Positions 1 through 64,000 of a stretch of DNA of 64,000 nt are shown here, piece after piece. The stretch is taken from positions 128,001 to 192,000 of the forward strand of contig CAVXEP010000030.1 in NCBI GenBank assembly GCA_963760795.1. The letters run 5' to 3'. Position 1 is the first letter of the stretch, and every line of letters starts with the position of its first letter. The notes below the pieces were generated by a model, which saw only the letters and a program-made list of their open reading frames with translations, searched no databases and was not told the DNA's origin. The DNA is from an uncultured delta proteobacterium (GTDB taxonomy: Bacteria > Desulfobacterota > Binatia > UBA9968). The position numbers and the translations under genes are program-made.

Positions 1-243
1 CACCGGGACGTTGCCCGATAGCATCGCCGCAGCCAAGATCGGTGAGCTTTGGATTAACAGCACATCAACGTCGAGCCCGTTCTGGACAAAGATCCCAGCG
101 TCCTTGGCTACCCATATTACGGAATACCCCGACGTGATGGTGCCATAACCCGCCGTTAATTTGGTTAAAGGCTCGGCTGCCCAACTGGAAAGATAAAGGC
201 ACTGACAAAGAAATATCACCAGAGCGGTCCATGAGCGTATCAT
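1..243 (-). CDS. ABC transporter substrate-binding protein (NMT1/SsuA-like), 5' part; runs off the window start
   Basis: Frame missed by the ORF track. It reads MIRSWTALVIFLCQCLYLSSWAAEPLTKLTAGYGTITSGYSVIWVAKDAGIFVQNGLDVDVLLIQSS..., a signal peptide followed by the typical WVAKDAGIF..NGLDV motif. Confidence 0.8.
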   Translation of the reverse strand, partial: MIRSWTALVIFLCQCLYLSSWAAEPLTKLTAGYGTITSGYSVIWVAKDAGIFVQNGLDVDVLLIQSSPILAAAMLSGNVPV

Positions 244-434
244 TCTGCATTTCCCTCCCATTCGATCATGAAACCACCGCACGCCTACGAAGCTCGATGT
301 CCGGGCTCTGACTCAGCGAATGACCTGCGCAAGACAGCGCTGGTTATCGATTGCGCCCCGGCTGCAATTGTCGCTGGGAGTATTCGGAAAATTTCCAGCG
401 ACAAGCGCCAATGCGGCGAGCCGACTTCCTATTT

Positions 435-620
435 TTAGCGCGGTGCGTTCGCTCGCGACAGCGTCGAGGTGAGGATTTTTATGTTTTCGCTTTTCTCTAT
501 GTAACGCACGAACAGGTATTTGTTTTCCTGGGAGTCAAAGCTGCCGCCGGCACGTCGCCCGCTTCTTCTTTAACCTTGGCGTGAATGAAATATAGATCGT
601 CACCCTTAAAAGCGCTGCAT
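435..620 (-). pseudogene. Diverged, frameshifted duplicate of the 3' end of the TPP-enzyme beta gene (2554-2740)
   Basis: Direct nucleotide match to 2554-2740 with mostly synonymous changes, TAA in place of TGA, and a 1-bp deletion near 537. Confidence 0.9.
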
Positions 621-684
621 TCGACGTTCTAGTGAAATTGCATTAACGCCTACGGCCAGAGCAAATCGGTTGGGGGACCGTAGG

Positions 685-803
685 GACGCTGTTGTTGACT
701 AGCTGGACAAATTTTTCCTTGGCGCATTCGATAATCAAGTCGGTGTTCCTATTCGCGACCGAATAGGTTTTTCCATGAGCTAGTCCGCTTAGTCAACAGC
801 GTC
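685..803. mobile_element. MITE-like element with terminal inverted repeats
   Basis: Left end GACGCTGTTG(TTG)ACTAG and right end TAGTCAACAGCGTC. A related left end, GACGCTGTTGACTAG, occurs at 24628. Confidence 0.55.
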
Positions 804-836
804 AACCTCTCGCGCGGTTGATCGTGAGGAGCTAGA

Positions 837-1961
837 CTACAGTCCCCAGAGTCGTTTGGCATTGTCACAAAGGATTTTACGTTTTGCCGTTTCGTCAACG
901 TCTGTTCGTTGGCGCATGATCAGCGTGGCATCCATCTGGCTCGAGCCATCATAGTGGCCATAATCGCTGCCGATCACGATATTGTCCGGGCCGCATGGGT
1001 AGGTATAGGACAGGTCATCGTTGTTCTGACAGGTAACAAAAATATTAAACTCCTTCAGCACGTCTTCGGGCAAAGGAGTTTTGCGCTGTTCGCTCCGCCG
1101 TTTGGCTTCATGAATCATCCAGGGGAGCCACATGGAGCCGGCCTCGATAAATGCCCAGCGAAGCCGGGGAAATTTTAGCGGCAGACGGCTTTCGAGCAAA
1201 CCTTCGCAAGCTCCAGCGGTAACGAGCCGAAAGCGCATTAGACCGAAGGAATCCGGATCATAGGCGGGTTGGGTCAATGCCACCAGAGCGGCGTTGCCGT
1301 TACCGATGTGAATCACGATAACCAGATCTAAACGCTGCGCTTCTTCGTACAGCGGATGGAAATAGGGATCTATGAGCAGCCGGTCGCCGATGATCGGTGG
1401 CAGCGAAACTCCGACGGCGCCATTATCCCTGGCCCACTCAAGCGATTTAACGGATTCATCCATGCTCATCAAAGGCGGCACCGCGCACCAGCGCAAACGT
1501 CCATCGCCGCGCCGCCACATCTCAGCCACCCACCGGTTCCAACTTTTGCATAGCGCTAACTCTACCTCGGGGCGATCGGTTGCCGGCACCGTCCACAATG
1601 TATGGATCATCACCTGGACGTCGATGCCCAAACGGTCCATGTGGCGCAGGCGACGCTCGACGTCGTCTCCCTCCCGCGCGCCAATGGGAGTGACGACATC
1701 TCGGCCGAGCTGTTTTGACCGCTCTGCCATTTCTTCTTCAGTCAGCGTGGGAAATCGCAATCCGCGAGCCTGGCCGTTGATGATCCACCATTGTGTGTGC
1801 GGATCCGTCGGATGCGCTGCCAAAACCGGGCGGTGCTTCTCATCGCCCGGATCCATGAACTGCCAGGTGCGCTCAGTCTCCACAACATGCGAATCAGAAT
1901 CTATGACCATGTACTTTGTCTCTGAGACCAGGCCTCTTTCCGTATCGCTCGCAGCAATCAT
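837..1961 (-). CDS. Amidohydrolase family protein (amidohydro_2)
   Basis: IDSDSH metal motif, HIGNG, FIEAG and GSDYGH motifs. Confidence 0.9.
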   Translation of the reverse strand: MIAASDTERGLVSETKYMVIDSDSHVVETERTWQFMDPGDEKHRPVLAAHPTDPHTQWWIINGQARGLRFPTLTEEEMAERSKQLGRDVVTPIGAREGDDVERRLRHMDRLGIDVQVMIHTLWTVPATDRPEVELALCKSWNRWVAEMWRRGDGRLRWCAVPPLMSMDESVKSLEWARDNGAVGVSLPPIIGDRLLIDPYFHPLYEEAQRLDLVIVIHIGNGNAALVALTQPAYDPDSFGLMRFRLVTAGACEGLLESRLPLKFPRLRWAFIEAGSMWLPWMIHEAKRRSEQRKTPLPEDVLKEFNIFVTCQNNDDLSYTYPCGPDNIVIGSDYGHYDGSSQMDATLIMRQRTDVDETAKRKILCDNAKRLWGL

Positions 1962-2267
1962 AAACGCCTCCTTTTCTCACTCAACGGGTTGGCCGACGAT
2001 CTTGAAACTTGGATAAATTTTGCCGAGACAAAATTTGGCAAAGTTCCATTGCGCTTTTTCTGTTTCTCGTACAACAAGATCAAGCTTACGGCGTCGAAAT
2101 TGCCATCAACATTTTGCCATTCTAATGAGGCACTGCGGTCCAGTTTTTTAATTTATCGATGTCTGTCGGTCGAGTCAATTAATATCGCCTGCGAACATGT
2201 GGCGCGCATGGTTCGACCGTTCAAAGCCTCACGGCAGGATTAAGGCAAGTCTAACACGCGGCCGGGT

Positions 2268-2498
2268 CTATGACTTCACAACTCTAAGCTTTGCACGTTG
2301 TCGGTGCGCGATACGCGACCTTGCCTTAGCGGCAATCGCGTCTGCGGCCCCTTCGGCATCCCTGATAGTTTGTTCGATTCTATCTGGAGCGATACCACGA
2401 CGAATTAGGCCATCGATAACATTTTTTCTTCGCAGCGACTTGACCGCTCTCCTTATTTCTCTTGCGTCGGCCAACATGTCTTCTGGAATATTCGTCAT
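2268..2498 (-). CDS. Small hypothetical protein
   Basis: 76-aa ORF with GGAG RBS, co-oriented downstream of the TPP genes. Confidence 0.55.
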   Translation of the reverse strand: MTNIPEDMLADAREIRRAVKSLRRKNVIDGLIRRGIAPDRIEQTIRDAEGAADAIAAKARSRIAHRQRAKLRVVKS

Positions 2499-2553
2499 TC
2501 CGCTCCATTATCGGGTTTCCATCTACGGTGCAAATCCGAGTGGCGTCCTCGGC

Positions 2554-3165
2554 TCAACGCGGTGCGTTCGCTCGCGACAGCGTCGAGGTGAGGATTTTTA
2601 TGTTTTCGCTTTTCTCTATGTAGCGCACGAACAGGTATTTGTTTTCCTGCGAGTCCAACGCAGCCGCCGGCACGTCGCCCGCTCCTTCTTCAACCTTCGC
2701 GTGAATGAAATAGAGATCGTTACTCTTGAAGGCGCGCATAAAACCATTTTCGAATTCATCGAGCGTCTGCGCAGTCAGCACGTTGGCTATGCCGCAACCT
2801 CGAGCGATGGCGGCCAGGTCGGCCTGCCCCGCCGTCGCCGTCGGCGCGCCGCGGGAAGACTCATAGCATTCATTGTCGAAGACTACGTGAACCAGGTTCT
2901 TCGGATGTTGATTGGCGATGGTTGCCAGGCTGCCGAGATTGAGCAGCAGCGAGCCGTCGCCGTCGAATGCGACGACTTTGCGGTGCGGCAGAGCCAGGGC
3001 CAATCCGAGCGCCATGGACGACGTCAGACCGAGATTTTGCAGATGGTAGTTGCCATGGTGCGGTCTCAGGGCTTGCCATTCGTGGCGCACGGCGCCCAGG
3101 TTGGTGACCACCAGCTCGTCGCCGAAGTGCGGCGCGATTGCCCGTAGACAGTCATATCTTTTCAT
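2554..3165 (-). CDS. TPP-dependent decarboxylase beta subunit (sulfopyruvate/phosphonopyruvate decarboxylase ComE-like)
   Basis: GDGSLLLN...DN TPP-binding motif; immediately downstream of the alpha subunit. Confidence 0.88.
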   Translation of the reverse strand: MKRYDCLRAIAPHFGDELVVTNLGAVRHEWQALRPHHGNYHLQNLGLTSSMALGLALALPHRKVVAFDGDGSLLLNLGSLATIANQHPKNLVHVVFDNECYESSRGAPTATAGQADLAAIARGCGIANVLTAQTLDEFENGFMRAFKSNDLYFIHAKVEEGAGDVPAAALDSQENKYLFVRYIEKSENIKILTSTLSRANAPR

Positions 3166-3169
3166 CGAG

Positions 3170-3670
3170 TTACCTCAGGGCTTGTTTGTTGAGGACAATG
3201 GCCGTCGGCCGGCGCGACGAGCGCGCGAGCACCTGACTATCGCGAATAGTCGGGCGGATCTCCTCGAAGCGGCCGACTTTCTCGTAAACGATATGCATGG
3301 CCTGCAGCACCGGCTCGGTCAGAGCGCCGACCGTGGCGTGCCCGGCATTGTCCTCGCCGACACCGCCGCTGTGGCCGATCAACATCAACACGGGTATCCC
3401 CGGATGAATGCAGACCGTCGCCAAAGCGTTGGTCGACAATAAAAATCCCGCGTTCATCATCACCATCGCCGGCCGTTTGCCGCCGAGGTAGGCGCCGGCG
3501 CAGATGCCGATGCCCTCTTCCTCGCGGGTTACCGGCACGTGATGAATCGCCGAATCTTCGCCGAGCGCAATCACCAGATCGTGCAGGTTCGCTTCCGTCA
3601 AGGTCGCGACAAAATCGACCCCCGCCTCTTTCAGTGAATCGACGATCTCCGCCGCCACTTCTCGTTGCAT
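3170..3670 (-). CDS. TPP-dependent decarboxylase alpha subunit (ComD-like)
   Basis: VTREEEGIGICAGAYLGG..P..MMNAG motif; start MQREVA at 3670 after a GAGGAG RBS. Confidence 0.88.
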   Translation of the reverse strand: MQREVAAEIVDSLKEAGVDFVATLTEANLHDLVIALGEDSAIHHVPVTREEEGIGICAGAYLGGKRPAMVMMNAGFLLSTNALATVCIHPGIPVLMLIGHSGGVGEDNAGHATVGALTEPVLQAMHIVYEKVGRFEEIRPTIRDSQVLARSSRRPTAIVLNKQALR

Positions 3671-4100
3671 ACTTCTCCTCCTTCGGTTCGCAACCTTTAT
3701 TGCGGAGACCACGCTGGCAGTCAAGCGAACCTGAGCTTCATCAATACTCTGCCGGCCATAGATGAATCGCCTTTCGAGTCGGACCGTTCTTGCTGCCCGG
3801 AAAGCCATCTCAGATATTTCTTGTCTCAGTTCGCTTTCCTGGCATCGTGCGCCGAGCCTGCGCGACCTAGTCGGAAAAACTCCCTACCGTTGGTTGCGGT
3901 AGGCGATTTCCTCCTTGGTCTTCCGCGCCGCGATTTGCGGTTCGAGCCGTTCATGTTCGGGGTTCAAAGTTCAAGGTTAAAGATCGCGCGCGGAAGCGCT
4001 CGCGCGCCCGCTTGCGCCGGACCTTCCCGTCGGAATAGGCTCAATCACAGATTGATCTTTGCAGGAAAGAATCGGCATCCGGTAACGTCGGAGGGACGCC

Positions 4101-6017
4101 ATGCAAGATACCTATGACACCGTCTACACCCGTTGGCTGAACGATCCTGAGAATTTCTGGGCCGAGGCGGCCGAAGCGGTTCATTGGGATAAAAAATGGG
4201 ACAGGGTGCTCGATGACTCGCGGCCGCCGTTTTACAAATGGTTCCCCGGCGGATTGCTCAATACTTGCTACAATGCGCTCGATCGCCACGTCGAAGGCGG
4301 GCGGGGAAATCAGCCGGCGCTCATCTATGATAGCCCTGTAACGGGAGTCGTCCAGACGTTCACTTACCGCGAGCTGCTCGATCAGGTAGCAAGCTTCGCC
4401 GGTGTGCTTGCCGGGCAAAAAGTTCAGAAAGGCGATCGGGTCATCATCTACATGCCCATGGTGCCGGAGGCGATCGTCGCGATGCTGGCATGCGCGCGCA
4501 TCGGCGCGATTCATTCGGTGGTCTTCGGCGGTTTTGCCGCCGCTGAGCTCGCCAATCGCATCACCGACGCGCGACCGAAGATAATTATCTCGGCGACCTG
4601 CGGCATCGAAGCCGGCCGCATCATTCCCTACAAGCCCTTGCTCGACAAGGCGATCGACCTTGCGACGGTTAAGCCGGAGCGCTGCATTATTGTCCAACGT
4701 CCGCAGGCAAAGGCGTCCATGATCGGCGGGCGCGACCTCGATTGGTCGGAAGCGATGGCGGACGCAAAACCAGTCGGCTGCGTTCCCGTCGAGGCCACTG
4801 ATCCGCTTTACATCCTTTACACTTCCGGCACTACGGGTATGCCCAAAGGGATCGTGCGCGACAATGGCGGGCATCTGGTCGCGCTCACATGGAGCATGCA
4901 GCACATCTACGGTGTGGAGCCGGGCGAAGTGTATTGGACGGCGTCGGACGTGGGCTGGGTCGTTGGCCACTCGTACATCGTTTACGCGCCGCTGTTCAAC
5001 GGCAATACCACCGTGCTCTACGAGGGCAAACCGGTCGGCACTCCCGATGCAGGCGCGTTCTGGCGGGTCGTCTCACAGCACGGCGTGAAGGTCCTGTTCA
5101 CGGCGCCCACGGCGTTTCGCGCGATCAAGCGGGAAGACCCCAACGGCGAATTCATACGCAAGTATGACTTGAGCGGCTTCCGCACGCTCTTTCTCGCCGG
5201 CGAGCGCTGCGACTCGGACACGCTCTTGTGGGCGCAAAAGCAGCTTGGCGTGCCGGTGATCGATCACTGGTGGCAGACCGAAACGGGCTGGCCGATCGGC
5301 GCCAATTGTATCGGATTGGGAATGCTTCCGGTGAAACCGGGTTCGTGCACGAAACCGGTGCCCGGTTACGATGTCCGGGCGTTGGACGATGACGGCAGGG
5401 AACTATCGCCGGGACAGATCGGCAGTATCGTAGTCAAGCTGCCATTGCCGCCGGGCTGTCTTCCCACACTGTGGAACAACGATGAGGGCTACCGCAAAGC
5501 CTACCTCGCCAGGTTTCACGGCTACTACCTCACCGCCGATGCGGGGTACAAAGACGAGGACGGCTATCTTTGGGTGATGACCCGCACCGACGACATCATC
5601 AACGTCGCCGGTCATCGGCTCTCCACCGGCGCGCTGGAAGAGGTGCTGGCCTCTCATCCCGACGTCGCCGAGTGCGCTGTCTTGGGAGTCGCCGACGAGA
5701 TCAAAGGGGAAATTCCGTTGGGCCTGATCGTGCTCAAGGCCGGGGTGCGACGCTCAGACGGCGAGATCGTCAGCGAGACGGTCCAGATGGTGCGCGAACG
5801 GATCGGCGCCGTGGCTTCGTTCCGAGTCGCGACGGTCGTCAAGCGGTTACCCAAGACGCGCTCGGGCAAGATTCTGCGCGGTACCATCAAAAAGATTGCC
5901 GACGGGGTCGAGTATCAAATTCCGCCTACCATTGATGATCCACTGATCCTCGATGAAATTACCGCCGATTTGTCCGCGCTGGGCTATCCGGCCGGTTCGG
6001 CAAGGAGCTCGGCTTGA
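4101..6017 (+). CDS. prpE: Propionyl-CoA synthetase (acetate/propionate-CoA ligase)
   Basis: YTSGTTGMPKG, DHWWQTETG and LPKTRSGKILR motifs; 638 aa. Confidence 0.9.
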   Translation: MQDTYDTVYTRWLNDPENFWAEAAEAVHWDKKWDRVLDDSRPPFYKWFPGGLLNTCYNALDRHVEGGRGNQPALIYDSPVTGVVQTFTYRELLDQVASFAGVLAGQKVQKGDRVIIYMPMVPEAIVAMLACARIGAIHSVVFGGFAAAELANRITDARPKIIISATCGIEAGRIIPYKPLLDKAIDLATVKPERCIIVQRPQAKASMIGGRDLDWSEAMADAKPVGCVPVEATDPLYILYTSGTTGMPKGIVRDNGGHLVALTWSMQHIYGVEPGEVYWTASDVGWVVGHSYIVYAPLFNGNTTVLYEGKPVGTPDAGAFWRVVSQHGVKVLFTAPTAFRAIKREDPNGEFIRKYDLSGFRTLFLAGERCDSDTLLWAQKQLGVPVIDHWWQTETGWPIGANCIGLGMLPVKPGSCTKPVPGYDVRALDDDGRELSPGQIGSIVVKLPLPPGCLPTLWNNDEGYRKAYLARFHGYYLTADAGYKDEDGYLWVMTRTDDIINVAGHRLSTGALEEVLASHPDVAECAVLGVADEIKGEIPLGLIVLKAGVRRSDGEIVSETVQMVRERIGAVASFRVATVVKRLPKTRSGKILRGTIKKIADGVEYQIPPTIDDPLILDEITADLSALGYPAGSARSSA

Positions 6018-6190
6018 TCACCGCGTTGGCGTGAACTTGCATGAAAAGGATTGCGGGAGGCTGACAATTCAGTCATGCATTATTGACTGAGCTTCATCCA
6101 ACCCTCTGCCGCCGCGGCGAATTTTTGCGCCGTTCTGTGGTGATTTCCCGATTGATCTGACATAGCTGACAAGATCGCGCTGCTGCCGAC

Positions 6191-7404
6191 ATGCCGCTCT
6201 CCCGCAACCTAGTTCTGCTCCTCTGCGCCGGCGTCGTAACCATGACATCGATCGGCATGAATTCGTTCAGCCTATTTCTGCGGCCCATCGAGGCGGAATT
6301 CGGCTGGTCGCGCACGACGGCCACGCTGCCGTACATGTTTGGCATGCTCGGCTGGGGAGTAGGCGGCGTCCTCTTTGGTAAATGGGCCGACGACCTGGGC
6401 GCGCGCCGCGTCATTCTTCCAGGGGTTCTGCTCATGGCGGCCGGCTTTTTCGGCATGGGCTATTTCGCAAAATTTGTGGCAACTGTCGCTCGCCTACGGC
6501 ATCATGGTCGGCCTGGCCAAAGGCGCCTGCGGATTGGTGATCATCTCGCTGCTGGTCGCCAAGCACTACGAGGCCAATCGCCGCGGGCTCGCCGTCAGCG
6601 TCATACAGACGGCCTCGCCGCTGAGCCCGCTGTTCTTTTCGCCGTTGCTTTACTTCTTGATCGAAAGGTTCGATTGGCGCGCCGCGGCATTGGCCAGCGG
6701 CGTCTTGCTGCTTGCGGTGGCATTTCCCTTGGGATGGCTCGGCGCGCGCGATCCGGTCGATGTCTCGACCAGCCGGCGCGATCGAGCGACTTGGGCAAGC
6801 TGCCTTCCCTACCTGCGTGATCGTTCGATGATCATGATGTTCGCTGGCGCGATTTTCCTGCGGTGTCGGTTTGTTTCAGACCGTGCATCTTGTGGCGATC
6901 GCCTTGAGCAAAGGCTTCGATGCCGCAACCGGAGCTATCGCTGTCGGCGTTTTTGGCGGAGCGGCGGCGGGGTCGGCGCTGTTTTTCGGCTGGCTCTCGG
7001 ACCGTTATGGCCGAGCGCAAGTGCTCGCCCTCACCTACCTCGTGCGCGGCTTGGGCACATTGATCCTTGCTCTGGATATGCCGAACGAGCTGGTCTTCTA
7101 CGCCGTCGTGGCGCTCGCAATGGGACCCACCTTCGGCACGATCGCGGTGCAAAATGTGATGTTCTACGAGCTTGTCGGACCGAGGATGGCGGGAGTCATC
7201 CTCGGCTTGAGTTTCATCGTCCACCAGATCGGCTCCGCCGGAGGTCCGATGCTTGCGAGCCTCGCCTACGACATGACCGGCAGCTACGACGGTTTTATGA
7301 TCATCATGGGGGTTATTTTCCTGGCCTCCGCGGCGCTCGTCTATAGCTCAATCTCAGGCAAGCCCATCGCCGCAGCTCTGAGCATGAGCGAAGCCCGCAC
7401 TTAA
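6191..7404 (+). pseudogene. MFS transporter with two frameshifts (~6461 and ~6843); pseudogene or sequencing errors
   Basis: Three overlapping ORFs each carry successive MFS helices (..GMG|ISQNLW.. and ..M|LARFSCGVGLFQ..). Confidence 0.8.
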
Positions 7405-7484
7405 ACCGCCCTATTGATCTTGAATGCCCGTAAGGGGATGGGCCTCAGCAAGAATTTTTTCAAACGCAGAATAATCGACGCGGT

Positions 7485-7635
7485 TCTCGAACAGCTTTAA
7501 CCGACCGACGCGCCGGTCTAGGACATGGTACGCGATACCACCAGTCGATAGGCGAGGCCGACGCGGCATTTGATCATCGCATCTACCGCAATCCCGCCTC
7601 GCGCTTCAAGAAAAGACTCCCGACCTCTTTTCTCC
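7485..7635. repeat. ~150-bp dispersed intergenic repeat, copy 1 (copy 2 at ~19493-19645)
   Basis: Both copies share CTCGAACA..TAACCGACCGACGC..ATTTGATCATCGCATCTA..AGACTCCCGACC..TTTTCTCC. Confidence 0.8.
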
Positions 7636-7708
7636 CCCTGAACCTGTCAACGAGGTTCAAGCGGAACAGACTGCAGCCGTTTGTTATCCACCCCGCGCGT
7701 ATGACCGC

Positions 7709-8275
7709 TTACTGACTAGCCTTCGCGTTGAGATGGCGGTCGACCATGCTCTCCAATACTTCGAATGGCGCGTCATCGGGCATCGCCGTAATATCTCTTG
7801 CGATCTCCCCGAAGGTCGTCTGAACGCTTTCATCGACGAGCGTTGGCCGAATCACGCCCTTCTTGAGCGCTGTGAGCTCCACATTTTCGGTCCAAAGCCT
7901 CACGTTTGAGGACCAGGAACCGATCCGCACACCTGTATAGAGGATACGCGCTTGATAAATAGAGCATCCTCCCGCAAGACAGGCGTAGTAAAACATGCGG
8001 TCCGCGTCCTTTCGGGGAATATTCGGATCGTCGCATGCGACATCGTGCACCACGGATGCCCGGCGATACTCGCCGGTGTAAGGAGAACCGATGAGCGACC
8101 ACAAGGATGCAGGGTTGCTCGCTCCATCGATGACGCTTCCGGCAGGCGCTGACCAGCGTTTATTGTCAGGGTCTTCGTACCAGAAATCATTGAGCAGACG
8201 CATGCGCCGATCGTCGCCTGGCTCGTTGAGCCACTCGGCTGTGGGGTTCCCCGAAAACGTCCCATTGCTTGGCAT
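7709..8275 (-). CDS. DUF1353 domain protein
   Basis: PAG..IDGAS.P...WS..G.P......ASVVHD and ADRMF..AC motifs. Confidence 0.8.
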   Translation of the reverse strand: MPSNGTFSGNPTAEWLNEPGDDRRMRLLNDFWYEDPDNKRWSAPAGSVIDGASNPASLWSLIGSPYTGEYRRASVVHDVACDDPNIPRKDADRMFYYACLAGGCSIYQARILYTGVRIGSWSSNVRLWTENVELTALKKGVIRPTLVDESVQTTFGEIARDITAMPDDAPFEVLESMVDRHLNAKASQ

Positions 8276-8302
8276 ACGATCTCCTCCCCCTCGTTTTTGG
8301 AA

Positions 8303-10051
8303 TTACGGCTCTCGCGCCATTCTTCGTTTGCTGCGTTCTTCCGGTGTGCCCGGTATGTAGTATTTTTTCGACCAGCGCGATGTATCGTCCAATCGGAACG
8401 TCGTCATCGAGTTTTCCTGCTGTCTCCTGATGAAAAGCGCGCGTGCACGATAGTGTTCATAGAGGCGCATGAATTCGGCAAGATAGATTCCCGCAATGCG
8501 CCTGCTGCCACGAATTTCTAAAAGATTTTCGTCATTGCCGTACTGCGAAGCATTACTCATGTTCGCCGAACCGCTGTAGACCACCGGGCTATCGGTCTCG
8601 GCATCGATGACGATGAATTTGTGGTGAATGATCACGGGAGGAAACGGGGGCGGTCTTTCGCCGGGAAAAAGTTGCAACTCGGAAAAAAATCCCGTTGGCG
8701 TATGGCTCGGACTGAAAAAACGCCCATCGATCACATCGGGTTTGTCGCTATATTTGCGATGGTACAACTCCATTTGTGCCAGTTGCATCGCGTCCAGGTC
8801 GTCGTCTTCATCGAGATCGCCGGCGCTCTCGGCGATGAGATTCACCAGGCCGAACATCATCTTGCCGTTGTCGCCCACCGCGAAACACGCCTGACGCAGA
8901 ATCTCGTCCGTTGGCGTGAACAGGCAGAATAGAACCGAACTGCGAGCGCGGTGGATTGCTTCCACAACGCGGTTCAGCGAGAGCCTCGCATCTTGAGGCT
9001 CGGGCGAGAAGAAAACCGATACTCCGGCATCGCCAACCGTCACCGGGTCGAGCCATGCAGCGTGTTTGGCAGTTTTTCCAAGGGTCAGATCTTCCGTGAG
9101 GAGATGATAGCGCTCAAGGTATTGATCGGCGAGTTCCGGTGATTCGAATGTGTGAACCAAGTTCGCCTGGGACGTGAGTCCGCCTGTCGTATAATTCGCC
9201 GATCCGCATAGCAATTTGGCCGGACGCGACTGTCCCTCAAAAAGCCGCTCCCCGGAAACCAGAAACTTGTTGTGCATGATCTTGGTTTTGGTGCGCTTGG
9301 AAAATTCCACCGCCGGTAATTTGCCGACGGCTTTGGAATTCGGATTGGGTTTGCCGTCTTTCTTCATGGCCTGGCGGGCGGAACTTCCTTCATCGTAAAC
9401 GAGGCCCATCGCATGACCTGCGTCCGCATGTTTCTCCAATGTGGGTACAACCCAAAGATCGTCGGTTAGGTGATAAATCGCGCCGGCAACTTCTTTGGCC
9501 GAACTGAAAAAGTGACCGAACGCTGACTCCATCCCGTTTGACAGCCACGTACGAAGTTTTAGCGCATCTTCTGTCGAAGGCGTCTCGTTGGCGGCAATTC
9601 CCATTTCTTTAGTGATCTTCGTAAACGCCTGCGAACTGACGACAGCCCGGTTGAACCACACGCCGATTCCCCGTTCGACGTGACGGGGAATGACCACTTC
9701 GAGCTTGGTCGCGGCGGCGCTGACTGGCGTCAGGTTTGCGGGGGGCGTTCCTCTGACCGGGGTTATCGTGTATTCGTATTTCTTCCCCGGCTGCGGGTTA
9801 TCGATGCGGGCGTCCCACCACATGAACTTTTGAATCGGCGCTTTATCGGACGGCACATCCGCGCCGTCCGCGACGGGGCCGGAAAACGTCAATCGATTAG
9901 GGAGAAAACTGGAAGCTTCACTGCCGAAGCCTGGAGCGCGTTCGATTTGAAATCCCAAAAAATCCTGAAAGTCAGGTCCGTCGTCCCAATCAAACGCCAA
10001 TAGCACCAGTGTCGGCGACAGAAATGACCGTACGCGAACTTTCGTGGCCAT
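8303..10051 (-). CDS. Phospholipase D-like (two HKD motifs) protein
   Basis: MHNKFLVSG...CGSANYT and IHHKFIVID...SGSANMS...NDEN motifs; AGGAGG RBS before MATKV at 10051. Confidence 0.85.
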   Translation of the reverse strand: MATKVRVRSFLSPTLVLLAFDWDDGPDFQDFLGFQIERAPGFGSEASSFLPNRLTFSGPVADGADVPSDKAPIQKFMWWDARIDNPQPGKKYEYTITPVRGTPPANLTPVSAAATKLEVVIPRHVERGIGVWFNRAVVSSQAFTKITKEMGIAANETPSTEDALKLRTWLSNGMESAFGHFFSSAKEVAGAIYHLTDDLWVVPTLEKHADAGHAMGLVYDEGSSARQAMKKDGKPNPNSKAVGKLPAVEFSKRTKTKIMHNKFLVSGERLFEGQSRPAKLLCGSANYTTGGLTSQANLVHTFESPELADQYLERYHLLTEDLTLGKTAKHAAWLDPVTVGDAGVSVFFSPEPQDARLSLNRVVEAIHRARSSVLFCLFTPTDEILRQACFAVGDNGKMMFGLVNLIAESAGDLDEDDDLDAMQLAQMELYHRKYSDKPDVIDGRFFSPSHTPTGFFSELQLFPGERPPPFPPVIIHHKFIVIDAETDSPVVYSGSANMSNASQYGNDENLLEIRGSRRIAGIYLAEFMRLYEHYRARALFIRRQQENSMTTFRLDDTSRWSKKYYIPGTPEERSKRRMAREP

Positions 10052-10292
10052 GGAATTCCTCCTGGAATGTGGATGGTAGAAACCCGCCGTATCGATCCTT
10101 TGCGAAAAAGACACTGGGATGGTCAAATGCGCTATAGTTCAGCCAAACGCGTTTTGTCAAGTTACGTATTGGTGACCCAGATCGAATGCCGATTTGTCGC
10201 GCGCTATGCGTATGGACGAGTAATGATGGCGTTGAGCCAGTATTGGCTGACGTTAGGGCCATCGCCGTAAGTTCATGAAAATAGACTTTGCA

Positions 10293-10690
10293 TATAAATA
10301 CCTATGTGATAGAACTAGCTAAAATCCCTCTTCCAGGATTCTTCAGGGACCTCAAAACTGGTGCAATTATTTGCACAGATGTCCTAAATTACAAATCATA
10401 TAAGACACATAGAGACCAGGCCAAAAGCCTCGGTGACCTGAATATCGAGATTGCCACTCTTAAGGCACTTCTAGTTTCTGTTATCGCAGGAATTGATGGA
10501 TATGGCGGAACAATAATAATGTGGTTAATTGTCATTAAACCGACAGGTGTCGCATGCTCGTCTAATTCTTTGTTAATCTCTGGTTTATCGGTGTCTTTTC
10601 CCTTAATGATTAGGAAAGACCCTTCATCGTCTACAGTAACTGAACTTCTGTATAATTCGAAAACTGCCTCAAAAAAAGAACGAGAGGATG
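10293..10690 (+). other. AT-rich foreign fragment, possibly from a T4-like phage
   Basis: TATAAATA at 10293-10300, then GTG at 10306 opening ..PGFFRDLKTGAIICTD..YKSY..R..EIATLKALL. Base composition shifts sharply from the flanks. Confidence 0.45.
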
Positions 10691-11294
10691 AGCCATGACC
10701 AGGATAAAGAGACGGAGTGCTCAATAGCAACCCTGCTCAAGGGGGCGGTTCTCGCCACGATCCCTAACCTGCTGTCCTTCGCCCGGATCGTCGGGGTAAC
10801 CTTAGCGGTTATTCTCTACTTGGGAGGACACGGTTGGGTGGCAGTGGCGATCGGCACCGTCGCCGGCCTGACCGACCACCTCGATGGCTACCTAGCGCGT
10901 CGGCTTAAGCAAGAGACTGCCCTCGGAGCCATGCTGGACCAGCTCGCTGACAGTTTCACAACGGCGATCCTGCTCGCCATGCTCGTCGTCACGGGCGGTA
11001 TCCCGTTCGCCTATCTGGTGATCTTCCTGTTAAGGGAGTTCTGGGTTGGCACCGTGAGGCGGTACGGCGCAACGGTGGGCATCGATATCCCGTCGATCGC
11101 GCTGGGCAAGATGGCGACCACGGTGATTTACTGCGGCCATTCTGACGGTGGCGATCATTATCCTGCCCGATATGCCCGCGCGGGTCGTGACACCGGTGCA
11201 CTGGACAGGACTTGTGGGCCTGGGCGTGGGTCTGGCCATCAGTTGCCTGACGGGCTGGCGCTATACAATAACTTTGGGGGGTAAGATGGTGTGA
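10688..11294 (+). CDS. CDP-alcohol phosphatidyltransferase (PgsA-like); probable +1 frameshift near 11133
   Basis: D.LDG.LARR...T.LGA.LD..AD motif. After IY the hydrophobic C-terminus (AILTVAIIILP..GWRY..) continues in another frame, ending at GTGA overlapping the next start. Confidence 0.85.
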
Positions 11295-12445
11295 AACCGA
11301 TATCCATAAATACTACACGGCGCCGCGCCGAAATTCTGCTCTGCCCAGGTCCTGTCATGCTATCCCCTGGCGTCAAGGCAGCACTTGCCGACTGCGAGAT
11401 AGGACACCGCGATAGCCGCTTCTCGCAGCTGGTTACGCGGGTGCGGTGCAATAGCCGCCACGTCTTCCGCTCTGGAGATGAGCACAGCATCCTTTTCATC
11501 GGCGGACCCGCGACGGCTGCAATTGAAGCGGTGTGTGCCTCGCTCGTGCCACCGGATGCCAGGGTGCTTGTCCCCGTCAACGGGTCATTCGGAGCCCGTA
11601 TCGCGGAGATCCTGAATGTTTACCAGATCCCCCACACAGTTATCGATTTCGGGTTCGGTAAGCCTTTCAATCTGGATCGCATCAAGGCGGTCATTGCGGA
11701 AGAGCGCCAGTGCGGGTTCACTGCGGTGGCGATGACCCACCATGAAACGTCAGCGGGCCTGCTCAACCCGGTGGCGGCCGTCGGTGCCCTGGCGCGGCAG
11801 CACGGCCTGAAACTGATCGTCGACGCCACGTCGAGCGCAGGCGTCGAGGACCTGGATGTAACCCGCGATGGGATCGACGCGTGCATCACGACCTCCGGAA
11901 AATGTCTGCATGCGGCGCCTGGGCTCAGCCTTGTCTGCGTGCGACGCGACCTGCTTGAAATGGCCAGGCTAATACGCCCGCGCAGTTATTCGGTGGACCT
12001 GCATCGTTACCATGACCAGATGGAATTCAATGGCCAGACGCCCTTCACAGCCTCTGTGCCCTTGTTCCTTGCGCTCGACCGCGCGCTTGAAGAACTTCTC
12101 GATCGGGGCATCGATGAACGACGACGCGTCTACTGGCGACGCCGCGAAATACTGGAGGCGGGAATGGTACGGCTGGGGTTACCTCTGTTGCCGTTGCCAC
12201 CGGGGAGTGAAGCCGCCTCGATTCTGACGGTCGGCGTTCCGGAAACACTCGGCTTCGACGCGCTTTACGCGGCCGTCAAGGATCGTGGCTACCTCATCTA
12301 TGCCTGCAAGCCGCCGCTGGCGCCGAACTACTTCCAAATCGCGGTCATGGGAGAATTGGCGGACGATGAGCTCCATGAATTTCTCGAGATTTTGCAGTCG
12401 TTGACGACCACAGTGCCGGCGCGTTACCTGCCTATGCTAGCTTAG
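11291..12445 (+). CDS. Class V PLP aminotransferase (2-aminoethylphosphonate or serine-pyruvate transaminase-like)
   Basis: LLCPGP, HHETSAG, VDATSS, SGKCL (PLP lysine) and QTPFT motifs. Confidence 0.85.
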   Translation: MKPISINTTRRRAEILLCPGPVMLSPGVKAALADCEIGHRDSRFSQLVTRVRCNSRHVFRSGDEHSILFIGGPATAAIEAVCASLVPPDARVLVPVNGSFGARIAEILNVYQIPHTVIDFGFGKPFNLDRIKAVIAEERQCGFTAVAMTHHETSAGLLNPVAAVGALARQHGLKLIVDATSSAGVEDLDVTRDGIDACITTSGKCLHAAPGLSLVCVRRDLLEMARLIRPRSYSVDLHRYHDQMEFNGQTPFTASVPLFLALDRALEELLDRGIDERRRVYWRRREILEAGMVRLGLPLLPLPPGSEAASILTVGVPETLGFDALYAAVKDRGYLIYACKPPLAPNYFQIAVMGELADDELHEFLEILQSLTTTVPARYLPMLA

Positions 12446-12462
12446 CCCGCGGGTGATCAAAA

Positions 12463-12960
12463 TTGACAGGAAAAGAAGCGTCGCCGGCCGTCAACACGTG
12501 GGTATTCCGCAACTGGCGCCATTTTCTCGCGTTCGGTCTCGGTAGCGGACTGGCCAGGTTTGCGCCGGGCACGTTCGCCACCCTCGTTGCAATCGCCTTC
12601 TATCTTCCCCTGAGCCAGCTGCCGCACTGGCTCTATGCAATCTGCGTGTTTTGCGCCTTTGCCTTTGGTGTCTGGCTTTGTCATAGCGTCGCGCATGACC
12701 TCGGTGTGCACGACCATGGCGGCATCGTGTGGGACGAGTTCGTCGGTTACTGGATCACGATGTTCCTAGTGCCCGTCAGCTGGGGCACGGTCCTGGCCGG
12801 CTTTGCGCTGTTTCGCCTGCTCGACATCTGGAAACCATGGCCGATTTGCTGGATCGACAAGCACGTGCTAGGCGGCTTCGGCATCATGCTGGATGATGTG
12901 ATTGCCGGCGCGGCTGCCTGTATTATCCTCCACTCCCTTCGCGCGGGCGCCGGTTTTTGA
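12463..12960 (+). CDS. pgpA: Phosphatidylglycerophosphatase A
   Basis: GLGSG...APGT, HDHGGIVWDE, FRLLDIWKPWPI and GIMLDD motifs. Confidence 0.92.
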   Translation: MTGKEASPAVNTWVFRNWRHFLAFGLGSGLARFAPGTFATLVAIAFYLPLSQLPHWLYAICVFCAFAFGVWLCHSVAHDLGVHDHGGIVWDEFVGYWITMFLVPVSWGTVLAGFALFRLLDIWKPWPICWIDKHVLGGFGIMLDDVIAGAAACIILHSLRAGAGF

Positions 12961-13294
12961 ACCATCGGCCATTGTCGTTCCCGAAATCAAGCCAACGTGC
13001 AGTTACTGCTGAACGGTGTGAGAAATGCGTACGTGACAGAGCCGAGTTTCCGTGTCTCGTATAGTGAACACATTGGTATCGGAACGCTATTCAAGTCTAC
13101 TATCAGCGATGGTGTCGACAAGGGGTTGTAACGACCGATGTTAGTCTGCGGCTCTGGCTGATTTTCTATAGGGAGCTGGCCACATGCATTAATCCATAAT
13201 AGACGAGTAGCAGATGATAAGGAGTTGGCGCGCGGGGTTATTCCGTGCGCTGAAGATTATGGTACACTACCCAGGTAGCCAGAGGCTGACTGCC

Positions 13295-13408
13295 ATGAAA
13301 ATCGAGTACTTAAAAACACAGATAGTTACTGTAATGACCGTCGCATTGGCTGCGTTTTTATTATTGCTTGCTTTTAAATGGTTATGGCGGCCAGGTAGCA
13401 CACGTTGA
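13295..13408 (+). CDS. Small single-TM membrane protein (37 aa)
   Basis: GAGG RBS, hydrophobic helix, and a stop overlapping the next ATG (TGATG). Confidence 0.45.
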   Translation: MKIEYLKTQIVTVMTVALAAFLLLLAFKWLWRPGSTR

Positions 13409-14319
13409 TGAGGCGTGTTTTCAACATAAGCATCAACTACACTGGAGGGCTACTTCTGCTTATGGTGCTGTTACCTTCTTGTGCAACAATGCAGCTTCAT
13501 TCAACACCACCCGTGCACTACGATCAGAATTCAAGCATTCCGGATCATGCTGACCAGCATTCCAATGAACATGGTCTCAGGGTCATGACACTGAACGTAG
13601 CCCACGGGCGAGGGACCAGTTTTCATCAATTGCTGCAGCATTCAGCCAAGATTGTGAAAAACCTAGATCGTATAAACGAACTAATGAACCAGGCAGCACC
13701 GGATATCGTTGCTTTTCAGGAGATCGATGCGCCTTCGTTCTGGAGTGGCAATTTCAACCACGTGGGATATCTTGCAAGTCGCAGCATGTTTACCCGTTCG
13801 ATTCAGGCGTCACACGTTAATGCGATGAGACTTTCCTATGGTACAGCACTGATATCACGACAGGAGATGTCGAATCCGCAGGCGGTTACATTTAACCCCT
13901 CACTTACACTGGTACCCACGGGTTTTGTGGTATCGACCATTAGTTGGCCGGGAAGGGACAGTATCGACATTGATGTAGTTTCTGTTCATCTGGATTTCAT
14001 GAGTGGTTGGGTCCGGAAAAAACAGGCAGACGAACTGATTGCAGTTTTACGTGCCAGAAACAATCACGTGATTATCATGGGCGACCTGAACTCAGGATGG
14101 CTCCCGCAGGACTCGGCAGCACAGTACCTGGTTGAGAAACTTGGGCTGAAGGCGTACCAGCCGGAAAACCGCAATCTGATCACTTTTCCCCTGCTTCGCA
14201 GACGCCTGGACTGGGTCCTGATATCGGCCGGTCTTGAGTTTTCTTCCTATGAAGTTATCGGAACCGATATTTCCGATCATCGTGGTGTACTTGCCGAGCT
14301 TACGCTTTCTGGCGGGTAA
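13408..14319 (+). CDS. Endonuclease/exonuclease/phosphatase family protein, probable lipoprotein
   Basis: VMTLN, DIVAFQEID, MGDLN, LDWVL and SDH motifs; LPSC lipobox-like signal. Confidence 0.88.
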   Translation: MRRVFNISINYTGGLLLLMVLLPSCATMQLHSTPPVHYDQNSSIPDHADQHSNEHGLRVMTLNVAHGRGTSFHQLLQHSAKIVKNLDRINELMNQAAPDIVAFQEIDAPSFWSGNFNHVGYLASRSMFTRSIQASHVNAMRLSYGTALISRQEMSNPQAVTFNPSLTLVPTGFVVSTISWPGRDSIDIDVVSVHLDFMSGWVRKKQADELIAVLRARNNHVIIMGDLNSGWLPQDSAAQYLVEKLGLKAYQPENRNLITFPLLRRRLDWVLISAGLEFSSYEVIGTDISDHRGVLAELTLSGG

Positions 14320-14564
14320 ATAATGGTGGTGGAGTCGCCAGTGTATGGCGACATTTCGCTCTAATCGCCTCACTTGTGTGCTCGTATGATGCAAAAACCG
14401 GATTGACCGTCCTGTCGTGCAGGCGATCCAGTTCGGCCACCGCCTTGTTGGGCAGGTCGCGGCACAGTTTGTCCACCTGCAGGACAAGGCACTGTGTGTA
14501 GAGCGGGTTTTTTTGCCAGCCCGATACCACGCGACAGGGTCAGCTCACATAAAGAATCCAAATT

Positions 14565-15287
14565 TCACTGTTCAGAATAAAAGACAATCTTTTTAATAAA
14601 GGCGGCGGCGCCACCTTTTGTGTCGTCGGTGTTCATTTCAAACGCAAAGCCTGTGATGGGCGGCGTCTTTTCCTGTTTGAAAACGTCTTTAAATCGATTG
14701 TTGACTTCAAATTTGGTGACAATGGTTTGCCCCAAAGGCGCGCCATTGGATACACAAAAGTAGCGCCCCCCTTCCTGGTATAAAGCACCGAGGTACATTC
14801 TATTTACCTGTTCTTTCTCGCCGATGAACGCACTAAGGAAGTACGGAGCGGCCTTGATGCCAAAAGGCAAGCCGCTACTCAACTTCTTGTCGCCAAAACT
14901 GAAAATGACGCCAATCGGCACCCGTTTATTTCCTTGTGCCCAGTCTGCACCGATGGGAAAGCGGTTTACACCCCATTCAATAACAATATAATTTACGTCG
15001 CGAACGTAATTTGGCTTGGCAAACTTTAATCCGAACATGGCTGTCAAAGCTTCGTTCGTGCTGATGCGCAGCCCCTCATTCTCAAACTTCAAATGCAATT
15101 TCTTTGCATCGAGAAAATCATCGAATCCCTGCTTCTTAAGCCATGTGAATGCATCGATATTCTCTTTCTGGCCGAAATCCATGGTGTATAGAGCCTTGGG
15201 TTCGGCGCCCGCGGATAGTGTCTCACCCATGATTACGGCGATTCCAAGTATCGCAGCACATAGGCACTTCTTGGAATTTGTCTTCAC
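14565..15287 (-). CDS. Secreted hypothetical protein
   Basis: 240-aa ORF with signal peptide, downstream of the amidohydrolase. Confidence 0.7.
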   Translation of the reverse strand: MKTNSKKCLCAAILGIAVIMGETLSAGAEPKALYTMDFGQKENIDAFTWLKKQGFDDFLDAKKLHLKFENEGLRISTNEALTAMFGLKFAKPNYVRDVNYIVIEWGVNRFPIGADWAQGNKRVPIGVIFSFGDKKLSSGLPFGIKAAPYFLSAFIGEKEQVNRMYLGALYQEGGRYFCVSNGAPLGQTIVTKFEVNNRFKDVFKQEKTPPITGFAFEMNTDDTKGGAAAFIKKIVFYSEQ

Positions 15288-15396
15288 GCCATCTGTCCCT
15301 TATCGGTTATTGGTCATGACAAGCACTGAAAAGTATATATCCCTTTGTATCTGCAAGGGAAGCTGCCGACAATTCACCTTACGTAAGCAATAAGGC

Positions 15397-16647
15397 TCAC
15401 AGGTTTTTCGGCTCAAAATAATCCACTTCGAAAACCCGGCGCGATTCAAACACCACCGGCATGAAGCGTTGCCCGCCGCTAACCAGACTCCGTTTGAGAA
15501 CAAAATCGAAGAGCAATGGATTGTAGGGCCGAATTTCAGAGAGGACTTGCGCTTGAGCGTCCGTGATAAACTGTTGTCTGACGAATCGACGCAATGAAAA
15601 CAAAGGCATCACTCCTGGCAACGGATAGTCCGATCCATTGATCAACCGCGGATGCCACTCCACGCGCCTGATAAGGGTCGTAAGAATCGATTCTGCGCGG
15701 TTAGCCTGCGTGACCGCCGAGATATCACCAAATAATCTTCCCTCATAGCGCGCTTCATCCATCAGACGCTGGAAGAGATCAAAGCTTGCCAGACTCGGTC
15801 CGTCAGGTCCGCGATCGATGTCGATGTGTTCACCTAGCGAGCCGCAGTGCGCAACGATGACGCGCACCCCCTGATCCAGAGGGCGGCGGAGCCTCAGGGG
15901 ATTATTGAACGCCCACAGCGAACCGCCATACACCGCCTTCTCCTCTCCTGCATGAGTCAGCAACGGCAGGTTCCATCGCACGAGAGCCTCATAAAAGCTA
16001 TCGCATTTGGGCGACCCCGGGTCCATGCCCATGGCAGAAGGCAGCCACTTTACGGCGCGGGCGCCGTGTTTAACGCTCCAATCGAGCTCATCGATAGCAT
16101 CGGCCCGATAAGGATGAATTGAACAGATCCATTCGAGCCGATTCGGAAACCGTTGGGCGAGTTCGGCTGCATAGCGGTTTGGAACAAAGAATGCGCTCAG
16201 GTCCTCGCGGCGCGCGCCATCCTGGTCGTAATGAAAGTCGAAGGCGAGCACCATCGCTTTGGCGCCCTGTGGAAAATCACCCAGGCAGCTCAAGAGACGG
16301 TGGACGAAATCTTCGTCAACCTTCCCCTCCCGCTCCGTGCAAGAGGCGTTCAGATAAAAACGGCGCTGGAGACTTTGCCAGGGATGGAGCAGGCTTTCCA
16401 TTTGCGGCGTGATCCATACGCCTGTGCCGCCGTCACCCACCCCAGCCAGATGTACATGACAATCCCAAAATTTCGCCGGGTCTATTCCCACCCACGAGCC
16501 GGCGACGAGATCGTTATCGAGCAGTTGCTTCGGTACCGGACCCGGAAGGCAGGGATTAAATACCCCGTCCTCCAGAGAAAAGCCACATCCGGCGGCGATG
16601 CCGAGGGCGCCGGCACCCAGAGTGCGAAGGAATAACCGGCGATTCAT
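15397..16647 (-). CDS. Tat-exported amidohydrolase family protein
   Basis: NRRLFL Tat motif; DCHVH, THAG, AHCG and NGSDYP motifs. Confidence 0.85.
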   Translation of the reverse strand: MNRRLFLRTLGAGALGIAAGCGFSLEDGVFNPCLPGPVPKQLLDNDLVAGSWVGIDPAKFWDCHVHLAGVGDGGTGVWITPQMESLLHPWQSLQRRFYLNASCTEREGKVDEDFVHRLLSCLGDFPQGAKAMVLAFDFHYDQDGARREDLSAFFVPNRYAAELAQRFPNRLEWICSIHPYRADAIDELDWSVKHGARAVKWLPSAMGMDPGSPKCDSFYEALVRWNLPLLTHAGEEKAVYGGSLWAFNNPLRLRRPLDQGVRVIVAHCGSLGEHIDIDRGPDGPSLASFDLFQRLMDEARYEGRLFGDISAVTQANRAESILTTLIRRVEWHPRLINGSDYPLPGVMPLFSLRRFVRQQFITDAQAQVLSEIRPYNPLLFDFVLKRSLVSGGQRFMPVVFESRRVFEVDYFEPKNL

Positions 16648-16874
16648 CGGTCAAATGGCGTCATAGTCCGGGATCTTCGCTGGCTATAGATGATCACTGT
16701 TTTCGCCATTCTATCTTTTACCTCCGCGTTTAGAATTAAATTCAATGTTAACACGTTGCGATAAAACGGATGAACTAGCAGCGCGCTGCCCGCGATGAAG
16801 CATTCTCTGTATGGCTGCATCACTGTAATTTGTTCTTGCCCACTTCTATCAGAATGTGGGTGAGGTCGTCCACG

Positions 16875-17165
16875 AGTTCTCGAGCCTGTACCGGTCCGAC
16901 TGACGGAAGCGCTTGTGGTTTTGGCTTCGTCGGCGCGGCCCTACGCGGCTTTACTTTGGATCGAGTTTCAGGCAAGCCCTAAAGGGCAGAAGATAGTGGA
17001 TGATCTTCATCCGATGGGGCATCGGCATTTATACCGGGCTCCGCTCAGGAAAAACTAATTCGCGGCAAGCGCACCTCGGTCGTGCAGTGGGACCACTTTA
17101 TGCAATTGGGAGACTAGCAGGCAAAGATCGTCGAAGCGTATGGCTTCCCGAAAGAGGTGAAATAA
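16875..17165 (+). pseudogene. Orphan 3' remnant of an ABC extracellular solute-binding protein gene
   Basis: Reads across frameshifts and one stop as ..RPYAALLWIEFQASPKGQKIVDDLHP..QEKLIRGKRTSVV.WDHF..KIVEAYGFPKEVK*. Confidence 0.65.
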
Positions 17166-17306
17166 TAGTAACCCGGGGGTTAGAGTTTTGGTTTTCGAAC
17201 AGGTTCAAAAAGCGAGGGCGTTTTCTGATTTGGTCGTAATCTAAAATTGATTGGGTGAAGCCTACCGGACCAATTTTACCGGCGAACATCTATAATCAAC
17301 TTTGAT

Positions 17307-19298
17307 ATGAGCAAGTTTCTACGCATCGACACAAAGCTTCCCCCGGAGCAGTTAGCCATTCGAGCGAAGTGTTTCCATCCATCGGGGCGGTTCGAGGAGT
17401 TCACAAAAGAGGAAGTCGAGCAGTCGATCCCCGAGCGTTTTGAGAAGATAGTGAAGCGATATCCGGATCGGATAGCAATTAAGGAAGGTGGACAGGCTGT
17501 TAGCTATGCGGAACTAAATCAACGGGCAAATCGCCTGGCTCACGCAATCTTGGACAGGTGCGGCGAACGCAACCTTCCGGTAGCGATTCTGATGGAACAT
17601 GGCACCTCTATCCTGGTGGCTATTGTCGCCGCACTCAAGGCAGGCAAGATCTACGTCCCGCTGGATCCTTCCTATCCTGTGGAAAGACTTCAATACATGT
17701 TCTTCGACTCCAAGGCCGAACTCGTTGTGGCACATCGTGAAACTCTTTCCCTGGCTCGTCAAATGGGTAGCGAGGACGTTGCTGTCATTGATGTCGACGA
17801 GGTCGCTGCGGGTTCTCGTCATGACGACGTGAGCGTGAAAATAACTCCCGGAGCCTTCACGTCGATCTTCTACACTTCGGGATCCACCGGACAGCCCAAA
17901 GGAGTGGTCGATAATCACCGCAATTTGCTGCATGGGACACTCCGATTCACCAATGGCCTGCATATCTGTGCTGAAGACCGACTCAGTTTCACTCATTCGT
18001 GCAGTGCGAGCGCCTCAGTGAGGAGGATCTTTCCAGCACTTCTCAACGGCGCATGCCTTTTTCCTCTCGACCTAAAGCGACAAGGGATCCGGGCCTTAGT
18101 GGATTTAGTCGTCAGCGAATCAATCACGGCTTTCGGTATAGGTCGAATACGGGATTTCACGCGCAGCTTCAGTCACCAATCGTTTCCGAGTCTGAGGCTG
18201 GTGTCCCTCGGCGGCGAGATCGTATATCGGCGCGATGTTGAGCTGTACAAGAAAATCTTTCCTCGCGATTGTGTAATCGGAATTTTGATGTCCAGCACCG
18301 AAGCCGGAAATATCACGCAGTTCTTCATTAGTCGCGACACCCAACTCGCGGGCGAGATCGCTCCGATCGGTTATCCCGCCGAAGACGTGGAGATCATGCT
18401 GCTTGACGACGGGGGTAATCCAGTAGGACCCGGTGAGATCGGAGAAATCGCCGTTACGAGCAAGTATCTTGCCTGTGGCTATTGGCGCCGGCCGCAAATG
18501 ACCGATGAGAGATTCCGCGCTGATCCGGCCGGCGGCGAGCAACGAATCTATCGCACAGGCGATCTAGGGCGCATCGAACACGACGGCTGCTTATTTCACC
18601 TGGGGCGAAAGGATGACCAAATCAAAGTCAGAGGACACAGAGTCGAGGTTGCCGAGATTGAAGCAGCTTTGCTGAACCTCGGATATTTTAGGAAAGCAGT
18701 CGTCACCCTAAGGGACCGTGGTTCAGACGAGAAATCACTGGTCGCTTATGTCGAGCCGGAGAAACGGCCCGCGCCGACGTCCAGCGCTCTTAGAAAAGCT
18801 CTGGCCGCCACTTTGCCCGACCACATGATCCCTTCGCGGTTCGTCATGCTTGATACGATCCCCTTAACTCCGACTGAGAAGGTAGACCGAAAGGCGCTTC
18901 CAGAACCGGGCAATGCGCGGCCGGAAATGGATACGCCCTTTATCGCGCCCAGAACTTCGCTTGAGAGGGATATCGCTAAAATTTGGAGCGATGTTCTGTC
19001 GCTCGATCAAGTCGGTGTCCACGATAACTTTCTCGATCTTGGTGGACATTCGCTCGCGGCAATTCGTGTTATCTCCCAGGTTATCCAAACATTTCGGGTC
19101 GATCTGTCTCCCAGAGCACTCTTCGATTCGCCCACGGTGGTAGAGATGGCGGTCCTCATTGAAAGTAATTTGCCACAGCTTGCGACTCAGGAAGAGTTGG
19201 ACCAAATCCTGATTACGCTGCAGGCCATGTCGAACGAAGAGGCAGAGAGACTACTTACTGAAGTTAGCGAGGCAACAAGTAAAGCAAGAGAGTGTTAG
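17307..19298 (+). CDS. Stand-alone NRPS-like adenylation + PCP protein
   Basis: YTSGSTGQPKG, YRTGDLG, GRKDDQIKVRGHRVE and LGGHSL (Ppant serine) motifs. Confidence 0.9.
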   Translation: MSKFLRIDTKLPPEQLAIRAKCFHPSGRFEEFTKEEVEQSIPERFEKIVKRYPDRIAIKEGGQAVSYAELNQRANRLAHAILDRCGERNLPVAILMEHGTSILVAIVAALKAGKIYVPLDPSYPVERLQYMFFDSKAELVVAHRETLSLARQMGSEDVAVIDVDEVAAGSRHDDVSVKITPGAFTSIFYTSGSTGQPKGVVDNHRNLLHGTLRFTNGLHICAEDRLSFTHSCSASASVRRIFPALLNGACLFPLDLKRQGIRALVDLVVSESITAFGIGRIRDFTRSFSHQSFPSLRLVSLGGEIVYRRDVELYKKIFPRDCVIGILMSSTEAGNITQFFISRDTQLAGEIAPIGYPAEDVEIMLLDDGGNPVGPGEIGEIAVTSKYLACGYWRRPQMTDERFRADPAGGEQRIYRTGDLGRIEHDGCLFHLGRKDDQIKVRGHRVEVAEIEAALLNLGYFRKAVVTLRDRGSDEKSLVAYVEPEKRPAPTSSALRKALAATLPDHMIPSRFVMLDTIPLTPTEKVDRKALPEPGNARPEMDTPFIAPRTSLERDIAKIWSDVLSLDQVGVHDNFLDLGGHSLAAIRVISQVIQTFRVDLSPRALFDSPTVVEMAVLIESNLPQLATQEELDQILITLQAMSNEEAERLLTEVSEATSKAREC

Positions 19299-19307
19299 CA
19301 GAACTAG

Positions 19308-19403
19308 TTCCGGCCGTTCCAAACGTTCCAATGGTTCTAGTCGTCTAAAGCCGACTCCGTTTAACGCTTTGAACGGAGCGAAGCGGTTGAACGTTTTGAA
19401 CGG
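19308..19403. repeat. GTTCAA/GTTCCA-rich intergenic repeat; inverse orientation of the one at 44760-44857
   Basis: TTGAACGGAGCGAAGCGGTTGAACGTTTTGAAC is the near reverse complement of GTTCAAAACGTTCAACCGCTGCGCTCCGTTCAA. Confidence 0.7.
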
Positions 19404-19492
19404 CATCGCGAGCAAGAAGTTGTGGAGTTGAATTCCAAAGTGCCTGTGCAGGATGAACGAAACAAAAAGCAAAAAAGTCTAGAAGTAAAAGT

Positions 19493-19645
19493 CTCGAACA
19501 ACTCTAACCGACCGACGCACCGGTGTAGGAAATGGTACGCGAAACCGACAGTTGATAGGCGAGGGCGACCCGCCATTTGATCATCGCATCTATCGCAATC
19601 CAGCCTCACGCGTCAACAAGAGACTCCCGACCCCCCTTTTCTCCT
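19493..19645. repeat. ~150-bp dispersed intergenic repeat, copy 2
   Basis: Matches 7485-7635. Confidence 0.8.
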
Positions 19646-19929
19646 CGCGGGACTATTTCGCCGCTACTGATACTAATTGTAAAGATCTCGAGCTGTTCCT
19701 TGACCGAGTTTTCTGGGCTGATAGATAATTGTTTGATCGCAAGGTGCGACCCCTGCCTTTTGGTGCTCTGCGCCGCCCTTTAGGCAGAGCTCTTGCCCTT
19801 GCGACTAACGGTGTAGTTGGATAACAATGCGTGATATAAAGGTAATCCGATCTTTTGGTTGTTAACGATTTTTCGGATGCCTTGCCGTATACTGACGATC
19901 TTGAACCAATAGAAACAGAGTGAATAACA

Positions 19930-20595
19930 ATGGCTGAATTGGTCAAAATCCCCCTAGCAAGTGCCGAATACGTTGCACAGTTCGACCGCCCTTATGTTGG
20001 CTTGATTGCCACCGACAGGGCGAAAGTCTTTGAAAATGTAGTTGCCGCGCTGTTGCCGTTCAATTTCAGCTTAGCCAACAGCGAGCTTGTCAATGTAGGA
20101 AATCCAGCTGCTCACAAAACGATTTTCAAGCTTCCCGACCGAGGGATAAGTTTCGAATTTGGGGCCGAGGAATATAAATTTACCAAAGAGCAAGCGTTCT
20201 GGCCAACAGTGAACGAAGACGTCCAAGTCTTACAAGCTGTTCAACGTACCTTGCTTGATGTAAGCGGTGCAAATATTGCCTTGTCCACAGTAAACATAGC
20301 AATGCACATGCAGCTTCTAGTCAAGCCGCGTGATGAGATATTGGCACCTTTCCTTTCGGAACCGTTTAAAACATTTGTCGCAGCCCGCACGCTTATAAGC
20401 TTTGGAAATCATTTGAAATGGGCTGACGGCGACGTGTTGCTCGATTTTTCTTTGGCTTTCGCAAACGGGATCTTTATGCGCTTCTCGTCGCAGTTTCAAG
20501 GACAACCGCCAATAGAGGAAATGCTCGCTAAGATTCGCAGCGATCAAACATCATTGTTCGGACTTCTTGGCGTTGAAGAGGCAAGCAATGCTTAA
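19930..20595 (+). CDS. Hypothetical protein (possibly TIGR04255-like), gene 1 of the HEPN operon
   Basis: 221-aa lower-GC ORF; its stop overlaps the next start. Confidence 0.7.
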   Translation: MAELVKIPLASAEYVAQFDRPYVGLIATDRAKVFENVVAALLPFNFSLANSELVNVGNPAAHKTIFKLPDRGISFEFGAEEYKFTKEQAFWPTVNEDVQVLQAVQRTLLDVSGANIALSTVNIAMHMQLLVKPRDEILAPFLSEPFKTFVAARTLISFGNHLKWADGDVLLDFSLAFANGIFMRFSSQFQGQPPIEEMLAKIRSDQTSLFGLLGVEEASNA

Positions 20596-21112
20596 CTCAC
20601 CCTTGGGGGCACTCGAATCGCTGCAATTACGGCGAACCGCATCCCCACTAATCCCTCATCAGGTCACAGATTGGGATACATTCCAGAAATCGAGAGGCCC
20701 AAAGACAAGGGAAGATATCTTTTCGACAACCTTTGTTTTCCGAGCCCGTATTTACGACCAGGCGCGTTCAAATGAATATTTGAAACGCCAACTTGAATCG
20801 CTGCAACAGAGCTACATAATTTTAGATAGTGATGAATCAGTAAGAGAGATCCTTAGAAAAGAACCAATGCTCGCCGCGCTATTAATCGAAGCCGTTGAGC
20901 CGCTGAAAAAAGCTTTCGGATCACGCCAAATTCAGATGCGGCCCCAGGTTACAGATGATGACAGCTTTCTTAAGATAGCAGTGCAACTTCCTGCCAATTT
21001 TCCCGCGCCGGAGACTGCTTTGCTTTCCTTTGACTCAGCTTGGTGGTTAAATAATTGCCACCGTTCTAGCGGCGCTCTCGTGTTCGATTACGAGATACAG
21101 GATGCCGTTTGA
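20588..21112 (+). CDS. Hypothetical HEPN-partner protein (putative antitoxin)
   Basis: C-terminal ..LLIEA..L..AF..FDSAWWL.. pattern that I recognise from proteins encoded upstream of HEPN genes; overlaps both neighbours. Confidence 0.65.
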   Translation: MLNSPLGALESLQLRRTASPLIPHQVTDWDTFQKSRGPKTREDIFSTTFVFRARIYDQARSNEYLKRQLESLQQSYIILDSDESVREILRKEPMLAALLIEAVEPLKKAFGSRQIQMRPQVTDDDSFLKIAVQLPANFPAPETALLSFDSAWWLNNCHRSSGALVFDYEIQDAV

Positions 21113-21494
21113 TTGGCGTGAATTTCTCATTTTCGCTCATGGTTTGCGGAATGAATCGAGCGAAGCCGTCTTACGAGTGTGTCTTGGCCGCATGTATTAT
21201 TACGTCTACAACCATGGTTTAACCAATGCTCGTAAGCTAAACTTTACAGAGAAAATGCCAAGTTTACACAGCAAGCTTTGGACGTGGTGCCAAAATCAGA
21301 ACGATCCGGATATAAAGAAAATAGGTGTTACAGGGCGGCGAATGCACTCACTCCGAATTGACGCCGACTACAAGGATTCATCAATTCCCAATCTTGCCAA
21401 GGAAGTGGAAATTCAATTGCAACGTGCCCAGATGTTTGAGGCTTTAGTTGCAAAGGTCACCAAGACATCTCCCCCGCCGCCCTTGATGACTTAA
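21102..21494 (+). CDS. HEPN domain protein
   Basis: FDW.EF..FA..L, R...GR.YY, H..LW and R..ADY motifs. Confidence 0.75.
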   Translation: MPFDWREFLIFAHGLRNESSEAVLRVCLGRMYYYVYNHGLTNARKLNFTEKMPSLHSKLWTWCQNQNDPDIKKIGVTGRRMHSLRIDADYKDSSIPNLAKEVEIQLQRAQMFEALVAKVTKTSPPPPLMT

Positions 21495-21524
21495 TTATGT
21501 TTATCCCACACCAGGCGTTTAGGT

Positions 21525-21740
21525 TCAGGCCTGAGTATTGACTAACTCGCCTTTCGCATCTCGCTCGCCAAGATTTCATTGACCAGCGACTGATACGGCA
21601 GTCCTTTTTTCTCGGCGGTCTTCCGCAACCAACCTAAAACTTTCGCGTCCAAACGAATCGCTATAAGCTTCTTAGGCTCGTCAACCATCGTCGGCCTACC
21701 GACCCTCCGCATGGATGAAAGTTGCCGGTCGGACAGTTCG
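21525..21740 (-). pseudogene. Truncated duplicate of the brnA 3' part (parent 28975-29190)
   Basis: Near-identical nucleotide match to the parent; the 5' end is missing. Confidence 0.9.
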
Positions 21741-21759
21741 AAGACGAAAAAGGGGTCAA

Positions 21760-21816
21760 GTCCGCTGTTAGCTGATCGCATAATCATTAAAAAGCAAAAA
21801 GCGGACTTGATCCCTT
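21760..21816. repeat. REP-like inverted repeat
   Basis: AAGGGGTCAAGTCCGCT ... AGCGGACTTGATCCCTT. Confidence 0.65.
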
Positions 21817-21872
21817 GGGATGTCCCAGCACACATTACTGTCGGACACCGAACGTGGTCCCGGTTCATTCCA

Positions 21873-22910
21873 TTACTTGCGTGGTGGAAGGGGATCCATT
21901 CCAGAGATGGTTTTAAAAACCTTAATGACCTCGTTGTCCCGCGGCAGCGTCGCAACAAGTTTCTGCTGTTCCTCCCCCATCAGCGGCGTCGGATAGACTC
22001 CAATGACTTTTTTGTATTGTTCGTGAAATTGGCGATCTTTGAAAGTATCGCGAACGGCTTGCCTGAGGATCTCGGCGAGTTTTGTCGGTGTGCTCGGCGG
22101 CAGATACTTGAGCGTTCCGACGCCCCAAAAAGTCCGCGCCATGGCCATGAGTCGGCTCTCCATGCCGGAGCGCATGAAAGATTCGATGTCAGGCAAATGG
22201 GCAAATTGAGCAGGACGACGTCCTTTGGGATTCTCCAGAATGGCATGGAAATCGACGAGATTTTGGTAGGACTCCGTCAGCGTCTGCGTGTCCAACGTTG
22301 TCGCTCGCGCGTCGACTTCGCCTCGCTCCAAAGCTATTTCCAACTCGGTTCCTGAGTAGCCCACGACAAATCGCGGCTCTTTGACGTCCAAAAGCCAGGC
22401 GAACAGCCGTCCGCGAATGTACTGTACATGTCCCACCGATTGGGCGCCGATGCGGATCCCCGAAGAGGCGCGCAATTTTTCCAAGCTGTTGATGCCGAGA
22501 GCCTTTCGGGTCGCAAACATATTAATGTTCTCGCTGAAAGGCGAGCCGAGATAGATGAACTTGTAAGGGTCGTATTCGACACCGGGTTCGCCGAGCACGG
22601 CGCTCGAGAGCACGCCCGGCGAGCAGGCGCCGATCGTCAGTCCGTCCGCGGCTGCGCGATATACTTGATTGGCCGCCTGTCGGCCCCCTCCTCCCGGAAC
22701 ATATTGTGTAACCATCGTCGGATTTCCGGGAATGTACTTTTGCAGAAACTGCACTATAGCTTTAGTTCTTAAGTCGGCGACACCTCCCGCACTGTTTCCT
22801 TCGATGACGGTAATGGTTTTCCCCGCGTAATAAGGGGCCTGCGTGCTGCCGATGCTGGGGAAAAGAACAAGCCCGGAAAAAACCAATGCCAACTGGCTGA
22901 GACGTTTCAT
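21873..22910 (-). CDS. Tripartite tricarboxylate transporter substrate-binding protein (TctC/Bug-like)
   Basis: YYAGKTI..I.G..AGG..D, KYIPGNP and GY.G...ALERGEVD motifs. Confidence 0.85.
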   Translation of the reverse strand: MKRLSQLALVFSGLVLFPSIGSTQAPYYAGKTITVIEGNSAGGVADLRTKAIVQFLQKYIPGNPTMVTQYVPGGGGRQAANQVYRAAADGLTIGACSPGVLSSAVLGEPGVEYDPYKFIYLGSPFSENINMFATRKALGINSLEKLRASSGIRIGAQSVGHVQYIRGRLFAWLLDVKEPRFVVGYSGTELEIALERGEVDARATTLDTQTLTESYQNLVDFHAILENPKGRRPAQFAHLPDIESFMRSGMESRLMAMARTFWGVGTLKYLPPSTPTKLAEILRQAVRDTFKDRQFHEQYKKVIGVYPTPLMGEEQQKLVATLPRDNEVIKVFKTISGMDPLPPRK

Positions 22911-23086
22911 CTTAAACCTCTGCAGACCGTGTCATTCAAACGCGTAATAGTCTTCCGGTTTTGAAAAAAGTTCAGCTCGTCCGTTCACCCGATTCAGAGT
23001 GTGATAAACCAACTCACCCGGAGCTATGCGCGCTCGTCGAGGCATCGCGGCACGCTATATCAAAGCCATCAAGGGAGCCCTCAAGT

Positions 23087-23197
23087 GTCAGGCTTGAATG
23101 CATTAACTTAGCTGCCTTGTAGAGGAGCCGACAATATCAGGCTTGTATATGAACCTGTTCTTCCCGAGCCAGGTAAGTCATGTTATTCAAGCCTGAT
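23087..23197. repeat. MITE/REP-like element, copy 1 (GTCAGGCTTG...CAAGCCTGA ends)
   Basis: Terminal inverted repeats; near-identical copy at 24675-24778. Confidence 0.85.
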
Positions 23198-23313
23198 ACT
23201 ACTTGCCCCCAAGAGAAGTGAGCGATCGAGCGGCTTGGAAAGTTAGTCGAGTCATAGAAGTCTGACTCCATGCTAGAGATTCTAACTTGTGAATTCGCCG
23301 TCAGCCTTTCGTT

Positions 23314-24552
23314 CTACACTCCTCCGGGCTCCGCCTCTCCTTCCGGAGGCGTGCGTTGCCGGTAGACCCAAGGCGGCATGCTGCTCTTCATGCCTTTCAC
23401 CTGTAACGCCGCTTCGTAGGTTTTTCTTATGTTCGGATCTTCGTCCATATAAGAAATCGCGCCGCCGCCTTCGCGGGTATCGATGGCGCCCACGTCCGCT
23501 GCGTCGCCGCCTGGCGCACCGCCGCGGCGAAAGCCGGGACCGTAGGGGCCGTCAAAGACGAGTAGCCGCAGTCCCTCAGGATGAGTGCCAAAGTGTTGAT
23601 GAAACCAGTCGCCGCGCATCGGCGCCGCGCTGATCATACCGACCGGTTCATAGGTCTGTTTTTTCACTTGCTCGCCAAGGCCGGCGCTCCACGGCTGCAT
23701 GCCGAGATGATCGGGCCAAGTGTAGCTGTAGCCCTGGCCTTTGATGCAAACCAGAATGGCGCCGGAAGAATGCTTATGCGCTTTGGAGTATTGCCCCGTC
23801 TTATATTGGGCGATCTTCATGTAAAAGTTGGCGCCCGCCATGTGCGGCTCGATGCGCCGGTAGTCGAAGGCGCGCCGGTTGTCCGGCGGCAGTTCACAGC
23901 TAAGTATATCCGGGATGATGTTGGTGCGGCGCATGGCGAGGCCGCGCACCGGATCGGCGTAGATGTCGTCCACCGGTTTGAAATAATCATCCGAGGCGTC
24001 GAAGCGGGCGTTAAAGTCATACGGGCAATTGAATACGAACTCGGCGTCGCGGATCAGATTGACGATGTTGGGCGCCGTGGTCGCGGCGAGCAAGAGCGCG
24101 GGAGATGAAGTGGCGTTGACGATTTGGTGCTTGGCGTTGAGCGGGATCGCGAAGAGCGAGCCGCGGCTCCATTCGAATGCCAGTTTTTTGCTGCTGCCGT
24201 CCCGCCAAACCTCCGTCGTGCCGCGCCCCTCGACGACATAATAAATCTCTTCGTAGAGATGACGCTCGGCGTTAAGAGCGCCCGCGCCAGGCACTTCAAC
24301 CACGTACATGCCCCACAAGCTTTCGGTGCCGAGAAGCTGAATCGCCGTGCCGCGCCCGCCGAGGCGCTTCCAGGGTTTCAGCGGCAGGTCTTGGACTTTG
24401 TGCACGCCGATGGCGCGATGAATTGGAATGTCCTGCGCCTCCATGAAAAGGTCATAGGGCGATTGGGGATTTTTCCACTTGCCGAATCCCGCTTTCTCGC
24501 CGCGCTTTGGCTCGCGCCATTCAAATAACTCCGCGGTTGGTTCGACGCCCAT
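23314..24552 (-). CDS. Bicupin domain protein
   Basis: ERHLYEEIYYVVEGRG and KAHKH...WFHQHF cupin motifs. Confidence 0.82.
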   Translation of the reverse strand: MGVEPTAELFEWREPKRGEKAGFGKWKNPQSPYDLFMEAQDIPIHRAIGVHKVQDLPLKPWKRLGGRGTAIQLLGTESLWGMYVVEVPGAGALNAERHLYEEIYYVVEGRGTTEVWRDGSSKKLAFEWSRGSLFAIPLNAKHQIVNATSSPALLLAATTAPNIVNLIRDAEFVFNCPYDFNARFDASDDYFKPVDDIYADPVRGLAMRRTNIIPDILSCELPPDNRRAFDYRRIEPHMAGANFYMKIAQYKTGQYSKAHKHSSGAILVCIKGQGYSYTWPDHLGMQPWSAGLGEQVKKQTYEPVGMISAAPMRGDWFHQHFGTHPEGLRLLVFDGPYGPGFRRGGAPGGDAADVGAIDTREGGGAISYMDEDPNIRKTYEAALQVKGMKSSMPPWVYRQRTPPEGEAEPGGV

Positions 24553-24674
24553 GGGCTTTGCCCTCCCAGAAGTATTTCCGAACTATATAAAGCCTATTAC
24601 AACCAAATCAATGGGCGACGACGTACGGACGCTGTTGACTAGATGGCAAACTTTTCCTTAGGGAACCCTCTATT

Positions 24675-24778
24675 GTCAGGCTTGGATGCATTAACTTAGC
24701 TGCCTGAGCCGACAATATCAGGCTTGTATATGAACCTGTTCTTCCCGAGCCAGGTAGGTTATGTTATTCAAGCCTGAC
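24675..24778. repeat. MITE/REP-like element, copy 2
   Basis: Direct repeat of 23087-23197. Confidence 0.85.
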
Positions 24779-24871
24779 ACTACTTGCGCTACTTGCCCTC
24801 GATGACTTGCAAGCAACGAACCGATCGCTAAATCCGGCGGGCCATTTCCAGCCGGAGGAGGACGCAAAAAA

Positions 24872-25336
24872 ATGGTTAACACACGGGCACTCGTTCTTTT
24901 AGTATTGGGTTTGTCGTTCGTTGCCGCCGGTTGTTCGAATTCCGCCACGGCGACGTTGTCGCCGGGTGCCGATTTGAGCGCGGTGAAAACCTTTTATGTC
25001 GTGCACCAACCGAAGGACACGCATAACCTCCACTTTGTTATCCGGGACAGGATCGTCAAAGAGGGATTTGGAGCAACGGCCGGATCGGAAATAGAAAAAT
25101 CCGCCCACCAGGCCAATTCGATCGTGACCTACGTGGATCGATGGATGTGGGATATGACGTTATACCTTTTAGAGATTACGGTAACGCTGCGAGACGCAGC
25201 GAATGACTTTCCGTTGGCGGTCGGAAACTCCTACCATACATCGCTGACCCGCCTATCTCCTGAGGAAATGGTGAACGAGGTGATGACAAACATTTTCAAT
25301 GCTGCGAAGCAAACCACCAAACCGGCTACTCCATGA
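24872..25336 (+). CDS. Hypothetical lipoprotein
   Basis: AAGC lipobox, GGAGGAGG RBS, YVDRWMWD motif. Confidence 0.75.
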   Translation: MVNTRALVLLVLGLSFVAAGCSNSATATLSPGADLSAVKTFYVVHQPKDTHNLHFVIRDRIVKEGFGATAGSEIEKSAHQANSIVTYVDRWMWDMTLYLLEITVTLRDAANDFPLAVGNSYHTSLTRLSPEEMVNEVMTNIFNAAKQTTKPATP

Positions 25337-25866
25337 ATGTCTTGCGCCAAAATTATCGATCTTTGAGCAAGTGGTTGCCACCGCTTTTTCTCTGGGCGCT
25401 GGCCGCTCTGCTTGGCAGTTGCGGCACAGCGGCGACGTTTGAAGGCATGGTGCCCACGTCCTTTGAAACGGCAAACACCCATCCCAAAACAGTGCGCGTC
25501 AGCGTGTCCGGCGGCCAGGAGAGCGTCGCGCTCGGCAGGCCACAGATTACCGATGCCGCGTTTAATCAAGCGTTGATTGCCTCGATCAATAAATCCCGGA
25601 CCTTTTCGAAAGTCATCGAGGATAAAAATGCAAGTGAAGACTACCTTCTTACGGTCACTTTATTCAGCATGGATAAGCTGGTTTATCGCCATACAGTCAA
25701 ATTAGAGGCGGGTTGGACACTGCGGCGCGCCGCTACGGCTGCAATCGTCTGGCGCGAATCGATCCTTTCGGAGTCCCCTCATGGGGATTTGAGAGCGGCG
25801 ACGGAAGCCGCCGCAAGAAACAACATCGCGCAAGCCCTGGCAAAGATATCGAAGCTCAATCTCTAA
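25333..25866 (+). CDS. Hypothetical lipoprotein
   Basis: LGSC lipobox; ATGA overlap with the upstream gene. Confidence 0.72.
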   Translation: MNVLRQNYRSLSKWLPPLFLWALAALLGSCGTAATFEGMVPTSFETANTHPKTVRVSVSGGQESVALGRPQITDAAFNQALIASINKSRTFSKVIEDKNASEDYLLTVTLFSMDKLVYRHTVKLEAGWTLRRAATAAIVWRESILSESPHGDLRAATEAAARNNIAQALAKISKLNL

Positions 25867-25884
25867 GAGCGTCGGTCTTGTGTA

Positions 25885-26193
25885 TCACGCCAGCACACTC
25901 CTGTTGTCCTCGATACTCCTTCTCACCCCCGCCGGCAGCGCCTTTTCGGCATTGCGCAGATCGTAGGTCATTTGCAAGTTCATCCAGAATTCCGCCGATG
26001 TTTTGAAAAACGTTCCCAGCCGGATCGCCGTATCCCCGGTGATGCCTCTCTCATCCTTCAGAATTGCCGTGATCCGGTTGGGCGGCACCCCGATCGCCTT
26101 CGCGAGCGCGTTTGCCGTCAGCCCCAGCGGTTTCAAAAACTCCTCGTTGAGAATTTCACCCGGCGGAACCGGTCGCATTCCATTCTTTTTCAT
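25885..26193 (-). CDS. higA: HigA family antitoxin
   Basis: PGEILNEEFLKPL..T...LA.AI.VP.NRI..I...R.IT.DTA.RL..F..SAEFWMNLQ motif. Confidence 0.92.
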   Translation of the reverse strand: MKKNGMRPVPPGEILNEEFLKPLGLTANALAKAIGVPPNRITAILKDERGITGDTAIRLGTFFKTSAEFWMNLQMTYDLRNAEKALPAGVRRSIEDNRSVLA

Positions 26194-26204
26194 TTTGTTA
26201 CTCC

Positions 26205-26483
26205 TTAATGATAGTCCACTATTTCAACGTCGTACGGACCGTCATCCTTCCAAGTAAAACAAATCCGCCATTGGTCGTTGATCCGGATACTGTATTGTCC
26301 GGCCCTGTCTCCCGATAACTTTTCCAATCTATTTCCGGGACTCGCGGCGAGGTCGCCCAGCTTCACCGCGCTATCCAGTATAACCAGCTTGCGCTCCGCC
26401 GCCTTCTTGACGCCTGAGAACTGCCTGACATTGTCGCCACCAAAGAAATTCTCCGTTCTTCGGTCCTTGAAGCTTCGGATCAT
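26205..26483 (-). CDS. higB: HigB-like (plasmid maintenance killer) toxin
   Basis: MIRSF..., PGNRLEKL.GDR.GQYSIRINDQWRICF.W...VEIVDYH motif. Confidence 0.92.
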   Translation of the reverse strand: MIRSFKDRRTENFFGGDNVRQFSGVKKAAERKLVILDSAVKLGDLAASPGNRLEKLSGDRAGQYSIRINDQWRICFTWKDDGPYDVEIVDYH

Positions 26484-26502
26484 CTGTTGAAACTTTACCA
26501 AA

Positions 26503-26521
26503 TTTTACGATTTACGTAAAA
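26503..26521. promoter_or_regulatory. Palindromic operator upstream of higBA
   Basis: TTTTACG-N5-CGTAAAA about 20 bp upstream of the higB ATG. Confidence 0.55.
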
Positions 26522-26758
26522 CGGCACGATCTTGTCATCGCGATTAAATGCGTCTTGGGGGAAGAAGATCTACAACCTCAGCTGTTAGCCGGCAGGGTGA
26601 CTTTGTAAGCTGCAATTGTGCATTTTCGTCGGTCTCACCACGTTTTCAACGTTAAAGCGTAGTCAGGTTGTCTCAGTTTGGACGAATCATTGAGCCCAGC
26701 AGAAACCTGATGAGCAATGAGAGACCGGGTAGCATTGGCTCTATTTGAAATCGCTAGC

Positions 26759-26872
26759 GCTCAGGCCGAATTCGCCGTTATGAGTTCTCCGTGCCCCGGT
26801 ACAACTGCAAAGAAGCGAGCACCAGGCCGGCGATTAGCAGAAATATCCCCGCCAGGATGAAGGCGAATTTGA
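26759..26872 (-). pseudogene. Diverged duplicate of the 3' end of the MFS gene (parent 30834-30947)
   Basis: Nucleotide match; KFAFILAGIFLLIAGLVLASLQLYRGTENS versus KFAFVLAGIFLLIAGLVLAPLQLYRGTQNS. Confidence 0.9.
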
Positions 26873-28699
26873 AAAACCCGCTCAAGTTTTTTGTTTGTTC
26901 AGTTAAATCTACGTTGACAAGCGACGATATCGCCTTCATCGTTTTCTCATGAGCGTAAGAGCCGTCGCTGCACAGAGAAGCTTTTATCATACCGACTATC
27001 TTGCTGGAGATCTTTTCGGTCCAGCCAATCGCTACCGGTTGTTTCGGGAAAAGATCTGGCCCAAGCTTTAGAGCTTTCCCCGAAACTTGAAGCGTTGTAT
27101 TGCGCCGAGAACGGCCGGCCGGGGATCGATCCGGTGCTACTTTGCGGAGTGACGCTGCTCCAGTTCATGGAGAAAGCAGCAGATCGCTCGGCCACCGAGC
27201 GCGTGGTGTATCATCTGGGTTGGAAGTACGCCTTAGATCTGGAACTGGATTACGCCGGGTTTCATGCCACGGTGTTAGTTTATTTTCGCGACCGGTTGGA
27301 AGACAACAAAGTCGAGCGGATGATCTTTGACGGGATAGTTAAGTTGCTGGTGGAGCTGGGATTGGTGAAGAGAAAGGGCAAGCAGCGGCTCGATAGCACG
27401 CATATCGTGGGGTACGTCAAGGCGATGAGCTTGTTGGAGTGCGCGATAGAGACGCTGCGCTTGGCGTTGGAGGATTTGAAAGTAAAAGTGGGGAGGAAAA
27501 AGCAGCCAGAATTTTGGGACAGGTTGTGGGAACTGTATGTAGAGAGCAAACTGGATTGGCGGCTAAACAAGACCGAGCGCGACCGCCGCTATCGGCAGTG
27601 TGGGCAAGACATGAGAGAGCTGCTGGAGTGGCTAGACGGAAACGATCCTAAGCTCGCTGGACGTGAAGCAGTGAAACTATTGCGGCGAGTCTTTGGCGAG
27701 CAGTTTGAGATGGTCGACGGAAAGCTTGAGCTCGCCCCCAAGCGACCGCCTCGCGCGGTGCAGAACCCCCATGATTCCGATGCGCATTATGCCGATAAGA
27801 GGAGCAAGCAATGGATCGGCTACAAGGTGCATGTAACCGAGACTGTCGATCCTCAACAACCGATCAAGAAAAAGGGCGAGCCCACCGACCATTTCATCAC
27901 CGAGATGCTGACCGTCGAAGCGGCCCAGGACGAGAAGGCTGGCTTGACCGAGACGCTCACAAGAGAACAAGCGCACCATGAGATCGAACCCCGGGCGATC
28001 TACACCGATGCAGGTTATGTGACCGAGCACACCTTAACGCAGGCGGAACAAAACGGCATGGAGTTATTAGGACCGACGCGTCCCGATCCTCACAAGGGAC
28101 CCTACAATAGCGATGCGTTCCATGTCGATATCAACGAGCGCCAGGCGGTTTGTCCTCAGGGCAAGCTCAGCACGCAGTGCAGCCGCATCAAAGATAACTA
28201 TATGGGAACCGAGTACTATCGCATCGAGTGGGGCAATCAATGCAATAGCTGTCCGGTACAAAAGCAATGTACGCGGTCCAAGAGTGGACGGAGAACTTTG
28301 GTCGTTGGACTGCGCCATGATCTGGTCGAGCAGCGGCGCAGAGAAATGAAACAGAAAGGTTTCTCCAAATCCATGCATCCGAGAAACGGGATTGAGGGAA
28401 CCCACAGCGAGTTGGTGCGTGGGCACGCGATGAGACGGACGAAATATCGGGGCTTAAGCCGGGTCGGTTTATCGAATTACTTCATAGGTGCAGCTTGCAA
28501 CGTAAAACGATATCTAAATCTACTCGCGTTTCAGATGAGAACGCCGCCTCTGAGCCCCGCTTAAGGGCGGAGCGCAGCTCATTTTCCTGGCTATGGCTTC
28601 GTTGAGGGTGAAACTTTCTCTGGCGTAACATTATTTGGCGATGACCACTGTTTACTAGCGGCGGTCGCGAATCAAATTCAGGGGTTTTTCAGCAGAACC
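26870..28699 (+). mobile_element. IS1182-family element, copy 1 (left IR truncated, transposase frameshifted)
   Basis: Almost identical to 36650-38488 but lacks GGTTCTGC of the left IR. AAGCTTTAG versus AAGCTTTTAG at ~27067. Confidence 0.9.
26949..28564 (+). pseudogene. IS1182-family transposase with a 1-bp deletion near 27067
   Basis: Comparison with the intact copy at 36737-38353. Confidence 0.85.
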
Positions 28700-28950
28700 A
28701 ATAGCGCAATCTAGTTGCTGCAAAGTATGGTGAAGCAGACGACGAAATCCCGACTCCTATCCGAACCGCGCCTCAGCCCGCCTAACCGCATGGCTTGCCG
28801 TCCCACCACTTGGGGGAAGGAGCAGAGTCAGGCTTGAATAGCGCAATCTAGTTGCTGCAAAGTATGGTGAAGCAGACGACGAAATCCCGACTCCTATCCG
28901 AGCCGCGCCTCAGCCCGCCTAACCGCATGGCTTGCCGTCCCACCACTTGG
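28700..28950. repeat. Two 114-bp direct repeats (28700-28813 and 28837-28950) separated by a spacer ending GTCAGGCTTG
   Basis: AATAGCGCAATCTAG...CCCACCACTTGG occurs twice with one mismatch. Confidence 0.92.
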
Positions 28951-28991
28951 AAATCTTGGAGGGAAGCGCCAGGATCAGGCCTGAGTATTGA

Positions 28992-29288
28992 CTAACTCGC
29001 CTTTCGCATCTCGCTTGCTAAGATTTCATTGACCAGCGACTGATACGGCAGTCCTTTTTTCTCGGCGGTCTTGCGCAACCACCCTAAAACTTTCGCGTCC
29101 AAACGAATCGCTATAAGCTTCCTTGGCTCGTCACCCATCGTCGGCCTACCGACCCTCCGCATGGATGAAAGTTGCCGGTCGGACAGCTCGGGAATATCGG
29201 AAAAGTCAATCTTCTTTGACCTCGAAACTTTTTTGTTCTTTACGGCTCGCGCGCCGCGCGCTGATGATCCGCGTCGTTTCTTCGTCAT
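28992..29288 (-). CDS. brnA: BrnA family antitoxin
   Basis: IDFSDIPEL..GRP....K..IAIRLD..VL.W.......YQS.VN..L motif. Confidence 0.85.
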   Translation of the reverse strand: MTKKRRGSSARGARAVKNKKVSRSKKIDFSDIPELSDRQLSSMRRVGRPTMGDEPRKLIAIRLDAKVLGWLRKTAEKKGLPYQSLVNEILASEMRKAS

Positions 29289-29350
29289 TCTTACTCTTTT
29301 CCATATACGCTATGAGCAGCACTCTACCCAAGCCACTTTTCGCCAATCTG
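29206..29350 (-). pseudogene. BrnT toxin 3' remnant
   Basis: ..SGLGRVLLIAY..TRIISARRASRKE.. with no recognisable N-terminus or start. Confidence 0.7.
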
Positions 29351-29386
29351 GTACCCACGTGCCGTTGCCTGTCCAATCGGTCGGAA

Positions 29387-29719
29387 TCACGCAGAACGTA
29401 AGCGTCGTTCCGCCGGTACAAAACGAATCTCAACGCGTTGGTTCAAGGCCGCGGCGATTCGATTAAGCATCGCCAGGGAATGGCCCTCATAATTGGCGTC
29501 TTCGAGACGACAAATGACCGACGCTGTGGTTCCTATGAGTTGTGCCAGTTGACGTTGGCTTAGCCCGTGCGAAATTCTCAGTGCGGTTAGCTTACGAGCA
29601 ACGTGGTCGTTAGCTCGTGCTTGTTCCAAAGCGGCGAGTCGGTGCGGCTTGCCGGCGTAATAGCGGCGGTGGAGAATTTCAACGGCATCCACGGTCGTTT
29701 TCCTCTTTGCTTTTGCCAT
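29387..29719 (-). CDS. XRE-HTH antitoxin
   Basis: R...GLSQRQLAQLIGTTASVI.RLE...Y.GHSL.ML.RIA.AL motif. Confidence 0.85.
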   Translation of the reverse strand: MAKAKRKTTVDAVEILHRRYYAGKPHRLAALEQARANDHVARKLTALRISHGLSQRQLAQLIGTTASVICRLEDANYEGHSLAMLNRIAAALNQRVEIRFVPAERRLRSA

Positions 29720-29724
29720 GACTT

Positions 29725-30090
29725 TTACTCCTTGTGCGTGTATCGATCCGGGTCGAGTTCAAAATTTCGTTTTCTTCGGATCGCTAGATCGATATCACGC
29801 TGTGGCACCTCTCTCTCTTTTACGAGTCCGTGCGCCAGTACGGCTGCGATCCGACCATGGAAGAAATATAGCATTCGATAATTCGTGGTTCTGAGTCGAA
29901 CCCGTAGTTCATAAATCCCATCTCGCAAAAAGTCGGCCTCTGGGCGCCGCAGTTCATGCCCCAAATCTCGCAACCGTTCGATTCGAACCAGACATTTGTC
30001 CTGAGCTTTCGTAGGCAGCGAGTCCAACCAGTCGAGCACCGGGATGACGTCCGGGTCGTCCTGATAAAAGATTACCGTTGTCCTTGGCAT
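29725..30090 (-). CDS. RelE/ParE family (Gp49-like) toxin
   Basis: PV.DWL..L....KC...I..L...G..L.RP....LRDGIYELR...YRMLYFF motif. Confidence 0.87.
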   Translation of the reverse strand: MPRTTVIFYQDDPDVIPVLDWLDSLPTKAQDKCLVRIERLRDLGHELRRPEADFLRDGIYELRVRLRTTNYRMLYFFHGRIAAVLAHGLVKEREVPQRDIDLAIRRKRNFELDPDRYTHKE

Positions 30091-30106
30091 GACCTCACAA
30101 AATCAT

Positions 30107-30124
30107 GTTCGCATTATTGCGAAC
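30107..30124. promoter_or_regulatory. Palindromic operator upstream of the RelE-HTH operon
   Basis: GTTCGCA-N4-TGCGAAC. Confidence 0.55.
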
Positions 30125-30198
30125 GACGGTCAATAGGCGGCGTGACGTCCATGGCCGCGGCGTTGAAACTATGATCGGCGAGGCCGGCGCAGTCCTGT

Positions 30199-30669
30199 TC
30201 AATTGGTCTTCGTCTGTTGATCGTTGTCGAGCAGCCCTGCGAGCGCAAGAATGACCAACGTGAAAACCGTGCCAAGCAACGCGACCCCGAGGCTTCCCAA
30301 TCCGACAGCGACGCCTATGGCGGCGGTCATCCATATGCCGGCCGCCGTGGTCAGGCCCTGGATTTCGCGCTCCTGGTCGAGCTTGAGGATGGCGCCGGCG
30401 CCGAGAAAGCCGATGCCGGTGACAATGCCCTGGACAACCCGCGAGACGCTATCAGATGACATGCCGACTCCGGAGCAAGCGAGGACGATCACCGCCGTGC
30501 CCAGACTCACCAGCATATGCGTGCGCACCCCTGCAGGTTTTCCGGCTTTCTCTCGTTGCATCCCGACGACCGCTCCCAGGACGCTAGCGGCAATCATTCG
30601 GATAAGCACATGCACCAGCTGCCTCACGTCAGGCAGGCCGGAAGTCAGCTCCTCCCAGAATATATCCAT
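30199..30669 (-). CDS. MgtC/SapB family protein
   Basis: G.QRE...KPAG.RTH.LV, GIVTGIGFLGAG and GLTTAA.IW motifs. Confidence 0.9.
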   Translation of the reverse strand: MDIFWEELTSGLPDVRQLVHVLIRMIAASVLGAVVGMQREKAGKPAGVRTHMLVSLGTAVIVLACSGVGMSSDSVSRVVQGIVTGIGFLGAGAILKLDQEREIQGLTTAAGIWMTAAIGVAVGLGSLGVALLGTVFTLVILALAGLLDNDQQTKTN

Positions 30670-30852
30670 TTGTTTCCTCTCAACTTACCGATCTAACTTA
30701 AACGGTATCAAAAGCGATGGCACCGACAAGCCGCACCGCTTAGATCTTTGCCGAACCGAAAAAATGCACTCGGAAAAAGACTAATAACTCAGTCAGCCCC
30801 TGCTATGTTCCTGTGGAAATATCTAAATGGATTGCTCAGCCCGAATTTGCCG

Positions 30853-32076
30853 TTAGGAGTTCTGCGTGCCCCGGTACAACTGCAAAGGAGCGAGCACCAG
30901 GCCGGCGATGAGCAGAAATATCCCCGCCAAGACGAAGGCGAATTTGATCCCCAACCCGCCAATCAAGTAGCCGGTGATCATCGGCGCGGGAATGACCACG
31001 AGCTGGGTGATCAGCGAGGTCAGCCCGTAGGTGGCTGCCTGGACGTTGGAGCCGGCGACGTCCATGACCGCGGCATTGAAAATATTGAACAGCGTGTAGA
31101 AAAAAAGCCCGATGGCGACGATCACCAGACCGAGGGGAATGCCCGGCGGCGCCACCGCCAGGAGGGCGAAAAATAATCCGAGCAGGAGACATGATGGCAG
31201 CAGCACGGCCTTGCGTCCGAAGCGGTCCGAAAGCACGCCCAAAACCGGTTGCGAGATGGTCCCCATCACGTGCAGCAGGGCGATGTAAATTCCCAGCGAG
31301 ACGCTCGAGTAGTGCAAATCCTCCTGCAGGTAGATCGGCAGAAAAGTCAGGATGATCAGCCGCGACATCGAAAGCAGGCCGGTCGCAACCGCCAACCCTA
31401 AAAATGCCGTATTCTTGATGACGGCGGCGACGTCGCGAAATTGCGCTGACACCCGCTGGCGCGGCGCGGCGCTGTCGCTGAATACACCAGCCAGGGCGCG
31501 CCAGAGCAGAAAGGCGAACAGCAGGCCGGGCAGCAGTTGCACCTGCGTCGCCGTCTGCCAGGAAAAATTTGCCAACAACACGCCGACCAACAGCGGCGTT
31601 ATCGTGTCGCTGAGAGTTGCGCCGGTGCCGTTAATGGACAGCGCGGTGGCGCGCTGCTCCGGGAAGCGGTTCGACAACGATGCCGCGGCGGTGGGATGCC
31701 ACATCGCCGTGCCCATGCCGATCAGCGCCGAGCCGAGCAGGGCCCAGATAAACGCCGGCATCGCCAGAAGAAAATAGGCCGCGCCCATGGAGACCAGTGC
31801 CGATGCGAGGATCCCGCCGCGATAGCGCACCATGGCATCGGCAACCATGCCGAAGGGCAACTGGCCGAGACCAACCATGACTTGTTGGGCCGAAGTCAGA
31901 GCGCCGACTTCGACGTTGGTCAGATTCAATCCCGACTTGATCGCCGGCAAAATCACCGGATAGAACTGCTGGAACCAGTGAATGACAAAATGGCCGGCGG
32001 TGAGAACCCCGAGGAGCCAGATGCGTTCCTTACCCAGTGCGCGGATCGCCGTCAGAAAGTGTCGTGCGCTATTCAT
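30853..32076 (-). CDS. MFS transporter (Fsr-like)
   Basis: Multi-TM hydrophobic pattern with LSDRFGRK and WHP motifs. Confidence 0.88.
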   Translation of the reverse strand: MNSARHFLTAIRALGKERIWLLGVLTAGHFVIHWFQQFYPVILPAIKSGLNLTNVEVGALTSAQQVMVGLGQLPFGMVADAMVRYRGGILASALVSMGAAYFLLAMPAFIWALLGSALIGMGTAMWHPTAAASLSNRFPEQRATALSINGTGATLSDTITPLLVGVLLANFSWQTATQVQLLPGLLFAFLLWRALAGVFSDSAAPRQRVSAQFRDVAAVIKNTAFLGLAVATGLLSMSRLIILTFLPIYLQEDLHYSSVSLGIYIALLHVMGTISQPVLGVLSDRFGRKAVLLPSCLLLGLFFALLAVAPPGIPLGLVIVAIGLFFYTLFNIFNAAVMDVAGSNVQAATYGLTSLITQLVVIPAPMITGYLIGGLGIKFAFVLAGIFLLIAGLVLAPLQLYRGTQNS

Positions 32077-32256
32077 GCTGCAACATCCGCGCTGTGCGAT
32101 TTATCGCAGCAGAGCCAACAGTGCCAATAGGTTCAGGTCTTTACAGGCTGTTGAAAAACCCAACTCCGGGCTGGAGACGCTCAGCCTGAACGAAAAATCC
32201 GCAATGATTTCAGCAGTGGTCTAGTTCGTCCTGCGACTCCCGATAAGCCATAGGAT

Positions 32257-32544
32257 CTAACTCGCTTTCCGCTCTTCGGCGATCTTTTCCGCCAAGTAAA
32301 CCTTAATGAGCGACTGATAAGGAATATCCTTTTTATTGGCCAGGACCTTGAGTTGATTGAGCATCTCGCGCGGCAATCGAAGCGAAATAGATTTCACCGG
32401 AGCTTCGATGCCACGATCAAATTCAATTTCGACCCGGCTCGACTTGGAAAAATCGAAGTAGTCCGTGGTGTCATGGGTGCGCCAAAATTCCCGCTCGTCC
32501 TGCTCGTTTCTGAACTTCGGCACCGGTTTAATTTTCTTTTTCAT
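32257..32544 (-). CDS. CopG/BrnA-like antitoxin
   Basis: PKF..E..EREFW.THD..DY...ISLRLP...L..LK..A....IPYQSLIK motif. Confidence 0.85.
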   Translation of the reverse strand: MKKKIKPVPKFRNEQDEREFWRTHDTTDYFDFSKSSRVEIEFDRGIEAPVKSISLRLPREMLNQLKVLANKKDIPYQSLIKVYLAEKIAEERKAS

Positions 32545-32914
32545 ACACTTGCCTCTCGTTTCTGCTCATCGGGCGCGCGCTGATCACGCGAATCCGGTTC
32601 GCAGGACCGGTAAACGTCGCGCGTGACCAGACGGATCCAGACGTTGGTGTCAACGGCACGACATGCTTCTTCTTCATGTAACGCCGCACGCCTTTGTCGA
32701 ACTCTTCGACTATCTTCGAAGATGGTATCTCTTTCGGAAATATCGCGCGATGTATGTCTTCCGACGTGTACCGGCCGGCTTTGCTTACTACCACGGCGTC
32801 GCCTTCCTCCTCCCATTCCAGCACCGAGCCCGGCCCGATACCGAGTTTACGTCGCACTTCCACCGGAACGGAAATCTGTCCCTGAGCCGTAACTTTTGAT
32901 TGCGCCAATACCAT
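32528..32914 (-). pseudogene. AbrB/MazE antitoxin fused, via a deletion, to a PIN-toxin 5' stub and a BrnT 3' stub
   Basis: SKVTAQGQISVP..VR..LGI.PG (AbrB). Overlapping frame RAVDTNVWIRLVTRD (PIN start). Then FT...IRVISARPMSR.ER..YE (BrnT end). Confidence 0.75.
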
Positions 32915-33056
32915 TTCTTTAAATTACCACGGTACTTGATTCACGGCCAATCCATGCGGCCCGTGCGCAATGGCGCGTCTTACTTCGATGGCGTTGGCTC
33001 ATCTGAAAGTTCGACGAGTAACGCGAGATCGTCGCGTTGACTCGAAACTGCCTGGC

Positions 33057-33446
33057 CTAACGTCCTTGGGCTCGCACGCCGGCGCGCCCTGCCACGACGA
33101 AGGCGACAGTCATAAGCAGATGAATCACCAGGAACAGCTTCATTGCCCCGCGTCCGCCGCCACTGAACACCGCCCATATATCCATGGCAGTTACGCCACC
33201 GAAGCCGACGATATTGGCAAGGACAATGGCGTTGCGCGCCGCCGAAGGCTCCACATTCCGAGCCAACCAGTTCAAAACTGCAATTCCAAGACAGGGACCG
33301 CCGAAAATCCGCAGGTAGGCGATCAGTGCGGGGGAGGCATCCGCTGGAACGGCATCGATACCTATCTGCCGCGGGGCAAACATGAACCCGACGCCAAGGA
33401 TGGCCAGATAAATCGCTGAGACTGTTAGCACTAACTTGAGCTTCAT
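33057..33446 (-). CDS. Small 4-TM membrane protein
   Basis: 129 aa, four hydrophobic segments, AGGAGG RBS. Confidence 0.75.
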   Translation of the reverse strand: MKLKLVLTVSAIYLAILGVGFMFAPRQIGIDAVPADASPALIAYLRIFGGPCLGIAVLNWLARNVEPSAARNAIVLANIVGFGGVTAMDIWAVFSGGGRGAMKLFLVIHLLMTVAFVVAGRAGVRAQGR

Positions 33447-33671
33447 GCGCTAGCCTCCTGTCTGAAGATGTTTGGCGCAACCGTACAATTTAATGATGTG
33501 GAACGGTTACTCCGCTTGCTCATATCAGTTTAAAAGAATTATTCGGCTTTACCTAGGCAGGCCGGCAAAAACGCTGCGAAGCGGAAATCGTCTCACGCCT
33601 TCTCCTTCGATCATGCAACGCTTTGGCTGCGCGGCTTGGAGTTTCGCGGCGATCCTTGCTACAAACATGGG

Positions 33672-34961
33672 ATGCCCGTCGCTCCTCTGCTCGAACAACC
33701 GGCGAAAAGAAAGTCTCTCTATTACGGCTGGGTTATCGTCGTCGTCGGCTTTCTCGCCCACATCGCTTCGGCATTTTCGATCTCCAGCACGCTGAGCGTA
33801 TTTCTCAAACCGTTGTCCGCCGACCTCGGCATTTCCCGCGGAATGTTCTCGCTCATCCGTTCCGGCGAGATTCTCATCGGCGCGGCGGCGGCGCCCGTGG
33901 TCGGCACGCTGATGGACCGCTACGGCGGACGCTGGCTGATGGCGGCCGGCGGTTTGATTTCCGGCGCCGGCTTTATCTGCCTCGGTCAAGCGCAGGGTTT
34001 CATCCAGTTCATGCTGGTGCGTTGGCTGCTCATCAGTCCGGGCGATTCGCTCATGGGCTCCATGGTGGTCAACGTTTCGATCTCGCGCTGGTTCGTGCGC
34101 ATGCGCGGCCGCGCCCTGGCCATCGCCGGCATGGGCCATGGCTTGGCCAAAGTCTGCATGCCGGTGGCGGCGGCGACCTTGATGCTTTACGTCGGCTGGC
34201 GCGGCGCCTGGGTGGTCTTCGGCGTTTTCGCCCTGCTGTTGGTGGTCGCGCCGGCCTTGCTGTTCATGCGCCGCTCGCCGGAAGAAATGGGATTGCTGCC
34301 CGACGGCGGACCGGTGGAGGTAAAAGCGCAAGTCGCAACGCCAAAAAAGCCGCGCTACGCCAAGCGCACCGGCGCCGACGATGTCGAGTGGAGCCGGGGC
34401 GAAGCGCTGCGCACGCCGGTCTTCTGGCTCATCGCCAGCACTTTCGGCGTCGCCCAGATCGGCGTCACCGGACTCAATCTCCATGTGTTTTCTTATGTCA
34501 CCGATCAAGGCCATCCGATATTGGTGGCCGCCTCGGTGATGAGCATCATCGCGATCATGCAGTTCAGCACGCCGATCGTCTGGGGCATGCTCGCCGACCG
34601 CATGGATAACGGCATTCTCAATATGGCCAAATGCGCGCTGCAAGGCGCCGGCCTGTTGGTGGCGCTGCTACTGCCCGGAATGCTGCCGCTCTATGCCGGC
34701 TTTTTTATCTACGGCATCGGCATGGGCGGCACGGCGGTGCTGGCGGAAACCATTTGGGCCGACTTTTTCGGCCGCGCCTCGCTGGGAAAAATTCGCGGCA
34801 TGGGCTCACTGGTGACCAGCATCTTCTCCGCCTGCGGTCCGCCGTTCTTCGGCCTGCTCTTCGACTACACCCGGAGCTACCACCTGTCCTTCAGCATCTT
34901 TATCGCCATGCTGTTCACCGCCGCCGTGCTCAGTTTGTGCCTGCGGCCGCCGACAAAATGA
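33672..34961 (+). CDS. MFS transporter (OFA/MCT-like)
   Basis: YYGWVIV, DRYGGR, ISRWF..RGRA and DFFGR..LG.I.G motifs. Confidence 0.88.
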   Translation: MPVAPLLEQPAKRKSLYYGWVIVVVGFLAHIASAFSISSTLSVFLKPLSADLGISRGMFSLIRSGEILIGAAAAPVVGTLMDRYGGRWLMAAGGLISGAGFICLGQAQGFIQFMLVRWLLISPGDSLMGSMVVNVSISRWFVRMRGRALAIAGMGHGLAKVCMPVAAATLMLYVGWRGAWVVFGVFALLLVVAPALLFMRRSPEEMGLLPDGGPVEVKAQVATPKKPRYAKRTGADDVEWSRGEALRTPVFWLIASTFGVAQIGVTGLNLHVFSYVTDQGHPILVAASVMSIIAIMQFSTPIVWGMLADRMDNGILNMAKCALQGAGLLVALLLPGMLPLYAGFFIYGIGMGGTAVLAETIWADFFGRASLGKIRGMGSLVTSIFSACGPPFFGLLFDYTRSYHLSFSIFIAMLFTAAVLSLCLRPPTK

Positions 34962-35199
34962 CCTGACCTGGGTGCGCAAGTGAAAGCACCGGAAATCCGG
35001 CCGACATCGTCACGCGTTGGCGACATCGGGCGCGATGGTTTCGCGGATCAGAATTGAGTCAATCCGCAAAAGAGTCCGGGCCGCATGGGACCAGCTCGTG
35101 TAATCACACATTTGTCGCCACGCAAGACGCGACCCTATTAATTTATATGCTTTCGGCCAAGAGCTGACATAACTACGACAAACCTACGCCTGCGGCATT

Positions 35200-35271
35200 A
35201 GGGTCAAATCTTTATTCTTGATTCTGGTGGGGATGGAAGACAGCTTGCACCATAGGTAAAGATTTGAACCT
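35200..35271. repeat. REP-like inverted repeat
   Basis: AGGGTCAAATCTTTA ... TAAAGATTTGAACCT. Confidence 0.6.
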
Positions 35272-35462
35272 GTTAGCTGCTATGAGCTGAATCTGTGCGG
35301 ATTTCTGATAGAAGCAACTCGCAGCCATTGCTCGTCGTCTTCGTTCCATCGTGATCGTGTTCGTGAGCTGCGTTTGTCGATGTGAATTCGCAATACGGTT
35401 GCGTCGCTACTTTTGCGATTTTTACCGAAGGCGTAAGCCTTATGCGAACTGGAGCCGATAGG

Positions 35463-36251
35463 CTAGTCGGGCCAGCGCGGGGTCGTCAGCTCGATCCGCC
35501 AGATCGGCCCCGTCGGGTATAGCGGACCCTCAAACCTGACGAACGCCGGCACTCCTTCAGTTATGATCCACGCGTGATTGTCAGGCGGCATGCGCCCGAG
35601 CAGCGTAGCGAAGAGCTTGACCCACATCCCGAGAATCGGCTTGAACACGAAGTGGGTTGCGCTTTTCGCCAAGTCGCCGATCATCACTTTCTTATCGCCC
35701 GCCGGTGTAAGCTCCAGCTGGATGAGCCGGGGCGCGGGTGTGAAGGCGACGAAGTGGACGGTCTCGCTGGCTCCTTTGGCAAGGTTCTTCGCCGCGGTAA
35801 GGACCATGCCATTATAAACGTCTGGGGGCAGATCGAGCTTGCCGTCGAGCACTTCCTCTCGGCCGTCTTTGCGGGACTTGGTTTTTACGCGGTACTTGCC
35901 GGAGACTCGATCCAGCGAGATTTCCGTGTCCTCGGTGAATGCTGGGCCGCGCTGCAGCAGCCGATAGCTCTGCATGGTAAAGACTCGTTCCTGGGTGAAC
36001 ACCACGGTCTCGTCGAATACCGACCCGTCCTTGAAGTGGAACAGCATGCGACTCTCAACCTCTCCGCCCCGGCGCGTCTGGAGGAGATCGCCCGACGCAA
36101 TGACGGCGCCGTCGACCGTACGCAGCACAATGAAACCGTGCACCGAGCCCTCGACGAATCGCACTCCGACCGGGGCCGCCGCGGCCGGACGCGGCGGCAA
36201 CACCGCCGCCACGAGAGCCAGCAAGCAGAGCACCGCCCTCATGAACGACAT
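35463..36251 (-). CDS. Secreted hypothetical protein (beta-rich)
   Basis: Signal peptide (LLALVAAVLPPRPAAA), high-GC codon usage. Confidence 0.75.
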   Translation of the reverse strand: MSFMRAVLCLLALVAAVLPPRPAAAAPVGVRFVEGSVHGFIVLRTVDGAVIASGDLLQTRRGGEVESRMLFHFKDGSVFDETVVFTQERVFTMQSYRLLQRGPAFTEDTEISLDRVSGKYRVKTKSRKDGREEVLDGKLDLPPDVYNGMVLTAAKNLAKGASETVHFVAFTPAPRLIQLELTPAGDKKVMIGDLAKSATHFVFKPILGMWVKLFATLLGRMPPDNHAWIITEGVPAFVRFEGPLYPTGPIWRIELTTPRWPD

Positions 36252-36519
36252 GACGGTGGAATCGGAAATATGTGCCCTTGTGTCCAATGTAGTAGGCAAA
36301 ATTAAACTGCTTGCAACGAACCGTATAGCCGGGGTTTACCCGTCATAGGGGCGGCACTTACACTGCACGCTTGCATCCGCGCGCTCGAATCATTCTCACT
36401 AGTTCGTTAATAGTCGAGTCGTCGGCATGACGACAGCGCAGATAATAGCACAGACAACATGGTCAGGTCTTGCATTGATACATTTTGCGCGTCTTCGTTT
36501 CGATGACTCGACGACTGAG

Positions 36520-36627
36520 CTTATTGGAGCAGATCTTTAAATCTCCTCATGCTGAAACTAGTGATATCGATCCGGCTTTTGCCGTCGATCACTTGCTCCG
36601 CAAGCGCCTCGCCAATCGCCGTCCGCT
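36520..36627 (-). pseudogene. Orphan 3' remnant of a FAD-dependent (DAO/sarcosine oxidase-like) oxidoreductase
   Basis: Reads AIGEALAEQVIDGKSRIDITSFSMRRFKDLLQ*. Confidence 0.55.
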
Positions 36628-36649
36628 AAAATCGATTGATTCATATATA

Positions 36650-38488
36650 GGTTCTGCTGAAAAACCCCCTCAAGTTTTTTGTTTGTTCAGTTAAATCTAC
36701 GTTGACAAGCGACGATATCGCCTTCATCGTTTTCTCATGAGCGTAAGAGCCGTCGCTGCACAGAGAAGCTTTTATCATACCGACTATCTTGCTGGAGATC
36801 TTTTCGGTCCAGCCAATCGCTACCGGTTGTTTCGGGAAAAGATCTGGCCCAAGCTTTTAGAGCTTTCCCCGAAACTTGAAGCGTTGTATTGCGCCGAGAA
36901 CGGCCGGCCGGGGATCGATCCGGTGCTACTTTGCGGAGTGACGCTGCTCCAGTTCATGGAGAAAGCAGCAGATCGCTCGGCCACCGAGCGCGTGGTGTAT
37001 CATCTGGGTTGGAAGTACGCCTTAGATCTGGAACTGGATTACGCCGGGTTTCATGCCACGGTGTTAGTTTATTTTCGCGACCGGTTGGAAGACAACAAAG
37101 TCGAGCGGATGATCTTTGACGGGATAGTTAAGTTGCTGGTGGAGCTGGGATTGGTGAAGAGAAAGGGCAAGCAGCGGCTCGATAGCACGCATATCGTGGG
37201 GTACGTCAAGGCGATGAGCTTGTTGGAGTGCGCGATAGAGACGCTGCGCTTGGCGTTGGAGGATTTGAAAGTAAAAGTGGGGAGGAAAAAGCAGCCAGAA
37301 TTTTGGGACAGGTTGTGGGAACTGTATGTAGAGAGCAAACTGGATTGGCGGCTAAACAAGACCGAGCGCGACCGCCGCTATCGGCAGTGTGGGCAAGACA
37401 TGAGAGAGCTGCTGGAGTGGCTAGACGGAAACGATCCTAAGCTCGCTGGACGTGAAGCAGTGAAACTATTGCGGCGAGTCTTTGGCGAGCAGTTTGAGAT
37501 GGTCGACGGAAAGCTTGAGCTCGCCCCCAAGCGACCGCCTCGCGCGGTGCAGAACCCCCATGATTCCGATGCGCATTATGCCGATAAGAGGAGCAAGCAA
37601 TGGATCGGCTACAAGGTGCATGTAACCGAGACTGTCGATCCTCAACAACCGATCAAGAAAAAGGGCGAGCCCACCGACCATTTCATCACCGAGATGCTGA
37701 CCGTCGAAGCGGCCCAGGACGAGAAGGCTGGCTTGACCGAGACGCTCACAAGAGAACAAGCGCACCATGAGATCGAACCCCGGGCGATCTACACCGATGC
37801 AGGTTATGTGACCGAGCACACCTTAACGCAGGCGGAACAAAACGGCATGGAGTTATTAGGACCGACGCGTCCCGATCCTCACAAGGGACCCTACAATAGC
37901 GATGCGTTCCATGTCGATATCAACGAGCGCCAGGCGGTTTGTCCTCAGGGCAAGCTCAGCACGCAGTGCAGCCGCATCAAAGATAACTATATGGGAACCG
38001 AGTACTATCGCATCGAGTGGGGCAATCAATGCAATAGCTGTCCGGTACAAAAGCAATGTACGCGGTCCAAGAGTGGACGGAGAACTTTGGTCGTTGGACT
38101 GCGCCATGATCTGGTCGAGCAGCGGCGCAGAGAAATGAAACAGAAAGGTTTCTCCAAATCCATGCATCCGAGAAACGGGATTGAGGGAACCCACAGCGAG
38201 TTGGTGCGTGGGCACGCGATGAGACGGACGAAATATCGGGGCTTAAGCCGGGTCGGTTTATCGAATTACTTCATAGGTGCAGCTTGCAACGTAAAACGAT
38301 ATCTAAATCTACTCGCGTTTCAGATGAGAACGCCGCCTCTGAGCCCCGCTTAAGGGCGGAGCGCAGCTCATTTTCCTGGCTATGGCTTCGTTGAGGGTGA
38401 AACTTTCTCTGGCGTAACATTATTTGGCGATGACCACTGTTTACTAGCGGCGGTCGCGAATCAAATTCAGGGGTTTTTCAGCAGAACC
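36650..38488 (+). mobile_element. IS1182-family element, copy 2, intact
   Basis: IRs GGTTCTGCTGAAAAACCCC / GGGGTTTTTCAGCAGAACC with TATATA on both flanks (4-6 bp target duplication). Confidence 0.93.
36737..38353 (+). CDS. IS1182-family transposase
   Basis: GRPGIDP (DUF772-like), LDST, YTDAGY, CxxCP...C and R..IEG motifs. Confidence 0.92.
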   Translation: MSVRAVAAQRSFYHTDYLAGDLFGPANRYRLFREKIWPKLLELSPKLEALYCAENGRPGIDPVLLCGVTLLQFMEKAADRSATERVVYHLGWKYALDLELDYAGFHATVLVYFRDRLEDNKVERMIFDGIVKLLVELGLVKRKGKQRLDSTHIVGYVKAMSLLECAIETLRLALEDLKVKVGRKKQPEFWDRLWELYVESKLDWRLNKTERDRRYRQCGQDMRELLEWLDGNDPKLAGREAVKLLRRVFGEQFEMVDGKLELAPKRPPRAVQNPHDSDAHYADKRSKQWIGYKVHVTETVDPQQPIKKKGEPTDHFITEMLTVEAAQDEKAGLTETLTREQAHHEIEPRAIYTDAGYVTEHTLTQAEQNGMELLGPTRPDPHKGPYNSDAFHVDINERQAVCPQGKLSTQCSRIKDNYMGTEYYRIEWGNQCNSCPVQKQCTRSKSGRRTLVVGLRHDLVEQRRREMKQKGFSKSMHPRNGIEGTHSELVRGHAMRRTKYRGLSRVGLSNYFIGAACNVKRYLNLLAFQMRTPPLSPA

Positions 38489-38709
38489 TATATACAAGCC
38501 TGACCTTTATGTTTGGGCTCATGAGTTCGGTCACACTACGTTTTCAACGTTAGCAGCGAGAAGGCGATGAGATCGCTGGAGTGTTCGCGCTCATATATCC
38601 ATGCGAAATCTACCTACTATTCGCAGGCCGCAACTGCTACATTTTCCTTATAGGAATAAAGAGACGAGCGACTGCTTTGATTAAACGAGTCCAACAAAGG
38701 AATACGGAA

Positions 38710-40331
<1,622 letters not shown>

Positions 40332-40478
40332 CCAGTGGTTTGGGAGAGTAGTGCAGGGAAAAAGGGACGGGGAGTTTTTTCTTTCGTATAAGGCGACAGC
40401 TCGCAAATTCCAAACCCTGAGATCGGAAACGGACGGTCCTTTTTAGGATACGGGCATTTCTTATAGGAACATAAACCC

Positions 40479-41537
40479 ATGTACAACACGAAAGCTTATT
40501 CCGCTGCCAGTGCGACATCGCCGCTGGCATTGACCACAATCGGGCGGCGCGATCCGAACGAACATGATGTGCAGATCGAAATCCTTTTCTGCGGCATCTG
40601 CCACTCCGACATCCACCAGGTCCGTAATGAGTGGAGCAGCGTGATGCCCACTGTCTACCCGATTGTCCCCGGCCATGAGATCGTCGGCCGTGTCACCAAG
40701 GTCGGCGCAGCGGTTACCAAGTTCAAATCGGGCGACCGCGCCGCGGTCGGCTGCCTTGTGGACTCGGACGGGACTTGCCCGCAGTGCAAAGCTGACCTTG
40801 AGCAGTTCTGTCCGAACCAGACGCTCACCTTCAACGCCCCGGACAAGCACCTCGGAGGCGTCACCTACGGCGGCTACTCCGAAGGCATCGTCGTCGATGA
40901 ACGCTTCGTGCTGCGCGTCCCCTCCAACCTCGATCCCGCCGGAGCCGCGCCGCTCCTCTGCGCCGGCATCACGACATACTCGCCCATGAGGCACTGGGGT
41001 GTCACCAAGGGCACGAAAGTCGGTGTCGTCGGTCTCGGCGGCCTGGGCCACATGGGCGTGAAACTTGCTCATGCCTTCGGAGCTCATGTCGCTGTCTTCA
41101 CGACTTCGCCTGGCAAGCAGGAAGACGCGCTCCGACTCGGTGCCAATGAGGTCATCGTCTCCCGCAACACCGACGAAATGCAGAAGCACGCCGGCAGTTT
41201 TGATTTCATTCTCGACACCGTCTCGGCCGAGCACGACATCAACGCCTACATCCACCTGCTGCGCCTCGACGGCAACATCACGCTAGTCGGCGCTCCAGAA
41301 AAGCCGCTGGGCGTCTCCTCCTTCGCGCTGATCATGGGGCGCCGCAGTCTCTCCGGCTCGAACATCGGCGGCCTCGCCGAAACCCAGGAGATGCTCGACT
41401 TTTGCGGGGAGCATAACATCACCGCCGATGTCGAAGTCATCCCCATCCAGAAGGTCAACGAAGCCTACGAGAGACTGCTCAAGTCCGATGTGAAGTACCG
41501 CTTCTCCATCGATATGGCTTCGCTCAGGTCCGAGTGA
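40479..41537 (+). CDS. Zn-dependent NAD(P)H alcohol/aldehyde dehydrogenase (YahK/CAD-like)
   Basis: CGICHSD, PGHE, APLLCAGIT and GLGGLG motifs. Confidence 0.92.
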   Translation: MYNTKAYSAASATSPLALTTIGRRDPNEHDVQIEILFCGICHSDIHQVRNEWSSVMPTVYPIVPGHEIVGRVTKVGAAVTKFKSGDRAAVGCLVDSDGTCPQCKADLEQFCPNQTLTFNAPDKHLGGVTYGGYSEGIVVDERFVLRVPSNLDPAGAAPLLCAGITTYSPMRHWGVTKGTKVGVVGLGGLGHMGVKLAHAFGAHVAVFTTSPGKQEDALRLGANEVIVSRNTDEMQKHAGSFDFILDTVSAEHDINAYIHLLRLDGNITLVGAPEKPLGVSSFALIMGRRSLSGSNIGGLAETQEMLDFCGEHNITADVEVIPIQKVNEAYERLLKSDVKYRFSIDMASLRSE

Positions 41538-41559
41538 CCCGCGCGACGCGTGAAAGGAC

Positions 41560-41686
41560 AACCAAGTCAGAAGCGAAAAACTTGGACTCGTCCGAGGATC
41601 TGCGTGAGACAATAGCGCGGCGGCAAAGATCACGATTGCAGGGGCGCGGTACCCCCGAGGCCCTGGAGAAGAGGACCGGTCTCTGA
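41560..41686 (+). pseudogene. Internally deleted aldo/keto reductase remnant
   Basis: KRK.LG-like start joined to EDLRE..AAAKIT..GARYPEALEKRTGL* across frameshifts. Confidence 0.55.
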
Positions 41687-41743
41687 GCGGCGCATGCGCC
41701 CGACGCACCCATCACAACTTGCATCAGGTAAGTAGCCGCGGCG

Positions 41744-41850
41744 ATGACGACGTGGACGAGCGACGAGCTCAATAAGATTGGAACTGCAGATCGCGTCACT
41801 CTCCAGCGATGGCATGCCGCGCAACCGGGTGACAATCTGGGTGGTGCGTC
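41744..41850 (+). pseudogene. DUF2255 family 5' remnant
   Basis: MTTWTSDELNKIGTA|ELQIASL..DG..R..VTIWVVR, frameshifted and truncated. Confidence 0.65.
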
Positions 41851-42009
41851 AGGTTTCATCTACTGCGCAATGTGCACGATGCCGTGCTTTGATTCCCAGC
41901 TCGCCTTTTTCGATCTTGTCGACCTGGACTTGTAACGACCTCGCGCCCTGCACTAGACTCTGAGCATCGGTTAGCTTTATCCGTCACGTTCCCCGCTGTT
42001 TGCCGCACT

Positions 42010-43113
42010 ATGATCACCGTTCATGCCGACGTGGTTGGGAGCCTGCTCAGACCGCCGGAACTGATCGAGGCACGCAACCGGTTAGCGGCTGGCGAGATCG
42101 ATGCTTCACGCTTCAAGGAAATTGAGGATCGTGCTGTTTGTGACGCGATCGCGATACAAGAGGCGGCGGGGCTCGCAGTCGTCACCGACGGCGAAATGCG
42201 CCGGCAGTCTTTTCAGAGCCAAATGACCGCGGCAGTCGAGGGCTTCGGTGACTTCAGCATGGACGCTTTTCTTTGGGGCGAGTGGCACAATGCCCAAGGA
42301 ACAGTCCGCAAAGCGCGCCCGCCAAACCTTGGGGCAACTGGCAAACTCGTGCGAAAGCGCTGGTTATCCGCTGATGAGTTTACCTATCTGAAGAACAAAA
42401 CCAGCCGCGTTGCTAAAATCACCCTGCCGAGCCCAAGCCTTTGGGCCAACTTCTGGTCTCGCGAATACTCCCGTGCCGCGTACCCGACTCTGGATAGTTT
42501 CCTCGCAGACATCGTTCAGCTCTTGCGCGAAGAGGTTCAAGAGCTGGTGCGCTTGGGCGCTCCTTACATCCAGATCGATGCGCCCCACTACGGCCTGATG
42601 CTCGACGCTACGACACGGCGTTTCTACGAAGAGCAAGGGTGGAGTCTGGACCAATGGTTGACGCGCGGCATCGAGCTGGACAATGCGATCATCGCTGGAT
42701 TTCCAGGCGTCACTTTCGCGCTCCATCTCTGACGCGGCAATCAGGGCGGCCGGTGGCTCGCCGAGGGAGGTTACGAATCTATCAGTCGTGGGCTCTTCCA
42801 GCGGCTCAAGGCACAGCGACTCTTGCTCGAGTACGACGATGATCGCTCGGGCACGTTCGCGGCGCTCAAGGACATCCCCGAAGACAAATTCATTGTGCTC
42901 GGCTTGATAACCACTAAAACCGGCCAGCTTGAGCGCATGGATGAATTACGCCAGCGCGTCACGACCGCGAGCAAGTATTTTCCCCTTGCCCAGCTCGGCG
43001 TCAGCACGCAGTGTGGTTTTGCTTCGTCTGTTCTCGGTAACCCGGTCTCGTCTGACGAGCAGAAGCAAAAGCTCGAACTCGTCGTCCGGACTGCGCGTGA
43101 GGTTTGGGGATAA
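42010..43113 (+). CDS. Cobalamin-independent methionine synthase II (MetE catalytic-domain/YxjH-like) family protein; in-frame TGA at 42730-42732 is a probable selenocysteine
   Basis: ADVVGSLLRP, TDGEMRR, IQIDAP, LHL*RGN (normally HxCRGN), LLEYD, VLGL.TTK and QCGFAS all lie in one frame; a SECIS-like hairpin follows the TGA. Confidence 0.85.
42733..42762 (+). promoter_or_regulatory. Candidate bacterial SECIS element
   Basis: Stem GGCGGCC/GGC(T)CGCC at 42745-42762 with a GGT apical loop starting 20 nt after the TGA. Confidence 0.6.
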
Positions 43114-43446
43114 GGGACCGTCTTTATTACGCGCGGTCGAGATTGACGTCGGGCCCTCAGGTTTTGACGCTTTGATTGTTTGCTTATTGGCAACCATCCA
43201 GACCCCGGTTCACCAGTTCGGCGTCGTCGGATCGCTATTTTTGATATTCCATGTTTTCGCCCGTCCAACATTCCTCAAAATAATCAGAAACTGAGCCGCT
43301 TCCCGAACCCTGTACGTTCGCGCGCAAATTTTGCCTGAGTATTTTTCGTTGCAGTCACGACGCCTGCTCGGTTATGTTCCCATGCTTGGCAGATTCAGCG
43401 GTGGAGTTGAATTCCTCTTTACATCCTTTGTTTGAAGGAGAATCAC

Positions 43447-44733
43447 ATGGCGGATTTATTTCGGTTATCGGCGAGTGAGGCGGCGGCACGGATTCGCGAA
43501 GGCAAACTCACGTCCGAAGCTTTGGTACGCTCCTGTCTCGAGCGGATCCATTCACGAGAATCACAAGTCAAAGCATGGGTCCATTTGGACGACGATTTTG
43601 CCGTGGCGCAGGCGCGGGAATGCGACAAGAGCGCGAACCGCGGTCCGATTCACGGAGTTCCCTTCGCGGCCAAGGACATCATGGATACGGCCGACTTGCC
43701 TACCGAGTACGGATCGCCCATCTACAAAGGCAACCGTCCCGCGGCGGACGCGGCGTGCGTGGCACTGAGCCGCGCTGCCGGCGGGGTGCTTTTGGGCAAG
43801 ACGGTGACGACCGAGTTTGCCAGTCGAACTCCATTGGGAAACACGACCAATCCGCACAACCCCGCGCATACGCCCGGCGGTTCCTCCAGCGGCTCCGCCG
43901 CCGCGGTGGGCGACTTCATGGTGCCGCTGGCCTTCGGCACACAGACGGTCGGATCGGTGATCCGTCCGGCAGCGTTCTGCGGCTGCGTCGGTTACAAACC
44001 GAGCTACGGCGAAGTGAGCACGCAGGGCGTGAAGCAGAACACCGCGTCCTTCGACACTGTGGGGCTTTTCTCTCGCGCTGTGGAGGATCTCGCTTTGTTT
44101 CGCGCCGCGGTTACAGGATTCGCTCCGAAACCTCTGGCCGCCATTCCAATGAACCAACTCAAGATCGGCTTTTGCCGCATGTTTTGGGACCGCGCGGAGG
44201 AGTATACGAAAACTTTTCTCGAAGAGGCGGCAAGCACGTTAGCCAAGGCCGGAGCGAAGGTCGCCGTTTTCGATCTCGGCAAGCCGTTTGAAAACTTCGA
44301 GGCCATCGGTCGGCGCATCAATGATTACGAGTTTTCCCGCGGCCTTACCTGGGAGCGGAGTCATCATTGGAATCTTTTGAGCGAGTTCCAGCGCGACAAA
44401 TTCGCCGCACTCAATGTCTCTTACGAACAATATCGAGAAGCCGAAGGCGTGCTCGAACAGTGCCGCGGACATCTCGCCGACGCCATGAAGGATATCGACC
44501 TGCTGCTCACGCCCAGCGCTCTCGGAGAGGCTCCGGCAGGTCTCGCCAGTACGGGCGATACCTCGTTCAATATCCTGTCGACGTGGACTTACACTCCTTG
44601 CGTCACCTTACCGGTGTTTACCGGACCTACGGGTCTGCCGGTCGGCATTCAGCTCATCGGTCACCGCAACCAGGATCACCGTTTATTGGAAGGGGCCCAG
44701 GCGGTTTACCGGCTGTTCTCGAAATCCACATGA
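43447..44733 (+). CDS. Amidase signature family protein
   Basis: KD, GKT.TTEFA, PGGSSSGSAAAV and GTQTVGS.IRPA motifs. Confidence 0.92.
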   Translation: MADLFRLSASEAAARIREGKLTSEALVRSCLERIHSRESQVKAWVHLDDDFAVAQARECDKSANRGPIHGVPFAAKDIMDTADLPTEYGSPIYKGNRPAADAACVALSRAAGGVLLGKTVTTEFASRTPLGNTTNPHNPAHTPGGSSSGSAAAVGDFMVPLAFGTQTVGSVIRPAAFCGCVGYKPSYGEVSTQGVKQNTASFDTVGLFSRAVEDLALFRAAVTGFAPKPLAAIPMNQLKIGFCRMFWDRAEEYTKTFLEEAASTLAKAGAKVAVFDLGKPFENFEAIGRRINDYEFSRGLTWERSHHWNLLSEFQRDKFAALNVSYEQYREAEGVLEQCRGHLADAMKDIDLLLTPSALGEAPAGLASTGDTSFNILSTWTYTPCVTLPVFTGPTGLPVGIQLIGHRNQDHRLLEGAQAVYRLFSKST

Positions 44734-44759
44734 CCTCCGGCCGAGCCTGGCCATGGACT

Positions 44760-44857
44760 CCGAGCGCGTTCAAAGCGTGCAACCGCTGCGCTCCATGAGG
44801 ATGGAGCGTGTTCAAAACGTTCAACCGCTGCGCTCCGTTCAAGTCGTTCAAAACGTT
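44760..44857. repeat. GTTCAA-rich intergenic repeat cluster
   Basis: Repeated GTTCAAA(A)CG...CAACCGCTGCGCTCC units. Confidence 0.7.
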
Positions 44858-45243
44858 GGGTTGGGTTGGAGCCGATGGGGTCACGATTGCGCGACGGTGC
44901 GATCGCTGACCGCGGCAGGCTCGACGTTCCGCCGTGCCGCCGGGAAAATTCTTACAAAAGCCAGCGGCGCCGCCGTGACGGTGGCGACTGCAACCGATGT
45001 GACCGCTCTATTCACCGCTTGATCGATGACGCCAAGTTTTTTTGCAATAGCGGCCGCCCAGAAAAAAACAACAGGAAGACAAACCCGAGCACTTTGAGCA
45101 GAATCAGCGCGCCGTTGTCCGGCAAAACCCAGGCGAAGCCGCTGCGGCCGACGATAATACCGGCGACTGGTTTGTCTGTCGAATTTGGCGGCCGCCAAAC
45201 GACTAAGGTGCAGGACCCTAATAAGAAACCAAGGAGAAAACCC

Positions 45244-45621
45244 ATGCAGTTCATGATGCTAATGATTCCCAATGTCTACAGAGACAATAAGAAGTTGCAC
45301 CCCGGCTTTGTGCCAGATCCAAAGAAAATTGAAGAGATGACCCGCTTTAATGAGGAGTTGGGCAAGTCCGTCAAAATCCTCTCTCTGAACGGCCTTCATC
45401 CACTCAACACCGGCGCGCGTGTTTCGTTCGGCAAAGGGAAGCCGACGGTGACCGATGGGCCGTTCATCGAGTCGAAAGAAGTGCTGGGCGGTTATTGGAT
45501 GGTGGAGGCCAACTCAAAAGAAGAGCTCGTGAAATGGGCGCAGCGGTGCCCCGCCGACGAAGGCGACGTGATCGAGATCCGGCAGATTTTTGCCGAGGCG
45601 GACTTCGCCATCAAAAAATAG
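45244..45621 (+). CDS. YciI/PhnB (DGPF) family protein
   Basis: VTDGPF.ESKE.LGGYW and IEIRQI motifs; AAGGAG RBS. Confidence 0.9.
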   Translation: MQFMMLMIPNVYRDNKKLHPGFVPDPKKIEEMTRFNEELGKSVKILSLNGLHPLNTGARVSFGKGKPTVTDGPFIESKEVLGGYWMVEANSKEELVKWAQRCPADEGDVIEIRQIFAEADFAIKK

Positions 45622-45859
45622 CAGGCGGCCAAAGTGGACCCGAGCCCGGCAGAAGCTCTGACGCGTAACGAAAGGTAAATGTCACGACGATTTAAGCTTG
45701 TGGTGATCGCTGCAGTTATTTTTCTGTTGCTGGGAAGCGCCTGGCTTATTCGCGCGCAACAGACAAATAGGTTCCTGATGATTGAAGGCGCGAGCGCGCG
45801 GATGCCGACTTGAGGCGGAGAAAGTTTCAGCTCGACATCCGCGCGATGCGGTGTTCGAA

Positions 45860-46723
45860 TTAGGAAGCCGCGGCCATGCGCAGCGACGCGGGTTTTTCTG
45901 AAAAGTTTTGCTTGAGCCACCATTCGGCGATTTCTATGCCGGTGGCGAACCACACGCCTTCGTGGCCCTTCATGTATTCGATCATTTCTTTGAGCGCGCT
46001 GGTTCTGCCGAGCCGGCTCGACACGTACGGATGCAGTTGGAAGGTCGTGAACATCGGCGCCGTCGCCGATTCGGCGTAAAGGTCGTGAAAGAAGCGCTTC
46101 CATAGCTGCAGGGCGTTGTCCGGATGATCGCCCGCCCGGTTCTGGTGTCCATAGAGGCGGCCGTCGCCGAACGGCTGGCGCGGCAGCTCGACCAGCCGCG
46201 ACTGGTCGTTTTCCCACACGTACGGCAGATCGTCGGCGAACGAATTGCTGTTCCACACGTATCCTTCTTCCATCAGCAGCTCAACGGTGGCGTCGTTTTG
46301 CGTGCACGTCCGCCAACCGATCGGACGCTTGCCGGTTCGTTTCATGAGCATGTCCGTGGTCCGCCGGATGCAATCCGTTTCTTCTTGCCGGGTCAGGTCG
46401 CGGGCAATTTCATGGTGGTAGCCGTGTCCCGCGACCTCATGTCCGCGCTCAACGATCGCTTTCATCGCGTCGGGGTATCTTTCCGCGATCCCACCGCAGG
46501 TGAGAAACGTCGTCTTGACGTTGACTTCGTCGAGCATGCGCAGGATCCGCCATATGCCGGTCTTGGGGCCGTATTCCCCTTCCGCGTAGTCTTCGTTGTT
46601 TAACTTTCCGTTCGGTCCCGGCCGCACCGGCTCGCCGCCCTGAAAATCGAAAGTGATGGCAACGGCGACGCGATTTTTATTGGGCCACGAGATTTGTCCC
46701 TTGGCATGGTTCTCGACGATCAT
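45860..46723 (-). CDS. Polysaccharide deacetylase family (PuuE/allantoinase-like)
   Basis: EYG...G.WRIL, GHEVAGHGYHH and LHP motifs. Confidence 0.85.
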   Translation of the reverse strand: MIVENHAKGQISWPNKNRVAVAITFDFQGGEPVRPGPNGKLNNEDYAEGEYGPKTGIWRILRMLDEVNVKTTFLTCGGIAERYPDAMKAIVERGHEVAGHGYHHEIARDLTRQEETDCIRRTTDMLMKRTGKRPIGWRTCTQNDATVELLMEEGYVWNSNSFADDLPYVWENDQSRLVELPRQPFGDGRLYGHQNRAGDHPDNALQLWKRFFHDLYAESATAPMFTTFQLHPYVSSRLGRTSALKEMIEYMKGHEGVWFATGIEIAEWWLKQNFSEKPASLRMAAAS

Positions 46724-46925
46724 ACCGACCTCCTTAGTTGTAATCTCAAAATATAACTGACTCTAAATGAGTTTCGTCGGAGGTGTCAACCCATTCGTCG
46801 GGAATCGAATCAAATCGCCGATCGCGTTGACCTGCATCTGACGCTTATGCTAATCGATAGGTTCTTAACCGCGACACCGCCAAAGGTTTGCTGTTCACAC
46901 CATCCATCACGATACTGGGAGGTTT

Positions 46926-47990
46926 ATGGGATTTACCCGATTGAAGTTATTGTGCATTGCAGTTTCTTTGTTCACCCTTCAGTGGATCGTCGGCGCCTGG
47001 GCGCAAAGCAAAAAGCCGGTCTCCATGGCCGAACTCGCGGCTTACACTGGCGCCGATCGCGAGCAGCGGCTTGTCGCGGGCGCCAAAGCTGAAGGCAAGG
47101 TCGTTTGGTACACCTCGCTGGCGGGGAGCTCATACAAGGATCTCGCCAACGGCTTTGAAGCAAAGTATCCGGGAATCAAAGTCGAGACCTATCGGGGCAC
47201 GAGTACCGATGTCATGAGCCGGATCACCGCCGAGGCCCAGGCCAAGCAGATCCTCGTTGACGTTTTGGAAACGACGGTGCCGCCGCTGACTTATTTGCGC
47301 GAGAATAAACTGCTTGCCGCCTACACCTCTCCCCATCTGAAAAAATATCCCGCCAGCACAAAAGAAAACGCCGGCCGAGGGCTGGTCTATTGGGCGGTCG
47401 ATCGCGAGACGTACAGCGGCATCGGCTACAACACGACGCTGATTCCGGCGTCTGCCGCACCAAAAAAATATGACGACCTTTTGAAACCCGAGCTCAAGGG
47501 GAAAATCGGCTTCGTTTCCAACGAAACCGGAGTGAGAGCGATCGGAGCGATACTCAAGGTTAAAGGTGAAGAGTTCGTGAAAAAACTCAAGGCGCAGGAA
47601 GTCATTCTGCACTCCGTCTCCGGGCGAGCGATGGCGGACCTGGTGGTTTCGGGTGAAGTGCCTCTGTCACCGACCATCTTTCGCGACCATGCCATCGAGG
47701 TGAAGGGCAAAGGAGCGCCGGTCGAGTGGGTGCCAATGGATGTCGTGCCGACCAACACCGGCGGCGTAGCGATCATGACGCAGGCGGCGCGGCCGCATGC
47801 CGCGGTGCTGATGGCCGATTTTCTTCTCAGCCCGGAAGGCGCAAAGATTCTCGGCGACCTGAACTATGGCGGTCCTCTGAAGCCAACGCCGTACAAGCTT
47901 TGGTACCCTGAAGCAGGCATGTCCACCGCCCAGTACGACCAAGCGATGCAACGATGGGAGAAGCTGCTCCGGGAAATCGGCCGCAAATGA
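46926..47990 (+). CDS. ABC extracellular solute-binding protein (AfuA-like)
   Basis: Signal peptide; GAKAEGKVVWYTS, YNT, DLL.P..KGK and PHAA.L..DFLLS.EG motifs. Confidence 0.85.
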   Translation: MGFTRLKLLCIAVSLFTLQWIVGAWAQSKKPVSMAELAAYTGADREQRLVAGAKAEGKVVWYTSLAGSSYKDLANGFEAKYPGIKVETYRGTSTDVMSRITAEAQAKQILVDVLETTVPPLTYLRENKLLAAYTSPHLKKYPASTKENAGRGLVYWAVDRETYSGIGYNTTLIPASAAPKKYDDLLKPELKGKIGFVSNETGVRAIGAILKVKGEEFVKKLKAQEVILHSVSGRAMADLVVSGEVPLSPTIFRDHAIEVKGKGAPVEWVPMDVVPTNTGGVAIMTQAARPHAAVLMADFLLSPEGAKILGDLNYGGPLKPTPYKLWYPEAGMSTAQYDQAMQRWEKLLREIGRK

Positions 47991-48103
47991 AGATCGAATG
48001 TAAAGGAATGGAATGCGACCGGGTCTAATTGTTTCGACGCCGCGGATCGCTCGTGCCCATAAAAGCTTGACGAGCAAGGACTAACGGCGCGCGTTAAGTC
48101 TAT

Positions 48104-49329
48104 TTAAAAGCGCTCGCCCTCCGCCCGCGCCGCCATCCAGGCAGCGAGAAGAGCTCCCGTCACTGCGGCGAACTGCACCGTCGCCATCGGCACCCAGGTG
48201 AGCGGCAAAGTGCACCGTCGCCATCGGCACCCAGGCCGTCCGCGAGCAGTCCGGTAAGCTGCTGCAGCGCGGCCGGCCAGAAGAGCTGCGAGAACACCAC
48301 CGCGCCCGACGCCGAACCGGCCAGCTCCGTATCGACCGCCATCGCGCCGGCTTGAGCGTAGGGCATGGAGAGGCCCTGGGCGAGGCTGACGAACATTCCC
48401 GGGATATAGAGCGCGGCCATGGAAATGCCGCCGAAATAAAGCCAGCCAATGAGCAGCGCGCCGTTGGCGACGCCTATCACGCCGCCCAGGATGGTCATGA
48501 ATTCGATTGAACGGTTTGCTCCGATGCGGCCCGAGATGAAACTCCCGGACATGAAGCCGACCGGGAAGGCGAAGAACCACAGGCCGATCTTAGCGGCATC
48601 GGCGCCGAGATGTTCGGTGGCGAGAAATGATGCCGCGGTCGCCTGGGTGAAGAAGGCGGCCGACATCATTCCCGGCTGTAGCATGAAACCGACGAAGCGC
48701 GGGCGACGTAACAGCGATTTATAGCCGGCGAATACGCCGCGCGGCGCGCCGGCGTTGCGCGCGCGGGTTTCCGGCACCGCGAAAGCCACCGCGAGGATCA
48801 CCACCAGACCGACAACCGACGCTAACACGAACAGCGCGCGCCAGCCGAACAGCACAGTCAAGTGGCCGCCGATCGGCGGCGCAAACATCGGCCCGAGCAC
48901 GTAGGCGGCGGTGAGATAGGCGATCACCTGGGCAACGCGGTCCTGGCCGTAGACATCGCGGGCGATGGCGCGCGCCAGCACGACGCCGCAACCCGCCCCC
49001 GCTCCCTGCAGTATGCGTCCCGCCAGCAGCATCGGCATGTTGGCGGCGATCATGCAGCTGGCGGCGCCGCAGGTAAACAACACCAGGCCGCCCAGGAGCA
49101 CGCGCTTGCGCCCGAAGCGGTCGGACAAGCCGCCGTACGCAACCGTGAAAAAGGCCATCGAGAACATCGCCAGCGACATGGTGAGCTGCGCCATGCCGGT
49201 CGAGACTCCGAACGCTTCCTTCACCGCCGGCATGGCCGGGATGAAGAGATGGAGCGACAACGGCCCGATGAAAGTGATGGAGACCAGCGCGACGAAAAAA
49301 TACCAGCGCGGCCGGAAGGAAATCGTCAT
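48104..49329 (-). CDS. Bcr/CflA-family MFS efflux transporter; 3' end disrupted by a ~37-bp tandem duplication
   Basis: YGGLSDRFGRKRVLL and GRILQG.G motifs; CCTGGGTGCCGATGGCGACGGTGCA occurs twice at 48175-48235. Confidence 0.85.
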
Positions 49330-49357
49330 GGAGAAATCTTCGGAATCGTGCCCGTGA

Positions 49358-50266
49358 CTACTGGTCCACGCCGGCCGACCAAAACTCGGCGATCTCGCCG
49401 CAAGTCGGAAACCAGATTTCGCCGCGACTGCGCACATGGGCAAGAAAATCGTCGAGGAGACGTGACATGCCGACCGTGCCGCTTACATGCGGATGGATGG
49501 CGTAACAGAATTTCATCGGATGACGTTTAGACTCTTCGAATGTCGCGTCAAAGGCATATTTGATCTCCGCCAGCCCCTGGATGATACCGCGCGATGAGAG
49601 ATCGCCATCGGTGTAGCCGGGCGTGGCGTAGCTGATCGCGACGATGCGCCTGTCGTTACTGGCAATGACGTAAGGAAAGTCAGAATCGACATAATCGCTC
49701 GTCCACAGAAAGCCGCTTTCCATCAGAAGATCGAGTGTGAAAGGCGTCGGACGAGGACCGGGCGATAGATAACCGCGGACCTTGCTGCCGATGGCGTTCT
49801 CGATCGCCGCGACGGTTCTGACGAGAGATGACTGTTCTTCTTCACGCGACGTGAACATCGGCGGAAATACGCTCATGTCCCATTGATGCGCGGCAACCTC
49901 GTGCCCGCGATCGCGGCTCGCGCGAACGGTCGCCGGGAAAAGTTCCGCGGTCAAGCCGTTAGTCGGGATGGTCGCCTTGATCCCGTGCTTGTCCAGCACA
50001 TCGAGCAGCCGCCAGATGCCGTGGCGCGCGCCATATTCGCGCACGCCGAGCGCAAGAAAATCGAACTTGTTTTGATGATCGTGGCGGTTTTGCAGATCAA
50101 CCGCCATCGGACGTTTGCGGTGGCGCGGCACGGACTCCCACTCGTTGAGAATGAGGATCTGAACCGCCATCATCGCGCCGTTGGGCCAGGCACGAAACCA
50201 CTCCGGGCGGACCGGAATCTGCGGGCGCAAATCCCATTGATAAGATAAGACGATCGGGTCTGACAT
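49358..50266 (-). CDS. Polysaccharide deacetylase family (PuuE-like)
   Basis: REYGARHGIWRLL, GHEVAAH and IHPHVSG motifs. Confidence 0.85.
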   Translation of the reverse strand: MSDPIVLSYQWDLRPQIPVRPEWFRAWPNGAMMAVQILILNEWESVPRHRKRPMAVDLQNRHDHQNKFDFLALGVREYGARHGIWRLLDVLDKHGIKATIPTNGLTAELFPATVRASRDRGHEVAAHQWDMSVFPPMFTSREEEQSSLVRTVAAIENAIGSKVRGYLSPGPRPTPFTLDLLMESGFLWTSDYVDSDFPYVIASNDRRIVAISYATPGYTDGDLSSRGIIQGLAEIKYAFDATFEESKRHPMKFCYAIHPHVSGTVGMSRLLDDFLAHVRSRGEIWFPTCGEIAEFWSAGVDQ

Positions 50267-50324
50267 CACAAATCACACATTCTGACGCGAGCCATATCGC
50301 CGACCTGTTCGGGGGACAACCAGG

Positions 50325-50440
50325 TCAGACTTTTACTTCATGGCTTTGATCGCGCCGCCGTAAGTTTTTCCTTCCACTCGGCCTGCTTGTGCACGAACCT
50401 ACTGGCGAAATAGTGCCGGGTCGGATCGATGGGAACGCGC
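50325..50440 (-). pseudogene. Diverged duplicate of the 3' end of the dioxygenase-like gene (parent 51550-51687)
   Basis: Shared TCAGAC.TTTACTTCATG..CCACTCGGCCTGCTTGTGCACG..GAAATAGTG..GGTCGGATCGATGGG.ACGCGC with an internal deletion. Confidence 0.88.
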
Positions 50441-50495
50441 GATCAGACATAACACTTCACTTACTACTATCTTCCCGTTCGCCAAAGAAGAAACG

Positions 50496-51503
50496 CTAGC
50501 GAGTTCGACTTAAGGCGGCGACCCATTGCGGTTGGGTGACGCTCCACATGCCTTTACGGGGGCCGTCATCTTCGATGCGCAGGTCCACGGCTTCGGGGTT
50601 GTGACGCAGCAGTGCGGCGGCGGCCTCGAATTTTTCGAGGCCTTCGACGCTGGCGAGGAGTGCAATCGAGGCGAGCGCGATCAGGTCGGCGAGATTGTGT
50701 CCATAAAGTCGGCTCGGCTGGCGGCGCACGTTGATTTCCACCGGAGTCCCCGCGGCACCGAGCAGTTCGGCAATTGCGCCGCCGCCCTCCGCGGGTAGTC
50801 CTAGCAAGCGGCGGCGCTCGGCGATGACTGAGAGATGCCGCGCGTTGGCGCCGGTGTCGCCGCCGTGCTCGATAAAACTTTTCAGCGCGAGTCCGGTATA
50901 GCCGACGGTTTCGTCGGTCACGACGACGAACAGCACACCGCCGGGCTTCAAGAAGCGCACCATCCTTGTGACGCTGGCGGAAAGGTCTTTTACGAAATAG
51001 ATCATGTGCAGTGCAAGACCGAGGTCAATATTGCCATCGGACGGTAGCTTTTCCCCCGAGCGCTCGGCTGCTGCGTCGATCTCATCAAATTCTGTAGCCA
51101 GCGCCATACCTGGCCGCAAATGCGCCATTGTTTTTAGAAAAGCACGATAGTTTGCGAGGTATTCGGGATTGGGCTCCTCGATCGAGACGCGGGTGCCCTG
51201 CGGCACTGAATCGGCGACCAGGGCGAAGGTTTGACCGTCACCGGCTCCAAAGTCGAAGATGTGACCGTCGCTCGGCACCGACGTTTCTATGGCGCGGCGG
51301 AGCTCGGGCACGAACATGTCGCGCTGGTCGGTGCCCATCATCAGCACCCGCCCAAGTGGATCCGGCTTCAGCAGCCGAGCGAAGGCGTTGCGGTACTGGC
51401 GGTGTGGGTCGAGCCCCTCAAATTCGTTGCGCACGAGTTCGAGCGCTTCCTCGAATTGAGGTGCGAGGTTCTCTACTCTGTTCCGGTCAATCTGAATCGG
51501 CAT
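50496..51503 (-). CDS. Class I SAM-dependent methyltransferase
   Basis: IFDFGAGDG motif I, H.IYF and LKPGG motifs. Confidence 0.82.
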   Translation of the reverse strand: MPIQIDRNRVENLAPQFEEALELVRNEFEGLDPHRQYRNAFARLLKPDPLGRVLMMGTDQRDMFVPELRRAIETSVPSDGHIFDFGAGDGQTFALVADSVPQGTRVSIEEPNPEYLANYRAFLKTMAHLRPGMALATEFDEIDAAAERSGEKLPSDGNIDLGLALHMIYFVKDLSASVTRMVRFLKPGGVLFVVVTDETVGYTGLALKSFIEHGGDTGANARHLSVIAERRRLLGLPAEGGGAIAELLGAAGTPVEINVRRQPSRLYGHNLADLIALASIALLASVEGLEKFEAAAALLRHNPEAVDLRIEDDGPRKGMWSVTQPQWVAALSRTR

Positions 51504-51578
51504 GGGACTATATAAAGTGACAGGCTACTTTTCCATTCGGTCACCGGGCTCAGACATTTACTTCATGACTTTCTGGAC

Positions 51579-52715
51579 TCACCGCGCCGCCGCAAGTTTC
51601 TCTCTCCACTCGGCCTGCTTGTGCACGGTCGATTTGATCTCGAACTTGCTGTCGAAATAGTGTCTGGTCGGATCGATGGGGACGCGCCAGCGCACTTTAC
51701 TATAGAAGTTGAGCCGCAGAAAATTCTCATCTTCGGGTGGGATGCTGATCACGCTGTGGGAAATGCCCAACGGGATGATGGTGATCTCGCCGGGAGAAAC
51801 TTCGACGTTCTCGAACTCGGAAAGATCGAGCGCGTCGCCGCGGAACTGAATCCGCACTTCCTCGCTGCGCAGCGCCCGATGAAAAGCGAACTGCTCGTCC
51901 TGCATGTTGTAGGTGCGTATCCGCATATTGGCCGACTCCATCAGCGGCTGGGTGCCGGCGTCTTCGCGCCCCTTGCCGACGATCGCCGTAAAGTGATCGA
52001 AGGCGCGCAGCTTGCGCACCAGACTTCCCGGCTTGCCGCGTCCTATTCCGGCGACGCCTACGAGCGATTCGTAATCGCGCTCGACCACCGTCTGGTCCTC
52101 CGAGCCATCGTCCCAGAAATGCATCTTCTCAATCACCGGCCCCTTCGTCGGCGTATTCGTCCCCTGCGCCGCCGTCCAATTGGGACCGCCGAGGCGCTTG
52201 ACCTCGAAGCTGGTTTGACTCGTGTACTGGTCGTCGTTCATGACGTAGTCCACCGCCTCGTGGCTTTGGCAGAAATAGCGCAGACTGTCGTTGCGTCCGA
52301 TCGAGCGATGGGCGATGCCGCCGGGAACCAGCATCACATCGCCGGGCTCCATATCATAGACGCCGAACTCGGTTTCCACTTTGCTGTTGCCGCAAAATTG
52401 GAAATAGACCATGTCCGAGTCGACGTAGCGGTGAAAGCTGTCCTGCACACCGACGACGCTCTCGACGCCGATGCGGTGATATTCGTTTTCGAGGATCACC
52501 AACGATTGATTGGGGATGCTGAGCATGTCGAAGGGGCGAAAGCGCGGCGTGTAGTGGGTGCTTTTTGCCGTGCCCATCAAACCGGTCTTGCGGCGCTCCG
52601 CCCAAGCCGCGAGCCCTGGCCTGGGAAAGTCCTTCCATGTGGTCATGAACTCGCCGATCTGCTGCTGTTTGTAGACCTTTTCTTCCGCCGCTTTGGTTTC
52701 TGGTCTCCGATACAT
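51579..52715 (-). CDS. Bicupin protein, homogentisate 1,2-dioxygenase-like
   Basis: FHR..D.D.VYFQF.G...VETEFG...PGD..LVP.GIAHR, repeated in the C-terminal half. Confidence 0.75.
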   Translation of the reverse strand: MYRRPETKAAEEKVYKQQQIGEFMTTWKDFPRPGLAAWAERRKTGLMGTAKSTHYTPRFRPFDMLSIPNQSLVILENEYHRIGVESVVGVQDSFHRYVDSDMVYFQFCGNSKVETEFGVYDMEPGDVMLVPGGIAHRSIGRNDSLRYFCQSHEAVDYVMNDDQYTSQTSFEVKRLGGPNWTAAQGTNTPTKGPVIEKMHFWDDGSEDQTVVERDYESLVGVAGIGRGKPGSLVRKLRAFDHFTAIVGKGREDAGTQPLMESANMRIRTYNMQDEQFAFHRALRSEEVRIQFRGDALDLSEFENVEVSPGEITIIPLGISHSVISIPPEDENFLRLNFYSKVRWRVPIDPTRHYFDSKFEIKSTVHKQAEWREKLAAAR

Positions 52716-52988
52716 GATTCCTCCGTGCGCGATGATTGACGTTAATACGATTATGAAGGTGAGCTACAGAAGGTCCGGCTGATTGTCAAGGCGAAGTCTT
52801 GCGCCGTTGACCTTTCGGCAACGATAGGACAAGCCGAAGGGCATCACTATTGATTAATCTCCGGCGTCCAGACGAGATGGCTGCGAGTACGATCAGCGCG
52901 GCAATTTAACGCGTGGTTTGTTCGCCGACGCGCAATGCATAGCGAGTATTCCCGTCCGACGCTGATAACAACTGCCATCCTCTTTGCG

Positions 52989-53990
52989 CTATTTTTTCTG
53001 CGCCATTTCTTTGGCTGCCTCCGCGGCCAGCGAGAAATCGAAGATCGATGCGGCGGCGACATCTCCCTTCAAACTCGCCGTCGAGCTGAGCATCGCGATG
53101 TAGGCTTTCACCTGCTCCTCGGTGGGTACGCCGATTTTTGAGAACGTGTCGCGCACGGAGTCATACGCCTTGGCCGCTTGCAATGGATTGAGCTTTATCC
53201 ACTTGGCGATGATATCGATGGTCCCCTCGCGTTGACTCCAAGTGTAATCGAGTCCTTCGATCGTCGCCTTGAGGAGTTCGACAATTTCCGGGCGTGCGGT
53301 CTTGATTTTTTCTTCGGTGGTGGCGAAACCAGCCTGTGGAATCGGCAGTATCGAACCCATCTGCAGCAGCCGTTTCAATCCCAGCTCTTCGGCCTTCAAA
53401 TCGGACGGCACGGGCACCACGGTGGCATCGATGGTCCCCCGTTGCGTGGCGATCATTCGATCGTTGGTCGAATTTAATGGGACGATAATGGTGTTCGCGC
53501 CTAAATTATATTTCTCGATAAGTACCCGAACCTCGTAGGCCGGCAGAGTGCCGAGGCTCCCGGCGCCGATCCTTTTGCCGGCGAGATCGCTCACCGCCAG
53601 GAATTCCGGCCGGCTCACCAGCACATGCTGGAGTTTCACTGAAGTAAAGCAAATAACTTTCAGCGGCAAGCCGCGCGCCCCCGCCGTGGCCGGCCCGCTG
53701 GGAATCGTCGTGTAATCAATCGCCCGGTTGAGCAGCGCCGGCGCCACCAAACCCGCCGCCATCTGAATGACTTCGATATCGAAACCTCGTCTGGCAAAGA
53801 AACCTTTTTGCAACGCCACGTAAATGGGCAGATAGCTCAGCGAGGCCGAAGGCGTGGCGAGTCTGATCTTGACAGGTGAAATCTTGCCCTGGGCTTGCGC
53901 GTCCGCCGCCCACAGCGCTGCCAGCCATACAACGGCGAGAATCGACGCTGTCAAACATTTCACAGATTTCATTAAAAGCCGCCCTGCCAT
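52989..53990 (-). CDS. ABC substrate-binding protein (NMT1/SsuA-like)
   Basis: LPIYVA..KGFF...G.D.E and DL.GKRIG motifs. Confidence 0.85.
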   Translation of the reverse strand: MAGRLLMKSVKCLTASILAVVWLAALWAADAQAQGKISPVKIRLATPSASLSYLPIYVALQKGFFARRGFDIEVIQMAAGLVAPALLNRAIDYTTIPSGPATAGARGLPLKVICFTSVKLQHVLVSRPEFLAVSDLAGKRIGAGSLGTLPAYEVRVLIEKYNLGANTIIVPLNSTNDRMIATQRGTIDATVVPVPSDLKAEELGLKRLLQMGSILPIPQAGFATTEEKIKTARPEIVELLKATIEGLDYTWSQREGTIDIIAKWIKLNPLQAAKAYDSVRDTFSKIGVPTEEQVKAYIAMLSSTASLKGDVAAASIFDFSLAAEAAKEMAQKK

Positions 53991-54257
53991 CGATCCGATT
54001 CAGCCGATTTCGGTGTCAGCTGCGCGCAACATAAAGCAAATGTATTTCGCCCGTCAAGGACAAGGATGGTCCAGGACCGGGCCGGGCCTCGCAGTGTAAA
54101 CAATCTTACTGCGTTGAGAAGCCGTAGAGACGCTAATAGCAAGCTCGCAACAATTTATTTCTTAAACTTGACTCGTCATTCTTTCATGCTTGAATAATCA
54201 CTAGCAGAAGGTCGTAGTTGAACTTAACAAGCAACTTTACATTTAAGGGAGTCTCCA

Positions 54258-54467
54258 ATGGATGATCATACCTACAAGCAGGTCGAACTCACGGGCTCGT
54301 CGCACGATTCCATGGAAGCGGCGATTCAAAACGCCATCGCCAAGGCCGGCAAGACGCTTCACAACATTCACTGGTTTCAAGTCGTCGATACCCGCGGTTA
54401 CGTCGCCGACAATAAAGTCGACTACTGGCAGGTGACGATCAAATTAGGCTTTCGCCTGGACGACTAG
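54258..54467 (+). CDS. Dodecin (flavin-binding)
   Basis: HTYK.VELTGSS...E.AI.NAI..A..TL....WF.V...RG.......WQVTIK.GF.L motif. Confidence 0.93.
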   Translation: MDDHTYKQVELTGSSHDSMEAAIQNAIAKAGKTLHNIHWFQVVDTRGYVADNKVDYWQVTIKLGFRLDD

Positions 54468-54677
54468 CTCATTTAAGCGGACGATCGGGTCCGGACATAT
54501 CAGTCTTTACAATCTTCGGCATCTCTGCGCATGCCGCACCGACAACCGCGATAACGCCGAAGTCATATTCGACTGATCGATCTCCACACCTGGCCGCTTT
54601 GCTCACAGGCCGCGCGAAGTTCAATGACAAAAATTAAAAACGATCCCGGTCACAACCCATCACTTCATTCGGACATG

Positions 54678-56588
54678 TCATCGCGCGAACACCAAAAGGC
54701 TGTTCGCCGGTAATACTAGAGCTGCCGAGTGGGCAAAATCGTGCATCGGCTGGGGCTCGGCACGGACGCGTCCGCCGTTGCCGACTGTGCCGGGGTTAAC
54801 CCAGTTTTCGTAAACATCGCTGTTGAACACCTCGCGCCATTCTCCCTGGGCCGGGAAACCGATGCGATAGTCGAAACGATTATAATTCGCCAGGTGGATA
54901 ACCACGATCACGTCGTGTCCTTCGCCCACCACCCAACGGTGAAACGCCAGCACTCGGTTTTGGTCGTGCCCGTGAACCACGCGGAATCCTTGGCCGCGAA
55001 GACCGGGGAAGCGCCAGCGAAGCCTCACTAGTTCTCGAGTGAAACGTATGTGATCGAGCATCTGTTTGTCACCCGAATCAACTCCCGCCCAGTGCAACAG
55101 CAGGTTCTGGTGAAACTCGAAATTGTCGGACCACTGTTTATCCTCGATAAACTCCTGCCCCATAAATAACATTGGGATGCCGGGAGCCGTCAGGCCAATG
55201 CCCGTGGCAACGCGAGCTCGGCTGCGGCCAAACCAGGAACGAGGGTTACTCGGATCTCCCAGTCGGGCGACGCGCTGTTCGCGGCCCTGATATACGATGT
55301 CATGGTTTTCCGGCCCCTGGACAAATTGCCAATGCTCGGTGAAACCTTCCGGCCACAAACTCCGAGCGAGGCGTGTCATAGCGAGCGGGCGGTCATCGGG
55401 AGCGCTGGCACCGCCGACGACATCGCGAATAGCAATGCGCAGTCCGTCGGTTAGCGTCGTATCGAAACCCGCGCCCTCGGGCGGGTGCTTCACGATATAG
55501 GGGTTGACGCTCCAATATTCCGCCTTGTCAAAAACCGCCGGCTTGTGAAAGCGCAAAGTCGAGGTGAGATCCTGGCAAAAGCGCCAACCCTGGGGCGCGC
55601 CGTCATGATCGATAACGCTCACTTGGTCGTAGCGCAGACCGTCGACGCGGTATTCATCAAGAAAAAACTTGGCGTTTTGAATCAGAAACTCGCGCACCTC
55701 AGGTTTCTCGTAGTCGAACACGAGGCCGCCGGCATGGCCTTTATCGGTAAAGTAAAGGGAATTCCGGTTGCCGCCCTGGCTTGGCTGCCGGTCGAGGAAA
55801 TAAAGGCTTTGATCGCCGAAGTCGCCGCCCGCGTGGTTATAGACGACATCCAGTATGATCGCGAGTCCGTGAACGTGGCAAAGATCCACCAGCGCCTTGA
55901 GCTGGTTCATTTCACCGCGAAGATCTGCAACCTGATAGCGCTGCAATCCCTTGGCATCGAGCAGCCGATTGACCTCCGCCGCATAGGCCGCAAGGTTGCC
56001 GTCTTCGACGGCCAAATCCATTTCCGGCGAGAAGTAATCGGTGCCGTTGTAGCCCAGGCTGAACTGGGTTTGAAACTCCTGGATCGGCATCAGCTGGATT
56101 GCAGTTACGCCGAGATCAGCAAGGTACGGGATCTTTCTCGCGACATCGAGAAAGGTTCCGGCTTTTTGCGGCAGATTCGGCGTGAAGAATGTCCCGACAT
56201 GGAGCTGGTAGATCACGAAATCATGAAACTTTGGAGTGGCGTAACCGCTTTCGTGCCAGGGGAAGTCGGTTCTGCGGACGACGCACTCGCTCGGGAAAGG
56301 CGTCTGTAGCTCGCGGGCGTAGGGATCGCGTTTCGGGCCCTCGCCACCTTCGCCAACAACATAAAACATGTAACGCTGGCGGTCCTGAACGCCGCGGATG
56401 AATCCGCGCCAATGACCCTGATCATCCCGCGTTAGCAGACTGCTGGCATTGCGCTGGCGATTGTTGAAGTCGCCAATCACATGCACCGACTTCGCATGCG
56501 GAGCCCAGACGCGAAATGTCGCGCCGTCGCCGATCAGGTTCGCGCCCATTGGGGTGTTAGCGCCAATATGCTCGAGGGACGCGGGCAT
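54678..56588 (-). CDS. GH13 alpha-amylase family, 1,4-alpha-glucan branching enzyme-like
   Basis: CBM48 FRVWAP, IYQLHVGTF, DVVYNH, DGLRYD and ENHD motifs; GGAGGA RBS before MPAS. Confidence 0.88.
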   Translation of the reverse strand: MPASLEHIGANTPMGANLIGDGATFRVWAPHAKSVHVIGDFNNRQRNASSLLTRDDQGHWRGFIRGVQDRQRYMFYVVGEGGEGPKRDPYARELQTPFPSECVVRRTDFPWHESGYATPKFHDFVIYQLHVGTFFTPNLPQKAGTFLDVARKIPYLADLGVTAIQLMPIQEFQTQFSLGYNGTDYFSPEMDLAVEDGNLAAYAAEVNRLLDAKGLQRYQVADLRGEMNQLKALVDLCHVHGLAIILDVVYNHAGGDFGDQSLYFLDRQPSQGGNRNSLYFTDKGHAGGLVFDYEKPEVREFLIQNAKFFLDEYRVDGLRYDQVSVIDHDGAPQGWRFCQDLTSTLRFHKPAVFDKAEYWSVNPYIVKHPPEGAGFDTTLTDGLRIAIRDVVGGASAPDDRPLAMTRLARSLWPEGFTEHWQFVQGPENHDIVYQGREQRVARLGDPSNPRSWFGRSRARVATGIGLTAPGIPMLFMGQEFIEDKQWSDNFEFHQNLLLHWAGVDSGDKQMLDHIRFTRELVRLRWRFPGLRGQGFRVVHGHDQNRVLAFHRWVVGEGHDVIVVIHLANYNRFDYRIGFPAQGEWREVFNSDVYENWVNPGTVGNGGRVRAEPQPMHDFAHSAALVLPANSLLVFAR

Positions 56589-56817
56589 ACAATCCTCCAG
56601 CAAGAGAGTTTCTACCCTCTCTGACTCTAAGGCTTTTAGGCAAACTGCCGTAAGGCGAACTCCGAAAGGCACACCTAACCGCATAACAGAATAACCTGCA
56701 ACGCGATTCAAGTCGCGGTGGCGCCAGAAAAACCGTAATCGTTCGGATCGACCCGGCTTTATTATGCCGCACAGTAAGCGACGCGAAGCGACACAAATCA
56801 AGAGTTAATCAGGCAGG

Positions 56818-57009
56818 CTACTGTCGATTCCTGGGTTGGGAAGATGCGGAACCCTGGACATCCATTTTGGCAAGTACGCGGTTGAGTCCTTTAATCTGGG
56901 CGATTATTTTCTTGTCTTTCGTGCCTTGAAACTGCAGCGTCAACTCGTCGACACGCCACTCGATCTGCGCGCGTGTAAACTTCTTCGGGAGTAGGAATTG
57001 GATCGGCAT
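56818..57009 (-). CDS. Small hypothetical protein
   Basis: 63-aa ORF MPIQFLLPKK...; weak support. Confidence 0.4.
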   Translation of the reverse strand: MPIQFLLPKKFTRAQIEWRVDELTLQFQGTKDKKIIAQIKGLNRVLAKMDVQGSASSQPRNRQ

Positions 57010-57044
57010 CGCCGGTCTATATCGCAGGATCGAGCCGAAGGTGG

Positions 57045-57510
57045 TCATGATGGCTCCAAGGGCGGGCCGCCCTGTGTCTGATCGGAGGTATCGACGATGC
57101 CACCAGCAAGGTGACAGGCGGATTTTTTACCCAGGCCGAAAGCTCATGGGGTTACTTCACTCTGTTCTCTGACACTTTCGGGAATATGGCTTACCCCATT
57201 CGATCTATACCGACTGTCACTCGGTATTCTGGACCGATCAGGAACCGACGGTAGAGGAGCAGTTGATCAACCACAAGCCCACTACTGAAGTGGGCAGGGC
57301 CTTAGAAGAACTCGGAGTGACTTTGATCTGGCCATTCCCCACAGGCCAAGGGCAGAATCGAGCGACTGTGGAACACTTTTCAAGACCGGCTGGTCAGTGA
57401 GTTACGATTGGCTAAGGCCAAGACCTTGGAACAGGCTCAAGCGGTCCTGGAGGGTTACATCCCGGTGCATAACCGTAAGTTCGCCAAGCGGCTCGGGCTG
57501 AGCCTGCCTG
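57045..57510 (+). pseudogene. ISNCY (IS1202-like) DDE transposase remnant
   Basis: Across frameshifts reads IDDATS..F..E...GYF...GLP.SIYTD.HS.F...GRAL.ELG....PQAKGRIERLW.TFQDRL. Confidence 0.8.
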
Positions 57511-57675
57511 GAGAAGCTCACGCCTCAAGAGCGAATCTGCGCTACACGCACTTGATCATTCCCGAATAGAGCTAAGCGGAACGCGGAGAGCAGACTTTTT
57601 AGGCCAGCCTGGGGAAGCAGTAGAGCGGCAGCAGCGGTAGCGATGCGCTGTTCGGCTTCGCTTCCCGAGTGAACG

Positions 57676-58713
57676 CTAATTGGCAAGAAATTTTTTCGCC
57701 CGCTCGATCACCTCCGCGGGTTGGTTCATTACTTCTTGAATCAAAGTCTGCAGCTCTTCACCCGTCACCGGATCGATATCCATCTTGCCTCGCCGCGCCT
57801 CGGCCAACAGCTCCGGGTCCTTCAGCGCTTGGACGTAAGCGCGCCGTAGTGCATCGACCCGTTCCGCTGGAACACCGGGAGTGGCTAACATCGGGCGGCC
57901 AAACTCACCGCCCATGAGGATGACATGGGCGACCCGGCGGTTCATCTCGGAAACTTTCTCCTGATCCATCAGCTCGTAGAATGTCGCGGCGTCGGCCATT
58001 CTCGGGTCGCGTTTGCGCGCGGTCTGCACCAGATGGCGATCAAAGCCTTTCTTGTGCCAGGTGTCGAAGGGCTCCCGGCCGCTATGGCTGGTGATTGCCA
58101 TGCCTCGGCAAACGATTTCGTTGCGCTCCACGGCAATGTCGATTTGAGTGCCGCCGATATAGCCGCTGACCAGATTGAACTTGACGCCGAACACTTCCTC
58201 GAGAACTTTTGGCAGGAGAAATCCCGCATCGTTGGTGCCACTCGACCCGCACTTGGGCGGCTCCTTGGCGCGGCGAATCTCGGCCAAGGTTGTATAGGGG
58301 GTATCGCTGCGCATGTAGAGCAGCATATGGGTTTTTTCCTGGGTACCCAGCCAATGGAATTTGCGCACGTCGAACTTTGCCTCCGGCCGACCGGCTAGTT
58401 GATCCATGTAGATTTTGCCGTTCGGCATCACCACGGTCAGCCCATCAGGCTTGGCTAGATTGTAGACGTAGTTGGCCGCGACCAGCGACCCCGCGCCCGG
58501 CATGTTTTGCACGATAGAGCCCGGATTCCCGGGTATGTACTTGGGCATATGCCGCGAGAGCAGGCGTGCCCAGGCGTCGTAGAATCCGCCAGGCGGGCTG
58601 CCCACCACGATTTTAAACATTTTACCTTTGTAGAATGACTCCTGCGCGAAGAGCGCAGGCTGGCTCGAAAAAAACAGCAGCAGAAACCAAAAAGCAGTGA
58701 CAAACCGCTTCAT
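57676..58713 (-). CDS. TctC/Bug-like substrate-binding protein
   Basis: FYKGK..IVVG.PPGG.YD..ARL, VQNMPGAG and KPDGLT motifs. Confidence 0.88.
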   Translation of the reverse strand: MKRFVTAFWFLLLFFSSQPALFAQESFYKGKMFKIVVGSPPGGFYDAWARLLSRHMPKYIPGNPGSIVQNMPGAGSLVAANYVYNLAKPDGLTVVMPNGKIYMDQLAGRPEAKFDVRKFHWLGTQEKTHMLLYMRSDTPYTTLAEIRRAKEPPKCGSSGTNDAGFLLPKVLEEVFGVKFNLVSGYIGGTQIDIAVERNEIVCRGMAITSHSGREPFDTWHKKGFDRHLVQTARKRDPRMADAATFYELMDQEKVSEMNRRVAHVILMGGEFGRPMLATPGVPAERVDALRRAYVQALKDPELLAEARRGKMDIDPVTGEELQTLIQEVMNQPAEVIERAKKFLAN

Positions 58714-58802
58714 CTAGACACCTCAAACTATTTTGCCCGCGCGACTCAAGTACCCGCGTGTCGACGATTAATTAGTCATCGGTCATGGTGTTGAAACGAC
58801 AT

Positions 58803-59897
58803 TTATTGCAAATTTAACAGACGCGCCGCATTGCCGCCGAGGATGAGTTCTTTGTGCTTTTCGCTGATGTCGGTTCTTTCCTTGAGTATCGATACGGTGC
58901 GCGGATATTCACAGTCGAAGTGCGGAAAATCCGTCGCTAAACAGATGCGCTCGGCGCCGAACTCTTCTATAGCCAAAGGCAGCGGCTTTTCATCCACCTC
59001 ACAGGTGACGTAACAATTGCGCTTGAGGTATGCGGACGGCGCCATCGTGAGATGCTTGGCCTCTTCTTTCAGCCACGCGTAGTCGTCATCCATGCGATGC
59101 ATCCAGTAAAGAATCCATTCCGCGCCGCATTCAAACAAGACCACCCGAAGTTCAGGAAATTTCTCGAAGACGCCGCCCAGGGTGAGCGCGACCAATGCCG
59201 CGGTGCAGTTGATCGGTCTGCCCAAGACATGCATGGCGAAAAAATCATCGAAACGGTCGATGAGTTCGCCGTTGGTGTTGGGGTGACAGAATAATGGCAC
59301 GTTTAACTCGATGGCAGCTTCGTAGTAGGGAAAAAACGATGGATCGTTGAGGTTGCGCGGCCCGCAATATTGCACCAGATGGCCGGCCTTGAACCCCAGC
59401 TCCTTGACGCAGCGCTTAAGCTCGTTGGCCATCTGGTCGGGACATCCGGCCGGCACGATGGCAACCGGCCAAAAACGATCCTCATAGCCGCGCACCAGGT
59501 TGGCCATCCAGTTATTGACGCATTGGCAAAGCGCCAGACCCAGGCCGCCGTAATTCATCGCTGGAATATTCATGGTGGTGGGAAAGAGGATCTGTCGATC
59601 GATTCCCTCGCGGCCTATCGCGTTCAAACGCGCCTTCATATCGTAACCGCCCACCTGGCGTTCGGCGAGCTCTCCGCCGCGCCATTGAGTCTTCGGATCG
59701 AACATATGGTTGTGGTCCACGCCGGCGCGCGCCTTGGGGCTAACGGGATCGAGGCTATGAAGAAAACGGGCCTGCTGAAACTTACCGTCGCCGACCTTCT
59801 TCGGAGTCAACTTGGAGTAGATGCCGTCCAGCTTGTAGATCTCGTCCATGAAGTAGATTTCACGCACATGAGAATCGATGTCGATGATCATTCGCAT
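58803..59897 (-). CDS. Amidohydrolase family protein (amidohydro_2)
   Basis: IDIDSH, HP, GVFEKFP.LR...E.G..W and TDFPH motifs. Confidence 0.9.
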   Translation of the reverse strand: MRMIIDIDSHVREIYFMDEIYKLDGIYSKLTPKKVGDGKFQQARFLHSLDPVSPKARAGVDHNHMFDPKTQWRGGELAERQVGGYDMKARLNAIGREGIDRQILFPTTMNIPAMNYGGLGLALCQCVNNWMANLVRGYEDRFWPVAIVPAGCPDQMANELKRCVKELGFKAGHLVQYCGPRNLNDPSFFPYYEAAIELNVPLFCHPNTNGELIDRFDDFFAMHVLGRPINCTAALVALTLGGVFEKFPELRVVLFECGAEWILYWMHRMDDDYAWLKEEAKHLTMAPSAYLKRNCYVTCEVDEKPLPLAIEEFGAERICLATDFPHFDCEYPRTVSILKERTDISEKHKELILGGNAARLLNLQ

Positions 59898-60201
59898 CCG
59901 CCTCCGTCGAGTTTGATTTACTTGTTCGCCGCGCCATCGCAGCGAACCGCGCACGCCGGTCTTATACCATGCGGCGAGTCGACCTTGTCAAATCGAATTT
60001 GCGATAGTGCGATCGCCGGCGGCCGCAGTCGTTGATCAGCCGATCGCTCCGTCGCCGAAGGATCTGGAGAGCTGGGACCAGCCTGTGTGTCGGAGGAAAT
60101 GCCCTGACCATTTTCGCATTGACGAATGCCCCAGCTTTGCCTACTTTAACCACAGCCAATCAAGGTGATCAGCCGAATTAACGGTGCTCGGAGGGGACCC
60201 C

Positions 60202-61218
60202 ATGAATTTTAATTTCACTGTGATATTAGCCATGCTGACCGCCCTTGCCCTGGCGAATCCTGGAATTGGCCCAGCGCAAACCAAAGAGCGCGCCAAACTT
60301 ATCGAGGATGCAAAAAAAGAAGGCAAGGTGATGGTCTACGTCTCCTCCAACGCCTCGGATGCCCGAGCTCTCGAAGCTGCCTTCGAAAAAAAATATCCCT
60401 TCGTCAACATGGAATTCTACAGCTCGGGAAAGGACGCGCTGTTGACGCGCTACCTGCTTGAAGCGCGCACCGGCGCCAATCTTGCCGATGTTTATCAATC
60501 CAGCGTATTTCCGATTATGAACCTGGTGGAGAAGGGACTGCTGGCCAAGTACTACTCGCCGGAACGGGAAGGTTTCATCGAAGCGCTGCGCGACAAGGAC
60601 GGCTATTGGCACGCGACGTATTTGAATGCCGTGACCATGGCCTACAACTCACGAATGCTAAAACCCGATGAAGTGCCGCAGAGTTACCAGGAGCTGCTGC
60701 AACCGAAGTGGCGCGAGAAGATGGGCTTTGTGCTGAGCCATACCGAATGGTATTTCGCCATGCTCCAGTCCATGGGCGAGGACAAGGGGCGGCAATATAT
60801 GGAGGCGCTGAGCAAACAAAAGATTCAGTCGCGAATCGGCAGCTCGCTGATGAACCAGCTGATGATGGCCGGCGAGTTTCCATTGTTGATCTCGCAGTAT
60901 CCGACCGGCGTCGAAGAGCTCAAAAAAACCGGCGCGCCGATCGATTGGGTGGCGCTCGACCCCTGGTTCGTTTATCCCATCGGCATCGCCGTCACCGCTA
61001 AGAACTCCCATCCCGCCGCGGCGCGGCTTTACGTCGACTTCATTCTCTCCGAAGAAGGACAGACTTCCATGCGTCAACTGAGCCGCATTCCGGCGCGCAA
61101 GGACGTCCTGCCGAATCCGCCGCGGCTCATGCAAGGACGCAAGCTCTTCGTCATCAAGCCGGCGTCGAGCGCCGTTTACAACAAGTATAACGCCGAGATG
61201 CTTCGCTATTTTCGCTGA
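60202..61218 (+). CDS. ABC extracellular solute-binding protein (AfuA-like)
   Basis: AKKEG.V.VY, FEKKYP, YN...P.SY.ELL.PKW and HP.AA.LY.DF.LS.EGQ motifs. Confidence 0.85.
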   Translation: MNFNFTVILAMLTALALANPGIGPAQTKERAKLIEDAKKEGKVMVYVSSNASDARALEAAFEKKYPFVNMEFYSSGKDALLTRYLLEARTGANLADVYQSSVFPIMNLVEKGLLAKYYSPEREGFIEALRDKDGYWHATYLNAVTMAYNSRMLKPDEVPQSYQELLQPKWREKMGFVLSHTEWYFAMLQSMGEDKGRQYMEALSKQKIQSRIGSSLMNQLMMAGEFPLLISQYPTGVEELKKTGAPIDWVALDPWFVYPIGIAVTAKNSHPAAARLYVDFILSEEGQTSMRQLSRIPARKDVLPNPPRLMQGRKLFVIKPASSAVYNKYNAEMLRYFR

Positions 61219-61555
61219 AGCTTTGAAGTCATGTCTGGCTGCACCATTCGAGGGATCAGAGCGGCAGATATTTTACTTCGGTGTTTCTCATCCGAGCTAG
61301 GCGCTTGCCGGAATAGCGACGCGCTCCTTTAGTGTCGGGACACCGGCGTCGGGGAACTGGGAACTGACTCAGGCTTGCCCGGCAGGAACAGGAATAGGGC
61401 GGAAACACTTCATTCGAGTTGCCAGGTATCTTAAACTCTTCTCCCAGCGCGAGGTTAGTCGAGCGATCGGAAGATTGGAGTTATATGATCTTCGAACAAG
61501 TGCTCAGCGCGTCTTGCCTAACGAAATCGCAGAAGGCTTTTCAGAGATTCCTTAA

Positions 61556-64000
61556 GTGACTGCCGAGACCGTCTATGGTTTGCTCAAAACTCAGGCCAAG
61601 CTGAGCCCGAGCAATATTGCGATCTTTGCACCGGCTCGCGACCCCCTCACGTGCGTTGCCTTATGCCGCCATGTGGAGCAAGTCGTCGGGACGCTAAATT
61701 TCCACCGCATCGGCCGCGGCGACCGGGTGGCGCTAGTATTACCAAACGGTGCGGAAATGTTGACGGCATTTCTGACCGTCGCGTGCGGAGCTACTGCGGC
61801 GCCGCTCAATCCGGCATTTTCCGCCGGCGAGTTCGACTCGGCTCTGCAAGACTTAAGGATCGGAGCGGTGATTGTGCAGGCCTCGACCGAATCGCCTGTG
61901 CGCGAGGTCGCTGAGAACCGCAGCATACCGATTCTCGAACTTTCCTTCGATACTAATGATCCGGCGGGGATTTTTTCATTGACGGGGGCGCGGCCAGCGG
62001 CTTCGAGTTCTATTCGAAGTCCGGCTTTTGCTGGCGATGACGATATTGCCTTGGTGCTTTGCACTTCGGGTACCACGGCTCGGCCGAAGATCGTGCCATC
62101 GACGCAGTCGGCGATGATTGCGGGCGCCAACTTGACCATCGCTGCGCTCCAGTTGGCGGCGTCGGACCGATACCTGTGCGTGATGCCGATGTATCACACT
62201 CATGCGCTGATCACGAGTTTAGCCACGTTGCTCGCCGGCGGCGCGGTGGTCGCGGTTCCGCCATTCGATGTCGGCGACTTTTTCGGTTGGCTCGCCGGCT
62301 TTCGACCGACGTGGTATTCGGCGGCACCGACGATTCATCAAGCGATTGTGGCGCGAGCACACGAATACCGGGCGATCGTCGCCGAAAGTTCGCTGCGCTT
62401 CATTCGTTCTTCCGCGGCTCCATTGCCGCCTATCGTGCTGGCAGAATTAGAAGATGTCTTCCGCACGCCGGTGATCGAAGGCTACGGCATGACCGAAACC
62501 TGCTTATACGCGACGAGCAATCCGCTGCCGCCGCTTGAGAGAAAAATAGGATCGGTGGGAATCGCCGTTGGCACCGAACTCGTGATTCTTGATGGGGAGG
62601 GAGTGTCGCTTCCCGCCGGTCAGCCGGGAGAGATCGCCGTTCGAGGCGCCAACATCATGACGGCATACGAAAACAATCCCAGCGCCAACGCCGAAGCCTT
62701 TATCGACGGTTGGTTTCGGACCGGGGATCAAGGGTATTTGGATCGCGACCGCTATCTTTACATTACCGGAAGGTTGAAGGAGATGATCAATCGCGGCGGC
62801 GAGAAGATCTCACCGCTCGAAGTCGAGGAAGTACTTGCGAAACATCCGGAAGTTGCCGCCGCTGTCGTATTTGCCGTGCCTCATCCAACATTGGGCGAGG
62901 ATGTAGCCGCAGCAGTGGTGTTACGGAACGACAGCGGATCGGGTGTTTTGGACTTGCGCAGATATGTCGCCGCCCGGTTGGTCGGCCATAAGGTTCCTGG
63001 GCAAATTTTGATTATCGACGCGATCCCCGCCAGCTCCACCGGAAAGGTCCAGCGTGCTAAATTAGCGCAGTGCTTTTCGGATCGTTTGCAGGCGGAATTC
63101 GTCGAGCCGAGAAATGTCAATGAATTGTGCTTGGCGGATATCTGGCAAGATGTTCTAGGGATCCCATCAATCAGTATTAACGATAATTTCTTCGCCCTCG
63201 GCGGCGATTCGATCAAGGCCACCCAAGTGATCAGTCGCATTCGCCAGCGGTTCCACGTTGAGGTCTCCATCCGATCCTTCTTCGTCGCCCCGACTGTCGC
63301 TTCACTGGCACAGGAGCTGAGCGCCGGCGGTTCAGAGCGTCACCACGAAGCTGTGACGCCAGTTGAAATTCGCTCGCCTAGCGCGCCCGCTACGCCCGCG
63401 GCAGTTCCGCCCGCCGGCGCGGCGAACGAACCGTTGGGACAAACGGCGGCGGCGCGAACCAAACGGATGGAATTTAGTCTGTTCTTTTTCTCCGCCGACG
63501 GCTCGGCCGTCAAAGATGACAAATACCGTTTATTTCTCGAAAGCCTGCAGTACGCCGACCAAAATGACTTCACGGCGATCTGGACGCCGGAGCGGCATTT
63601 CCATCCGTTCGGCGGTCTGTATCCCAATCCCGCTATTCTCGGCGCCGCGGCGGCGACGCTCACCAAGCAAATACAGATTCGCGCCGGCAGCGTCGTTGTC
63701 CCGTTTCAAGATCCGTTGCGTGTCGCCGAGGAGTGGTCGGTGATCGATAACTTGTCCGGTGGACGGGTCGGAATAGCCTGCGCGTCGGGTTGGCATGTAA
63801 ATGACTTTGTTCTCGCGCCGGGGAATTACCAGCGCCGGCGCGAAATCATGGCCGAAAGGATCGCCGTCATTCAAAAACTCTGGCGCGGCGAGCCGGTCGC
63901 TTTGCCTAACGGCGCCGGCAAGCTCATTGAGGTGCGCATCTATCCGCAACCGATTCAGCCTAGTTTGCCTATCTGGCTGGCCAGCCACAGCGATGCGACC
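61556..64000 (+). CDS. Multidomain NRPS-like protein: acyl-CoA ligase/adenylation + PCP + luciferase-like monooxygenase; runs off the window end
   Basis: One frame from GTG 61556, missed by the ORF track: TSGTT.RPK, EGYGMTE, FRTGD.G, GR.KE.INRGGEKI, TGKVQR, LGGDS, then FSLFFF..IWTPERHFHPFGGLYPNP. Confidence 0.85.
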   Translation, partial: MTAETVYGLLKTQAKLSPSNIAIFAPARDPLTCVALCRHVEQVVGTLNFHRIGRGDRVALVLPNGAEMLTAFLTVACGATAAPLNPAFSAGEFDSALQDLRIGAVIVQASTESPVREVAENRSIPILELSFDTNDPAGIFSLTGARPAASSSIRSPAFAGDDDIALVLCTSGTTARPKIVPSTQSAMIAGANLTIAALQLAASDRYLCVMPMYHTHALITSLATLLAGGAVVAVPPFDVGDFFGWLAGFRPTWYSAAPTIHQAIVARAHEYRAIVAESSLRFIRSSAAPLPPIVLAELEDVFRTPVIEGYGMTETCLYATSNPLPPLERKIGSVGIAVGTELVILDGEGVSLPAGQPGEIAVRGANIMTAYENNPSANAEAFIDGWFRTGDQGYLDRDRYLYITGRLKEMINRGGEKISPLEVEEVLAKHPEVAAAVVFAVPHPTLGEDVAAAVVLRNDSGSGVLDLRRYVAARLVGHKVPGQILIIDAIPASSTGKVQRAKLAQCFSDRLQAEFVEPRNVNELCLADIWQDVLGIPSISINDNFFALGGDSIKATQVISRIRQRFHVEVSIRSFFVAPTVASLAQELSAGGSERHHEAVTPVEIRSPSAPATPAAVPPAGAANEPLGQTAAARTKRMEFSLFFFSADGSAVKDDKYRLFLESLQYADQNDFTAIWTPERHFHPFGGLYPNPAILGAAAATLTKQIQIRAGSVVVPFQDPLRVAEEWSVIDNLSGGRVGIACASGWHVNDFVLAPGNYQRRREIMAERIAVIQKLWRGEPVALPNGAGKLIEVRIYPQPIQPSLPIWLASHSDAT

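Follow-up and report, generated by a model that had tools for sequence, protein, structure and literature searches.

A candidate selenocysteine codon at the predicted zinc-ligand position of a single-barrel MetE-like protein from an uncultured Binatia bacterium

Methionine synthase barrels and selenocysteine ligands

Canonical MetE is a protein of about 750 residues in which a folate-binding N-terminal barrel accompanies the catalytic one. The zinc ligands of the E. coli enzyme are His641, Cys643, Glu665 and Cys726, and homocysteine is bound by Ser433, Glu484 and Asp599 (Price et al. 2021); the same ligand pattern, in its own numbering, is found in T. maritima MetE (Pejchal & Ludwig 2005). The protein described here is encoded on the + strand of a 64,000-nucleotide stretch of DNA from an uncultured Binatia bacterium; the whole stretch analysed is called the window, and all positions refer to it. 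The window protein has in common with the E. coli and T. maritima catalytic barrels the family PF01717, the fold, the H-x-C...E...C pattern and the homocysteine-binding Ser, Glu and Asp, but it comprises 367 residues, is devoid of the folate-binding barrel and would carry selenocysteine (Sec) where MetE has its first Cys ligand. Against the model of the canonical two-barrel enzyme, TIGR01371, it scores 39.4 bits, with a cut-off of 929.95.

Lacking the folate-binding N-terminal barrel, the protein is of the 'core' single-barrel enzyme type. The core methionine synthases MesA–MesD consist of a single MetE catalytic barrel of at most 386 residues with conserved zinc and homocysteine residues, and their methyl donor is other than methyl-folate; the accessible text makes no mention of Sec in any of them (Price et al. 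2021). The window protein resembles them in its single barrel and in its zinc and homocysteine residues, but belongs to none of the four. For MesD/MesX, assignment calls for about 55% or more identity to ACIAD3523 together with an adjoining DUF1852 (MesX) gene (Price et al. 2021, accessible text). The window protein falls outside this group (MesD structure 3RPD: E 4.7e-7 by sequence, 20% identity by fold); no MesX is present among the annotated window neighbours, and DUF1852 had no match in the genome (88.9% complete) nor in any of 14 control genomes. The closest named families, PRK06520 and PRK06233, also exclude it by their curated cut-offs (NF005085, 245.4 bits against 313; NF004875, 226.8 bits against 576). 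A nearer structural relative is the Listeria protein 1YPX, annotated as a 'putative vitamin-B12 independent methionine synthase family protein', which is likewise a single (beta-alpha)8 barrel of about 370 residues. It aligns with the window protein over the full length (E 1e-50 with one sequence, 3.1e-62 with a profile; Foldseek TM-score 0.78, target-normalised) and shares the H-x-C-RGN motif, but has Cys at the Sec column (MHICRGNF). We know of no characterised function for 1YPX itself.

Most known selenoproteins employ Sec for redox chemistry or for the binding of a redox-active metal. In [NiFeSe] hydrogenase and formate dehydrogenase Sec ligates redox-active Ni, Mo or W; as at this locus, it takes the place of a metal-ligand Cys, Cys-type homologues occur, and the SECIS element directly follows the UGA. 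Selenoproteins of alkyl transfer, including arsenite methyltransferase and methylated-DNA-protein-cysteine methyltransferase, are listed in a 2026 review. In these Sec is the nucleophile itself, whereas here it is predicted to bind a Lewis-acid zinc within the fold of a thiol alkyltransferase. A search of the accessible literature for Sec as a zinc ligand returned only the non-catalytic Zn binding by selenoprotein P. The initial annotation knew of no such family among the classical selenoprotein families, subject to a literature check, and none of the published selenoprotein lists open to search names it.

The reading frame, its predicted active site and its neighbours

A single + strand frame spans positions 42010–43113, from an ATG at 42010 to a TAA at 43111–43113, and a check of ORFs and translations identified the TGA at 42730–42732 as the only stop before that TAA. 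The ORF at 42010–42732 (240 residues, ATG start) thus shares its frame with the ORF at 42823–43113 (96 residues, TTG start), as had been proposed in the initial annotation, and read-through yields 367 residues (..FALHL-U-RGNQGGRWLAEGGYE..LLLEYD..STQCGFAS..) with the TGA as codon 241. Four independent runs, two of DNA and two of RNA libraries, yielded contigs that span this codon, which is untouched among the 40 contig differences listed (125 further rows lie beyond these); within this scope the bridging contigs answer the concern that position 42732 might be misread. In no run did the share of sampled words exceed 0.34. Because all sequencing runs are represented by contigs, neither depth nor expression can be claimed, and the RNA-library contigs bridging the TGA are no proof of transcription.

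The read-through product matches PF01717 (Meth_synt_2) over residues 8–339 with 57.9 bits (gathering threshold 21). Its predicted structure (AF2 pTM 0.83) is a single barrel for which Foldseek retrieved 1YPX with E 2.3e-15 and MetE barrels with TMq of about 0.67. Since HMMER against the PDB aligned canonical MetE over residues 8–213 only, the ligands were assigned through hhalign (probability 97%). In this alignment the predicted Sec241 (TGA, 42730–42732) falls on Cys643 of E. coli MetE, so that the TGA sits on the zinc-ligand Cys as originally suggested, and the remainder of the expected His-x-Cys, Glu and distal Cys set is also accounted for. His239 (CAT, 42724–42726), the H of the H-x-U motif, aligns with His641; Glu274 (GAG, 42829–42831), the predicted resting-state ligand at the end of strand 270–274, with Glu665; and Cys335 (TGT, 43012–43014), the predicted distal ligand in a QCGF motif just past strand 329–333, with Cys726. 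An amino-acid thiol substrate is predicted to be bound through its alpha-carboxylate and alpha-amino groups by Ser11 (42040–42042), Glu62 (42193–42195) and Asp190 (42577–42579), which align with Ser433, Glu484 and Asp599, respectively. All seven positions are invariant in the 21 Sec orthologues aligned. From these correspondences we infer that the bound metal is zinc, and the substrate would most likely be homocysteine. The 'methionine synthase' label denotes a family resemblance only, as the genes around this one are catabolic.

The neighbours of the gene in the window encode a transposase, a cupin, an AKR, a Zn-ADH, an amidase, a YCII protein, a deacetylase and an SBP. In the 80 loci compared, Binatia members show a convergent TauE/SafE gene in 24 loci, Amidohydro_2 in 14, isochorismatase in 12 and UbiD in 11, and no link to the methionine pathway was found in the window or in the relatives' loci. 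Elsewhere in the genome there is a metH locus, broken across several frames and interrupted by a TAG, and the best TIGR01371 score is 58.2 bits.

Alternation at the TGA column, the downstream hairpin and the Sec machinery

The column occupied by the TGA was compared across 86 distinct orthologue sequences (59–93% identical) pooled from an order-level and a species-wide search, and TGA was found in 60 of them and TGC or TGT in the other 26, which is the alternation at one column that the initial annotation had called for. In the order (61 genomes), all 24 matches at 59–93% identity that cover the column, the window's own copy included, contain exactly one TGA each, in every case within the H-x-U-RGNQG motif. 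The paralogues listed for these genomes at 45% identity or less were all free of TGA, and all paralogues examined have Cys at this position. The species-wide search (one genome per species, 185,579 species) gave 552 relatives, the best 80 of which comprise 55 TGA and 25 TGC/TGT forms; natural Cys orthologues stand at 60–68% identity. One Cys form belongs to the same genus (genome G008): its orthologue is stop-free, has TGC at the Sec column and, in a tree of 89 rows, sits inside a clade of 44 Sec forms and this one Cys form with support 100. At least seven Sec/Cys changes are needed on this tree, at least three of them forced by branches with support of 95 or more. Unlike the hairpin taken alone, this column pattern exceeds chance. 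The remainder of the gene shows no decay, as had been noted at the outset; mean pairwise identity is 69.3% in the 120 residues that precede the Sec codon and 63.8% in the 120 that follow it, and not one of 54 full-length Sec forms has another stop downstream. The part past the TGA is under purifying selection. The family occurs commonly among Binatia of soil and groundwater and among Poribacteria, which are sponge symbionts. In one genome, G013, the orthologue is split across four frames.

A candidate SECIS hairpin lies at 42744–42762, with its 5' arm at 42744–42751, a GGU loop at 42752–42754 and its 3' arm at 42755–42762. It starts 11 nt past the UGA, with 19 nt between UGA and loop. In this clade its stem comprises 7 bp and one bulged U; most orthologues have 8 bp. 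The calculated MFE varies with the segment folded, from −9.6 to −11.5 kcal/mol. The criteria for bacterial SECIS elements given in the 2026 review are a loop of 3–9 nt, a stem of 4–16 bp, a distance of 16–37 nt from the UGA, G in the first two loop positions (G[G|U]) and an MFE of −7.5 kcal/mol or lower. The window hairpin conforms to all of them, and the GGU-loop structure put forward in the initial annotation is present. In our own implementation, 230 of the 1979 TGA triplets of the window (11.6%) also pass, as do 59 of 60 Sec forms and 23 of 26 Cys forms; the criteria were dropped as stand-alone evidence, as they admit random TGAs and do not separate the two forms. Nor did the 66-nt region fold better than its shuffles (z = +0.70; 154 of 200 at least equal), and an Rfam scan of 42600–42900 returned chance-level matches alone (E 4–9). 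RNAalifold on the first 24 sequences selected a different, weak structure (−6.06 kcal/mol) with no compensatory pairs, and for this reason the named hairpin was tested directly.

In 55 distinct Sec hairpins, 88.6% of the cells are paired, against at most 75.5% in slid controls, and 8 cells are changed on both sides. The pair 24–36 illustrates this variation (CG 39, GC 3, AU 2, GU 2, UG 1). None of 500 shuffles matched the Sec forms in pairing, double-sided changes or covariation score, a comparison in which the shuffles ignore relatedness and Binatia dominate the Sec forms. The 25 Cys forms tested in the same way gave no hairpin signal (73.5% paired, reached by 158 of 500 shuffles, which again ignore relatedness). 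The coding sequence carries a corresponding trace. The five 9-codon segments of lowest synonymous diversity in the Sec forms, out of 365, all begin within 2 codons of the UGA, and the corresponding segment of the Cys forms ranks 86th of 365. The Arg codon in the loop is CGG in 55 and CGT in 5 of the 60 Sec forms, whereas CGG makes up 23% of the 1766 other Arg codons of these genes; the 26 Cys forms use CGC (16), CGG (5), CGT (4) and CGA (1). The G[G/U]U loop, the covariation and the synonymous constraint, all specific to the Sec forms, indicate a selected RNA signal as judged from these alignments.

The Sec machinery whose presence was a condition of the original proposal is encoded in this genome, with selA (612.2 bits), selB (410.5), selD (378.6) and tRNA-Sec, the product of selC (76.7), all above their cut-offs; selD, selB and selA adjoin each other on contig 11. 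The selD gene was also considered as an internal SECIS reference and rejected, having two in-frame N-terminal TGAs and a different, long hairpin. Across genomes, selA is above the cut-off in 34 of 36 with the TGA form, against 15 of 26 with the Cys form (G008 counted). The TGA-form genomes divide into 23 of 24 in the order, the exception being 65% complete, and 11 of 12 outside it, where the remaining genome carries part of selA at the end of a contig. Outside the order, 15 of 25 Cys-form genomes have selA above the cut-off; in G008 (93% complete) selA was not found. A reassigned genetic code was ruled out: TGA ends four of the eight neighbouring genes, so the standard code is in use.

Proposed reading, alternatives and significance

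The TGA at 42730–42732 very probably encodes Sec, and we hold with good confidence that the locus is one intact selenoprotein gene, not two fragments, with Sec at the predicted zinc-ligand Cys position; actual selenium incorporation at residue 241 is what we infer from sequence comparison. In the mechanism proposed, SelB with Sec-tRNA(Sec) would bind the short hairpin beginning 11 nt past the UGA through its G[G/U]U apical loop, Sec would be inserted at residue 241 and the ribosome would complete a (beta-alpha)8 barrel of the MetE catalytic-domain family. One Zn2+ would be held at the C-terminal ends of strands 6–8 by His239, Sec241 and Cys335, joined by Glu274 in the resting state. Ser11, Glu62 and Asp190 would hold the amino-acid end of the thiol substrate, and the zinc-bound thiolate would be alkylated by some methyl donor. 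A selenolate ligand could be preferred for raising the nucleophilicity of the zinc-bound thiolate; alternatively, the oxidised metal site could be easier to re-reduce. The natural Cys orthologues imply that the chemistry has no strict need for selenium.

Broken-looking genes do exist in this setting, among them the metH locus of this genome and the G013 orthologue, and gene callers halt at the TGA (of the best 120 database clusters, 112 have a length of exactly 240 residues). That a Cys-type gene has been broken into two dead ORFs, whether by a single nonsense mutation or through misassembly, is nevertheless hardly credible, given a TGA at one and the same column in 60 distinct sequences, which represent several phyla and many genomes, a downstream part that is conserved and free of extra stops, and contigs of four independent runs that retain the TGA among the differences listed. 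A living gene whose UGA is not read as Sec would fit the ease with which random TGAs pass the loose SECIS criteria; the UGA might be a normal stop giving 240 residues, perhaps accompanied by the 96-residue piece for which a TTG start is available at 42823, or be read by near-cognate decoding as Trp, Cys or Arg. Such a reading is very improbable. A shortened product would be deprived of Glu274, Cys335 and two barrel strands, and two separate pieces would leave the 30 codons at 42733–42822 untranslated, though they are conserved in frame as RGNQGSRWL... Moreover, TGA forms are nearly confined to genomes with selA, while Cys forms occur with or without it, and the loop, covariation and synonymous constraint described above are found in Sec forms specifically.

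A further alternative accepts Sec but makes it more than a spectator zinc ligand, with a softer metal, a methyl-accepting nucleophile or a seleno- or thio-substrate outside methionine synthesis. The distinctness of the family from MesA–MesD and canonical MetE, the catabolic neighbours (UbiD, Amidohydro_2, isochorismatase, amidase, AKR, ADH) and the other alkyl-transfer selenoproteins of the 2026 review speak for it; the invariance of all four zinc-ligand and all three homocysteine-binding positions and the existence of Cys orthologues at 60–68% identity speak against it, and we consider it unlikely. In one specific form, which we regard as quite improbable, the zinc-bound Sec241 selenolate would be the nucleophile of a ping-pong methyltransferase, taking a methyl group from a poor donor to give Se-methyl-selenocysteine and passing it on to homocysteine. 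The UbiD, Amidohydro_2 and isochorismatase neighbours suggest as donor, for example, a methoxylated aromatic or another methylated catabolite. If true, aerobic soil bacteria and sponge symbionts would be able to pass methyl groups from catabolism into methionine without a cofactor, and the Cys orthologues would be a natural test of Sec over Cys outside redox chemistry.

Returning to Sec241 as a zinc ligand of an intact selenoprotein, the consequences concern annotation as well as chemistry. Public databases carry the family as 240-residue truncations, the 112 clusters mentioned above ending at the TGA; as this stop is systematic, selenoproteome counts and 'truncated methionine synthase II' annotations in Binatia and Poribacteria need correcting. 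Sec would here occupy the ligand position of a Lewis-acid metal in a thiol alkyltransferase fold, and the Cys orthologues, together with several independent Sec/Cys switches, provide a natural pair for examining a non-redox role of selenium, in which its contributions to thiolate activation, to metal affinity and to recovery of the metal site after oxidation may be tested.

The in-frame TGA and its conservation among homologues

The gene under study occupies a single reading frame (42010–43113, + strand) whose sole interruption is the TGA at 42730–42732, as the initial annotation had proposed, and its stop codon is TAA. Under translation table 11 it is listed as two ORFs, one of 240 aa (42010–42732, +) and one of 96 aa with a TTG start (42823–43113, +). 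Read-through of the TGA gives a 367-residue protein containing the motifs quoted in that annotation, with the TGA at residue 241 (U241).

A six-frame search of the 61 genomes of the order retrieved 24 matches spanning this column (59–93% identity, the window's own included), each with exactly one in-frame TGA, placed at the identical H-x-U-RGNQG column in 24 of 24. Leaving out two genomes flagged as unpublished (G004 and G035) gives 22 of 59 genomes and does not alter the conclusions. The orthologue of genome G008 (68% identity) has no stop and carries TGC at the column. Of the listed paralogues with no more than 45% identity, none contains a TGA and one contains a TAG; in four paralogues the TGA column reads H-[IL]-C-RGNQ. 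A scan of one genome per species (185,579 species) yielded 552 relatives, the best 80 of which (61–93% identity) comprise 55 with TGA and 25 with TGC or TGT; the 55 consist of 53 plus two identical copies in one MAG that read H-L-U-C-G-N-Q. With both sets pooled (105 sequences, 86 distinct), TGA and Cys codons alternate at the column, with 60 Sec and 26 Cys forms, the pattern that had been proposed as a check. A maximum-likelihood tree of 89 rows (85 orthologues with an outgroup of four paralogues; a 684-nt Sec fragment was excluded) requires at least seven Sec/Cys changes, at least three of which are imposed by branches whose support is 95 or higher, and the Cys form of G008 is nested within a clade of 44 Sec and one Cys forms (support 100).

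By record title, the TGA forms belong to Binatia ('Deltaproteobacteria') MAGs, seven Poribacteria genomes and one MAG each of Anaerolineae, Thermoanaerobaculia, Acidobacteriota and Desulfobacterales. Some of the MAG titles are unreliable for taxonomy, because the loci entitled 'Verrucomicrobiia' (L080) and 'Chloroflexota' (L081) are contigs of G024 and G005, with equal contig number and match coordinates, and the genome collection places both genomes in the window's genus. The two identical copies (L129 and L131, on two contigs of one Acidobacteriota MAG; 3001–4107) have Cys after Sec, versus Arg in all other sequences, which places the dipeptide U-C at the metal site. A Poribacteria chromosome (L128, 3001–4107) has an extra in-frame TGA at residue 130 besides that of the ligand column; sequencing error, decay and a second recoding site are each possible causes. 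On contig 31 of G013, an orthologue (L050, 89% identity) is split over four frames (query residues 1–184, 186–260, 227–302 and 303–367), reflecting either a pseudogene or frameshift errors of the assembly.

The Sec machinery on which the proposal depended is complete in the genome, with selA (612.2 bits), selB (410.5 bits) and selD (378.6 bits) together on contig 11 and a tRNA-Sec on contig 13 (76.7 bits versus a gathering score of 47). In the order, 56 of 61 genomes score above the cut-off for selA, as do all TGA-form carriers but one (23 of 24), namely G001, which is 65% complete; G008, the only Cys-form genome of the genus, is one of the five lacking selA and is 93% complete. Outside the order the corresponding figures, which like the former are counts and not a test since relatives are not independent, are 11 of 12 TGA-form genomes (in the remaining one a fragment of selA lies at the end of a contig) versus 15 of 25 Cys-form genomes. 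These counts tie the TGA form to Sec decoding: it is confined essentially to Sec-decoding genomes, and the Cys form is seen both in genomes that have the machinery and in genomes that lack it. The selD of the window's genome (contig 11, 1948–2862, − strand), with the N-terminus M-P-C-A-[TGA]-R-N-R-S-K-A-A-G-[TGA]-A-A-K-L..., has the expected Sec codon and another in-frame TGA nine codons upstream, and no ATG, GTG or TTG separates the two; for the 60 nt that start at the first TGA the folding energy is −30.2 kcal/mol. Either an unusual start codon is used or this SelD has two Sec residues.

A pseudogene was rejected on the basis of the 54 full-length Sec forms, in which mean identity is 63.8% over the 120 residues after the TGA and 69.3% over the 120 residues before it, with a further downstream stop in none. 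Reassignment of the genetic code was also rejected, since TGA is still a terminator in the window, ending about half of the neighboring genes checked (four of eight, or five of nine counting the TAA-ended gene itself), namely those for a cupin, AKR, ADH, amidase and SBP. As for a miscalled base, contigs from two DNA and two RNA-library public runs, with a share of sampled words of 0.34 or less in every run, cover the TGA, and none of the 40 differences listed for these contigs, beyond which lie 125 further rows, falls on it. The RNA-library contigs (42589–42827, with three differences, and 42437–43109) do not prove transcription. The comparative evidence decides in favor of the TGA as a predicted Sec codon, and it is very probable that the gene encodes Sec.

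The RNA region downstream of the UGA

The hairpin described in the initial annotation is present at 42744–42762, with a GGU loop (42752–42754) and a stem of 7 bp plus one bulged U. It agrees with all four bSECIS criteria quoted in the 2026 AEM review: a 3–9 nt loop on a 4–16 bp stem, a loop starting with GG or GU, a distance of 16–37 nt from the UGA and an MFE of −7.5 kcal/mol or lower. In our own implementation, these criteria also select 230 of the 1979 TGA triplets of the window (11.6%) and 23 of 26 Cys forms. Single-sequence folding of the hairpin region was no better than that of shuffles, RNAalifold preferred a different weak structure, and Rfam gave no match for the region. The hairpin by itself proves little.

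The weight is carried by three differences between the Sec and the Cys forms, in base pairing, synonymous constraint and loop codon, which are strong hints and not probabilities, because relatedness is not taken into account by the shuffle controls. The 55 distinct Sec-form hairpins have 88.6% of their cells paired, versus at most 75.5% in slid controls, and none of 500 shuffles matches the observed pairing, double-sided changes or covariation score; pair 24–36 is CG in 39, GC in three, AU in two, GU in two and UG in one. In 25 Cys forms, by contrast, pairing is 73.5%, does not exceed the controls and is reached by 158 of 500 shuffles, and pair 23–37 is broken in 24 of 25. The five 9-codon windows of lowest synonymous diversity in the Sec forms, out of 365, all begin within two codons of the UGA (0.315–0.373 versus a gene mean of 0.56), whereas the corresponding window of the Cys forms ranks 86th of 365. 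The loop Arg codon of the 60 Sec forms is either CGG (55) or CGT (5), so that the loop reads G-G-U or G-U-U, although only 23% of the remaining 1766 Arg codons of these genes are CGG; in 26 Cys forms it is CGC (16), CGG (5), CGT (4) or CGA (1). In the window's clade Ser is replaced by Gly in the 5' arm and by Ala in the 3' arm, the 7-bp stem being kept through the bulged U.

Fold and predicted zinc site

The protein matches PF01717, the catalytic domain of cobalamin-independent methionine synthase (57.9 bits, cut-off 21), and scores only 39.4 bits with the two-barrel MetE model (cut-off 929.95). The nearest NCBIfam models, PRK06520 and PRK06233, remain below cut-off (245.4 versus 313 and 226.8 versus 576). 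The closest solved structure is the Listeria single-barrel protein 1YPX (E 1e-50), which differs in having Cys at the TGA column and is, to our knowledge, uncharacterized. An AlphaFold2 model built from 21 orthologues (mean pLDDT 79.2, pTM 0.83) has 1YPX as its top Foldseek match (E 2.3e-15, TM 0.78 on target), followed by the MetE catalytic barrels of T. maritima, Neurospora and Candida (TMq about 0.67) and by MesD (3RPD). The single-barrel family is strongly expanded in the order (2–25 matches per genome; 25 in G025 and 18 in the window's genome), with some copies in tandem (L054, L055), and Sec use is limited to one orthologue group within it.

A profile-profile alignment of the 21 orthologues with E. 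coli MetE residues 421–753 (probability 97%) places H239, U241, E274 and C335 on residues 641, 643, 665 and 726, and S11, E62 and D190 on residues 433, 484 and 599. According to Price et al. 2021, the former set (His641, Cys643, Glu665, Cys726) coordinates the zinc, and in the latter Ser433 binds the carboxylate and Glu484 and Asp599 the amino group of homocysteine; Pejchal & Ludwig 2005 give equivalent sets in the numbering of T. maritima and cite a Zn–Se bond of 2.433 Å, determined by EXAFS with selenohomocysteine. None of the seven residues varies among the 21 aligned Sec orthologues, and in the model the ligands lie at or just past the ends of strands 235–240, 270–274 and 329–333. Alignment, invariance and model placement thus put the TGA on a predicted zinc-ligand position, as had been claimed, in a predicted pocket suited to an α-amino-acid thiol.

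Proposed function and novelty

At the level of sequence, it is established that the protein belongs to the MetE catalytic-domain family and that the predicted zinc and homocysteine-binding residues are conserved. The enzyme would methylate homocysteine or a similar thiol, with a donor other than methyl-folate because the folate barrel is absent. It belongs to none of the four described folate-independent core families, MesA–MesD, and a search run without a positive control found no match to MesX, the partner of MesD. A housekeeping role in methionine synthesis is not required, the neighbors being catabolic genes. The genome has at least eight further full-length Cys paralogues (37–44% identity). 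No two-barrel MetE was found in it, and its metH locus (contig 13, 100918–104470, − strand), with at least five model-matching pieces in different frames and one internal TAG, is either decayed or affected by assembly frameshift errors. The gene may have been relocated in the window's clade, since a DDE transposase (PF13751 and DUF772; 36737–38353, +) lies 3.7 kb upstream and the neighbors differ from the TauE/isochorismatase/UbiD context kept in other Binatia.

A selenolate ligand might increase the nucleophilicity of the zinc-bound thiolate. Alternatively, Sec could ease the reduction of an oxidized metal site, the zinc ligands of MetE being prone to oxidation in view of the Cys620–Cys704 disulfide reported by Pejchal & Ludwig 2005 in zinc-depleted crystals.

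The doubt raised initially, that this family is among the classical selenoproteins, agrees with the searchable lists, where it is not named. The available text of the Sargasso Sea 2005 study has no occurrence of 'methionine synthase', and the family is not named in the accessible parts of GOS 2008, Olavius 2007, Peng 2016, the 2022 Biomolecules review, the Haft & Gwadz preprint, deep-Sep 2025 (its nine new families included), the BSepDB 2026 paper or the 2026 AEM review, which tabulates Pfam and NCBIfam accessions per family; supplementary tables or the BSepDB database may list it. Full-text literature searches for the combination of Sec with this enzyme family likewise turned up nothing of relevance. 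The 2026 AEM review already includes non-redox alkyl-transfer selenoproteins (arsenite methyltransferase and methylated-DNA-protein-cysteine methyltransferase), and for Sec as a zinc ligand the searchable literature yielded only non-catalytic Zn binding by selenoprotein P. What is apparently new is the MetE-like selenoprotein family and Sec at a zinc-ligand position. Of the best 120 public protein clusters, which match the N-terminal part at 65–100% identity, 112 have a length of exactly 240 aa, and the names used, where there is one, are 'homocysteine methyltransferase', 'methionine synthase II' or 'hypothetical protein'. The gene probably represents a conserved, apparently unreported selenoprotein family in which Sec would be a ligand of the catalytic zinc in a thiol methyltransferase of the single-barrel, MetE-like type, and which public protein collections carry as truncations.
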